Made by a program: the position numbers and the translations under genes. A stretch of DNA of 63,993 nt, filler included, from Fonticula-like sp. SCN 57-25 (Eukaryota): assembly GCA_001724245.1 (NCBI GenBank). It is 3 parts of 3 records of this genome, joined end to end, with 100 filler letters (N's around TTAATTAATTAA, not from the genome) between each part and the next. Parts side by side here need not be neighbours in the genome. Positions count along the whole stretch, not along the records: positions 23,605 to 53,921 come from MEDX01000069.1; 2 more parts are not named here. One strand, given 5' to 3'. This document shows positions 1-63,993 of the stretch, piece after piece. The notes beneath the pieces were generated by a model. That model saw nothing but the letters and a program-made list of their open reading frames with translations, was not told the origin of the DNA and searched no databases. How positions within the stretch are numbered: position 1 is the stretch's first letter; the number at the start of each line of letters is the position of its first letter.

Positions 1-1405
1 GCTTTGTTTTGGCAGGTCGTAGAGTCAATCGCACTCTTCATCGCCGTGTTCGTACCGCTCGCCGGCGGCTTTCAATTATCCTGTTTCTTTGCCTCGTTCG
101 CCGCTGGTCTCCAGAACGGCCTTGTATCGACCTTTTCGTCTGCCATTATTCGCACGACGCACGTCACGGGCCTCTTGACCGACATTGGCGTGCTGGTCGG
201 CCAGGGCCTTCACTTTTACGTGCTCAACGGCCCGCGGCAAAAGGGCCTCTGGAAGCTCAAGATTTTCCTCCCGCTCTACTTTGGCTTTCTGGCCGGCGCC
301 ATTCTCGGCACTGTCGCCACGGTACGTCGCCCAACCCTTTTGAAATGCTGCTGACGCTGTGATGCGCAGCTCGAGCTTCAGCTGTACGCACTGCTCTTCC
401 CCGCGAGCGCCACTTTGATTGCCGGCGTCGCGCACATTATTTTCCGCACGATGGCGCTCGACACGGTGAAGCGCAAGGGCCTCAAGGTGGAGCTGCTCGA
501 CCTCGACACGCGCGAGAACCCGGGCTACTTTGCCGCCCTCAAGGTCCAAGAGTACGCATATTTTGGTTGCCGCCGCCATGTACTCACGCATATGTGTGCG
601 TTGCAGGAAGGCTCCCGCTCGCCGTTTGCAGCGCGCCGGCACGACGATGGGCTTTTTCAATGAGGACATGTACGACTTTATGGCGGACGAGTCGCGGCAG
701 GGCAGCCCGTCCGCGACGCCGACGCAGTCGATGCCGCACTTTAACCCGGCCGCGCTGGCGGCGGCGGTCGCGGCGGCCGAATCGAGCGCGCCGAGCCTGC
801 CGTCGCTCGCCGGCCCGTCTGGCTCTGCATCGGCGTCGGCTTCGGCGTCGAGCTCGAATGGCGCGACGGCCAAGGATGCGTCGTCGAAAAGTGGCGAATT
901 GGCGCGGTCGAGCGCGTCCAAGAGCAGTGATTTGGCGCGGCCAAACCCGCTCAAGGGCGAAGCGGCGCGCGCCGGCGCCCCGCCGACCGGTAAGACGGAA
1001 GGCGCCCGCCCGCGCGGCGCGTCGCTGCGCTCGCAGTCGACGATGGGCATGCTGATTCCGTCGTCGCCGCTGGGCGGGAAACCGCTCGAGCGCGAGCGCA
1101 GCTCAAGCGACGCCGACGACAAGCTCAAGCGCTCGCAGAACAGCGACGAGCTCGGTCGCGCGACCAAGCGGCCACCGTCGCGGCCACCGTCGCGCGGCGG
1201 TTCGCGGCCGCCGACGCCGCCGTCGCCGTCGGGGCGGCTCAAGGAAAAGGTGAAAAAGTTTGTGGATAGCTCGAACCGGTCGCGGTCGTACGAGCTCGTA
1301 GACGTTGAGGACGAGGCGGCGAGAAAGACGCATAAAAAGTCGAGCTCGCTCGTTTCGTATAGGGAGACGGTAGAGTCGTCGGACCCGGGGCACATGTCCG
1401 ACTGA
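1..1405 (+). CDS. DUF1275/YoaK-family membrane protein with long Ser/Pro-rich C-terminal tail; 5' end lies outside the window; introns at 322-369 and 552-606
   Basis: Motif AGLQNGLVSTFSSAIIRTTHVTGLLTDIG typical of DUF1275. Splicing two GTACG..CAG introns gives a continuous frame to TGA at 1403-1405. Confidence 0.8.
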
Positions 1406-1759
1406 TGATAATGATGAAGGGAATGGACGCTCGGGATCGAAAGATGTTTGGGCGCGTTTCGCAGTTTTTTAGACAGTTATACTTTTATGCGCGCCGAGTG
1501 TTGCTCGCCCTGCAGAACGCAGGCTGGGCAGCGGCCGCAATAGTGCAATGACCCATTCTTCTCACTTCCCGATGTTAATGTGTATATATGGGAACTACCT
1601 TCTATTACCCACCATCATTTTGATCTATTATTGCTGTATTCCCAGTGATCTTATTGTGACAATATACTTTTATCGACGCCCTTTCGCTTTTCTTTGAGCC
1701 ACGTAGCAAAAGTGCGCCGACACGTCAGCGACACGTCGTCAAAATCGAAACATGACGTA

Positions 1760-1795
1760 TGCAAACTGCGAGTGCAATCTGCAATCTGCAAACTG
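1760..1795. promoter_or_regulatory. Cluster of four TGCAA(A/T)CTG elements upstream of ASF1
   Basis: tgcaaactg at 1760, tgcaatctg at 1773 and 1780, tgcaaactg at 1787. The same motif recurs in other 5' intergenic regions. Confidence 0.5.
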
Positions 1796-1955
1796 ATTTA
1801 AAAAAGGGCGCCAAATGCGGAGCGGATTTGGATTGTGTGCACTAGTTGGCGCGCGCCCTTGCTTGCCGATCGGGAAAGACGGGATCGCCTGCTTCCGACC
1901 CCAAGTTTGAGTGCTATTTCTATCTTTTTTATTTCTGTCTCTGTGCGCGGCAGCC

Positions 1956-2819
1956 ATGGCCTACGTGCGGGTGACCAATGTCACGGTGCTTGACAACCCA
2001 TCGCTCTTTACAAACCCCTTTCAATTCGAGATCACTTTTGACTGCCTGGCGCCGCTGACGGATGGTGCGAATCCGAAACATGCGATGCCGCGTGCTGATG
2101 TTTCCTTGCCTTTATTTCAATAGACCTCGAGTGGAAGATTGTATATGTTGGTTCAGCAGATAGCGACGAGCATGATCAGGTGCTCGACTCGATATTGGTG
2201 GGCCCGGTGCCCGTCGGCGTGAACAAATTCGTGTTTCAGGCGGACCCGCCGGATGTCAGCAAGATCCCTTCAAAAGACTCTGTCGGCGTCACCGTCCTAC
2301 TCTTGACATGCTCGTATTATGGGCAGGAGTTTGTGCGAATGTACGTGGAATCTACTCGTTGCTTTTGATGCTGATGCCGGCATGCAGCGGCTACTTTGTC
2401 AACAATGAGTACTTGGACGAAGAGTATAAGGAGACGCCGCCGACGCCGCCGCGATACGACAGGCTCATGCGCAAGTGCGTTTTCACCTCTTTTTCCTTCC
2501 TTTTTCTCACCTTTTTCCTCTTTTCTGCAGCATCTTGCACGACAAGCCGCGCGTGACGACCTTCCAGCTCAACTGGGAGAGCCCCACGCAGCCCTTCCCG
2601 ATGCCGCAAAGTACGTTTTTTTCTTTCTTTCCCACGCTTCTTTCTCACGCTCGCGCAGTGCCCGTGGAAGGTTCCGACATGCTCGGCGAGGCCGCCGCGG
2701 CGGGCGACGCCATGGAGGAGGACGACGAGGACATTGAGGAGGAGGAGGAAGAGGAGGACGAGGAGGAGGACGACGCGGCCGACGCCGAAATGGACGTCGA
2801 AATTGCGCCGTCGAATTAA
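1956..2819 (+). CDS. ASF1: Histone chaperone ASF1 (4 introns; acidic C-terminal tail)
   Basis: [90 protein letters not shown]. Donors at 2065, 2341, 2475, 2611. Confidence 0.97.
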
Positions 2820-2940
2820 AAGGAAAAATGAGTGTTTTTATGTTTAAAAGAAGAGCGGGATCGGTGCGGCCGATTCTGTCTTTGGAATTTGTGTACACAA
2901 TGAAAATTATATGCGCACGACACTTGTTCCTCAGGGCCTT

Positions 2941-3006
2941 AAAATGACACTAAATGACACTAAATGACCGTTAAAGATGATAAAATGCCGTTAAATGACT
3001 ATTAAA
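2941..3006. repeat. Degenerate ~10-11 bp tandem repeat (TAAATGACAC-like) between convergent genes
   Basis: aaaatgacac taaatgacac taaatgaccg ttaaagatga taaaatgccg ttaaatgact. Confidence 0.5.
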
Positions 3007-3062
3007 AACGCCTTTCAACGCCACTCGGGCGATCTATACAAAAGCCAAAAACAAAAATTCTC

Positions 3063-4673
3063 CTATGGGTTCTTTGACGAGCCCGCAGGCGACGCGCCCA
3101 ATTGCCGCGGGTCCTGCGACGGGTACACAACATTCGCGGCGCCCGGCGGCGGCGGCGGCGGCGGGAAAAACATCGGCATCCCTAAATCACCCCCATTGTC
3201 AGCCCCAGACAATCCAAAAAATTGGCGCGCACCGATGCCGGGGACGGGGAAGGGCGCGGCCATTGACGGCGCGAGCGGTGCGGCGCCGCTCTCGGGGAGG
3301 CTCTCAGTCTTTGGCCCCTGCTGCGCGGGCTTGCCCCACTGGACGCGCACCGACGCGCCGTTGATGCTGAGGCCGCCGGCAGTGCGGTCAATGGCTTCCT
3401 CGGCAGAGTCGCGCGTGGCAAAGGTGACAAAGGCGCACTTGCGGGAGGAGACTAGTACGACGCCGGTGATCTCGCCATAGCTGTAAAACTGTGTCCTGAA
3501 AGCAGAAATTGGTTAGAAATGGGGAGAAAAGAGGTTTAAAAGAGGCAAAATGAGTTGAAAATGGGTCAAAAAAATCCAAAAATGAACCAATATGAGTCAA
3601 AACAACCGAAATGGACCAAGACCAAGCAAAAAAGTAATTCTCAGCCAATCACAACACAAAACATCCACTACTATCCAATAAAAACAGCGCAAAAATGTTC
3701 AAATTCGCACCTCAAATCGCCCTCTGTGACGCTGTCCGCGAGGTTGCTCACAAAGAGCGTCTTGATGGTCGTGTCGCTCGGTGGGAGCGGCTTGGCCGTC
3801 GGGTTGGCGAGATGCTGCAGCATCTTGCGCGCGACGGGATCGTTTGTGCCGTGGAAGCGGTCCTTGATGTTCTGGTCGGCGAGCGATGCGTCCTCGTCGG
3901 GCATTTCGTGCCGGAAAGGGCACTCGTCGCCGCGCGTGCACGTGCCCTTGGCAAAGAAGCTGCAGAGCTGTGCGCGGTTGCGCTTGTAGTACGGGCCAGA
4001 GCGGGCGAGGCGCTTCAGCACTTCGTGGGCGGCGGAAGGGGCCTTGCTGTAGTCAGAGTACGTGTCGGTAGAGCCGAGCTTGGCTTCTTGGTTCTGGGTA
4101 AAGTACTCTTTGTTGATCTGGCCGACGGGGATCGCGTCGTTGATCTTGAGGATCTGATCACGGACCTGCACGGGGAGGCCTAAAAGAAGGGAAAAGGAAG
4201 GAAAAAAGGGAAAAGAGCGTAAATAAGAGCGCAAATAAAAGGAAAGACACTCCCAAAGTAGACGGACCGTATTCGAGATCGAGGAGACACGTCTGGCAGA
4301 CGTTCTTGACCTTGGCGCACGTCTGGCAGATCTCGGTCTTTTTGAAGCGCATGCCGGATCCAGGGTTCCACCGGAAAACAGTGAAAGGGCGCGTGCACAC
4401 CTGTGTAACATTAAAGATAATTCAAATTAGTAATTGAGAGGAATTGGTTGCCGATCGGGGCAGGCAGGACGCACCTTGCATTCCTTGCCGTAGCCCTCCT
4501 TGGTCATGCGCATGTACGGGTTATTGCCGAGGCATGTCTCGCAGACAATCGGAAAGTCCTATTGAAAATGAAAAGACAAATCGTCCAGTGTCAGTAAAAG
4601 CACAGTATGTACGCTCGCACAAACGCACCGCCTGCTCCCAGCCTTGCTTGTTGATGTCAGCCTTGGGCGGCAT
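3063..4673 (-). CDS. RBM22: Pre-mRNA splicing factor RBM22/Cwc2-Ecm2-like (zinc knuckle, CCCH finger, RRM), multi-exon
   Basis: [93 protein letters not shown]-terminal [10 protein letters not shown]. Confidence 0.95.
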
Positions 4674-4998
4674 GGCGTCGTCGAGTCCAACTGAAGCTAC
4701 CAAAATCCAGGGCAGACTCTGGGGATCATAACAGCCAAATCAAGGGTGGAGTCTGGGGGATGACCGCGACTGCTGACGCAGCAGCGCTTTATGCCATTTT
4801 GCTACGTCTATACCACAAAAAGATACAAAAACATGCAGAAAAGCAGTAAAGCAGCATATTCATGTGCACTTTTTGCAAATTGGATTAATGAATAGAGTTG
4901 AAGTCCGGTATTTACCAGTCACGGAATATGTACGCAAAGTGGGCTTTGAATAAACCGCATCATTTTTATTGCAACAGCGGTACAAAGAGCAAACTTCT

Positions 4999-6830
4999 TC
5001 AAGTCGTGCCTTGATGTCGCGCTCCACGAGGACGGTCAAGTAAATGTGGACTTTCATCTGGCGACCCCGTCGGGTGCACCTTTACGACTCGCCCAAGCCC
5101 CTTTGTCCTCCCCTCTCGGAACAAAATCTTGTCGCCCGCCTTTATAAACTCTGGCACCTTTATGAACCTAAATCTCACAACCGCGCGGTCGCCCGTCCTC
5201 AAGCACGTCCTACCCCCCTCAATGCCCACGATGGCCGCCGTCTGCCGCACGTTGTTGCAGTGCACCATCGCCTGGTACCGCAGCGCTATCGTGGTGCTGT
5301 GGAAGAGCACGAGCACTTTAGCCTCAAACTCGCGGCACGCCAAGTGCGGCGCGTCCCTCGACAGCATCACCATCCCCTTCCTGACCTGGTTCCGCTTTAT
5401 CTTTTTCAGTGCAAAGCACGCCGCCTGGCCCGCGACGGCGTGCGAGACATTGCAGCGGCGGCGGTGAATGCTCTTGACTTGCACGCTCTGAAACTGACCG
5501 GTCGAGTCGGGACCAAGCAGCAGCGTGTCGTTGTTTTGTACCGACCCTGTTAGAAGAGTGCCTGACACGACGGTGCCAACGCCGGGCACGGAAAAGATGT
5601 CTTCAATGTGGAATTCGGTCGGCGCGGTCGCGTCAAAGCGGCGGTACGAAGGAAGGAGGTCGAGGAAGCGCTTGAGAAGGTCGAGGTTGAGGCCGGTGAC
5701 GTTTGAGACCTGGAAAATGGGGCAAATCTTTTCGTGGTTGAGCTCGCCGGCGCTCTCAAGCACGTCGTCCATCGTGTTGATGAGGCGCGCCACCTTGCGG
5801 CAGCCGGGCGACTTTAGCATCTTGGTCAGCTGACGAAGTGTCTCTTGGAGAATATTTGGTGGGCACATGTCCACCTTTGTCACAACAACAAATACGGGCA
5901 CATTCAGTGCAAGCGCAAGCCCTAAATGCTCTATTTTTGTGCATTATTGGTTAGTTTACGTCAAAAATGGCGCCAGAATGAACCAAAACGCGCACCTCGC
6001 GTCATGCCGACGACGCCGTGATTTGCGCCGACCATGAGCATGACATAGTCTGGCATGCACGCCGTCATTCCGTAGACGGTCGTCTTCAAGTACCGCTCGT
6101 GCCCCGCGAGGTCGATAAAGGACACGAGCTTTGACGAGCGCGCGCAAATGTCTCCCCACGTGAGCCTGTGCGTCGGCCCGATGCTGTCGTGCGCCGCGAC
6201 GCCGTGCGAGTCAAACCCCATAATCTCATACGACACAGAAGAAGTTCGCCCTGTCTCCTGCTCGTGCTTGTGCGAAAAGAGCGCCTGGCGAGCAAGCCCG
6301 CGGCCGTCGTCCATGACACCCTTTGTCAGCACGCCGAGCATCGTGCTCTTGCCGGCGTCCACGTTGCCCACCGCGGCCACCTTGATCTCTGTCATTTCCT
6401 CCATCTGGGTGCGGCGGCGGATAAGAAAGAGGCCCGTAACGCCGTCCTCGGACTTGTTGCAGCGCAGCTCGCTCACGTCGGCGTCGCGAAGGGCGGCGAC
6501 ACGGTGCAGTGCGTCAGACATCCGGTCGTACTCGTCGAGAGAGAGGCGCATCGGCGTGCCGTCGGGCTCAAGGCCGACATCGAAAAGTGCCTCGTGGCGG
6601 CCGTTCAGGACCTGGTCAAGAAGCGGGAGAAGCGAGGCGGGGGATTGGGCCGCGTCGGGGGAGAGAAAGGCGCTCTTGAAGGAGGTGGACGGCTCGGGGG
6701 GGCGGAAATCAAGATCAAAGATGCTTGAAGAGGAAGCGGAAGCGAGGGGGATCGGCCCGCCAGTGGCGACTTCGAGAGGCAGCTGCGCCTCGGACGCGCC
6801 GCCGAATGGGCCGACAACGGTCGACTGCAT
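4999..6830 (-). CDS. GTPBP1: GTP-binding protein GTPBP1/2-like translational GTPase (1 intron, ~5930-5995)
   Basis: [74 protein letters not shown]. Confidence 0.93.
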
Positions 6831-7079
6831 GATGCTGACGAGATGTAATCACCAGCTAGGTCAATGGACTGTCACCGATGGCTCAGTGCATTCGTCGATG
6901 CACTGAAAAGTGGAAAGGAAAAGAGTCTCACTTGACCGATTTTCGCTGAAATTGGCGCCGCTTAGACGTCTCTTTCCGCCGGAAAGGAACGCAAACGGAG
7001 CTTGTGCCGCCCCTGTGAACGCGCATAAACACTGCTGCGGATTGCGCAACGAAATAATTGATGACGTCAGCTTGGTGAT

Positions 7080-7100
7080 TGCAAACTGGGTCAGTTTGCA
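7080..7100. promoter_or_regulatory. Perfect inverted repeat TGCAAACTG-ggt-CAGTTTGCA in the divergent GTPBP/Ras promoter
   Basis: Read directly from the sequence. Half-sites match the recurrent promoter motif. Confidence 0.55.
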
Positions 7101-7284
7101 TGCAGACATTGAGCGGGAGGGGAGCGGGGATCCTGCCAGGGCACAGGGCCCCAATGTTTGGGCAGAGGGGCGTACCGCGTGCGCATGGGGAGGGGCCGTG
7201 GCCGGTTATAAGCGCGCCCTATGGCACGTTGCGTTGTATTACTTTTTGTTCTGCCTGCGCAATTAAACGATCCGACCGCGCAAG

Positions 7285-8681
7285 ATGGGTGCCCCGGTTG
7301 CGGCTCCAAACGAGATGAAAATCGCCGTCATCGGTGCGCCTTTTACAAATGATACGATAAGCTGAAAAGTGTAATAGGCTCTGGTGGAGTTGGAAAGTCG
7401 GCGCTGACGCTTCTGTTTGTCGAGGACGACTTTGTCTCCGAGTATGATCCCACGATCGGTGCGCCTATTTTTTTTTCCTTTTGGTGATGGCTGACGAGCA
7501 TTTCAGAGGACACGTTCCACAAGCAATTCATGGTGGACAATGAAGGTCTGTCTCCATAATTTTAATAGTTCATTGACTAAAACTATACATAGGCGTCTTC
7601 TTGGAGATCCTCGACACGGCGGGCCAGGAGGAGCACAGCACGACGCGCGCGCAATACCTCATGTCCTGCCAGGGCTTTATCGCCGTCTACGCAGTGAACA
7701 GCCGCGCTTCCTACGAAGAAGTGAAAAGCACGCATATATTCATATTTGTTATTTGAATTATACTTTGCTAATGACTGTTGAATTTAAACAGTGCTGTGCA
7801 AGCAGATGCAGGTGCTCAAGGACTCGACGACCGTCCCGATGATCCTCGTCGGCAACAAGATCGACCTCAAGGACGACCGCAAGGTGTCGCCCGAGGAGGC
7901 GCGCGCGTTTGCCGCGTCCCTCAAGGCGGGCTACATGGAGATTTCCGTCAAGGGCAACATAAACGGAACGCTTCCTTTCGACGAGATTGTGCGCCGCATC
8001 CGCGTCCGCCAGCGCGCCGATGCTGCCGCCGCCGCGCAGCCGCCCATGTCCATTCCCGTCAGTGTCGGCGGACCGACCGGCGTGGCAGGGCCCCATCACA
8101 CGCACCACTCCAACGAAGGGTGCGGCCGGCTGACCTTTCCCGCCAATTTTTATGCTTTTTCTGACCACGATGTGCAGACTCCTGGCCATGTTTGCGTACC
8201 TGTTCAGCTGGCTGTCGGGCGTCTTTGCTTTGCTTATTGCAAAGGACTCGCCGTACGTGCGTTTTCATGGCGCGCAGAGCATTGCGCTCTTCATTGTGTT
8301 TTTGCCTTTCTTGATCGTCGCCATCATCATCGACGTCGTGATCAGGGCGACCACGCCAAGGTTTTTCATCTCTGTCGCGGTCCTCATCGCGTGGATCTTT
8401 TACCTTGCTGTTATCATTTACTGCATGGTTCGCGCCTACAGGTGCGCACATTGGGCGCGCCGTATTAGTTTTGCTCGATGCTCATGATGCCGGCCAACTG
8501 CTAGGGGCAACATGCAAAACTGCTACCGCATGAGGGGCGTGTGCAAGCTCGCCGACCTCATGCTCCCCAACCAGGAAAAGTGCGCTTGCAGTTATTTGCT
8601 TTCCTTTACTCATTATGCGACAATAGACCCGCGCAGGCAGCGACCCCCGCGACTCCGCCGCAGCCGCAGCCGTCCGCCTGA
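7285..8681 (+). CDS. Ras-subfamily small GTPase fused to a C-terminal DUF4870/Tic20-like 3-TM domain; no CAAX; 7 introns
   Basis: G1 GSGGVGKS, effector loop YDPTIED, G3 DTAGQE, G4 NKID, G5 EISVK. Intron 8120-8177 joins in frame to [38 protein letters not shown]...RAYRG...CKLAD. Stop TGA at 8679-8681. Confidence 0.85.
7728..7791 (+). other. GC-AG intron in the Ras fusion gene
   Basis: GCACGC...AAACAG. Removal restores [31 protein letters not shown]; the donor matches the GTRCG consensus except at +2. Confidence 0.8.
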
Positions 8682-8947
8682 TCCATGTACCAGCCACGAT
8701 CGCACATGCCGTGCCTTCCTTTCGCTTGTCAGCTTTGTTTGTAGTGCACATTTGCCTTATTATAGCCATTTGCCATTGCACAGACACGCCTATGCATACT
8801 TTTGCGTCCACATTGCATTCCTCTTGCGCATCGCTCACATCGCCTGCACACACGCCCCAAACAATGCATATACGTGCCCCTCAAGTGCATTGTTTGACCA
8901 ATCAGACGCGCTGTGCTGTTTTGGACGCGGTCCTTGTCCGACGCGGC

Positions 8948-10674
8948 ATGGAGACTGTCGATCTCAAGGCGTACGAGGGCCTCTCCCTTCAAGAGCTAAT
9001 AGGCCGCTTTCCCGCTGCGCCGACCGTCGTTCCTTCATCTTCCTCTCTTTCATTGGACTGTGCGGCACCATCTTATGTTTGTTGATCTGTTCGCTCATGC
9101 GTGCCATGTTTAGATGGCTCGGGCAGTGTCTATGGGTCAAGCTCGCAAGCCCTAAGCGGCGGCAGCAGCTTTGGCGGCTTGCCCAGCCGCCGCATGACCG
9201 CGTCGTCGGACGCAATGAGCTTTGCGGCGAGGCGCACGACGATGGGGACGGCGTCCGAGCTGGGCCGGGTGGAGAGCGTGCGGTCGGGCACCCTGCGGTC
9301 GTCCAGGAGCGATGACGGGAAGGAAGAGGTGCGCTGCTTTGCTTTCTATTGGTTGGCGCTGACCGTGCGGCTCAGCAGGACGACATTATTGGCGAGCGCG
9401 ACTATGAGGATCTTCTCCGGCGCGCGACCAAGGGCGTCATCGGCAACAAGGAGCAGGCGATCCTCTTTGCGGAACTGATGCAGCTCCCCGCCGCCGATTT
9501 TACCATTCTCCAGAGCAAAGTCCAAGAGGGCATCAATTCAAGTGCGCTCTTTTCTATTGACCCATTATCGCTCATTGCGGCTGCTTTAGAACATCCAATG
9601 CTGAAAGGCAAGCACTTTTTCGACGTCATGTCGCGGGAAAAAGGCCCGACGATCGTCGACGTGCCAAAGTGCGCGCTCGACTTTGACCAGGCCGTCGCGC
9701 CCATTGGCGGCGAAGTCGTCGACAAGTTCAGTCTTATTTTGAAAGGTATGCGCCTTTTTCTTTTTCGTTCTTTTTTAACGCGCAATTCAGCCGGAAAAAC
9801 CGCCGACTACCGCATCATTCTCCCCCCCAAGGACCTTCGGTACGACCTTCGCGTGCTTCCCATGCAAGGCAAGATCAAGCCCGGCAAGGTCCCTCGCGAG
9901 GACATTAGCGTCTTTATCTCGTGCAAGACGACCGTGCACGCGCAGGGCATCATTACTATTGAGATTGACGGCGGCTCGCGCTTTTTTATTCGCTATAATG
10001 TCCAGTCTGAGCCGTCCCAGTTTGGCATTTCTGTCGACGAGATGACGATGGGCGACGACGCCATTTTTGAAGGCTTTTCGTACCGCGTACCGCTTCTGCT
10101 GAGCATGCTGCGCGCGCAGCTGATGGAGGGCAAGGCGCTCACCGAAGAAGGCATTTTCCGCGTCGCGGGCGACGAGACGGAAACTGCGAGCGCAAAGAGC
10201 CGCATCAACCGCGGCGTGTTCCAGGGGTCGCACGACATCAACGCGATCGCAAACCTTATCAAGATTTGGTTCCGCGAGCTGCCGACGCCCGTGCTCAGCG
10301 AGGTGCCAATGGACGTTATTCTCAACGCGGATTCAGAGGCAAAGTGTGTGCAAGAGTTTGAGAAAATTGGCGAGCCAAATAGGTCGCTGATGCTGTGGCT
10401 GCTCGATCTCATGTCGCAAGTGGCTATGAACGAGCAGTCAAACAGAATGAACGCGCGCTCATTATGTACGCTTTTTCAATGTTTTTTGGGGGTTTCTAAC
10501 CAATTTTCTTTAGCGATCGTGATGGGGCCCAATTTGTATCACAGCTCAGAGACGAGGCAGCTTTCCGCGATGGAGGCGCTGAGGTTGTCGCAGCAGACGG
10601 TGTCTTTCGTGTTCCATCTGCTCAATCACAGGCTCAGGTTCCACAGGGAGAGGATGGGGTTGGTCCAGAACTGA
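8948..10674 (+). CDS. RhoGAP protein with an upstream Ig-like (ASH/MSP-like) beta domain; start codon uncertain
   Basis: Arginine finger EEGIFRVAG, ANLIKIWFRELPTP, NRMNARSL, IVMGPNL. Introns at 9060-9113, ~9329-9375, 9746-9790, 10466-10513. Confidence 0.88.
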
Positions 10675-10991
10675 TTTTGGCCGAGCGGTTTTGACGATCT
10701 GGCGCCGAGGGGCGCGGCAATGTAATCCATAGTGTGATGATGACGATGACGATGATGATGATTATTGGTGATTTTTCAGGCAATGTCGCCCCTAATAGAA
10801 CTGAATCAATACTATTATACTCTGCAGTAAAAGTTGAATTGTGCTTTTCGCGTTCTTTTCCGCCCTTTTGTTGCGCATCCATCATCAGTCGACAGATCAG
10901 TCGACAACCGTTTTGCACCGTCACTGTTTAACCACGTGGTCGTGGCCGTTTTGCGATTTGATTGCAGTTCAGGCGAAGCCACCTCATCGTC

Positions 10992-11647
10992 ATGGCGGAC
11001 TGGATCAGCGACACGCAGAGTGCGAATAGAGCGCGCGTCGTGTCGTCGTCGTATTAACGCGGCTTTGCTTGATTGATAGAGATCGGCATTGGCCTGACAG
11101 GCTTTGGCGCCCTGTTCACGACGCTCGGTGTCATCTTGTTCTTTGACACCGGTCTGCTCGCCATCGGCAATGTACGCGCGCGATCTGCGAACACGCCTTA
11201 TTGAAGCCTAACCTATGCTGTCATTTTGCTTAGCTTATGTTCCTTGCCGGCGTGACATTAATGATCGGTCCCCACAAGGCGTTCATTTTCTTCTTTCAGC
11301 AAAGGAAATGGAAGGGCGCGGTCACCTTTTTTGGCGGCATCCTGCTCGTGCTGCTCAAGTGGCCGGTGATCGGCATGTGTGTGGAGACGTTTGGCTTTAT
11401 TAACCTCTTTGGGTGCGTCTTTTATATTGCTTTAATGTTTCCCGTCTAATATCGTTGCCCGATCAGTGACTTTTTCCCCACCGTGATTCGATTCCTGCGG
11501 GCAGTGCCGATCGTGGGTCGCATATTTGAAATTCCAGTTATCCGCCAGGTACGCTCCCTATCCACAATTATTCCTTTCGCTGTTGCTCATTTAAATGTCC
11601 CCTTTCAGTTGGTTGACCGCTACGTCGGTGGCAAGCTCCCTGTATAG
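10992..11647 (+). CDS. GOT1: Vesicle transport protein GOT1/GOLT1 (4 introns)
   Basis: [19 protein letters not shown]...[54 protein letters not shown]. Confidence 0.93.
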
Positions 11648-11740
11648 CATCACCCCCATGATGAACAATGATAAATTATTACAATTTTATTTACAACATT
11701 TACAACAGTATTGTACAGCAAAACACGGCCAAAAGCAGGC

Positions 11741-12820
11741 TCAAAGTTCCTTTTTCCCTATACAAGCGATGAAAAGCGCGCTTGTATTTGTGTGCAGCGG
11801 GTGCATTCTAATAGCAAGCGGCAATTCGCTGCTCGCCAGCGCCCCCTCTGGCTTGACGCCCTCTGGCACTGGCACCATGAACGCGTCCTTTGGCCTCATT
11901 TCCTCGAGCAGCCTCTTGATCACGCCCTCGTTCTGCGCCTTTGTGAGCGAACACGTGCTGTAGACGAGCCGCCCGCCCGGCCGCAGCAGCTCAAAGCCCC
12001 TGAGCAGCAGCGCCGCCTGCAGATCGTGCAGCCCATCGAGATCCTGACCCTGCAGAAAATTCTTTGCCGCCTCGTCAGAAGTGCCGCGGCCGCCGCCAAA
12101 GGACTTTACCATGTGCCGCATGGATCCGTCGTGGGTGCACGGCGCGTCGACGAGCACGCGATCGTACAACTGCCCCGTTTGCGGCGCGATGACGGCGAGC
12201 TCGGCGTGGCAGTGCGTAAAGTTGGCGTTGGGGTAGGGGCGCTTGGGGTGCGCGGCGTCCCAGGGCGAGGCGGCGGGGGCTTCCCACGTGAACGTGCGGC
12301 CGTCGGCGACGGACATGCGAAGGCGAGGGACCGGCTGACGAACGAGCTTGAAGCGGCTAAGAAGGGTCTTGCAGGAGGCCATGCGCGTCGTGCTCGAGTC
12401 GACGGCGGTGAGGCTGCCGCGGGCGTCGAGAAGATCGGCCAGCATGGCGAGCTTGGCGCCTGGCGCGCAGCACATGTCGAGCACGTGGTGATGCGGCTGG
12501 ACCATGAGGGCGGCGACGCACACGCCAGAGCTGACGTCCATGCCAATGCAGTCGCCGCGCAGCGAGGGCGCTGTGTGGACGACACCGGGGACAGAGGGCG
12601 GCATCGACAGGAAGGAAGGGAGATACGGGACAGGGACGACATCGACGCCCAGCTCGCTCGACAGCTCCGCGGCAATCGCGATGGGATCACGGCCGGGGCG
12701 GACGCGGACAAAGCGAGGTAGTAAATGCGCATTGTCATATACGCTCGTGTCGATCCCCTGCGCGGAAAGGTACGCGCTCACGGCGGGAGGCAGCACTACG
12801 CGCTCATCGGACGCGGACAT
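11741..12820 (-). CDS. RsmB/NOL1/NOP2/Sun-family RNA cytosine-C5 methyltransferase (intronless)
   Basis: VLDMCCAPGAK, YDRVLVDAPCTHDG, LRPGGRLVYSTCSL, QNE. The upstream ORF extension overlaps WASHC4 exon 1, so ATG 12820 is preferred. Confidence 0.9.
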   Translation of the reverse strand: MSASDERVVLPPAVSAYLSAQGIDTSVYDNAHLLPRFVRVRPGRDPIAIAAELSSELGVDVVPVPYLPSFLSMPPSVPGVVHTAPSLRGDCIGMDVSSGVCVAALMVQPHHHVLDMCCAPGAKLAMLADLLDARGSLTAVDSSTTRMASCKTLLSRFKLVRQPVPRLRMSVADGRTFTWEAPAASPWDAAHPKRPYPNANFTHCHAELAVIAPQTGQLYDRVLVDAPCTHDGSMRHMVKSFGGGRGTSDEAAKNFLQGQDLDGLHDLQAALLLRGFELLRPGGRLVYSTCSLTKAQNEGVIKRLLEEMRPKDAFMVPVPEGVKPEGALASSELPLAIRMHPLHTNTSALFIACIGKKEL

Positions 12821-12847
12821 GTCTCCGGTGTTGACGGGGTCATCCAA

Positions 12848-12887
12848 TGCAAACTGCAAACTTCGTAATGATGCAAACTGCAAACTG
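12848..12887. promoter_or_regulatory. Four TGCAAACT(G) copies in the 137-bp bidirectional promoter between the methyltransferase and WASHC4
   Basis: atgcaaactgcaaact ... atgcaaactgcaaactg. Confidence 0.55.
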
Positions 12888-12957
12888 ACGCCGGTGTGTT
12901 TTTGTTGCTTTGCTTCTTTCCTGCGGCGCCGGACCGACGCTGAGAAAGGAAGCGGCG

Positions 12958-15900
12958 ATGCCTCCGGGTCAACCTGTGAACTCGGGCTGGGGCCAAGCAG
13001 AGTTTGACGATGGCGCTGCCAAAGGTGCGCATTTCTCTTCATTTTGCCGCTGCTTTTTGTAATATGTTTTTCTGACCTGTTTTGGCGTGATTCAGCTGAA
13101 AAGTCGCGCAAGGAGTTTGAGCGCTTCTCCAAGCTGTCCACCGAGTATGCCGACAAGCTTGACGGGATTGCGAACGCGCTTGAGCAGTCGCTCGTGACCG
13201 ATGTCGACCTGAACTACGCGCCGATCCGCGTGGACCTCGTGCCGTACGAGAGCCTCACTGTCCTCCAGCTGATCAACACCAAGAACAAGACGCTCAACAA
13301 GGTGCTCATGGCGCTGTCCAGCCTCTGCATCGAGGTCGAGACGCTCAAGACCGAGGTACATTTTCCTTTTTAGTGTCCTTTTTATCTAACGTGTCTTTTA
13401 TTCAGGCGGTGAACATTTTCTTCCCGCCGCTCGTGACCTACGGTGAGACGCTGCGCGACAATGCCGCGCCCGAGGGCGAATCTCAGGAGCGCATGGGCCG
13501 CATGCTCAGCTTTTTCCAGGACGCCTGCGGCTTTGTGAACCGGTACGCTTATATTATAATGGCAAGTGTCTTTACTGACTTTTTGCTTCACAGTGTGTAT
13601 GCCGCCGTGCGCAACATTCTCCAGCAGCTCGGCGCCCTGTACGTCCCCTCCAAGGCGAACAAGGTCAAGCTCGACATGCAAGGCGTTCACCAGCAGCTTG
13701 TCTTTGAGAAGCTCGCCGACGCCCTCGGCATCCTTCTCACGATGGACACGATCATCAACTCGAACGAGCATCTCCTCGATGACTGGCAGCGCTACGGCAG
13801 CATGATGAGCCTGATCCGCGCCGATCCTCTCCGCGTCGGCCTCGACGGCATGCCGCAGTTCTTCATGCTCGAAAAGATGCTGCTCACCTTTGCTGGCACG
13901 CTGCTTGAGGGCAACATTTTCAACGCGTGCCTCTCGCAGCAGTTTGACGTTGACCGCCTCGTCAGCGTCACGCGCAACATTGCGCTCGCCGCCGAGATGG
14001 ACGTCAACATCCGCGGCTACTTTGCCGCGCTCGGCGCCCGCGTCGGCGAAAGCAACGAGATTGATCAGCGCCAGCGCTTCATTGGCTTCATGGGTCTCTA
14101 CGCCATGTTTACGCGCTTTTACGCGCCCAATGTCGACAAGAAGCTGTTCAAGCAGATCTTTATGACGGTGAAAAAGATTCCGATTGTGCACCTTTACGGA
14201 AACGTTTCGTTCCGCTTTGAGCGCTTCTTTGACGAGCAGCTGCGCGCGGGTGTCCAGCAGGCGGGGCTCAAGACGGTCGAGCTGCGCCAGGCGGTCGTCG
14301 ATCGCGTCAAGCGCTCAGACGACAACATGGCCGCGTACGCCAAGCTCATTTGTTTTCATTTTATGTTGTGTTTTTGATGTGTTTTTGATATGTTTTCCGC
14401 CTCTTTTGCCGCTTTTTGCGCCTTTTCCCGCACTTTTTCGCTGACATTTTCCTTTTCTACAGGACCTTTGACAACCTGTACAACCAGGTTTGCTGCTGGA
14501 TGGTCCGCATGCAGAGCGAGCTCAAGGAAGTCAAGGCGCCCGAGATGCTTGTGACGCGCAGCGCTCTCCTTCTTCAGGGCATCATGCTCGCCGCCGCGCT
14601 CAACCACACCATCAAGGACTCTCTGAGCACTCACCTCGCCACGAATGCGCCGATCAGCAAGCGCATTGCCCGCTGCCTCGCGCGCCTCATTGAGCTGTTA
14701 AAGTCCATTGAAGACTCGTTCAACCGCCACAACATTTCGATTGCGCGCACTCTCCCGCACATCCAGCAGACGATTCTGCTTCAGCTGTACCGCACGGTGA
14801 ACCCCGTCCGCGACCGCATTGCCCTGAACAAGCGCATGAATGACTCTACCATTGACACGCTCGCCGCGCTCGACCTCTTTGTGAGCATGATTGACGGCCC
14901 GGCGACGCGCGACCGCATCATCACCGCCGAGCTCGCGCTCGCGCAAGCGATGCAGCAGCCGATTCTGCGCGACGAGGAGTTGGCGGGAATTCGCGCTGCG
15001 CTGCGCAAGCTTGAGGTCATTTCGACGCTGCAGCTGCGCGTGACTGAGCTGTGCCGCACCGAGTACATTTACTGGAACCGCCAGCTTCTTCCCACGTACT
15101 TTTCCGAGCTGTACGAGTCGCCGCAGGACGCCTTCTGCCTGCAGTACGTCATGTCTGCGATTGAGGACGCGCGCCCGCTTCTCCAGCGCTCCGTTTCCGA
15201 CCCCAAGGAGCTGCTTGACGGCTACGAGCGCGACATCACCGACCTGCTCTTCAGCAACATTGTGACGCGCCTCGCCGACGACATTGAAAAGGACCTTATT
15301 TGGTGCAGCCACCCCGCCGAGATGCGCCAGGAGGACCGCAACCCTTTCAAAGTAGAGCGCCGCGACCTGACGCCGTTCCTGCGCATCAAGCCGCTGCACT
15401 TTTTCGACAAGACCATTGAGATCAAGACCCACGTCACTCACCAGCTTGACCGCAACCTGTACAACCTGACTGCCGTGCGCAGCAGCAGCTGGACGGCGTT
15501 CGCCGACATGCGCAACCTCGCCTTTGAAAAGTACGGCATTGAGATGACCGAGGTTCACCTGCCGGTGCACACGGTCGAGCAGGGCGCCGACGTGCTCGAG
15601 ATCATGCGCAACATTACGAGCTTTGTGGCGAGCTTCAACTACAACATGAACAACCAGATGTTTGTGGAAAAGTCGTCAAACAGCAAGCATCTCGAGACGA
15701 TCAACATTCGCCACGTCGCAAACTCGATTCGCACGCACGGCACCGGCATGATGAACACGACAATCAACGTCACGTACCAGTTCCTGCGCAAAAAGTTCAA
15801 GGTCTTTTCCGAGTTCCTCTACGACGACCACATCAAGTCGCGCCTCATCAAGGAAGCGCGCTACTTCCGCGACAACAAGACGACGCTCAACCAGCGCTTC

Positions 15901-16755
15901 CCGTACGAGCGCGCCGAAAAGTTCCAGGTCGGCATCCGCGAGCTCGGCCAGACGGACGGCCTCACGTACCTCGACCAATTCCGGCTTTTGATTACGTCAA
16001 TCGGTAACGCGATTGGCTACGTGCGCATGGTGCGGTCGGGCGGGCTGCACTATAGCAGCAAGGCGATCAACTTTGTGCCGGATGTGGCGGAAATTATCGA
16101 GTTCCAGGACCTTATCAAGGAGGAGCAGATGTCGCAGGAGGACGCGGTGAGTGGTCGCCTGCTTGATGTCGCGATTGAAAACCTTTCAAAGAACTTTGGC
16201 GAGGCGACAGACTACTTTCAGCTGCTTGTCAATGTGTTTAGCAAAGAGTTCCGCGACACCAAAAACGTTCATCTTCGCAACTTTTACACGATTATTCCCG
16301 CTCTGACGATCAACTTTATCGAGACGCTTATTGCCACAAAGGAGCGCATTGACAAGAAGCGCAACGACGGCGCGACCTTTTCCGACGACGGGTTCGCCAT
16401 GGGCCTCGCGTACATTCTCAAGCTGCTCGACCAGAACCTCGCGTTCGACTCGCTGCACTGGTTCTCGAGCGTGCACGAGTACTACACGGCGCAGATTGAC
16501 GGCACGGCGCAGCGGCGCAGGGGCGAGCAGCTGCAGGCGCAGCAGGTGTTTAAGAGAAAGATGCAGTTTTACCAGCGCGAGTATGATTTGCTGTACGTGA
16601 CGTTGACGGGCGCGCGCATCTTTTTCAGGGAGGAGGGAGAGAACTTTGCGACGGCGACGGTCGAGAAGAAGGGGAGCGATAACGCCGAGAGCGCGGCGGA
16701 TGCGGGCACGATTCAGACGCCGGCAGAGGCGCCGCAGACGCCCACTGAGGGTTGA
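12958..16755 (+). CDS. WASHC4: WASH complex subunit 4 (SWIP/WASHC4), 4 introns
   Basis: WGQAEFDDGAAK, VPYESLTVLQLINTKNKTLNKV, QGADVLEIMRNI, NIRHVANSIRTHGTGMMNTTINVTYQFL, DDGFAMGLAYILKLLDQ, FDSLHWF. Confidence 0.95.
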
Positions 16756-17056
16756 GTTTGTTTGGTTTGTAGTGCTAGATGCGCTTTAATAGAATTTGGT
16801 TTATATGCAATTTGATACACATTACGAAAGCTGTGCAATTTGGATACAATTTGGGCTGTTTGTGAGTACTTTTTGATACTTTTGAGGACTTTCGGAGTAC
16901 TTTTGGGTATTTTTCAAGGTACTTTTTGATTCGTTCAGCTCGTTCCACATAAAGAGGTACTGATATTTGGTCTGTGCGCCTAGTTATGGCATGACATTGA
17001 CATAAAGTAGTACAAGTAGATGACAAAATGCAAAAATAAACAACTAAATATGCTAT

Positions 17057-17956
17057 CTACTTGAACGCCGGCAGCGCGTTCATCCGCGCCATCTGCCTGA
17101 GCAGCTGGTACACAAACGGGTACCAGTTGTGCTTCCTGCGCACGTTCTCCTTTGCCTCTGCCTCTGCGAGCTCCTCTTCCGCGGCGATGGCGGCGAGCAG
17201 CTCATCTCTCCTGGCGGCCATCTCTGCGGCCTCGTGCGGCTCGACGGCCGTGATCGCCGCCTCGATCGTGGCGATCTCCTCCCTGCACGCCGCGCGCTTG
17301 TCTCGCGTGACGGCCAGCAGCGAGAAGCGCAGCTCGGACGACTCGTACAGCTTCATGCGCTCCTCGATGTGCGGCGCGGCGATGCTCAGCCAGTCGTCAG
17401 CATCGGGGCACGCGCCGAGATCGACGGGGCCGGGAAGGAGGCCGTCCAGCTCGTAGAGGCGGCCGTTCACGGGCACGTACGAGATAAAGTGGAACGCGTC
17501 CTCGGTGCCGCCGCTCTGCTGCTTCTCGTCGACGACCTCGAGGCGCGCAAAGCTGTTGTGCGCGGCGCGGATCGCATCGCTGTTGGTGATGGCGTCGCCC
17601 TTGAGATCAGGGGGAAAGTCGGAGGTGAACTCGCGGAACTGTGCAAGGTCGGTGCCGAGGTCAATGTCGGGGCGGTTAAGCAGGACGCTCAGGATCGCCT
17701 GCGTCGCGCACGCGTTCTGGATGCGCTGCTGCGCGAAAAAGACATTGGCGGGAGCGGGATCCGCCACCACGCGGGGGGCGGAGGACGGGACCCACTTGAA
17801 GAGGAAGATGAGGCCGTAGACGGGGCGGGGGATGTCCGCGTCAGCAAGAGTGTAAATCTCGCGGACCTGCACGTCGCGGACGCCAAAGTCGCGGATAAGC
17901 TCGGTGAACACGCCGGGATCGCTCTCGATCAGGCACCACGACGCAGAGTCGCCCAT
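17057..17956 (-). CDS. UCHL5: Ubiquitin C-terminal hydrolase UCH37/UCHL5 (intronless)
   Basis: WCLIESDPGVFTELI, Cys box QNACATQA, AFHFISY, YELDGL, C-terminal ENVRRKHNW. Confidence 0.95.
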   Translation of the reverse strand: MGDSASWCLIESDPGVFTELIRDFGVRDVQVREIYTLADADIPRPVYGLIFLFKWVPSSAPRVVADPAPANVFFAQQRIQNACATQAILSVLLNRPDIDLGTDLAQFREFTSDFPPDLKGDAITNSDAIRAAHNSFARLEVVDEKQQSGGTEDAFHFISYVPVNGRLYELDGLLPGPVDLGACPDADDWLSIAAPHIEERMKLYESSELRFSLLAVTRDKRAACREEIATIEAAITAVEPHEAAEMAARRDELLAAIAAEEELAEAEAKENVRRKHNWYPFVYQLLRQMARMNALPAFK

Positions 17957-18042
17957 GATGACAAAGTGAAACGCAGAATGGCAGAGTTGAAGGAATCGCA
18001 TGCGATTTTGGGTGCGATTTACATAGGTGTCAGCTCGACAGC

Positions 18043-21000
18043 ATGGAAGCAGGTGTCAAGGCGCTGCTGCAGGGCGCGCTGTCGCCGGTGCAGCAGGAGG
18101 TCGCCGCTTCCGAGGCGGCGCTTCGCAAGGCAGAGGAGGAGCATGAGAGTGCGTCTTTATGCTCTTATGCGCTATACGCTCACACTGCAATAGGCTTTCC
18201 TGCCGTCGTTGCGGGCATCGCGATCAACCGCGCCGAGCCCGTGGGCCTGCGTCAGCTCGCGCTGCTTCTTCTTCAGCAGTACGTGCGCCGCCACTGGACG
18301 GCGCTTTCGGAGCAGTACGTTGAAGGGACCATTGTCCCGTCAGAGGCGACCAAGGCGGCCGTTCGCCAGTCGCTGATCCCCAACCTTGCCGATCCGACGC
18401 ACCGCGTGCGCACCGTGTCGGCGTATGTGCTCGCCAAGATCGCGTACTGGGACTGGCCGGACCACTTTCCTCAGCTCTTCCCCGCGCTCGTTGACTGCCT
18501 CAAGAGCGGCGACGCGAACGCCGTGCACGGCGCGATGCGATGCCTGTCCGAATTCACGAGCGTCATCACGGACCAGCAGATCCCGGTGATCCTGCCTCAG
18601 CTGCTCCCCGAGCTGCTGCACATCGCCACCAACCCGCAGCTCTTTTCGTGCCGCGTGCGCTGCCGCGCCATCTCTGTGCTTCGCGCGTGCCTCACGAGCC
18701 TGTACATGCTGAGCGAGACGCACAAGAGCCAGGTCTCTGCCATGGTCAAGCAGGTGACCAGCCAGTGGCTCCCCGCCTTTACCGCTATCTTGTGCGAACA
18801 CCAATGTCACTTTAGTGTATTCTAACGCGCTTTATATTTGTTTAGCACGCAAATTGGCCCTGTTGGCGCGCCCACTGCCGACGAGAGCGACGGCCTCCTT
18901 CGCATGGAAGTCCTTCAATCGCTTGCTCTCCTCGTCAAATCCTTCCCGCAGTCAGTCAAGGACCTCCCGCCCGCCCTTCTCCAGGTCGTCTGGTCGAGCC
19001 TCGTCACCGCACGTGACGCCTACGTCACCTCTGTCGTGCACTCTGACGACGGCGAAGACGCTTCGTACGACTCTGACGGCGACGCCATCAGCCTCGCCTA
19101 CCAAGTCAGCGCCCTTTTCGACCTTGTCCGCGAGATGAGCGAGCGCAAAAAACTGCAGGCAATGCTTCGCCAGTCGCTCGACACGCTCATATACCTTCTC
19201 ATTGCCTACCTGCAAATCTCTGAAGAGCAAGTATCGTCGTGGCTCTCTGACGTGAACCAGTACTCGCAGGACACGGACGAGAACGAGTACCTTTCCGTGA
19301 GCGTCCGCAGCTCGAGCCAGGAACTTCTCATGACACTCTGCATGTCTTTCACCGCCCCCGCGCTCGTCGCCGTCGTTGCCGCCGTCTCGCGGCACTGCGC
19401 CGAAGCAGTTGAACTGCGCGGTTCGTCCTCGCCCGCCGCGCCGCACTGGTGGAAGCAGCAGGAAGCCGCAATGGCCGCCGTCGGGCTTCTCGCCGAAGAG
19501 CTGAGCGACGCCGCCGACGCCGGCCGCGTCCAGTTTTCCTTTGAGCAGTTTGCGCGCGCCGTCGTCGTGCCGTCGGCGACCGACGCGGCGCACCCATTCC
19601 TGCGCGGGCGCGCGCTCTGGCTCGCCAGCCGCATCACGCCGTCACTGCCCGACGCCATGAGCAGCGCGTTTCTGGATATGGCCGTGCACGCGCTCGAGCC
19701 GTCCGTCGCGCCGGTCGTCCGCGTCGACGCACTGCGCGCTTTAATGAACTTTATGCAGTCGTGCGACGGGACTGAAATTGCGCCGCACGCGCCGCGCCTG
19801 CTTGCTTCGCTGCCGCACTTGGCGGCGTCGGCGAGCGAAGATTTGCTGACTCTGTGTGCTGAAGCGCTTCGCATGTGCATTGCGGTGAGCGGCGAGACGG
19901 CGGTGCAGCACCGCGAGATGCTCGTGCCGTTTGTGCTGCAGCTGTGGGAGCGCGGACGTGACGACCTTATCGCGTCGAGCGCCGTCGTCGACATTGTTGA
20001 TGAGCTGGCGGCGCTGCCGGCGTGCCGCGAGACCCTTTTGCGTGCTGCGCTTCCCACTGTGCTGCACATTCTTCGCACGCCGACATTTGAAGCGGCCGTT
20101 CAGGGCATTGCACTGCAAGTGTTGTGTGCAATGCTGCGCTTTTCGACGACGCCAATTGAAGCTTCCTTGATGACTGACGCGTTCCCGCTCGTCGCGCACA
20201 TTGCAATTACGACGCAGGACGACTCGCAGCTCGTCCACGAGGCCACGGCGTGCCTGCGCTACTTTGTACTCCACGGCGCCGAGCAGATCGCCTCCTGGTC
20301 CTCTATTTCAGCATCTGGTTCCCCTGAAAGTGGCCTGCAAGTGCTCATGAATGTGATTGCACATGAGCTGCGCGCGTCATCCGAAACAGCGACGAGCAAC
20401 GTTGGCGAACTTGTCTTGACTGTCGTGCGTCGCATGGGCGGCCTGTTGGGCGATCTCCTTCCTCAGCTGCTTCGCGCTGTGCTTGACCGCCTCGCCAATG
20501 CGCGCTCCCTCGCGCTGACGCAATCACTTTTGCTCGTCTTTGCGCGCCTGATGCTCGACCATCTCGACGACGTTCTCGCCTTTCTCGTGTCGGTTCGCTA
20601 CCCGACCGACAGCGGCGCTGAGCAGGACGGCTTTCAAGTGCTTATGGAAAAGTGGTGCGAGCACGCGCACGACTTTACGTCTGCGTTCAGCGTCAAGATT
20701 AGCACGCTCGCGCTGCTGCGGCTGTACATGACGCGCAACCCGCGGCTACTTTCCACGACTGTTCCTGGCGACATTCCCGTGCAGGTGAACGAGGGAAGGC
20801 AGCTGAGGTCGAGGACAAAGAAGCGCGCTGAGGAAAGGCCGCGCATCCCATTGGCTGCAAAGCTGCTCAAGACGCTCGTCGGGGAACTCGCGACACTGCT
20901 TGAAAACAAGCACGGCGTGGCGCCGCCGGGTGAAGAAGATGACGGCGATTGGGTCGACAGCGGCGACGAAGAAGATGAAGATGAGGAAGGTGATGACGTG

Positions 21001-21321
21001 GCAGATTATGAAGGGACGTACCAGGCGAGGCACGGCACGCCGTTCGCGTCCGCCGACGAGATTGACCTGTCTGAGCTGCTCGAGGCGGGCAATGACGGCG
21101 ACGAAATCAACTTGGACGACGCGGCAGACGCACGTGACCCGGCGGTGCGGTCGGACCCGTATTATGGCGTGGATTTGGCGGCCGAGTTGCTTGGGTTCTT
21201 TAGGGCAGAGGCGGTGCAGCCGGCGGCGGTGCCGCTGTTGGCGTACTTTGGGGAGGCCGAGAATGACAGGCTGAAATTTATTATGGGGACGATTGTAAAG
21301 GCGGATGCGGCGGGAAAGTAG
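18043..21321 (+). CDS. IPO9: Importin-9 (HEAT-repeat karyopherin), 2 introns
   Basis: IBN_N RQLALLLLQQYVRRHW, IAYWDWPDHFPQLF, WWKQQEAAM, HPFLRGRALW, LTQSLLLVFARL, RSRTKK, acidic loop. Confidence 0.92.
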
Positions 21322-21488
21322 AAAAGAGTTGTTTTGTATATAAATAATACAATTTTGGGCGTATTGGGCGCTTTTACATTACTTTTATGTTTGCAGCGCA
21401 CCAAATAATACATTTTATCAATTGGCATTCCATTCTGCCCCTGCTCAAAAGCGACGGTCGATTGATCGATATGGTGAGAATAGTAATC

Positions 21489-23425
21489 ATGCCGACGAGC
21501 GGCCTTCAGAATGTTGAAGGGGCGACGGCCGTGCCGACGTTTGTCGTCACGCAGCCGTCGCGCGGCAACCTGGCGCGCAGCGGCTCGAGCAACAACCTCT
21601 CCATGCCGCGTAACCTCTCCAACTCGAATTTTACGATGCAGAGGAACCAGTCGTCAAACAGCCTAAACTCGATGGGCGCGCGGACCCTGTCGAGCCAGGA
21701 TCTCTCGCGCATGTCGGAGCAGATCGTAAAGTGCGTCTCGCTTTTATATATTAACTATACAATTTCATGCTTTGTTATGCTTTTGTGCATGTCTTTGTGC
21801 CTTTGCGCATACTAACGCCGATCATAGGCAGCCGAGCAAGCTCATGGAGCACTCGATGGCCAAGGAGGGCGACGGCTGGGAGATTGGTGACGTCGATGAG
21901 GACGACGTCCAGCGCAAATTCGACGACCTTTTCGTGGCGGACTTTCAGCGGACGCTCGAAAAAGAAGTGAATTCCGGCGACAAGAAGCTCACGACACTAA
22001 GTTTCCTTGATCTTTCTCCCATGATCAAGGACGGCATCGAGAGCATCGTCAAGGTACGCCGTGATTCCCATGTGTTTTCCGCATGAATCCCCATCCTTTT
22101 CACCTCATTTTCGTGGCTATTTTACTCACACTTTACTTTAGGACTCTTTCACGCGCTGCTTCCGCTCGCAGTCCACCAACCACTGGAACTGGAACTTTTA
22201 CCTGATGTCGCTGTACGCCATGGGCGTCGTCGTGCGCTACTGCATCCTGTTCCCGCTGCGCCTCCTCGTCCTTCTCCTCGGCTTCATGCTCTTTTTCATG
22301 GCCAAGCCCATTGTCAACCGCGCCTTCCGCAACGACCGCAAGCGCCGCCGCCACTTTCAGCGCCTCCTGATCCGCTTCCTCTGCGGCGCCTTTGCCCTCT
22401 CGTGGTCCGCCGTCATAAAGTACCACGGCGCGCGCCCGCCGCGCCGCGCCAACCAAGTTTTCGTTGCCAACCACACGTCGCTCATCGACGTCGTCGTGCT
22501 CGGCCTCGACCAGGTGTACTCTTTCGTCGGGCAGCGGCACGTCGGCTTTGTCGGCCTGCTGCAGGACTACCTGCTCGACGGCATGGACTGCCTGTGGTTC
22601 AACCGCATGGAGACGCAGGACAGGCAAATGGTGGCGAGGAAGATTAGGGAGCACGTGCAGGACCACGAAAAGACGCCGCTGCTCATCTTTCCCGAGGGGA
22701 CGTGCGTCAACAACAAGCACATTGTCATGTTCAAGAGAGGAGTACGGAAATTGTGGATGGGGAATATGGACTGACATTGGGTTAGGCTTTCGATTTGGGG
22801 GCAAGTGTGTGCCCAATTGCCATCAAGTACAAGTACGTAGAGTTTATTTTGCTATTTTGGTGCTATTTCGGTGCTTTTTGTGCAATCTGGGTCATATTTT
22901 GATTGTTTTGCCTCCTTTTGTGCACATTTTCGATCCTTTTCCACTCTTTTTTGGCTCTATCTAACCTCATTTCACAGCAAAATCTTTGTGGACGCCTTCT
23001 GGAACTCTAAAAAGCAGTCGTTCCCCGAGCACCTCTTCCGCCTCATGACGAGCTGGGCCGTCGTGGTGCGCATTTCCCGCCAAAAATCCCCCTCTTTTCT
23101 GACAGCCCTGCTGCAACCCTGTGCTTAGGCCGACGTGTACTACCTTGAGCCTCAGACGCGCCTTCCCGAAGAGAGCGTTACTGGCTTTGCCGACCGCGTC
23201 AAGAAGCTGATTGCCAAGCGCGCGCGCCTCGTGCCCGTGCCGTGGGACGGCTACCTAAAGTACTACCGGCCGCGGCCGTCGTTCCTCGAGCACCGCCAGC
23301 AGGTCGTTGCCAACATGCTGCGGTTCCGGTTCAACTTGACTGACGAGAACGAGACGGCGGGCGAGGGGGCGGCCGAGGCGCACGAGGAGGGCGAGGAAAG
23401 GAGAGACGAAAAGAAGGAGGATTAG
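21489..23425 (+). CDS. Glycerol-3-phosphate acyltransferase GPAT3/4 (GPAT9-like), multi-exon
   Basis: DSFTRCF..WNWNFYL, VANHTSLID, LLIFPEGTCVNN, MFKRG, FVDAFWNS, LMTSWAVV, VPWDGYLKY. Confidence 0.93.
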
Positions 23426-23504
23426 ATAGGGGAATTGTGTATTTTCATTTGTGTTTGTCGCTTTGGGGCCGCGGATATGGCCAGCAATATATATTGAGAC
23501 TATC

Positions 23505-23604
23505 NNNNNNNNNNNNNNNNNNNNNNNNNNNNNNNNNNNNNNNNNNNNTTAATTAATTAANNNNNNNNNNNNNNNNNNNNNNNNNNNNNNNNNNNNNNNN
23601 NNNN
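23505..23604. other. Artificial contig linker (N44-TTAATTAATTAA-N44)
   Basis: Exactly 100 nt; the central 12-mer has stops in all six frames; identical to 53922-54021. Confidence 0.95.
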
Positions 23605-24471
23605 CCAACCTCATGGTGCAGCATTACATGTTTACGCGCAACACGGTCAATGAAACACAGTGCCTCAAGCAGTCGCTCAAGCTCGAGCCGCTCGGCAAGA
23701 AGGAAGTTCTGGCCAATAACAGCGATATTTACGAAGAGTACCTGTCGTACTTTATGGAGAATGTGGCATCAGAGTCGCCGCGGGACCACACGCCAATCGA
23801 GGACAACCGCATTGACATTGGCGACGACGAGCAAGATGATGATGAGGAAGATGACGGCGGCGATGACGGCGGTGATAATGTCGTACCTTCGCTGCCGTCG
23901 CTGCCGTCGCCGCCGCAACTTCCGCCGATTTCGCCGGTCTTTGCGGCGCAGGTGCATCATGCCAGCGCGTCGCCCGTCATCGCTGTCTCGCAGGGAACTA
24001 CTTTTGCAAATCCCACCGACAGCAACGCCGACTTTGACAGCGCTTATGAAAACTCGATGCGCACGCTGGCGCGGCCGCTCACGGTGGACATTGGCGGCGA
24101 CCACGATTTCGACCTCGAGCTCACACAGCTCGGCGGCGGCGCTCCGTACGCACAAAATCACCTAATAAATGTGCATAAACTGACGCGCTTTTTCTAGCGC
24201 GAGCTCGACTGGGACTCTATCGCGTCCGCCTGCGTACCCCGCCGCGCCGGAATCCGCCCCGGAATCCGCGCCGAGTCTGCCTGGCGACAAGACACACGTG
24301 ATCAACCAGGGCGACATGCACGTGACAATGTCGTCGGCAGCGGCCGCGGCGCACCATGTGCAGCAGGCGCAGCGTCAGGCGCAGATGGCGGCCGCGGGCG
24401 ACGCGCCAGAAGATATTGACGATGAATATGACGCGCTACTTGTCCGCCTTGAAGGGCTTCGCGACACGTAG
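23605..24471 (+). CDS. 3' part of a gene truncated by the linker; acidic/Pro-rich with a C-terminal MIM1-like motif (possibly IST1/ESCRT-III associated)
   Basis: Intron 24146-24196. Ends DIDDEYDALLVRLEGLRDT*, resembling D-x-x-x-L-x-x-R-L-x-x-L-R MIT-interacting motifs. Family assignment is weak. Confidence 0.45.
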
Positions 24472-24732
24472 AGGATTACAATGTCATGATTTGTACTATT
24501 TTACACATGGTTGTTGATGTTTCCAAGGTGGGTCTGCTGTCAATTTGTGTCGATTTCCGCTTCTGCTGTGGTCGACTGTCTGCTGATTGTAAATGTTTGC
24601 ATAGATTCAATACTAATAATTCTGAGATTGATGTATTAAATCAATGATGGTCTAGTCTGTACAAGGCAGATGAATTGATAAAGAGCGCAAAATATGTAAC
24701 AATGACGGACAAGAAGCGCAAAAATGTACCGA

Positions 24733-26291
24733 TCATAACGTTGTTGTTGACGTCTTTTCGTGCTCCGTCTGCTGCGCAACAGCCGCGGCCGGCCCAACCA
24801 TCGCCTCTGCGCCTTCCCCGCTAAGCAGCTGCGTGCCCACCGGCCCGAGCAGCGTCCCATGCTTCTTGAGCGTCCTCGCGACCTCCTCGGCGAGCGCCGG
24901 ATTCCCCGCGTCCATGCACTCGCCGAGCAGCTTCTCGCCCGTCGCCTTGTCGGGCCGCAGCCCGTCCGTGTGCATGAGCCTCAGCACGCGCGGGATCTTG
25001 TCGAGCTGCTTTCCTTCCACAGCCGCGTGCAGCAAAAGGCCGAGGCTGACGGCGTCTGACCGGTAGCGCCCCTTGAACCACATGGCGCGCTTGACTTCGT
25101 ACATTTCGTCCATGACCTCGAAGGCGCGCGCGTGCTCGTTTGTCTTGACGCACGCCTCGAGCATGCTGTTGAAGATGACGCGCGTCGGGAGAGTGAAGGG
25201 GTTCACGCACATCATGTCAAAGTACTCGCGGGCGCGCTGGTAGGAGCCGCTCTTGGCGCTCGCGCGGATCATCTCGTTAAAGGTCCAGACGTCGGGCTTG
25301 AGCTTGTAGTCGGACATGCGGTCAAAGAGACTCTCGGCCATGAAAAAGAGATCGCGCGTGTACGGGTCTGAAAGAAGGAAAGAGGAAAACGGGAAAAAGG
25401 TAAGCAAAGGTGGAAGAGAATGGAGGAAATAGGGCAAAAAGCGTGGTAAAACGGAGCCAAAAAGACAAAAAACAGGTCCAAATTGGTCGTGGCAACATAA
25501 AAAATAACACAAAAATACACATGAAACACTTCCGTAACATAGCCTTCCCTCTACCAATTTGGCAAGAAACTAAACTCCTCGTACCTGCCGTCTTGAAATC
25601 GGACGAGGCCTTCATTTGAAGCGTGCAGCCTCGCATCAGAATCTCAAAAGTGGCCCTCGTGGGCTGCTCGCCAGCGGCCAACAAAGCGCGAAACATTTCA
25701 AAAGCGGCAAAAAGGTCTCCCTACCAGCGCGATGTGCCACGCACGCTCGTTAGCGATCGCCACGCAGGCGATGTATAGCGCACCTTCTTGACGTGGTCGT
25801 AGATCAGCGAATCGTACGTCTGGCCCGCCATCCGCAAAAAAGACTTGAAAAACGACTGCGACGCCTTTACAGTGCGCTCGCCAAGAAACATTTCGTCGAT
25901 GCGGCGGCGCATCTGGTCAAGCGACTCTGTCTTTTGCGACTCGCTGTCCTGCCGCTCCATCATGGCCTTGTAGGCGGATGTGAGCCTTGTGAACGCCTCC
26001 TCATACTACTCAAACGTCAGTTATCAACGTGGTGGCGTGCGCAAAAACGCAAGAGGAAATAAAAGAAAAGGAAGCGGTGCGCACTTTTGGCTTTTCCGCT
26101 TCGGACGGGCATCGATCAGGATGCACCTCCATGGCGCGGCGATAGTAGGCAGCGCGGACGGCCTCGACCGGCGCTTCCGGCTCGATACCAAGAATTTCAT
26201 GAGGCTGGAGCTTGTCGCTTCCCAGAAGCGACGAGTAGCACCTAGCAGCGACTGGGCGCCGCGCAAACCTCGCGAGCCCCAAACGCAGCAT
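24733..26291 (-). CDS. Probable mitochondrial protein with N-terminal J-domain and C-terminal pentatricopeptide repeats (3 introns)
   Basis: Presequence-like MLRLGLARFARRPVAARCYSS. J-domain PHEILGI...VRAAYYRRAMEVHPDR...AFTRLTSAYKAM. PPR motifs PTRATFEILMRG, PDVWTFNEMIRASAKSG, PTRVIFNSMLEAC. Confidence 0.85.
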
Positions 26292-26491
26292 GCCGACCAC
26301 CTGCTTTGTTGCGACACGTCACGTGTTTAACGTACACAGTCACGATGAAGGTTTTTGTGATAAGCAAAAAATGAGAGCTGGTCTGCAGAACGGTATATTA
26401 TATTATATATTATATGTAATGAAGACGTATACTTCTACATAAAAACGTCTCATGGTTTTGATATAAATATTGTGGAAGATTGCAAGGTACC

Positions 26492-28918
26492 TCAGAAAAG
26501 TTGACTGAGAACAACGCCCATGAGCCAGAAGACCACGGAGGCAAGGTATGACCTTGCGAGTGTTGACAGCCTCGAATGGACGGTAATGCCAAAGATGACT
26601 GCGTGCGGCTCCAGGTGGTCCGTATTCAGCATTGACGATATGTGCGAAATGAACGCCTGGAAGGACTTGTAGTCCTCGGTGACCAACTTGCTAATGCTGG
26701 GATGCACCCGATAGATAAACTCGCGCGTGTAGCAAAAGTACGAGTACGAGTGCACAACGAGTGTTTGCGCCGTGTCGCTCTCCAGCAGCTTGGTAATGAG
26801 CGAAAAGTACGTGACCAGGACGACTGCCGCGTAGAGACAGATAAAGATCATGAGCACGCTGAGGGGAATGAGCAGCCCCTGAATATCCCAATCCAGGCTA
26901 GCCGCATTTGCAAGAACGACGGCGAAACACATGATGCTCACACCCAACAGGGCCACCAAAAAGGCCTGAATAGATTTCAGCTCAAAGTTGATGACAAAGC
27001 GGTAGTGGAAACGGCGCGCGCGGAGCCAATCGGCAATGTAGGCGCGGTCCTCGTCAAAGCGGACTTCCACCTCGCGCTCTGAATTGGCCACAGGGCGGTC
27101 TTCGGCCAATGGGAATAGAATGCTGGGGTCAAGAAGCGATGTGAGATGTATCTGCTCCATTAGCGGTTTCTTGAGCGTTGTTGGCGCCTCGATATAAACA
27201 AGACGAAGAATAATCAACATGGAGATGGTCGTCGAAAAACCACAGAGCAAACCAGCTGCCCACAGGTAGCCATTCTCAGCAAAAAGGCCAATTGATTCCA
27301 CGGCGTCCTCACCATACACCTGGTTGAAGAGAAGGAGAAGTAAACTCATAGCGTAGAGGAAAAAGAAGAATACAACGGTAAGCACCATTGATGTGATGGC
27401 GCCGTATCGCAGCTTTAAAAACGAAGCATGATGCTTTAGCTTCTCGTCAGCGTTTGATGACCCAATCGCGACACTGAGGATGCGAGCTGCGTTTGGGTGC
27501 GATTCAAAAAGTTCGCGAGCATGGTCTCGATACGCCTTTGCTGTTGTGCGCGACGGCTGCCAGCCATTTGCGATGGCAACAAAGAGCATCATGCCAATAT
27601 ACCATCCCACTGCCGCATTGTTAAGCGAGATCAATGCAATGCTGCACCCATCGCAATTCTCTGCAAAGTTGGTAAAGGTCTGGATAGGGGAGACGGGGCA
27701 CGTCAGATTGGCGGCAACGTCGAGCGGCAGGTGGACGCGGCAGTGCTGCATGGCGGTTGGTGTAATGGCAAACAGCAGCGCGACCAAAAAACCGCTAATA
27801 ATAATGCCGATCATTTGCATACCGTGGCGCGATTTGAGATAAAACTCTGATCGGTGAAGCGGCGGCGAGTACAGCAAGGCGAAGAGCGCGCGCGGGCTGA
27901 ACCAGCAGGGGGCGTCCTCGTTCTCTTCGCCGATCATGGGCGAAACAGGCAGGTCTGAGTTGAATGAATTGTCGCTCGCCGAAGCCTCAAAGACCTGGTG
28001 GCAGTCGGGGCAGGGGCAGACATTCTGGCCGAGCTCCATGACCATATGAAGATAGTACCGATGCAAGATTGACTCGCGCTGCTCGTCGGCGTGGCGAGAG
28101 TCACACGAGTCATTCAATGGAATACCGCAGGGGCACTCTGTCGCGGGCGTGCGGAAAGAGGCAAAGGTGCTTGCCCTCGGGCGCGGGCTCGTGCCGGCCT
28201 CTTCATCGCCGGGCGGCAGGAGAGGCTCTCTGTTGGTGCTGGGCTTAGGGCCGAAATCATCCTTGTCGTCGATAGGAAGCGACTTGTACTCTGCTGAAAC
28301 CTTTGTAGTGCCACCGGCTTGTTTAAACAGTTGAACCGTCATCAATCTTCGGACAAGTAGCCAAATGACGGCGATGCTGGATAGGAGCATGAGGCCATAC
28401 AGCGGCATAAGGTCGAGCCACGGTTGAAAACCGCTATACGCATTCACATAGGGATTGGCATAGCCCGTTGTGTTGGCGAGGAGGCAATAAAAGTTCAGCT
28501 CGCTTGGCAGAAAAATTTCGCCCAAAGTCTCGTTGACCATTTGGTACCTGGCCGGATCAGTCATGCTGTTGCCGGTGTACGAAGAGTTGAGCACCAAGGA
28601 GACGCCGTCATCGGCAAGGCACGCCTTGTACTTTCCATAGCGATCGCCGCGAAAGACGAAATTAAAAACCAACGTAAATACAACAACGCACACCGGCAAA
28701 AGAATACGAAACTGCGTTGTAAACCCCATTACTTTTGCGGAGCCCAACAGTTGATCCTTGTAGGAGGTGGTGTCGGCTCCGCCTTCGATCGACATCGGGC
28801 GAAGCGGCCTCGCGTCAGCGTTACTCGCGCCCTGCGTCCCGGATGTGACAAATATTTCGTCGAGTCCACTACCATCCGAGATGATGCCCTGCCTACGCTG
28901 TTGCGTTTTGGTCGCCAT
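26492..28918 (-). CDS. Intronless ~808-aa multipass membrane protein; candidate PHTF-like / 7TM ion-channel (gustatory receptor-like) family member
   Basis: Long uninterrupted ORF with about 9 hydrophobic helices. The family call rests on IHLTS, YIADWLRARRF, SIQAFLVALLG and the terminal VIFGITV...SQLF, and is tentative. Confidence 0.6.
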   Translation of the reverse strand: MATKTQQRRQGIISDGSGLDEIFVTSGTQGASNADARPLRPMSIEGGADTTSYKDQLLGSAKVMGFTTQFRILLPVCVVVFTLVFNFVFRGDRYGKYKACLADDGVSLVLNSSYTGNSMTDPARYQMVNETLGEIFLPSELNFYCLLANTTGYANPYVNAYSGFQPWLDLMPLYGLMLLSSIAVIWLLVRRLMTVQLFKQAGGTTKVSAEYKSLPIDDKDDFGPKPSTNREPLLPPGDEEAGTSPRPRASTFASFRTPATECPCGIPLNDSCDSRHADEQRESILHRYYLHMVMELGQNVCPCPDCHQVFEASASDNSFNSDLPVSPMIGEENEDAPCWFSPRALFALLYSPPLHRSEFYLKSRHGMQMIGIIISGFLVALLFAITPTAMQHCRVHLPLDVAANLTCPVSPIQTFTNFAENCDGCSIALISLNNAAVGWYIGMMLFVAIANGWQPSRTTAKAYRDHARELFESHPNAARILSVAIGSSNADEKLKHHASFLKLRYGAITSMVLTVVFFFFLYAMSLLLLLFNQVYGEDAVESIGLFAENGYLWAAGLLCGFSTTISMLIILRLVYIEAPTTLKKPLMEQIHLTSLLDPSILFPLAEDRPVANSEREVEVRFDEDRAYIADWLRARRFHYRFVINFELKSIQAFLVALLGVSIMCFAVVLANAASLDWDIQGLLIPLSVLMIFICLYAAVVLVTYFSLITKLLESDTAQTLVVHSYSYFCYTREFIYRVHPSISKLVTEDYKSFQAFISHISSMLNTDHLEPHAVIFGITVHSRLSTLARSYLASVVFWLMGVVLSQLF

Positions 28919-29141
28919 GATGCTGGGGCGGGGCGCGCCACTTTGTAGTGACACCGCGATTTCTTTTGCAAACTTCCACAGTAATACGTTCGACCAATCA
29001 GCGTCGAGATCGTGTTCTGCCCAATGATGGCAATCTTGGCGGATTCAAAAAGTACATTGTTGCTTTAGCAGAAAATATGATACAAAAATATACAGACCAC
29101 GTCCAATGTTTTACATATATTCATAGTCAGAGCGGATGGCA

Positions 29142-31055
29142 TCACCGCGAATCCATTTTGGGCCGCTTCCTGTCTCGAACAAGCGACGAGTTGAGCAATT
29201 CCGAAGGCAGCGGCGTGACCTGACCCGCAGGAAGCGCCTTAAGCCGATCGAGCAGCTCGGGAAAAATCGACTTGTTCTCATTGTTGATAAAGGAATAGGC
29301 CCAGCCCGTCGCTCCCAGCCGACCCGCGCGACCCACTTGGTGAATGTACTCGTCCACCGACAGAGGCATATCAAAAAGGATTACGACCTTGACGCCCTCG
29401 ATATCAACGCCCCTCGAAAGCACACCGGTAGAAACGATAATTGGTACCCTGCCTTGGGTAAAGTCGGTTAGAGCGGCGAGGCGCTCAGTCTGCGGTCTAT
29501 CTCCGTGTATAAAAGTGCTCTCGATCCCCGTCTTTACCTTGATCTGGAAGAAATACCGGGGAAGAGTGAGCAAAGCAAACATCAGCAAGTATTCAAGTCA
29601 TACCGCTTCTGAAAGGAATTGAGCGCCGAGCTTTGACTGGACAAAAATAATGGCGGGAAATTTGACATTTTTCGATTGAAGTAGCTGCATCAGCTGCTTC
29701 CGCTTGCTTACTTCCTCGACCCACAAAATCGTCTGTCGCACTGCAGCCGGCGGCGCGCCAACACGCTCCCCCACACTAATGCGCGCCGCCTTTGTTCCGT
29801 CGCCGCGCATCATTCGCTTCGCTACCTTGGCCGTGTCGCTGCTGATGGTAGCCGACGCAAGGATGCGGCGCGCATCTCGCGGGACGTACGACATGATGAC
29901 TTCCATCGCGTGCTCGAATCCCCCTTTTATAATTTCGTCAATCTCGTCAATAACAACGGCGTTCAAGCACGAAAGGTCGAGCGCGCCGTCCTGCCTGTCA
30001 ACGATCTCCACGAGTCGCCCCGGCGTGGCGACGACGACCTGCGGCCGGCGGCGCAGCCGGTGCAGCTGATTCGGTAACGGCAGCCCGCCGATGATGAGCG
30101 CCGTGCGCATGACCGGGTGGCCACGCATGAGCGCCTTGAACTGCTCCTCTACCTGAATACACAGCTCTCGCCGAGGCGTGATGACCAGTACGCGCACGTT
30201 GGAGCGCAGCTGCACCGGGTCGGCCGATAGCTGTGCCACCAATGGGATCACAAAGGCGCCCGTCTTGCCGCTGCCGGTTGGAGAGGACACTAGCGCGTCC
30301 ATGTCGCAGAGGATTGTGGGTATGGCCTGCATCTGAACGGGCGTCGGCGAAACAAAGCCGGCCGAGGCGAGGTTTGCCTCGAGGAAGGAGGGGAAGCCGC
30401 ACTGGGAAAACTCCCATATGGGGCGAGGGACGGCGGCGCCCGAAGCTGTGTCGATCTGAAAGACGTGGCGAATAAAAGTAATGTACTCGTCGGCGGCCTG
30501 GCGAACGTCGTCGGGCTCGCGGTAAAGAAACGTCGTCTGTGCGCTCGCAGGGACGCCGGCGCCCTTTGAGGATCGGAAGCGCTCCAAATCGACACGCTTG
30601 CATTCGATACTGCAGACGTCGGCGTCCGTCTCGTCGCTAATGTACTCGCCGTATCTCCCGCACACAAAGCAGCGTGGCTCGCCGGTCACCGCCGCGCGCT
30701 GCTCAATAGAGTAGATCTTGACCGGCTCCAGGGGACTCGCGTCCTCGGCGATGTTCGAGGCGGCAGGCTCAGACGATGGCGCGTCGGCGCCTGGATTCGC
30801 CGCAGGCGGTGCCGCTTCAGTCACCTCTGCGTCACTCTTCACTTCAACAAGCGGTGCCTCTTCCACTTTGTCGACTTCCTTCTCCTCTGGCGACAGAGGT
30901 AGGTCTTGAGTAGCTGCAGCTTGCTCCATCGTGTTCGGTTTCGCCTTGTCAGCACTTTGCCCATCCCTCGCGTCCCTCGTCGGTGGATCCCGCGTAGGCT
31001 GCGCTTTGCCCAACCGCACCGCGCGCGGAATAAAACCAGACGGCATGCCGCTCAT
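29142..31055 (-). CDS. DDX59: DEAD-box helicase DDX59 with zf-HIT domain (start 31055 or 31046; 1 intron)
   Basis: FIPRAV N-terminus, [69 protein letters not shown]. Confidence 0.93.
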
Positions 31056-32207
31056 TCTCGTGTGCGGGCAGCCCTGCAGGTACGCGGAATCCTCGGCTCA
31101 CTGGCCCGCGCGCCACCTAACTTGCTGACTCACGGTGGTTGGGTCGTGTCTGCAGTGGCAAGTCGCACCGCACTGAGCAGATCAGCACATACCTGCGCGG
31201 CCAAGGGCATCGCGTGCTAATTATCGGCGTTGGCGGCGACGGTGACACAGAGTCCACGCGCCACCTGCGGCGCGCGGTCATCTATGGCACCGCCGAGGAG
31301 GAGAAGCGCGCGCGTGGCGCCATCATGGCCGCCGTCGAGCGCCTCTTGTCGCGCGATGTCTACGTCATCGTGGACTGGCTCAACTATATCAAGGGGTTCC
31401 GCTACCAGCTCTTTTGCGTGGCAAAGTCGTGCAGCACACACTACTGCGTCGTACGCTACCTTACTCTTTCACGCGCTGTTGCGCTCAGCTTGCCTACCTA
31501 GGTCGAGTGCGGCGCCACAAAAGAGGTGGCCCATGCGCGGAATAATGCGCGCGACGCCGACCCCTACTCGCCGCAAATGTACGTCGTGTCCTCTTCTATT
31601 TATGTTGTTGCTCAGCTTTTACGCAGCCTCGACGAGCTGTGGTCTCGTTACGAGCACCCGAACCCGATGAACCGGTGGGACAAGCCGCATTTTGCCGTGG
31701 CGGACTCTGACGAAGCGCCGCCGCTCGCCGACATTTCCACGGCACTGACGACAGGCGTCGTGCAGCCCAACCTCGCCACACGGCCGGTGCGTCGTTTATA
31801 GACGTCCCTTTCTGTTGCTGACACCCAGCAGACGCCGGTGACCGAGACCAACTTTCTCTACGAGCTGGACCGCATCACGCAAGAGGTGGCGCAGGCCGTC
31901 ACCGACGCACAAAAGATCCCCGGCGCGGGCGTCGTCACGGTGCCCAACAGCGACCGACCTATATCCGCTCATTCTCTCTTTCTTGTGTTTTACATGTCCT
32001 ATTTTTTGTTGTGCATGTGCTGCCGATCCCTCTGTTGCGTTAGTTCCTTGACTCGCACACGTTAGGCTAACGCGTCAGGTAACCGTCCCCGAGCTTCATC
32101 GCATCCGCCGGCAGTTCCTCGCCATCAACAAGGTCAACACGATCACGGACATTTCCAGGATCGGCGGAGCCTTTGTCGACTACCTCAACACGGCGATTGA
32201 CCAGTGA
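31045..32207 (+). CDS. KTI12: Elongator-associated protein KTI12/DRL1 (5 introns, the last U12-type)
   Basis: [82 protein letters not shown]. Confidence 0.95.
31961..32060 (+). other. U12-type (minor spliceosome) AT-AC intron
   Basis: Donor ATATCC, branch site TTCCTTGAC at 32044-32052, terminal AC. Removal gives PNSDRP|VRLTRQVTVPELHRIRRQF. Confidence 0.88.
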
Positions 32208-32290
32208 TGGGCTCGTGCCCTCAGTTTTGATGTAATCTTTATTGTACATGCACTATGCCAAGCCTATGCCGTTTAGATATATCTTATCGC

Positions 32291-33047
32291 CTAGCGGTTA
32301 ATCTCCTTGCACTTTGAGGCGGCGACCGTGTCCACGTCCTTGATCCTGTCGTCGACGATCTTCTGGATGGCCTTTTCAGCGCGCTTGACGTCGTCCTTGG
32401 GGAGCGCCTTGCTATGCTTGTTGAGGTCCTTGAGCGCGGCCTGCCGCAGGTTGCGGACGCTCACGCGGCACTTTTCCGCGTGCTTCTCGACCATCTTGAC
32501 CATGCTGTCGCGGTACTCGGTCGTCGGCCGCGGGATCGGCACGCGGATGGCGTTCTTGTCCACAACAGGGTTCAGGTTCAGGCCGGCCGACTGAATGCTC
32601 GAGGACACAACGCCCGTCTGCGTCGGGTCAAACACGTTCACCATCAGCGTCTGGGGGTCTTTGACGAGCACCTGTGCGAGGCGCGCCAGAGGAGTGCGCT
32701 TCTCATTGATCGTCACAGTCACAGAGTCAAGAAGCGCTACAGAAGATATAAATTATTAGTACAAACATAAAAGAGGAATGACCAGACCAAGGCGCACAGG
32801 GAGAGGCGACGCCGACGCGGAGCTGCGAGAGATCGGACTGGAGGATCTCCATCGACTTGAGGCCCTTGGACGAGAGCGGCTTGAGGATCTCGGCGTCAAT
32901 GTCGACGCTCGGGCCATCGTCTTCATCCTTCTTCGAGTCCTTCTTTTTTGAAGCAAGGAAACGCCCGCCAACGGCCACAGAGGGCGCCGAGGCCGCCGGG
33001 AAGGCACGCGCAAGCGTCCACGCAGCACCCGAGCCGCGCGCCAGCAT
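32291..33047 (-). CDS. MRRF: Mitochondrial ribosome recycling factor (1 intron)
   Basis: Presequence; LRVGVASP, PLARLAQV, IQSAGLNLNP, IRVPIPRPTTEYR, RVSVRNLRQ. Confidence 0.92.
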
Positions 33048-33380
33048 CCTCGATCACGTGACTACTATGCAAACTACCCTGCAAACTGGACCGGTATAAA
33101 GTCAACCGCGCCGACGACCTAATCGCCCAGTGTCGCCTGTCCGTTGCTGTGGATCGCGCTTGCTGTGCCCTTGCTGTTGTCTGGAGCGCCTTTTATTGTG
33201 CACCTGCCTATTCATATTGGGCTGAAACTCTCTTTATTTTCATTTTGGCGCGAGGTCAGACTTGCGCCGTCCCCTGACCAAGTTTGCGAATTTTGTCTGC
33301 GTCATCCCCAGGTGGACGCGTCGAGTTTTTATTGAAGAGCGTGAAAGTCTCCTTGTACACGCGCTTGCTCTCTGCCAGCC

Positions 33381-35296
33381 ATGGAGGCCATTGAAAAGTC
33401 GGTGAATGCGGCCGCGTCGGTGCGTCTGCTCGCTCTTGTTTAGTTTGCAGGTGACTGATTCGCGCTTGCAGAAGCACTTTGAAAGCATGCAGATGCCGGT
33501 ATGACGCCCGGGTCTCGTCCCTGCCTCGGCACTCGTTGCCTCCATTGATGACTTACCCATTGACTTGTAGAGTTCCGACGATGACCGCGGGGAGCTTCTT
33601 ATTCAGCCGTCTCCTCATGTACCTACGCCCTGATGCTCTCGCCGCTGCTGACTAACGGTTGCATCCAGGTTTTCCAAGGCGTGTCGACGTATCGACCCTT
33701 CCGCGACGTCCACTTTGGCGTCGTCTTTGTCTTGTGTCTTCTTTCCGTAGCGCTCACCGGGATCATTCTCGCGGCAAAGTTTGCGGTGCGCTTTTAATCT
33801 CCATCTTGCCTCTCACTGACTCTGCCTATCAGAGTGTACCAGGGTCGAGCTACTGGTTCGACGTGTTCGCCGGCTCGGTCGGCACGCTTGTTCTTGTCTT
33901 TCTAATTGTCGTGCTTGGCGGCGCGCTTTGGCTGCTCGCGTTCCGCCGCACGGCGCGCATGTCCACATGGTTTGCCGTGGTAGTGACGCCCGTGCTGCTC
34001 TTTGCGGCGGGCGTGGCGATCATTGCCAAGGAGATGAGCGCACGTGGTTCGTGCGGGTCTGGTCCCGAGTGCGCCTCTTCGTCATCATCGTGCGCGCTCT
34101 TTTCGCCCATTTCCTGTTGCTAACGGCCTGGTAGGACTCTTTTGCTGATGGGGTCGACTGCGCTGGTCCTCTCGGTGGTCACCTCGCTTGCGGCGTACTT
34201 TTGGCGGACGCAGATCCGCGACAGTATCCGCGTGCTTCAGCTTGCGTGCAGCGTGCTGCAGACGCACCCACAGCTCGTGGCGCTTAGCATCGTGCTGACG
34301 GTGGTGCTCGTGTGCTTCACGGTCGTGTGGATGTACCTCTTTGTTTGGCTCTTTTACCTCGCCGAGCAGGACGAGAACGGCATGTATGGGCAGCTGAATG
34401 GCGGCACATTCGTGGCGATCGCCTTTTTCCTGCTTGTCTACTTTTGGACGGCGGCGCTCATCGACTATGGCTCAAAGTTTATCATCTCTGGCGTCACGTC
34501 GCACTGGTACTTTCACCGCCACGACATTCTGCGTAACCGCAGCAACCCGATGTTTACCTTCTTGCGCCTCTCTGCGACGTCGTCCTTTGGCTCGCTTGCC
34601 TTTGCGGCGCTCGTGCTCAGCTCGGTCCAGCTGCTGCGCTACTTTGTCGACCACGTGCTGCGGCGGCTGTCTGGCGCCTCAAAGCTCATGGCCTGCTGCT
34701 GCTCGGGCATCCTTCACCTGCTCGAGGCGCTCATTGCAAAGGTGAGCGCCTACAGCATTGCCCGCATGGCCATCTCGGGCGACGGCTTCTGCGACTCGGT
34801 TGGCTTTATCGCCGACATGCTCCCGCGCGCAAAGATGATGGCCGCCATCAACGTGCTCGCCACGACGCTGCTCGGCATGTGGAATCTTGCTTTTGCATTT
34901 GTGTGCGGCGCCCTCGCGATGGCCATCGGAGCAGTTTTGAACGGCAGCGTCAGCTCGACCGCCGCCATCGTCGTGTTTGCCACAGCAGTCGCTTTTTGCG
35001 TCATGCGGTTCTACACGGGAATGCTCACCGCAATGTGCGATCCCATTGGTGTTTTGTTGGCTATATGCTGATTGGTTGATTTAGTGCCGACACGCTGCTC
35101 GTGTGCTTCCTCGTCGAGACAGAGGTCGTCAGCATGACGGGGTCGACCGACACGGTACGCGAATAGCATTAAGGTACCCTTTTTGCTCACACATGTGTAG
35201 GACAACGGGGCGATCAATGTTGTGTTTTCAGAGGCGGCCGCCGCAAAGGAGGCTGCCATGGACCATTCGATAATCTACCAGCCAGCGCAGGTTTAG
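33381..35296 (+). CDS. Choline transporter-like (CTL/SLC44/PNS1) membrane protein with several 5' micro-exons
   Basis: YRPFRDVHFGVVF, FFLLVYFWT, SGVTSHWYF, TSSFGSLAFAALV, MAISGDGFCDS, ADTLLVCF. Confidence 0.85.
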
Positions 35297-35473
35297 CTTC
35301 GCACACATGTCTGTAATCTACTTTTGTTTGTAATAATATCCATCGCTGTTTATTGCGCCTTTCGCACATAGTTTAGACTGTACATCATCAATCATCATAG
35401 GAAAAATACGGCCGCCACAAGGGAACCATCATACTCACAATCAAAAATCACCATCATTTATCAGCATTGCCAG

Positions 35474-36496
35474 CTAGCTAGGCGGCGCCTTTAACCGCAT
35501 AAACCCAGCAAACCGGATAATAGTAGCGACCAAGTGCGCCGTTACGCGGTGATCGCCGTGCGGAATTGCAATGCTCTTCTCGCCGCCAAACATGTCCTCG
35601 ATCATCTGCGCATCCCGCTCGCCGATCGCGTCCGCCATCTGCGCAGGAACCACAAGGAGCGGCACCACGGCAGCCCGCTCGCCCACCGTCACGGCACAGT
35701 TTCTCAAAAGCTGCTCGAGGTCGCTCTGCATCTGCGGCGCAGGGAGCATACGCTTGCCGATGCGCACCATCTGGGCCGGCGGTAGCGCGGTAGCCGCGTC
35801 GGCGGGGCTGCGCGCCAGGATCAGCGCGGGCTCCTCGTCAAGCGGCAACACAGCCCGCGGCGTCTCGCCCGACAGATCAACTGCGGGAATTGTTGAGAAA
35901 GTACTGCGGGAAGCGGCGAGCTGCTCCACCAGGTGCGCGAGGAGGCGCGTGCGGACGTGCCACGGAAGGTCCGGCCGCACAAACACCTTTTCACGAAAGA
36001 GCGTCGAGGGCATATCTAGATAAGCGTTAATGCAAGCCCACATATGGTTGAAAAGCAGCGTACTTGACCGAGCGCATTGCTGGATTACGTCAGAGTGGGC
36101 GGCGAGCCACACGGCGCGGCCGCGGCGCGTCTGCCACTCGTCCGGCACAAGCCACAGGCGCTTCTCCTCTGGATGATATACGCGAATGAAGCGCAAAAGA
36201 AAGGCTACGCGACAATGTAACATCAGCATAGGGAAACTAAGGAAAGAGAAGACATACCCGTTGGGAAGCTCGCGCGCAGGATGGCGCACAGCCGACGGGG
36301 GCTCCCAAGCGTCATGGCTGGAAAAGAGGTGATCAGTATGTGTCGCCGTTCGATCACACTTGCCGCAAAGACAAGATCGTATCGTACCGTGCATATTGTA
36401 CTGGGGCAGTGGCGGTGCGGCAGCGCGCGCAGCCGAGGCCAACTGAGGAGCCCCGCGCGGCAGGATCGCGCGCCCCGCCATGGTGCTGACGTTCAT
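35474..36496 (-). CDS. YlxR/DUF448-like, fungal Rrg8-like protein, probably mitochondrial (3 introns; start 36496 or 36481)
   Basis: Spliced: NMHAMTLGSPRRLCAILRASFPTAFLLRFIRVYHPEEKRLWLVPDEWQTRRGRAVWL...LFREKVFVRPDLPWHVRTRLL. Confidence 0.65.
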   Translation of the reverse strand: MNVSTMAGRAILPRGAPQLASAARAAAPPLPQYNMHGTIRSCLCGKCDRTATHTDHLFSSHDAWEPPSAVRHPARELPNGYVFSFLSFPMLMLHCRVAFLLRFIRVYHPEEKRLWLVPDEWQTRRGRAVWLAAHSDVIQQCARSSTLLFNHMWACINAYLDMPSTLFREKVFVRPDLPWHVRTRLLAHLVEQLAASRSTFSTIPAVDLSGETPRAVLPLDEEPALILARSPADAATALPPAQMVRIGKRMLPAPQMQSDLEQLLRNCAVTVGERAAVVPLLVVPAQMADAIGERDAQMIEDMFGGEKSIAIPHGDHRVTAHLVATIIRFAGFMRLKAPPS

Positions 36497-36562
36497 AGCA
36501 AACTCAGCTGCAATCTGACACGTGACAATCGAAAGCAGCTGCCGCAGCTCCTGCCCAGCATC

Positions 36563-39531
36563 ATGGAGGAAGCTGAGATGGCGAGCAGTCCCAACTCTGG
36601 GAGTGACTTTCTTGTAAGTTTCTTGTTCAACTTTGCTATTTGCATTCTTCTTATCATTGCGTTCTTGATCTTTCGCCGGCGCCTTTCGTTCTTTTTCTTT
36701 CCCAATGTCAAAGAGCAACCGGTTGAGAGCGAGCCGGACGGCGTCGACCCCCCTGGCCTCTTTGGCTGGGTCAAGCCGACGTGGAGCACCCCGCTCGTGT
36801 GGTTTCAGCGGAACCGCGGCCTGGACGCCCTGCTGTATCTGCGCTTCCTAAAGTCGTGCATCGCCCTCTTTGCAGTTAACAGCCTCATCGGCCTCGTCAT
36901 CCTCATACCGACCAACGCAGCGGGCGGCAACAACAAGCTCCCGCAAGACAACCCCCTCCACGTTTCCGGGCTAGACGTTATCAGCATGGCAAACATCTCT
37001 CCGGGCTCTGATCTCTATTGGGGTGCGCTATAATTTCATTTATTTGTGTTCGTTACGTGTAACTTTGCAGCTTGGCCGTTGGCCATCAGTTAGTGTTGCT
37101 ATATTCCCCTTACTTGTGTTTTATTTACATTATTGCGCTTCGTATTTTACTTTGTGGACCTTTATTTCCCATTTTCTGCCTCCTTCAAACACTAATGCCG
37201 CGCTTCAGTCCACGCCGTCTGCGTTGTTCTCATCACGACGCTCGCGATTGCCGGCACGTACCGCCAGTACCTTGGCTACGCTCGCCTGCGCTTCCAGTAC
37301 CGCCACGAGGACACGATCTACAACCGCTCTGTCCTTGCCACGAATGTGAACTTCCGCGAGCCCGAGTCGTCTTTCCCCACAAAAGACAAAGTGGCTCTCG
37401 TCCGCCGCCGCTTTGAGGAGGTCTTCCCTTCGCGCGTCACCGCCGTGTCGCTCCCCCGCCACGACGCCGACCTCATTAACCTTCGCAAGCGCGAGACGAG
37501 CCTGCGCATCAAGCTGACGCGCGCGTGCCTCAAGCAGCACAAGGCCAAGAAGCCGCTGACGCACCGCACCGGCACGCTCGGCTGCTCCGGCCCGACCGTC
37601 GAGACGATCCCGTACCTCCGCGAGCAGCTCGAGGACGTGCAGGAGCAGATCACGGCGATGCAGGCCAACGAGCACGCGCCGCTGGCCCGGGTCGCGCTCA
37701 TCACGTTCGCCGAGCAGCAGGACGCCCGCGACTGCGTCAAGCTCGGCAAGCTCGACGGACGCAGGAACTCGCCGCTGCGCACGCTCCAGCAGGCCGGCAG
37801 CGCCGCCGTCGCGGTCGGCCAGTCGGTTGGAAAGTCGGTCCTGCAGGCCGGCCAGACCGTCTCGCGCGTCTTTACAAAGAACGACAAGACGGCCGACAGC
37901 AGCGACGATGCCACCGACGAGGCCGGCGAGCATGACGAGCACGCGCATGAAAAGGACGAGCACTACACTGATGCCGGCGCCGCCGCCGAGGAGGATGACC
38001 GGACGCCGCTCATGTCGCCGGTCCAAATCGATCCTACTGGCTCTGTGGCGGAGCGTTTCAGCGGCGCAATGTCGCTCAAGCGCGGCCCCGAGTACAGCAA
38101 CGTCTTCTGGGAGTTTATCCACGTGCACAGCGCGCGCGCCGCTGCGAGCCAGGCGCTGTCGTGGATCCTGCTCATCTTCCTCTTCTTCTTCTGGGCGATC
38201 CCCGTGTCGGCCATCCAGGCGCTCGGCAACCTTCGCGAGCTGGCGGAGAACCCGGCCTTTTCATGGCTCATCCCGTTCCTCGACTTTGTCGGCCCGACCA
38301 TCGAGTCATGGATCAACGCGTACCTGCCGTCGCTCTTGCTCGTCCTGCTCATGTCGCTCGTCGTGCCCATCATCAAGTTCATTACGTTCAGGGAGGGGCA
38401 CCCGACGTACGCGAGGGCAAACAAGCTTGTGCTCGACCGCTTCTTTACATTCCTCGTCCTTAACGTCTTCCTCGTCACGACGATTGCTGGCTCGCTGCTA
38501 TCGCAGATTTCCGACATTCTGAACGGCGAGACGACCGTCGCGCTCATTCTCGCGCAGACGCTGCCGTCGCAGGGAGCGTTCTTTGTCGAGTACATCATGG
38601 TCAAGTTTACATTCGTCGCCATGGAGCTGCTGCGCGCCGACATCTTTTTCCTGCAGTGCGCAATACCCATACGTTGGTTGCACGGCCGCTTACACATCTT
38701 TTGGTCTATCGTTTCTCTAATTTAGGCGCTTCCGTCGACTGATTCTGAGTTCGTCGCCGAACCCGCCGCGCGACCTCAACTACGCGTCGCGCTACGGCTG
38801 GGACCTTCTCGTCGTCGTCATCTCGCTCACCTACTCGGTCATGGTACGCCGCCCACATGGTTCATTCCTTGCTGACACACTCTTTTCCAGTTCCCGCTCA
38901 TTTCCATCTTTGCCACGGCGTACTTTATCTTTGCCTACTTTGTGCACCGCCACAACTTTTTGTTCATCCACAAGCCGCGCGTCCACTCTGGCGGCGCGCT
39001 CTGGAGCCGCACATACCGCAACATTATCTTTGGCCTGTGCATCTTCCAGGTACGCCCCACGTGGCCTGTTAGGCTTGTCTGACATGTTTATGATAGTTTA
39101 CGATGATTGGCGCGCTGTCGCTCGCGAGCTCGACGGCGACGATCCTTGTCGCGCTCAACTTGCTTGTGTCGCTCTATCTGGCGTACAAGGCGCACAATCT
39201 GTCGCTCAAGGTGCGCAAGGACGGCGCGCTGGCGCCCGGCGAGCGCCTGCTGCCGTTCAAGTTTTCCGAGCGTCTCAACGACCTCATCAGCGACGAGTCG
39301 ACGCAGCTCGTCGAGCGCCACTTGCCGCGCTCTTATGGTCGCCTGCTCACGCCCGAGGCGGCTGCCATCGCGGCGGCCGCGCAGGCAGCGAACGACGCAG
39401 AGTACTACGCTGAGCCGGCGCTCATCCCAATCATCCACTTCGTCGAGCCGGTCGTCGGCAGCCACGACGCCGATGCCGAGCAGCTGGAGCCGTCCAGGGA
39501 GAGCCTCGCGAGGGTCTCCATGACCGTCTAA
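36563..39531 (+). CDS. OSCA/TMEM63 (CSC1/RSN1) calcium-permeable mechanosensitive channel
   Basis: GLFGWVKP, GLDALLYLRFLK, LILIPTN, LDVISMANI, FFWAIPVSAI, FLVLNVFLV, LAQTLPSQGAFFVEYI, LTYSVM.PLI. Confidence 0.92.
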
Positions 39532-39855
39532 GCGGCTTTTCTATCATCTTCAGGTAGCTTTTAGAATACGCCATGCTGGCTGTGCTAGCATTCATATGCC
39601 TTCTCATTCGACCGCCACTTGGCCTCACCATCCAGTCTATCTGTTCATGCATGTTTATTGCTCACCAATACAATACTGTACATTTCGCGAGTGACTCCAA
39701 TGTGTCCACATCGAGTGCCGCATGGCGGCAGAGGCGCCCAGAGAGTCAGTCTACAAAAGCCAAAAAATAATCATCATAGTAATACGTGACAAAAAAACAC
39801 CATCAGCTGCTCTACCATACACGTGTCCTGCGGTTATGCGCGCCCGCTAGGAATA

Positions 39856-42247
39856 CTACTGGTGGTGCATGGCCCCGCCTGGTGGAGGCCGCTGAGTCTG
39901 GCCGTTCATACCTGGCTGCGCGCCAGGCTGTCCCGCAATCCCCGGTGGTACCATCCTGCGAGCTGCTGCGGACGCGTTCGTGGCCATGGGCGACACGCCG
40001 CCCGCGACACCGCCCGGCGGCCGCATGCGGTTCATGCCCATCACGGCGGCAGGGCTAACGCCCCCCATACCCGGTGGCATAGCGGGGCGCGCCTGTGGCC
40101 GGACGCCCATCGGGAGCGCCGCTCCATCGGGGACGCGCCGCTGCATGCCGGCGCCGGGCATCACTCCGGCCGGACCAACACCGCCTTGCATCTGCGGACG
40201 CATGCCGGGAGGAACGCCGGGGCCGACGCCATTCGGCTGCTGGAGGGCCTTCCGAGCGGCAGCTGCGGCGGCCACTGCGGCGGGCGACTGGGCCTGCGCG
40301 CCACCGACGGGATTGACAAGTGCGCCGGGCGTCGACGCGACGGCGCCAGCGAGCCGCGCCGCGTTGGCATTCGGGAGAGCACCGGGCGTGCCGACGGCAG
40401 ACGGCGTCCCGGGCGTGCCCTGCTTCATCTTCTTCTTGGTCTTGCCGACGCCGGCGCCAGGAACTGGAGGAACGCCAGTGCCCGCGCCCTTTTGCGCAGC
40501 GCCGACACCGCCGGCAGCCGCCGCCGCGCCCTTGAGCCCCGCGCCAGGTCCAAGCCCGGCCCCAGGCCCCGCCGCTGCCCCTCCTTGTCCTGCGACGCCC
40601 TCGCCCGCACCTGCGCCAGCCGCCCCCGGCCCCGCGCTCGAGGCAAGGATGCCCGGCGGCACCTGGTGCTGGTAGCTGCGCCGATGCGTCGGCGGCATCG
40701 GGCGGCCGCTCGAGTGGCGGCTAAACACGTCCACAAACATTGTGCGCCACTGTTTAAAAAGTCGGGGAAAGGGCGCTGTGTCAGCAAGATAACATCAAAT
40801 AAGCACTGTGCGTACGCGGTCGTAGTTGCTCTGCCGCCATGCGTTCGAGTACGTCTTTGTCGCAAGTGGGACGGGCCGGTGCAGCATGATCGACTCTGCG
40901 ATGGCGTTCATGTCGTCATCCGTCTCGACGCCGTCATCGACGCTGGACCGACGGTCGCCGGTGCCGCCACTAAGCCCGCGCATTAGCCACACGGAAGCAA
41001 AAAGGCACGAAACGTACGATGTAGGCTTGACGGTCACGGTGCTCGTGCCGTCGCCTTTGCCGTCCTTGGCCGCGCGAAGCTCGTCGAACGCGCGGCTGCG
41101 GCCCACGACGGCGCGCTTCATCGTCACCGTATGTGTCTATTGAAGCGTCAACAACACGTCAAAACAAGCAAGATAGGCGCGCACCTTGCATGTCGTGAGC
41201 GAGCGCGTGCACGGCTGGTTGTTGGGCGGCTGCAGAACGCCGCAGTGGCGGTCGAGGTCGAGCGGCACTGCACAAAACGTTTAGCGTGGATTAACATGAC
41301 GAAAAAAGGCGCACCCTTGCCGCGCGTCCCCTTGCCCTCCTTCTTCTTGGCCGACCCGTCGCTCTCGACGACGACCGCAGTGGGCGTCGAAGGCGTGGGA
41401 GTCGGCGTGGTGGGGACAGCCACAGCGTCGCGCGCCTTGCCCTTGGCGTCGGGGTCCTTGGCCACTGCGGCAGCAGCGTTAGTCACGCAGCAGCAAAAAT
41501 AAACGGCGGCGTACTCTTGCGCTTCTTGCCAGAGGGCGCGCTCTGGCCAGCCGACGGCGCCTTGGGGCATTGGGCTAAAAGAAAGAGTCAACAAGAAATT
41601 TCACTACCAATAATGTAACGTACCGAAATGCTGGGTGAAATTCGACTGCTTGATGGGCTTTTCGCACGCCTTGCAGACGATGACCACGAGGTCATCCGTC
41701 AACGGCGTCCAGCCAAAGACGCTCATCTCGGACTTTTTGAAGCGAACAGACGTGTCGGCCGGTAGCGGCGTCGCCTGAAGAGGTGCGAGGCTGTTGGCCA
41801 CCTGCTGCTCAAGCATGTCGCCGTAAGCGGACCAGGTCGTGTTGTCCTTGGTCGGAAAGATGTTGCGCGACACGTCGGGGCGCGGCGAGAGCGGCAGCCA
41901 GTCCGACTCGTCAAACACGCGAAGCGCTGTCGCAATGTCGCTCGCGTTATTCGCTTGTAGAATTGTTGGCATCTGCGGCATCATTGTACCAAGCTCTGAA
42001 AAAGGGCGCAGATCAGTCTCCGCGGCCGCGTATTGAGAGACGATCGTACCGCTTTGCAGCGCCCGCAATGTTTCGTTCCGCGTGCGGATCTCGTACTTTT
42101 GGTTCCCCGCCAGCAACTCAAAATTGGCTGCACGCAGTGTCAGCGCACACCGAGTAAAAATAAAGGAATGGCGGGCGTACCGTGTTGATCGTCGACGATC
42201 TCCGCATCGGGGTTGTCAACAACTGGCAGCTTCACGCTAGACGACAT
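39856..42247 (-). CDS. SAGA deubiquitinase-module subunit Sgf73/ataxin-7-like (zinc finger, SCA7 domain, G/P/M-rich tail)
   Basis: VCKACEKPIKQSNFTQHF; CGVLQPPNNQPCTRSLTCK..H..TMKRAVVGRSRAFDEL; HRPVPLAT. Confidence 0.85.
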
Positions 42248-42738
42248 TAGCGGGCGGACGGTACCGTCGATGCTCGATGGATTGATCCCGCCCTATGGAT
42301 AATTACAGCACATGAGTGTACAAAGCACAAGAGACCGCTCGGCGGGAAATCTGGTCCGCACCTGGCCACCGCTCCATGTCTGCGAGTAGCCGCCACCGCC
42401 GGCGAAGTTTGAATTAAAGGACTGCAGGTTGGCGACGCGTTCAAAGACAACAACAGCAACTGGCGGTAGAAATCAAATATAAAAATAGGTAAATCAACTA
42501 GACCAGGTTACGCTGGTGACCCTGTCCTACCGCGTCTTCTCCTCTGCACACCACGCCGAGCCGTCGCCGATGTCGCTGCCTACCTCACCGGTGCGATGAT
42601 CTGGCGATGACTTGGCCACGTGTAATCGCACCCAAAACGCATGCGACTTTATATAGTCGAACGCTGACAGCGCATCGCTTTGCGGCCAAGCAGAGGCCAA
42701 GTCGGTGGGCCAGGGCGGCGTTGACATTCGCCGCGGAC

Positions 42739-44312
42739 ATGTCCACGGATACGAGCCCGCTGCTTGCGGCGAGCTTGGTTCAACCGTCAGGACCTCAGCC
42801 GTCATCCAGCCCTCTCAAGACTGGCGTGCTAAAGTGGTGGCAGCTTTTGTTTATTGGTGTCGGATATGTAATATCGGGTGACTATGCGGGGTGGCAGTTT
42901 GGCCTTCTCCAGGGCGGGTGGGGCGGCGCGGTAATCGCCGTCGCCTTCTGCGCTGTAATGTACATATGCCTTGTTTTGTGTCTTGCTGAGCTGTCGACGT
43001 CATTGCGCGCGTCCGCCTTTGGCATTGTGAAGCACTCGCTGGGCGAGCTTCCCGCCATCGCCGCTTCCTTCTGCGTCGCGCTCGAATACCTCAGCATCAC
43101 GGCGACGATCGCCATCTTCATCGGTTACTACGTTGCCCAGCTGACAGATCCCGCTCTCAACTCGTTCGTGCCGCTGATGCCTTTTTGTATGTGCTCTAAC
43201 GGTGCGTCCTGTAGCCTGCTGCTGTGGGTCGTACCCCCCGCGCTGTACGTTGTCTTTGGCGCCGTCCACATGTACGGCGTGGGCGAAGCGACGACGCTCA
43301 CCGCCGTCCTCACCGCCATCGCCCTTTGCGGTGTCGTTGTCTTTGTTGGCGGCGCAGCACCGTTCTTTGACGTCGCAAACCTGTCGGTGGCGGCGTGCGA
43401 CCCAGAGTCGACCGACGTGTGCGACAGTTACTTTCCGTCAGGGTGGCGCGGCGTCTGGAACGCGATCCCGTACGGCACGTGGTTCTTCCTCGCCATCGAG
43501 GGGCTCCCGTTCGCCGTCGACGAGGCGGTTGAGCCGCAAAAGAGCATTCCGCGCGCGCTCTTTGGCTCGCTCGCCATCCTCATCACGACCGCCACGTGCA
43601 TGGTCGTCATCGCGCCGGCCAGCTCGAGCGCCTTTTTCGTCGCACACACGCAGGCGCCGCTCTCAGAAATCATGACACTGCTCTATGGGCCCAAGCATGC
43701 GCTGACCATCGTCATTGCCACGACGGGGCTCATCGGGCTCGTCGCCTCGTTCTCGGGCGCATTCTATGCGTACTCGCGCGCGGTGCGCATTAAAGAAGAC
43801 ATTTATATACGTACTGATCGTGGTATGGTAGTTTTTCACGCTCGCGCAAGCCGGGTGGATGCCTTCTTTCATGGCGGCTACGAACGCGCGAAACACGCCG
43901 CACTGGGCCATCATTGCGCCTGGCATCGTCGCCCTCAGCATATCCTTCACCGGCATGGTCCGTTGCATTACGTATTTCTTTTAGTTACTGATGCGTGGGT
44001 TTGCTCTTCTGCCAGGGTGACTTGCTGGTGCTGGTCGTGGCATTTAGCGCGTCCGTCTCGTACGTCTTGCAGTTCCTCGCTTTCATTGTAATGCGCGTTC
44101 GCGAGCCGCACTTTGGGCGTCCGGTCCGCGTCCCTGCCGGCCTTGTCGTCGCGTCCATCGGTATGCTCTTTGCTGCCGTCATCCTCATTACCGGCTTCTT
44201 CATCGACTATAGAATCGTGCTGGCCACGGCTGCTGTGTTGACCGTCGCCGTCGCAGTGGCCGCCTTCCGACTTCGCCGTCTGAGGAAAATTCCGCCGACG
44301 ACGATCAATTGA
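42739..44312 (+). CDS. APC-superfamily permease of the bacterial ethanolamine permease (Eat) type, 3 introns
   Basis: GVGYVISGDYAGWQFGLLQGGWGG, MY.CLVLCLAELS, IPYGTWFFLAIEGLP, GLIGLVASF...YAYSR, LAQAGWMP. Confidence 0.88.
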
Positions 44313-44586
44313 GGCGCTGTTGCATTTCAATGATGAAATTGTGTACACTATACTTGTAGCAATACTTCGGGATTAATTTGTAAATGAAGCAAGCAAATTT
44401 CCGTAGTCTATTTCTGACCGAATACATTGCGTCGAGCCGGTCAAAGCGGACGAATGACATCGGCAAGATGGGGGGATACACTTGAAAAATTGGAGAATAA
44501 AAATGAGCGTATGTGTAGAAAAGCATGTAGCAGTATGCTTGCTACTTTATATGGGAAGAACGAGAAACGCTGCAGGTGCAAAGAGT

Positions 44587-46343
44587 CTAGTGGCCGCCTC
44601 CGTAGTCGTTGTTCAGGCTCTTGCTGCCGACGGGCGACTGCAAGTGCTTGTCAATGATCTGCTTGTCGGCATCGGGGCCTTCGCCCCACGGCACGAAGCG
44701 CTTCCAGAAGATGAGCACAATGATGGCAGAAATGAGCGTGCAGCCGGCAGTCACACCAAAGACCGAGCGACCAGTGTCATCCATCTAGAGGAAACGCGTT
44801 AGTCAAGCGGTCCCAGAGCAGCGAGCGGTAGCGTACGCTAAAGAGCGTCGACGCCCAAATGGGGCCAATCATACGCGCAACGCTGCCGACAAACATCTGC
44901 CAGCCAGTCATCGTGCCCTGAGCGGCGGGGCCCATAATCTTGGCAAAGATACCAAAGCAGACGGCGTTGGAGATGGGGTAGCCGATCGTGTAGAGGGTCA
45001 GCGTGGTGGCCCAGTACTGCGCCTCCGAGATGTGGCAGACGCCGTTCTCGTCCATGGAGCACATGCGGCCGCACAGACCAGCAGTCATGAGCTACATCGT
45101 GTGTGAGAAGGCGCAAAACAAAAATTAAAATGCGCGTACAATGAGGCCGACGACGAGGGACGCGCGGTCACCAATCTTGGCGGCGAGCGGCTTGACGGCG
45201 ATGAAGGAAAAGATGGACGCGCAGCCAGCGACCGTGAAGAAGATCGAGTTCTGGTGGGCGGACCAGCCGAGGTTGACGGCGGTGAAGGGCGTGCCGATGG
45301 CCTCGAACACGGAGAAGCCGGTCGTGACAAAGAAGAAGATGACCATGTTGAGCATGATGGCGAACACGTCGTACGGGACGTCGTTCATCATGAGGAGCGG
45401 CTGGTCGTCGTCCGCCGAGTCGTTGATGGTGCCCTCGACCTGAGGTCCGTCATCGACAACGATACCCTTGGCGCGGAGCTCCTCAGCGCTCTCCTTGAAG
45501 AAGATGAGGACGAGGAGCAGGTTGAGCACGCCAAAGGCGGCCGACGAAAGGCCGGGCGCGGTGTACTGGTCAAAGTAGATGTAGCCCTCCTTGAGCTCAA
45601 TGTTCACAGTGGTGAAAATGAGCGCGAAAGCCGGGCCAATAATGAAGCCGACGGCCTGGGCGGCAGCGACGAGCGCCATGGCGCCAGTGCGCTTGGCGAT
45701 CGGGACAGCGTTCGCGACGTGCGAGCGGCACACGGTGGCCGTGCCGGATCCAACACCGACCAAAAGACGGGCAATAAGCATCATTTGCTGCGCGCGGCCA
45801 ACAAGGTGAGTCGCGCAAAAGAGGACGCTAGATGACACGTACCCATGTGTAGGAGAAGAAGTAGAGCATCGAGCCGCCAATGAGGAAAATCAGACCAACA
45901 ATGTACGACCACTTGGCCGAGGCAACGTTGTACCACTTGCCAAAGAGAGGGCTGCTGATGGCCTAAAAGCGCAGCAGGGTCAACCACAACGCCGATCGTT
46001 AAAACGTCCAACGCACCTGACCGAGCGAAAACGAGGCAACAATGAAACCATAGATGCCGAGCTCCTCAAACTTGTAGGTAGAGGCCTCGCACCTGAGCTC
46101 CACCGTAGCAGCGTTCTCAACAATCTCATAGAAGAAAGCCATGGTCGGCAGGGTGATGGAAAACATCACCGAGCCAAGGAACATGGTGATGACCGACACA
46201 AGGACGGCGCGCCTTTTTTAAGTGTAAGCAAAAAATGAAAATTATAAAATGCCAATGTGCACGCACTTGCGCTCCTTCGAAAGCGGCGGATCCGCGATCG
46301 TGTCATCGTCCAAGAGCGGCTTTTGGTTGTCGTCGTCGTTCAT
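44587..46343 (-). CDS. MFS transporter, MFSD8/CLN7-like, multi-exon
   Basis: MFLGSVMFSITLPTM, YGFIVASFSLGQ, ARLLVGVGSG, AQAVGFIIGP, FDQYTAPG, QGTMTGW..VGSVARMIGP. Confidence 0.85.
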
Positions 46344-46621
46344 CTTGGCACGACGTCCCAACAAAAACAATCTGCGAGCACGTGGAAAGACAGCTGACGC
46401 TATGTCGATCGGATCGACCAATCAGGAGGCCGCAAGCGATGCACATTGCAGGATTAGCGGCACGGCCGGTGTAAATCGACGGGGACGCGAGCCGTAATAC
46501 GGCCATAGCGGCGTGAAAAGGGCTACATGCCGAATATATGGTCATTGGATGGACAGGAACATGGTTTAAAAGGGCAAATGTAACACGGGCATATATTATT
46601 GAATACTACCAATTCCACTCT

Positions 46622-48117
46622 CTAATAGCGGTACGTCTTGATCGAGTGCGGGAGCACAACGTCCTCGAATGACGGGCCGCCGTCGACAAAGACCACCGAG
46701 ATGGGCTCATCGCTGCGGTTGAGGAGAATGACAACAGTCTTGCCGTCGGGGGTGCCAAACACGGTCGACTCGAGCTCGGTCGAATCGGTGCGCTCGTGGC
46801 CGAAGCGAACCGAGCCGCGCACCAGGAAACGCGAAAAGTGGCCGAGGTAGTAGTACATGATCTGGTAGTGGAGCACCTGGTTCACGGTGTCGGCAATGAT
46901 GGGCGCATCGCAGAAGTTGCCAACGTGGTTCGGGCCTCCGTACTCGTTGAGGACCATGTTCCAGTCGGTCCAGCCAACGGCGTAGTGCTCGAGGTCACCT
47001 GTGTGCCACGTCAGCATTAAGCAATACGAAAGGTCGCGCCGTACCAAGAATGTCGTGGCCGTAGTTCTCGCCACGCTTCCAGTTGTAGAGCAGCGGGCCG
47101 CGGCTAGCATCGGGGTACTTGTCGTGGGTGCTCGAGAGAGCCTCAAAGTCATCGGCGAACACATACCAGTGCACGGCGAAGCCGTCGATGTACTTTGCGG
47201 CCTCGGGATCGGCCATGATAACGCTGCTGAGATCGCGGAGCGTGGGCTTCTGGTCCTCGTGGGCAAAGATCTTGATACCGGGGAAGTCGACCTTGATCTT
47301 GGGGCCGAGGTGGTTCTTGACAAAGTCGCGCTGGAGCTCGGCCGTGAAGGCGCACGCCTCCCACGACAAGGGGGAGTTGGCAAAGTGAGGCGCCGACGGC
47401 TCGTTCTGGATGGTCACGGCGTAAAAGTCAATGTCCTAAAGAGACGTTTAGCAACAATGCAAAAATTGAACCGCAAAAACGCACATGCGCCTTGTACTCG
47501 GAGAGCCAGCGGCTAAAGTAGCTGGCCCAGGTGGCCTCGTACTCGGGGCCGTCCTTGAGGCCGCGGGGGAAGACGGTGCCGACCATGTCCTCGTTCTTCT
47601 TCATCCACGCGGGCGGCGACCACGGCGACGCAAAGAGGCGGATCTCGTCCTGCGACACCGCCTTGGCGCGCTGGATGAGGGGAATCAGGTACCGCGTATC
47701 CACCGAGTCGTCAAACTTCCAGGTGGTGAGGTTAAAGTCGTCGGGAGTGTCGCAGTAGCTGTAGCTCTCGACGGAAAAGTCGCACGAGTTGATGTGAACG
47801 CGGCCCCAGTTGTAGCGGGAGCCGTTCACGCCAAAGTACGCCTGGATAATCTCCTCCTGGAGCTCGGGAAGCATCTGAGAAATGGTCACAGCGGTGGCCT
47901 CGGTGAAGGCGCCGCCAAAGCCCAGGATGGTCTGGTACTGGAAGTTGCGCTGCAACGTGATGGTCACGTTGGCCTCGTCGTGGTAGCTCTTCATCTCAAG
48001 GTCCTCCTTACGCGTCAGCCTGTCCTCGGTGTCCTTGGCAGTCTGGTACACCTCGACCGTCACGGCGAGGGCGACGGCCGCAAGCGCCGCCAGGACCAGA
48101 ACCCGCGCAGCGTTCAT
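46622..48117 (-). CDS. Secreted GH30 glucosylceramidase-like protein, apparently lacking the catalytic-nucleophile segment (2 introns)
   Basis: Signal peptide; YQTILGFGGAFTEA, SCDFS, ASPWSPPAWMK, TIQNEP, AVHWY, GWTDWN, GGPNHVGNFCDAPI, YYLGHFSRF. Confidence 0.9.
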
Positions 48118-48395
48118 CGTGGCGGGGGGGGGCCGGAATTTCAATGAACCTGTGACCGGTCACAAGTCTGGGGCAGATTGCTGATCCGGATCGCAACCGG
48201 ATTGGGCTTCCGTTTTGCGAGCATCCGATTATGGGAAGAACATGAGCGAATTAGCCAATCAGCGAAGCAATGGTATATTGCGTGCGCAACTTGGTTTGCA
48301 CGGCCGCGAGGTGTCTTTCGCATCGGTGTTTGTGTTTGTGCTGGAACCCCATTTTGATGAAGCTCAAGTCGGCGTTCCAGCCAGCATCCGCAACC

Positions 48396-49652
48396 ATGTC
48401 GTACCAGCAGGCCATCTTGCAAGGCTTCACCAAGAACGCCGCCCTCTCGAACGACGAGATGGTCCAAAAGTTCAAGGTACGTGAATGTTGGCGGCGCATG
48501 CCATGCGCTCCCCCCCCCATCCCCGCACCCGTTGCTGACCCGGTGTGGCTTACCAGGGCCTGTTCTCTGCGTCGCCGTTCCAGGATCCGGAAACGCGGAA
48601 TGCCCGCTGGTTTGAGTCCGAGGTGCACAAGAACCGCTATGCCGATATCATTCCCTGTGCGCGCTGCCATCTTACTAGCTCGACTTGCTCACGCCTTTGA
48701 CCGGTAGTCGAGGCATCGCGCGTCAAGATTCTGCCGCTCACGAGGGGAGGATCGGACTACATCAACGCGAGCCATCTTATTGTCCCGTACCGCAACGTGC
48801 GCAGTCTCTTTGATGTCGCCGCGCGCTCACCGTTGCATGCGCTTGCAGAAGACGTACCGCTACATTGCTGCGCAGGGCCCGCTGCCCAACACTGCGGTCG
48901 ACTTTTGGCACCTTATTCTGCAAAAGTCCTTGCCCATCGTGGTTATGATTACAAAGCTGAGCGAGAACGGCCGCGTACGCCCGCTTGCGTCACGGCGCCT
49001 GCTGCTAACACCGCCGCTCTCTGCAGGAGAAATGCTACCAGTACTGGCCCGAGCTCGGCGAGAAGAAGGAGTTTGACTATATCGTCGTGGAGACGACGAG
49101 CGAGAAGGAGTTTGCCTCGCACATTGTTCGCGAGTTTAGCGTATATGTGCGTGTTGGATTGCCGCCGCTGTCGTTTGGCGCTCACCTCTTTGCGAGCAGG
49201 ACAGCGCCAGCCCCATGATGAAGCACAAGGTCACCCACTTTCACTACATTGACTGGCCCGATGGCGACGTGCCCAAGAACGCGCGCGCCTTCCTTTCCTT
49301 CTGGCGCGAGGTGGGCGAGCTGACCCGCAAGTTGGGCGACATGCAGCCGCTCGTGGTGCACTGCAGCGCGGGCTGCGGCCGCACCGGCGTGTACATCGTG
49401 CTCGACGCGTGCATCCGCGTGCTGGACGCGCACCAGCAGGCAAACCTGCCGTACAAGGAGGCCGATGGCGACATTGTCGTCAAGACGATCGAGCTGCTCC
49501 GCAAGAGCCGCGTTGCTTTCGTGCAGACCCCCGTACGTCTCGTTCCCCGCCGCCATGCGTGCGCTAAACCGGCCTGTTTATAGGAACAGCTCCGCTTCTG
49601 CTACAAAGTTCTTGCTGCCTACCTGGAGCACCGCAAGTTCCTCACCCTTTAG
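48396..49652 (+). CDS. Classical tyrosine-specific protein tyrosine phosphatase, single catalytic domain, multi-exon
   Basis: KNRYADI, DYINAS, YIAAQGPLPNT..DFW, KCYQYWP, WPDGDVP, VHCSAGCGRTG, VQTPEQ. Confidence 0.95.
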
Positions 49653-50027
49653 GGTCGACTCTAGATACAATGTTACTCAAGTTCAAGATGAATTTTTACA
49701 TAGCCTTCCACAATGTGCATCAATGAGATTTAGCCGTGTGCTTGTGTATGGATACTTAATACACAACTATGAATTTTTTGGCGCTTTCATTCAATGTATT
49801 CGTATGATACCGGTATTACATAAAGGAAGGTGGGACGGAAGTGACGTTTCATAGAGTCTGATACATCAACAAGTGACGCGATCGAATGAGATTCACGAAT
49901 CTGATTGGTCAATTTTGGCGGTGAGATACGACGTGCTCCGAGGTGGGTACGGCTTGGGTGGACCGTTGAACCCCGTGAGCCTCTGTTTGGCATCGGTTGT
50001 GCGCGCGCTTAAATACAGTCGAACGCA

Positions 50028-52685
50028 ATGTCGGGCATGATGGCGTCCGACGTGCGGCTTTTGCGCGTGACGCTGCCCAACAAGGAGCACACGATGGTTC
50101 CCGTCGTCGATGAGGACATCATGCTCCACGTGTTTCAGCAGATCTGCGACCGCCGCCAGTTGCGTACAGAGGACTTTGTCCTAAAATACATGTCGCCCAA
50201 GAAGAAGCTGGAGGACGTTGACTTGACGCGGCAGTACCAGCAGTGCTGCACGGAAGACGCGATGCTCACCGAAGTCATCCTTGTGCGAGGTACGCACTTG
50301 AATCGACACAGGGTGGTTTGTCTTACATCCCGCGGCACTCCTAGTTAAACATGCTTCCGTTCTCAAAAAGGGCGAGTCTCCTTACAGCGTTGTGGGGCGG
50401 GCGCCAACGCGCGTTGTCACGCTTTCTACGACCGAATTGTCGTCAAACTCGTTGTTGCCCGAACCGCCCCTGCAGGGTGGCGGCAAAAATTCTACGCGCC
50501 TGCGCTCTTCGAGCATGTCGATCCGCGAGAAAATGGGCCTTGGCTCGAGCAAGATCGCCGGGTACGCCGGCGAGGCCGGCTCGCACGAGAGCCTCACGTC
50601 AAGCAAGAACTCGCTCGCTTCGACGTCGTCGTCGCCCGCCACCCCGATCCCGGAGGAGCCCGCCGATGACCTGGACAAGGTCCTCGACGCGTACGCGTCC
50701 TCGTCCTCGTCCTCGTCGCCCGTCATTGTCGAAGGCATCGAGCATATTTCGTACGCGCGCGAGCTGCGGCTAAGCAAAACGCTAACAGGGATTACAGGCT
50801 TAGGAGAGACAGGGAGCACAAGACGTCGACCCTCCAGCGGAAACCGCTGCGGCCCCGCTCGTCGTCCACGGTCACCTCGCAGTCGCACCCGTCGCTGATG
50901 AATGAAGACCTGCTCGTGCGCGTCGTCTTTGGGAGTTCGCAGACGACAGTCAAGGTGACCATGGCGACAAGCCTCGAGACGATCTTGCGCGAAGTTTGCG
51001 AGCGCAAGCTCCTCTCATTTGACCAGTATTCCATCGAGCTTCCCGGTACGCATGTTCTGTTATGCGAGTGTGCCTGCTCATGACAATGCGACTAGACGCG
51101 GCTGAAAGCGACGTGTGCCTCGACCGGAATCTTGCGTTTTACAAGTTTGACCCGACGTCGCATACGCTGCGCGTCGTTCCCAACAAGGAAAAGTCGTACT
51201 CGTCCATGGCCATCAGCGAAAACGGCCGCGACGTCCTGATCTTTAATGTTCGCCATGGAATGTACGCTTAGCCCACACGACGTTACGTTTGCTAAGTGAT
51301 ATGCAGGTATGAAGTATCGCAGGCGACGGAGCAAAAGCTCGTTGAGCGGCTGACGGACGAGCAGGAGCCCGGTACGCGCGGCTATTATTCCTCTTTTCTT
51401 CAGCTGACCGTTGCCGCAGACATGTACTTTAGGGATGTTTTCCTTTTAACGTACCGCTCGTACATGACTGCGGACGACTTTTTCGATCTTCTTGTTGCGC
51501 GTTTCAATGCCGAGCCTCCCGCTGACGCAAAGGACGAGGATTTGATATACTACAATGAGTCCATCGAGACTGTCCGTCGCAATGTCTTTGAAGTGTTGAA
51601 TGCGTGGATGACAAAGTACTGGCACGACTTTGTCTTTAATGAAGAGCTGCCGCAGGCGCTCTCGCGCTTCCTCGAGCAGATCCGCCAGCGCGAGGACAAG
51701 TACCCGAGCTGGAAGTCGTACCGCGAGCGCATCCAGCGGACGATGGATGAAAAGTCGGGCCTCATGGACGGCATCTTCAACGTCATTTCGGCGCCGCCCA
51801 ACGCGCCGCCGCTGCCGGCGGAGAGCCCCGTGCTCGCGGCCAAGCTGTCGCACATTGTCGACCAGCTGTGCCTCTATGACTCCAAGCTTTTTGCCAACTG
51901 CGAGGCGGTCGAGTACCTCAACATGATCTGGAAGCGCACAGACGGCATCATGGACTGCCCCAACGTCACTTTTCTCATCGAGCGCTTCAACAGGGTGCGC
52001 TGTTTTGGGGGTTGTTGCTGCCGTGCTAACGCACCAATAGGAGAGCCTGTGGGTCGCCACCGAGGTGGTCGAGCCGGCCGACCCGCAAAAGCGCCTGCAG
52101 GCGCTCAAGCGCTTCATTGAGATCGCCGACGAGTGCTCGCAGCGCAACAATCTCTTTAGTGCCTTTTCGATCCTCTCGGGGCTCAACGTGGCCGCCGTCC
52201 AAAAGCTGCGCAAGACGTGGGCGGTACGGCGTGCTTTGCTGCTCAAAGGAACTGGAACTAAATGCCTGTATTTTACCATGTAGGGTTTGTCTTCGTCGAC
52301 CAGAAAGACGTATGATGACCTTGAAAAGCTGCTCGACCCGTCCAAGAATATGGTGCGGTACCGCGAGGCACTTTCCCAGGCGCTGCCGCCGATCCTACCG
52401 TTCCTGCGTGCGTCCTTTTGGTAGGTTCAGTATGTGTTCTGACGAAGATGAATAGCCATTTTCATCAAGGATTTGACGTTTATCAATGACGGCAACCCCG
52501 CGCGCATCAATGGCCTCATCAACTTTGACAAGCTCTGCATGATGGCGATGAAGGTGCGCGAGATCGTCGCCATGTCGGCCGTGCCGTACGTGTTTGAGGC
52601 GCGCGAGGACCTACAAAAGTACATTAAGAACCCGCCGCGCTCGACGCTGGAAAAGTTGATCGAGGTTGCTGAGCTCCACGAATAA
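50028..52685 (+). CDS. RasGEF (REM + CDC25) with two N-terminal RBD/ubiquitin-like domains
   Basis: VFQQICDRRQL and ILREVCERKLL (RBD-like); FLLTYRSYMT; VLNAWMTKYWHDF; IERFN..SLWVATEV; NNLFSAFSILSGLN; KDLTFINDGNP; INFDK. Confidence 0.9.
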
Positions 52686-52967
52686 CTGCACGAATAACTG
52701 CGCATCTGCACTTGCACAACGGAGAGGCAGTTGTTTCTCTGGTTCCCTTTTTGGCCACAGGCTTCACGCCATGTGCGAGGCCCAGACTCTAGTCTACTTA
52801 TGAGCCCGCTTCTGGCATCACTGTATCTTTTTTTTCGCTTCGTCAGGCATGATGAATATAGATAGACTCGTATGAAAATTATGACACCCTTTTTTCTGGC
52901 CGGTCGAAAAAGGCGGGAAATCACACAAATCTTGTCAGGGATTGAATCACACCTCAGCAAGGGGACG

Positions 52968-53921
52968 ATGGCGCAGGCGCCTCAGCAGTCGTTCGAGGCG
53001 AGCGATTTTAACCATCAGGCCTATATAAATGACCTTTTAAGGGCACCACTGTGCGTTGTGTGCGCGTCCCTCTTTTCTGTACTAACAACGGCCTTATAGA
53101 GGAGAGTCTGAGACGCTCGATCAGCGAATCACGGCCACGGTTCTCCGGCTGCAGCTGTCGTGCCAGCAGCTGAGCGCCCAGCTGGATGATGCCGTGGACG
53201 AGGCTCTGCGCGGGATGCCGCGCACGCTGCAAGACTTGGAATTTATGAAAAAGGACACTGGTGCGCTAAAAGAGACTGTCGACGTTGTACGGCTGCAGCT
53301 GTCGGCGGCGGACGCTCGGACATCGGACGTCATCGCGACCCTGCGGCAGCTGGATCTCGTCAAGGACCGCATGGACACGAGCCTCCGTGTTATCCGGGAA
53401 GCGGACAATTGGAACAGCCTTGCAGCCGAAATAGACAGCGTCCTTGTTTCCGGCGATGTGCAGCGGGCCGTTGAGCGTCTCCGCGAGATGGAGCGGTCGC
53501 TGGAGCTGATGCAGCGGCTGCCGGAATACGGGCAGCGCAAGGAACAGTTAACGCGCGCCCAAAACAAGTTTTACGCGTCCCTCTCGCCTCAGCTTGTGAG
53601 CGCCTTTGCCGAGCAGGACATGGAGCGCTGCGTGTCGCTTTACGCCGTCTTCAAGGAGAGCCGGAAAGAGAGCGATTTTCTCGACTACTACATCAAGGTC
53701 CGCCGCGAGCCCGTCGTGCGCCAATGGGCCGCTTCGCACACTGCCGGCGGCGCCGACGCGCAGGCGACCCCCGCGCGCGTCACCTCGCTGCTCGAGGCCA
53801 TCATGGACCTGACCACAAACGAGACGGCCTGGTGCCGCGAGGTGTTTTCGGACCCGTCGCGCGTCACCGCCATGCTCGCGGCCAACATCATTGGCGTGCT
53901 CGACCCGCCGCTCCCGTCGCT
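52968..53921 (+). CDS. COG7: Conserved oligomeric Golgi complex subunit 7, truncated by the linker
   Basis: FEASDFNHQAYIN, LRLQL, ALRGMPR, LRQLDLVKDRM..LREADNW-like segment, LPEYGQRK. Confidence 0.85.
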
Positions 53922-54021
53922 NNNNNNNNNNNNNNNNNNNNNNNNNNNNNNNNNNNNNNNNNNNNTTAATTAATTAANNNNNNNNNNNNNNNNNNNNNNN
54001 NNNNNNNNNNNNNNNNNNNNN
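53922..54021. other. Artificial contig linker (N44-TTAATTAATTAA-N44)
   Basis: Identical 100-nt spacer to 23505-23604; it cuts the COG7 ORF. Confidence 0.95.
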
Positions 54022-54373
54022 CACTGACGTAATCAAATTGCTTTAACCACTATGTGACAATTGTCAAGATCGTCGGCGGCGTCGGAATACGAGCCCCGTC
54101 TCCGTCGTCCAAGGCTGGGCGTCCCTTCTGTCATCAAAACAACTGTGTGGATCAGTCTTTGCTCCTCGCCGCTCCGCTGCCAGGAGTCCCTCTCTGCCCT
54201 TTCTTAGCCTTCCTTTCCCTTTATCTCTTTGGTGGCTAGCCGGTGGCACCCCATTGGCTAGTCGCCTGCCACAAAGAGTGCCTCATTCTGTGGTCCCTCA
54301 AGCGATCTGCGAGTAGTTTTGAAGCCGGGCAGCACACGCACCGTGGCAACTCGTACTGTTTCCACGCCGCGTG

Positions 54374-56184
54374 ATGCAAAAAGGCCCGCACCACCTTCCG
54401 GTGGCGCCGTATGTTATATATGACGCGATCCTGAAGGCGCTCCCCGACGACTATGACGAGAACGAGGTGCGTCCTTTCTCCCTTTTACCGGGCATCGCGG
54501 CTAACGCGGTGATCGCAGGAGCGCCTTGAGGCGCTGTGGGAGAAAGAGGGCGGCGTGGCGCTCGTGACGCAGCTGGCGCCGATGCTCAAAGATCTCTTGG
54601 ATCCCGCCAATTTTAGCAAGCGCCGCAGCAACAATATCAAGCGGCTCAAGACCCTCATTCGCGCGGGGATCCCCGCATCGCTGCGCGCCGATCTGTACCC
54701 GATCCTCGCACAGGTCGAGAGCTACGCAGGTACGTGCCAGCCATAATGTCGGTTTTGCGGCGATCTGATCCCTTTTTTCAGACAACACGAGCGATTTCCG
54801 CGCGGGTCTGCAGCGCGTGTACGGCGCCAACGTACCGCTCAAGCCGATCATCCCCGAGCTCGGCGAGGCATTCGACATTACGCGGTACCCCTACCAGGAC
54901 GGCGGCACAATGAACGTGCTCCTGATCCTGTGCATCTTTGCGACGGTGCGCATTTTTTTTAAACCTGTTTCTTTTGCTGATGACCTGCTGCAGGATCATC
55001 CCGAGGTCGACTTTTGCCCGTACGTCCCGTCGCTCGCCGCGACGCTGTGCATCTTCCTCCCCAACAACGACGTTCTCGGCTGCCTTTCCTCCTTTGTGCG
55101 CCAGAGCGGCCGCAACATGTGGGCATACATCCCCGTCGGCCAGAAAGAGTGCCACCTCTTTTCGCTCGTCTTCCTCGAGCTCGTCCGCCGCAACATGCCG
55201 TCCTTTGTAAAGCACCTTTCGCGGCACAATCTGAGCCTTCCCGACTGGCGCTTCTTTTGGATGCGCACATTCGCGTCGCTCTTCCTCGACGTGCTTCGCC
55301 TCCCAACAACGCTCCGCGTGATTGACGCGCTCTTCCTCGAAGGCAGCAAGATCTTTATCCGCACCGGTCTCGGCCTGCTTTTGTCGCTCGAAAAACCGCT
55401 TTTGCAGTGCACAAACTTTGCCCAGATGGAAAAAGCGATCAAGACGGCCGGTCAGTCGCCCGACCTCGACGTTGACGGCGTCTTTTCGCTCGGCTTTCGC
55501 GTGCCCATCAGCCGCGCCGAAATCCTCCAGATGCGCTTCCGCCTGCTGTCGCAGGTCGACCTGCAGCTGCGCCCCATTGTGGCGTACCAAAAACCCGTCC
55601 CCGAGCTGTCGGAACCGTCCCTCATTGTCGACCCCGACATGCTTCAGCGGCTTTGGTCGTGGATGCCGCAGCGCTTCCGCATCCGCAACATGGAGCTGCT
55701 CTTCTGCACGCAGCAGCACGGCTACTCGCTGCAGACGCTCTTTAAAAACAACGGCGACTGCGAGGCGACCATCATGTTTGTCAAGACGACAAAGGGCGCC
55801 GTCTTTGGCGCCTTTCTCACGCAGAGCTGGATGCACAGAAAGCCGCGGCACTACTTTGGAACGGGCGAGTCTTTTCTCTTTTCGCTCGTCCCAGAGCACA
55901 CCGTCTACTACTGGGCGCGCATTGAGAGCGTCGCCGACGGCGGCGGGCACGTCCGGTTCCGCGCGGGAAGCGCCGTCGACCGCGTGCCGAGCTTTTTCCA
56001 GCTCGCCGAGCGCGACTTTCTCGCCATCGGCGGCGGCGCAAAGGGGCCCGGCTTGTGGCTCGACGCGTCGCTGCTAAAGGGCAAGAGCAACCCGTCAGAG
56101 ACGTTTAATAATAAGCCGCTGCACGGCTCGGACGACGACGAGTTTTTCGAGTGCGCAATCGTCGAGCTGTACGGAATCGTATAA
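54374..56184 (+). CDS. TBC + TLDc domain protein (TBC1D24/Skywalker-like), 3 introns
   Basis: LKTLIRAGIPASLR, FCPYVPSL, RVIDALFLEGSK; TLDc LWSWMPQRFR, HGYSLQTL, VFGAF, YFGTGESFLF, IGGG, SETFNN. Confidence 0.9.
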
Positions 56185-56754
56185 GAATGTGCGGCGAGTG
56201 AGACGCGACGCATGAGACGATTCTGGTTCATGTGTGCGCTGGCTGCTCAGCTGCAACACGCTTGTTTGGTTACTTTTTTCGGGGTTTTCGTCTGCTACTG
56301 CAGTTTTGCATCTATGGCTGCGCGCGTGTATATCTATACCTTCACCCTTTCCGCCCCTTTCGGGCCGCCGCCACGCCATATGCCCGTGTACTTTCCTCCT
56401 ATCTACGTGCTGCGCCTCAGATGGCGCGCACGCCGTGCTTTCCCCCTTTGCATCCCTTGCCTCTTTCCTTTTTTGGTTTTACTTTCCTTTTTTGGTGCGC
56501 CCGGCGTCCGCAAAACGAGCATGAGACTTGTCGCCGACAATGGGCGGCCACGTGGACGGAAGGGACTAGTCAGGTCGATAACGATGATTACTATTGATAG
56601 CGGTTCCCTCTTGGGTCTTTTTCTTTCTTTTGATGATGACGTAATCAATCTAAGCAGGCCGTGTGCGCGCTGATGTTGCGCGACGGTTATTTTTCATTCG
56701 GCTGCCCCCGATTTATAGCTAAAGTAGAGTTGCATGTGGTTGCCACAGTGCTGT

Positions 56755-56925
56755 AGTACACAGTACACATTGATACACGCCAACATGGCTGTCACACTGC
56801 TGTATCACATCTATGCATCACTGATAGGCCCATGTGTGTTTATCATATTGTATCACACGCCAACATGATGGTCACACTATTATGCCATATGGTCCATACA
56901 GTTGTTTATGCCACATGGTCCATGC
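56755..56925. repeat. Degenerate short direct repeats in the convergent intergenic region
   Basis: acacgccaacatg x2; tatgcca(t/c)atggtccat x2; gtcacact x2. Confidence 0.45.
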
Positions 56926-57028
56926 AATTGTTCATCTTTCAGTTGATATACCGTCCGTTTTGCGCAAAAAACCAATTCATTAAAAAGACAAAAACAGACA
57001 TTCAACTTACAACTAATATGCAACGACG

Positions 57029-58771
57029 CTAGACGAACTTGCCGTGGCCAAAGTCCCTATTGGGGAAGATCACGGGCGCAAAGAGACTCCAGAGGTACAT
57101 TGCCGCGACGAGCCACGAGGTCGCCGCCTTGGCCCACACGGCGCCAAAGCCGCGGTCAATTTCAAAGTCGCCCGACTCGGTGCTTCCAGTGATGATGCTG
57201 CAAAGAAAAGAACAAAGTGTCAGCCATCAAAAGTCGCATGCGATTTTCCCAACAAAATCTCAAAATCGCATGTGATTCCCCAATGCAGATTCGGGATCGA
57301 GTCGTGCATCGTTCAAACGTACCCCCAGTTGGTGAGCAGGACAGCGACGTAGCCGGCGGCGAGCACGAACACGAGGTGGAACACCGAGTAGTTATACTTT
57401 GACCTGTCCTTTTCGTCGTCCGCATCTTCCTTGTCCGTCGGCACGGTCATCGCCTCATCGTCCGATCCGACCGTGAATGCCGACAGGCACACGGTGAAGA
57501 AAGTGCCGACGAATCCGACGTAGAAAAGAATTTCCGAGAACGTGTCGGACCCGGAATCCGTGTTTGAGCACGAGAACGTCTCGTCGTTGGGCTCGCTGCT
57601 GATCGCGCTGCCGATGACGTACGTGATGTACACGCCAATGATGGACGCCTGCAGGAGGCCCGAGCGCGGGATCGCCTCCTGCACGCGCGGCAGGACGGCG
57701 CAGATGCACAAGAGGATGACGAGGGCGATGTTGAAGGAGAGGAAAAAGACGTTGAGGCCGCAGCCGGGCTTGCCGGTAAAGTACACGAAGAGGAGGACAG
57801 TCGCGGCGACGAAGAACGCAAAGGAAATGAACGTAAAGATAAACTGAAAAAAATGCGTTAACAAGGATAAAATGTAAATTTATCGTAAATTATGTCATAA
57901 AAATGACGTAAATTACACAAAAACAGTCATAAAAAGCCGCAAAATGCGACACAATTTGATATTTCTACTCATTCGTACCAGTGCGATCTTCCAGCAGGGA
58001 TCGTGGCTCTCCTCATAGTTGTTGAGCATCTTGTCGGCAAAGCTGTACGCAAACTCGAGCAGCATAATGGTCTGCACGAGCAGGAAAATAATGCCAAAGA
58101 CGATCGCGATGTACGCCCAGATGGTGAAGAAGCTTTCGGGGATGAAGAAGGAAGCGGCGACGAGGCCGATCAGCATAGGCGCCTTGATAAACCACCATCT
58201 AGCGCACGCAAATGAGTATAAATGTCAATGTAGGGCAAAATAAGCAATAAATAGCTGCAGTTTTTACAATAAACCATTCACGCTATCGATGACGCAAAAA
58301 AAGATCGATCGTTCGTACCCATTATGGAATCGCCCTCGGAATCGACTTGTCGTGACGCCAATCATAGAAATGCACAGGATCGCGTGGTACAGCGCAAACC
58401 CGAATGTGATGCGGTACACGGCCATGTACTGGAAGCACTCGCCATTACACTTTTGCCAGTCCGCAGGCAGGTCGCCGCCCCAGTTACTGGTCGATCGCAA
58501 CAGCAGCGGCGTTAGCGCAAGATGGCGATTTTTGCTGCCTTGCGTACCGGAGCGCCCATGCGAGAACAGTGATAATGAGAAGGCCGAAAGTGTAAAAGAG
58601 GCGCGTGGCGCGGGAAAGCTTGCAGGGGATCGTGCAGCAGAACAGATTGCATGCGCCCGCGCAGCAGCACAATGCTGATCAAGGTGACAAGGAAATGGGC
58701 GGAAAAAGGGCAGAATCGTAAGTAACTAATGCTGATACCGAAAATGACGACGCACCCGTTGATAAGCACAT
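57029..58771 (-). CDS. Serine incorporator SERINC/TMS1, multi-exon
   Basis: Cys-rich N-terminus, SRATRLFY, AVYRITF, HNGWWFIK, PRSGLLQAS, SAISSEP, YNYSVFHLVFVLA..YVAVLLTNW, LWSLFAP. Confidence 0.93.
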
Positions 58772-59099
58772 TCACACGGCAGCAGGAAGCACCAGAAAAT
58801 AACAAATATAAAGGATGCGGTACGTGGGGATGCGGGATCGCGGGCGGGTGACCGGCGACTGTTTGGACGGTGCGAACCCAAAGCTCGCCCCTGATTGGCT
58901 GATTTTTGAAATTCTCGATGCTGATTGGCTGTTCAGCAAGATTGACCATTGACGATCTGACGCTAATGCAAAGTACAAGCAACGAAAGCAAAGCCCGTTC
59001 AATCCTCGCTCATTTATTGGTGTACATGGCATGATAATGGTACATATTGTGCGTGCAGAGAGTCAAAAGCGCAACGAAAATCCTACAAAAAGCGGCTTC

Positions 59100-61006
59100 T
59101 CACGTTGCATAGTGGAACCTATCCGGCAGCGGCGCATTCAAGTCAATGTGCTCTGTCTTGTCGGTGCCCCTTTCCCTGTCGCGATCCCTGTCGCGATCTC
59201 TGTCGCGGTCCCTGTCGCGGTCCCTATCGCGCTGCTCGTCCCGCCAGTCCGGCCGCCGCGGTCTCACATCGCGGATATCCCTCGGATCTCTTCTATCAAA
59301 CTTTGGCGCGGCCGACAGCCTTCCCTCGAGCGACGATCTGCGCGGCGGCATGGCGGCCCTGCTCAGCCGCGTGTCAATTAGCCGCTGCGGCGCCGACGAC
59401 GAGGCGGGCGACGAAAGGCGGTCATCGGAGCCCGCGCGCTCGCCGCCAACGGCCGAAAGGCGGTCTTCGAGGTGGTGCGGCAGTGTCGTCGGAGGCGACC
59501 CGGACGACGGCCCGGACGGACCCGACGAGCCAAGCGACTGGTAGTACTTTGCAGCAGCGGCCGCGGCGGAAGACGTCGTCGCATAAGACGGGCCAGCGCT
59601 GCTGCTCTGCTGCTGTTGCTGCTGGGGCGGGGTCAGCCGCGAGCTCGACGGCGTGGCCGCACCATGGCCCGAAGACGCCGCTGTCTCGTTCGACGCCGCG
59701 CTCGGCTCCTCCTTGATGGGCCGCCTGGGGTCGCGGAAGCCCGCCGATTCCGCCCCTGACTTTGTCCCCGAGCGCGCCTCGTCGAGGTCGCGCACGAGGG
59801 CTTGTCGCGCGGCGCGCTCCTGCAGCAGCTCCTTTGTGACCTTGGCGACGGCGGCTTCCTTGGCGACGCGCTCCTCGGCGAGTTCCTTTGTGGCGGCGAG
59901 CACGGCGGCTTCCTTGGCGAGCCGCGCCTCGCTCAGCTCCTTCAGCAGGCGATTTACTTCGGCTTCCTTGGCGGCGCGCAGGTTGGACATTTCCTTGGCG
60001 TGCTCCGCCGCGGCGAGCGCAGTCGCGAGCTGCTGCTCTACAAGCTTCTTGGACATTTCGGCGCTCTCCTTGGCGGCGACGGCGGAAGAGACAGTGTGGC
60101 GCGCGCGCTCAGAGTCGAGCTGCTTTTGGAGCTCGGCAAGCTGTTCGTTGCGGGTTTTCGTGTTCTGAGCGGCTTCGGCTTCCTTGGCCCAGCGGAACTG
60201 CTGGAATTCGCTGCGAACGTGTAAAAGTTCTTGTTCAAGCGCGCTCGAGGGCTGGGAACTGCCGGCGGTCGACGACGAGGGCGCCTCTTTCAGCTTCTTC
60301 TCAGAGGCTTCAAGCTTGGATTTCAGGTCGGCGATCTCGGTGCGCGCGGCGGCGAGGGCGTCAGAATCGGCGGGCGATGGCTTTGTCTCGGTCGCCTTGG
60401 CCTCTGCTTCTTTTAACAGGCGCTGCATGTGCGCTATGTGGTGCCGCGCGGATTGAAGATGCTGCTCATCGGCGGAACGCAGCTCTTTAAACTTTTGCGA
60501 AACAGTCGAAAGCTCGGCCAGGGACGCCTGAAGAGCGGCCTCTTTCGCTGTAAAGCGCATTAGTATACAACAAAAAAGAGAAACATACGCGTACATTCAA
60601 GTATCCTCTTGTGATCCTGCGCGGCGCGCCGGAGCAGGCCCACCTGGCGCTCGAGCTCGGCAGCGCGATCCGCATCGAGCCGCCGCTTCAATTCCTCGTT
60701 ATCTCGAGCAAGTTCCTTTACCTTTTGGCTGTCGGCCGTCTCGACCTTGCCACTGCTTCCCTGCTTATCAACTCGCCCGAGAAGCGACTTGATCTCGTCG
60801 TCCTGCGCCTCGACCCGCGCTTTTAGCGATCGCAGGGCGTAGTGCACTGGAGGATCGACCAAGAACGTCCCGGGGGGCAGCCGATCAGGTAGCGATCGGA
60901 TCCGCAAATTCTCCTCTTCATCCTTGAGGTACTGCGCGCGCTGCGCGTCGCCCACAAGGCGGAGCAAAAGGGCCTGCTCCCGTGCCTTGGACGGGGCATC
61001 GGCCAT
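59100..61006 (-). CDS. WTAP/Mum2/FIP37-like protein with extended coiled coil and C-terminal RD-dipeptide tract (1 intron)
   Basis: REQALLLRL...FLVDPPVH...ELARDNEELKRRL..DRAAELERQVGL matches WTAP RE..L..RL / VDP / ENQEL / RIAQLE spacing from memory. Confidence 0.7.
59173..59231 (-). repeat. Coding 12-bp/6-bp repeat encoding (RD)n
   Basis: tccctgtcgcga-like units; translation RDRDRDRDRDRDRDRDRE. Confidence 0.8.
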
Positions 61007-61336
61007 CGCGACGGCCGATGCGTGCTTTTGGCGCTTGTCACGATCAACTGCTGACCGACCGAAACCGACCGAAACCGATATCAATGGCGGCATTTTTCCC
61101 GCCGCGAGTATGCGCGCGTGCATGCACAGAGTTCTTTTGTAAAGTATACAATAGTAATAGTGTCTGGCTCTATTAGCTGGCCTTTAGTAGGTGGAGTGGC
61201 CTTTTTTTTTCTGTTTTACACTATGGGCACAGGCTTGTTGCGTGCAGCGCAGTGTTCTGATTGTGTCTGATTTTTTCTGATTTTTCTGATCCGTGTTTGT
61301 CAGCGTTTCCCCTCGGACCTCCAGCGCACCTCCGCG

Positions 61337-62357
61337 ATGGCGACGGTCGGTACGCCTCGATGCCTTTCCCTTGTTTCTGCCTCTCACAGCGCTTCTTTGA
61401 TAGACCCGGTGCTTCAGGAGCGCCTTAAAAAGGTCAAGCACATTGTGCTTGTATTGTCCGGCAAGGGCGGCGTCGGCAAGAGCTCGGTCTCGACGCTCCT
61501 TGCGCTCGCCCTCTCCACGCGCGGCAACAAGGTGCGCTGCCTGTTTCCCGGTCACGCGACTGACGCGTGTTGCATGGCAGGTCGGTCTTCTTGACGTGGA
61601 CCTGTGCGGCCCGAGCATCCCGACGATGGTCGGCCTCCGCGACCGCCGCGTTCACCAGAGCTCTGAAGGGTGCGCGCTGCTCTGATCCCATGGCGATTCT
61701 AAATGTTTTGTGTAGGTGGGTGCCCGTGTACGCCGACGAGAGCCAGCGCCTTGCCGTCATGTCCATTGGCTTTCTGCTGAGCCGCGCGGACGAGTCTGTC
61801 GTGTGGCGCGGCCCCAAGAAGACTGGTACAGGTTTTTTCTTCCTTTCCAATGATGCTCACGCCGGATGCCGCGCACAGCCATGATCAAGCAGTTCCTTTC
61901 GGACGTTAGCTGGGGCGAGCTTGACTATCTCATTGTGGACACTCCGCCCGGCACGTCGGACGAGCACATTGCGCTGGCCGAGTACTTCCAGGGCCTCAAC
62001 CCCGACGGCGCCGTCGTCGTGACCACCCCGCAGGGCGTCGCGCTCGCCGACGTCCGCAAGGAGCTCAAGTTTTGCGAAATGGTCGGCATCCGCGTGCTCG
62101 GCATTGTCGAAAACATGAGCGGGTTTGCGTGCCCGCACTGCGCCGAGTGCACAAACATCTTTTCGTCGGGCGGCGGCGAGGCGCTCGCGTCCGAGTTTAA
62201 AGTTCCGTTCCTCGGGCGCGTCCCGATCGACCCAAAGCTCACGTCGTGCTTTGACACGGGAAAAAACTTTTTGCAGGCGTTCCCAGAGTCGGGAACAAAG
62301 GGCGCGTTCGAGACCGTCGCGGCCAACGTCATCCAGCAGTGCACGCATGAAAAGTAG
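61337..62357 (+). CDS. NUBP2: Cytosolic Fe-S cluster assembly factor NUBP2/Cfd1 (4 introns)
   Basis: [53 protein letters not shown]. No N-terminal Cys cluster, so Cfd1 rather than Nbp35. Confidence 0.95.
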
Positions 62358-62553
62358 AATGGCATGCGGCATGCGAGCATCAATGCGGCATGAAAAACAT
62401 TAAGCTGCGTCTCTGCTCGTTCGGCGCACTGTTTCCCTTTTGCCACGCGCCATTTTCTGTAATTTAGGTGTAACATCCCCCTTCGCATGTCCAATAGACA
62501 CTTTCAGTGAACATTCCTTGTCACCCACACATCCACGTGGCCCATCGTTGATC

Positions 62554-63439
62554 ATGGCGTCCAAGTTTGGCGGCGCGCCCAAGTGCCCGCGGTGCGCGGC
62601 GGCTCTTCTTGGTTCCTTTTCGCCGCTGACACCTATATAGCTGCACGCAGAGCGTCTACGCTGCCGAAGAGGTTCTCGGCCCCAACAGTTCGTATCATGG
62701 TTCTCATGTGAGCATGACTAAACTGACGTGGCCGCGTAGACACCAAGTATCACCGCCGCTGCTTTGTGTGCTCGGCGTGCAACAAGAGCATTGACTCGAC
62801 GACGCAGACGGAGCGCGAGGGCCAGCTGTACTGCAAGGCGTGCTACGGCAAGAACTTTGGCCCCAAGGGTGCGAAGATCTTTTCTTTCTTGATCGTGTGC
62901 CTGACGATGGGCATCGACTAGGTTTCGGTTTCGGCCTGGGCGCTGGCGTGCTGACCGAGACGAACGCGCAGGCGCCGTCGGCTTCTGCGGCCGCGCAGCC
63001 GGTCGCCGAGCCGGTCGCCGAGTCCAACACGACGCCGTCGGCCTACGCCGCATCGCGTCCGGCCCCCGCCGCATCCAAGTTTGGCCCGTCCGCCTCCGAC
63101 AAGTGCCCGCGATGCAGCAAGACCGTCTACTTTGCCGAAAAGGTACGTTTTTTGAGTCTTTCTTGTACTATTTGGCGAGTATGGCAGCGTCTGACACTGC
63201 GACAATAGGTGCTTGGCGCCGGCGCATCGTGGCACAAGATGTGCTTCACGTGCTCGGACTGCAAAAAGATGCTGGACTCTAGCACGATGGCGGAGAAGGA
63301 AGGCCAGATCTACTGCAAGAGCTGCCACGGCAAGCGCTTCGGCCCCAAGGTACATTGCGCTCGTGATCCTTCTGTGACACTGATGCTGTTGCTTTAGGGC
63401 TTTGGATTCGGTCTCGGCGGCATGGAGACGGGCAAGTAA
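62554..63439 (+). CDS. Cysteine- and glycine-rich two-LIM protein (CSRP/CRP/MLP-like), 5 introns
   Basis: [37 protein letters not shown], second [17 protein letters not shown]...[18 protein letters not shown]. Confidence 0.93.
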
Positions 63440-63649
63440 AACGCAAAAACGCTTATGTTTCCTCACACATTACCATACAATTCAATTCAAAATACACACT
63501 TTCCACTCCCATTTTCCCTTTCTTTCTTTCAAATATGCTTCAAATTCGCGCCTGTTTCATCCTGTCTTACCTTACTTTTGACCAAACTTTAGTCCACTCT
63601 AAAATCTGCCCCAGATTCACAGGTGGCTTGGCACCACGCAACACCGGCG

Positions 63650-63993
63650 ATGCTCAGTCGGAGCCGCGCGCTGCGGCTAGCGAGTGCGCCTCTGCGCGCC
63701 CCACACCCGAAAGGGTCGCCGTCCTTTTTCACCTGGAAGGCGCCAGACAATTTAGCGGCGCCGAGCCCCGCGCAGCTGTCCGCCTATGATGCGGTGGTCG
63801 ATCGGCTGGTCGCTTCCGGCCCGTCGGGGCCCTCGGGCGAATGGGTTGCCGCCATCGAGGAAGGCGTGCGGCTGCGCTCGGTGAAGGGGCTTGAGCGCCT
63901 GCTTGCTGCGCGCGCCGACACCGCTTCAAGAGAGCTTTTGGTGCCGATGATGCAGCGCGCGCTGGGCGCCAACAAGGACGATACACTTCGTGT
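63650..63993 (+). CDS. 5' part of an unidentified protein with a mitochondrial presequence-like N-terminus; runs off the window
   Basis: MLSRSRALRLASAPLRAPHPKG...; the frame stays open to the window end. Confidence 0.5.
   Translation, partial: MLSRSRALRLASAPLRAPHPKGSPSFFTWKAPDNLAAPSPAQLSAYDAVVDRLVASGPSGPSGEWVAAIEEGVRLRSVKGLERLLAARADTASRELLVPMMQRALGANKDDTLR

Follow-up and report, generated by a model that had tools for sequence, protein, structure and literature searches.

Opposite-strand open reading frames with overlapping start codons have been described in Enterocytozoon bieneusi, for which two such pairs are reported and termed "potential" (PMC2607024). In human, 582 pairs of genes overlap at their 5′ ends through long untranslated regions or alternative starts (PMC9917990), coding overlaps are rare, with 51 pairs counted (PMC2335118), and regulation through RNA duplexes and R-loops has been demonstrated for the INO80E/HIRIP3 pair (PMC11890862). 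Transcripts that start inside a neighboring gene are known from Encephalitozoon cuniculi (PMC3629993), and 441 overlapping genes are reported for Giardia muris (PMC7641422). Among the titles listed in our search on overlapping ATGs of named eukaryotic genes, we found no case besides E. bieneusi, and no paper naming both DDX59 and KTI12 was found in the literature searched.

Here we analyze a stretch of 63,993 nucleotides, filler included, from the genome of Fonticula-like sp. SCN 57-25 (GCA_001724245.1), hereafter the window. Based on its sequence, we posit that the window's DDX59 and KTI12 genes form a genuine head-to-head pair in which the two start codons probably share 2 nt of a single CATG (31044–31047), which would contain the KTI12 ATG (plus strand, 31045–31047) and the most likely DDX59 ATG (minus strand, 31046–31044). 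The coding overlap hinges on a DDX59 start at 31046 or 31055, as is probable given the candidate start codons and homologues discussed below.

Identity and Setting of the Two Genes

KTI12 functions in Elongator-dependent tRNA modification. The KTI12 gene of the window (31045–32207, plus strand) encodes a predicted protein of 280 residues in six exons (31045–31079, 31156–31450, 31502–31578, 31627–31786, 31832–31960, and 32061–32207), three of whose frames match Pfam PF08433. The spliced model is open, matches fungal KTI12 proteins along its entire length (47% identity to Phycomyces KTI12 over residues 1–278), and covers all of PF08433. Its P-loop is located at residue 8, as in 34 of 39 homologues, so that the start at 31045, where the sequence-only reading had placed it and where an ATG is present, is fixed by homology. 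The DDX59 gene (29142–31046, minus strand) encodes 614 residues if translated from 31046, in two exons (31046–29604 and 29543–29142) separated by a GT-AG intron (29603–29544). Its spliced model is likewise open and contains a zf-HIT domain before the DEAD and Helicase_C domains; the zf-HIT match (E 5e-4) is under the Pfam cut-off, and the zf-HIT cysteines are invariant in a multiple sequence alignment. The closest named homologues are DDX59/RH41 proteins, RH41 being the plant name. Pfam domains, named homologues, and intact spliced models thus bear out the identities first assigned to this divergent, opposite-strand pair. Of the 90 strain variants, 40 are listed, and 38 of these could be classed, the remaining two lying in KTI12 intron 1; the listed variants in the DDX59 core comprise 17 synonymous and no non-synonymous changes, and among them the core is under purifying selection.

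The genome is compact and intron-rich in the window, with a median intron-like length of 52 nt. Named KTI12 matches are nearly all fungal, the best non-self match of the window's UCH37 is 58% identical, and a quick DDX59 tree places the protein near Umbelopsis sequences, on a long branch and without starred support. A search of 1.84 billion representatives gave no close relative, the best non-self matches listed being 39–46% identical, and scans of viral contigs found neither DDX59 nor KTI12. We surveyed 55 DDX59 loci on metagenome contigs, left out two, and found KTI12 in the flanks of none of the 53 examined; this says little given that several of the flanks are short and that all of these relatives are distant.

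Six other divergent gene pairs in the window are separated by gaps of 86–454 nt, including UCH37/importin-9 (86 nt between start codons, 17956–18043) and NSUN/WASHC4 (137 nt between start codons, 12820–12958). TGCAAAC, a candidate promoter element, is present 16 times in the window, often paired (sites at 1760, 1787, 7080–7100, 12848–12885, 33068–33086, and 48294), and 7 of 16 upstream regions contain it. It is absent from 30700–31450, and because the UCH37/importin-9 gap lacks it too, this absence is uninformative. Downstream, KTI12 converges with a ribosome recycling factor gene with 83 nt between stop codons (32207–32291), and the 3′ ends of the two genes may overlap. DDX59 is followed on its own strand by an intronless open reading frame for an 808-residue multi-pass membrane protein (26492–28918), which matches no Pfam family and has only weak Atlas look-alikes, ciliate membrane proteins. 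Elsewhere in the window, Ras GTPase exons are followed by a DUF4870 membrane domain (7285–8480, plus strand), and DnaJ and PPR exons follow one another along the minus strand (24736–26291) and may belong to one gene.

Start Context and the Palindrome

Our reference for start context consists of 16 hand-picked, unconfirmed starts in the window, which score between −0.07 and 5.3. A purine at −3 and a C or G at −1 are present in 16 of 16, and nine starts are part of a CATG. In a CATG overlap the −1 C of each gene is supplied by the ATG of its partner and the −3 base by the middle of the partner's second codon. The CCG (Pro) second codon shared by KTI12 and DDX59 therefore provides both genes with a good start context, and together with the CATG overlap it generates a 10-bp palindrome (31041–31050).

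This palindrome is perfect, as the sequence-only reading had observed, and the meaning attached to it there dissolves into the CATG overlap and the two CCG codons; its length also differs between strains, being 12 bp in X1 and X3, which carry a variant at 31040, and 10 bp in X2 and the window. We considered and rejected a functional hairpin or binding site, given the variable length, a frequency no rarer than chance, and ordinary folding. The window contains 99 N-free 10-bp palindromes versus a mean of 69 (range 58–87) in 20 shuffles, and no unusual folding was found around this one (z of −1.33 and +1.70). The identical 10-mer occurs again at 13846, inside the WASHC4 coding region; 0.2 occurrences are expected, and a count of two was reached in 3 of 100 shuffles.

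Candidate Start Codons and the N-Terminal Motif of DDX59

The DDX59 reading frame contains three in-frame minus-strand ATGs, at 31055, 31046, and 30929. The ATG at 31046 has a context score of 2.28 and fits the local consensus. The upstream ATG (31053–31055) has the worst context of the candidates (score −5.5), with an A at −1 that is found in none of the 16 reference starts, and is unlikely to be the main start, which makes 2 nt the most likely length of the overlap. Thus, although both ATGs proposed for DDX59 in the sequence-only reading are present, we retain only the one at 31046 as a probable start. The internal ATG (30927–30929) has the best context of the three (score 3.44). A further codon (31011–31013) is TTG in the window and an in-frame ATG in contigs of X1, X2, and X3, in a poor context with a pyrimidine at −3.

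The family's N-terminal motif, here FIPRAVRL (31011–31034, minus strand), lies in frame four codons after the 31046 ATG and 121 residues before zf-HIT, compared with a homologue median of 112.5, and is the top score of 127,940 six-frame positions. Our homologue survey examined 160 proteins, three possibly human ones left out, of which 60 contain zf-HIT. The motif is present in 32 of these 60 and absent from 28; it is present in 32 of the 40 with a zf-HIT starting no earlier than residue 60. Among the 32 motif-bearing homologues, the motif is at position 2–3 in 27 and directly preceded by Met in 28; P0062, P0085, and P0096 resemble the window's DDX59 in having no Met directly before it. Sequence, reading frame, and spacing indicate that the motif of the window's DDX59 is a true homologue of that of the family. 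The claim that this motif makes the start hard to move therefore stands as to homology and is too strong as to fixity, given the 28 homologues without it, its position not directly after Met, and the better context at 30929.

Strain Variation across the Junction

Contigs were used to examine the junction, rather than raw reads. Within X1, which may be the source sample, two haplotypes are present at equal depth (8.8 and 8.7 over 30771–30959; 7.8 and 8.1 over 31357–31537); they are 11% apart in the DDX59 linker and may represent a diploid or two strains.

A block spanning the start codons (30930–31079) has few strain differences and is a candidate for the KTI12 promoter and 5′ untranslated region within DDX59 codons 1–39. 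The listed differences number 2 in 150 nt in the block versus 21 in 189 nt in the adjacent linker (Fisher p 3e-4), and X2 record 14 carries three differences beyond those listed, which gives the block at most 4; since contigs drop alleles, these counts are to be read with caution. DDX59 codons 1–39 have no synonymous difference among the listed variants, where about 5 are expected (rough P of 0.006), an invariance that would be expected if the KTI12 promoter were located there; that both of the variants listed for these codons are non-synonymous counts against the overlap. KTI12 intron 1 (31080–31155, plus strand; GT-AG, 76 nt, GC 0.64), a possible site of the DDX59 transcription start, accepts indels between strains. 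Together, the few differences in the block and the indels in the intron point to regulatory sequence in 30930–31079, whichever DDX59 start holds.

The contigs also bear on the internal ATG. X1 record 4 starts at 30930 and overlaps by 30 nt with records 2 and 3, whose shared end is 30959; record 3 is identical to the window. Based on this geometry, record 2 should differ at 30929, where the internal ATG has its first base. One X1 haplotype therefore probably carries an altered form of this ATG, which would then not be obligatory. The altered haplotype may carry the 31013 ATG, so a start downstream of the motif survives as an explanation, and in each haplotype seen, one or more in-frame ATGs located after the motif are seemingly kept.

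Alternatives to Overlapping Start Codons

The principal alternative is a tight bidirectional promoter, with transcription of DDX59 starting within 30930–31044 and its translation at 30929, or at 31013 wherever this codon reads ATG; the motif would be a recent untranslated relic maintained by promoter constraint, and the coding sequences would not overlap. This explanation would account for the strong context at 30929, the end of the strain-conserved block beside that ATG, the many zf-HIT homologues that lack the motif, and the apparent retention of one downstream ATG per haplotype. A start at 30929 would leave a gap of 115 nt, within the range of the six other divergent pairs, and the coding-versus-upstream score of 30930–31046 is intermediate (−8.3), with 2 of 16 upstream controls scoring as high and a stop-free frame found in 4 of 16. 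Against it, the motif is intact, in frame, and at the family's spacing behind an ATG in good context, the GC content of 30930–31046 (0.64) is above those of all six true divergent gaps (0.48–0.55), and the DDX59 frame of this segment scores best of the six frames. In addition, 30929 is probably mutated in one haplotype, and its sole substitute has a pyrimidine at −3, as do none of the 16 reference starts. We consider this alternative rather unlikely, and retain overlapping start codons as the preferred reading.

Two other explanations have far less in their favor. DDX59 might start at 31055, with a coding overlap of 11 nt, or be reached through an unseen upstream exon: the frame is open to 31097 and 31056–31097 scores positive in it. 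Given the context at 31055 described above, and that reading the sequence by eye revealed no conspicuous splice acceptor upstream of the motif, both are very unlikely. An assembly misjoin might be suspected because the palindrome is located right at the junction, the junction is documented by contigs only, and X1, whose record 4 (30930–31099) crosses it, may be the source sample. Yet X2 record 14 (30915–31139), from another study and of a divergent haplotype, spans it with 130 nt on one side and 84 nt on the other, a contig of X3 crosses as judged by its from_end values, and no joints are listed. With contigs from two studies besides the likely source spanning the junction (X2 listed, X3 by inference), the concern that the palindrome marks a misjoin is answered at the level of contigs; a misjoin is unlikely, and we assign it only the slightest probability.

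A Predicted U12-Type Intron in KTI12

The last intron of KTI12 (31961–32060, plus strand) has the characteristics of a U12-type intron, with AT-AC ends, an ATATCC donor, and a TCCTTRAC-type branch site (TTCCTTGAC, 32044–32052) close to its 3′ end. The donor departs from the U12 consensus at +7/+8, where it has GC. Among 36 splice choices that keep the frame open, this AT-AC choice scores highest with a homologue HMM (295.8 bits versus 292.0 for the next and 289.2 for the best GT-AG choice), and removing the intron restores the conserved KTI12 protein. It is the only paired candidate of seven U12 donor-like sites in the window, which contains approximately 30–35 genes; the loose U12 pattern alone turns up in 7 of 40 shuffles. 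An Rfam scan of the window gave no matches, minor snRNAs included. The intron would be evidence for a minor spliceosome in this lineage.

Two homologues suggest that the intron is old. At the alignment column of the U12-type intron, the KTI12 protein model of Paraglomus (P0047) runs off into ISF, and that of Geosiphon (P0046) has a gap just before this column; the P0047 runoff resembles read-through of a U12 donor, and the two protein models give an indirect hint of a conserved, mis-annotated minor intron. A U2-type branch site and AG acceptor are located just inside the last exon of KTI12 (32065–32078, plus strand), and an in-frame bypass of the U12-type intron by the major spliceosome, with weak GT or GC donors, is possible. 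KTI12 is absent from the matches listed in a literature search on KTI12 with minor introns, and the intron may appear in the supplements of minor-intron surveys.

Knockout of human DDX59 results in retention of U12 introns (PMC12095793), and the profile of DDX59 resembles those of minor-spliceosome proteins (PMC9887622). Taken together with the KTI12 intron, a minor-splicing factor may share its start with a likely client. This allows a selected feedback circuit to be proposed, in which DDX59 is needed to splice the U12-type intron of KTI12 and the overlapping KTI12 transcript tunes DDX59 through interference, an R-loop, or a 5′ RNA duplex, the latter two having a demonstrated counterpart in INO80E/HIRIP3 (PMC11890862). 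The KTI12 pre-mRNA would be a local sensor of minor-splicing capacity; with DDX59 locked to a gene that bears a U12-type intron, antisense KTI12 transcription would feed the state of minor splicing back onto DDX59, a cis autoregulation of the minor spliceosome that would couple U12 splicing to Elongator-dependent tRNA modification. The solitary U12-type candidate of the window being in the partner of DDX59 favors such a circuit; however, the link was spotted post hoc in one genome, and at a density of approximately 0.27% of introns in species rich in minor introns (PMC10639083), a chance of a few percent for a U12 intron in DDX59's partner suffices to explain it. The intron is also about 900 nt from the overlap, and the lack of the pairing at the 53 distant loci counts against the circuit. 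We regard it as unlikely, though the KTI12 intron makes it directly testable.

A Model for the Overlap

Returning to the reading that we prefer, in which the start codons overlap, we propose that compaction brought DDX59 and KTI12 together and that the overlap is the extreme case, with no gap left, of a genome-wide pressure toward short divergent gaps, which measure 86–454 nt in the six other pairs. In DDX59, the Met that most homologues have just before the motif would have been lost, and the gene would have taken up an antisense ATG that was a free by-product of the C at −1 of the KTI12 start. The CATG geometry would suit both genes, each partner supplying the other's −1 C and −3 purine. The KTI12 transcription start would lie inside DDX59 codons, where no plus-strand ATG is found in 30779–31044, and the DDX59 transcription start inside the first exon, the first intron, or the early second exon of KTI12, where no minus-strand ATG is found in 31056–31187. 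If the overlapping ATGs are used, the transcription starts must be crossed, and the 5′ ends of the KTI12 and DDX59 RNAs would be complementary. The earlier proposal that the promoter and 5′ untranslated region of each gene lie within the coding region of the other would thus hold for KTI12, and needs qualification for DDX59, whose transcription start could sit in KTI12 intron 1. Some coupling, by shared open chromatin or polymerase interference, would follow; it was probably not selected for but simply tolerated.

Use of both ATGs would leave two conserved housekeeping genes, in an intron-rich eukaryote, with zero intergenic DNA between them and an obligatory 5′ antisense overlap, and would make the locus a clean natural test of the tolerance for crossed promoters. 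Because the preferred start context is partly self-complementary, the start of one gene would be a ready-made start for its partner, and CATG overlaps may for this reason recur in unrelated eukaryotes. On this explanation, the divergent overlaps of compact genomes should show a peak at 2 nt.

Comparison with Described Systems

Overlapping start codons are a known, rare layout, here apparently with a minor-splicing helper beside the carrier of a minor intron. Human DDX59 (PMC12095793) has an orthologous domain layout, and a U12-type intron is predicted in the genome studied here; the function has been demonstrated in human cells only. The locus resembles INO80E/HIRIP3 (PMC11890862) and DLG4/VLCAD (PMC9917990) in its predicted crossed transcription starts and complementary 5′ ends, and DLG4/VLCAD is reported to include a 5′ untranslated region that runs into the coding sequence of the partner. 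Those pairs overlap at the RNA level, through long untranslated regions or alternative starts, whereas here the ATGs themselves would overlap, such that RNA overlap would be obligatory if both are used, and the arrangement is predicted from DNA. As in E. cuniculi (PMC3629993) and G. muris (PMC7641422), the overlap may be a result of compaction, although the genome studied here is intron-rich and, with its divergent gaps of 86–454 nt, less extreme. The putative overlap also resembles the E. bieneusi pairs (PMC2607024), whose genes are divergent too and whose start codons overlap in a compact genome on the fungal side of eukaryotes. In contrast to those pairs, which include hypothetical proteins, both genes described here are conserved and named; both have introns, and family motifs constrain where they start.
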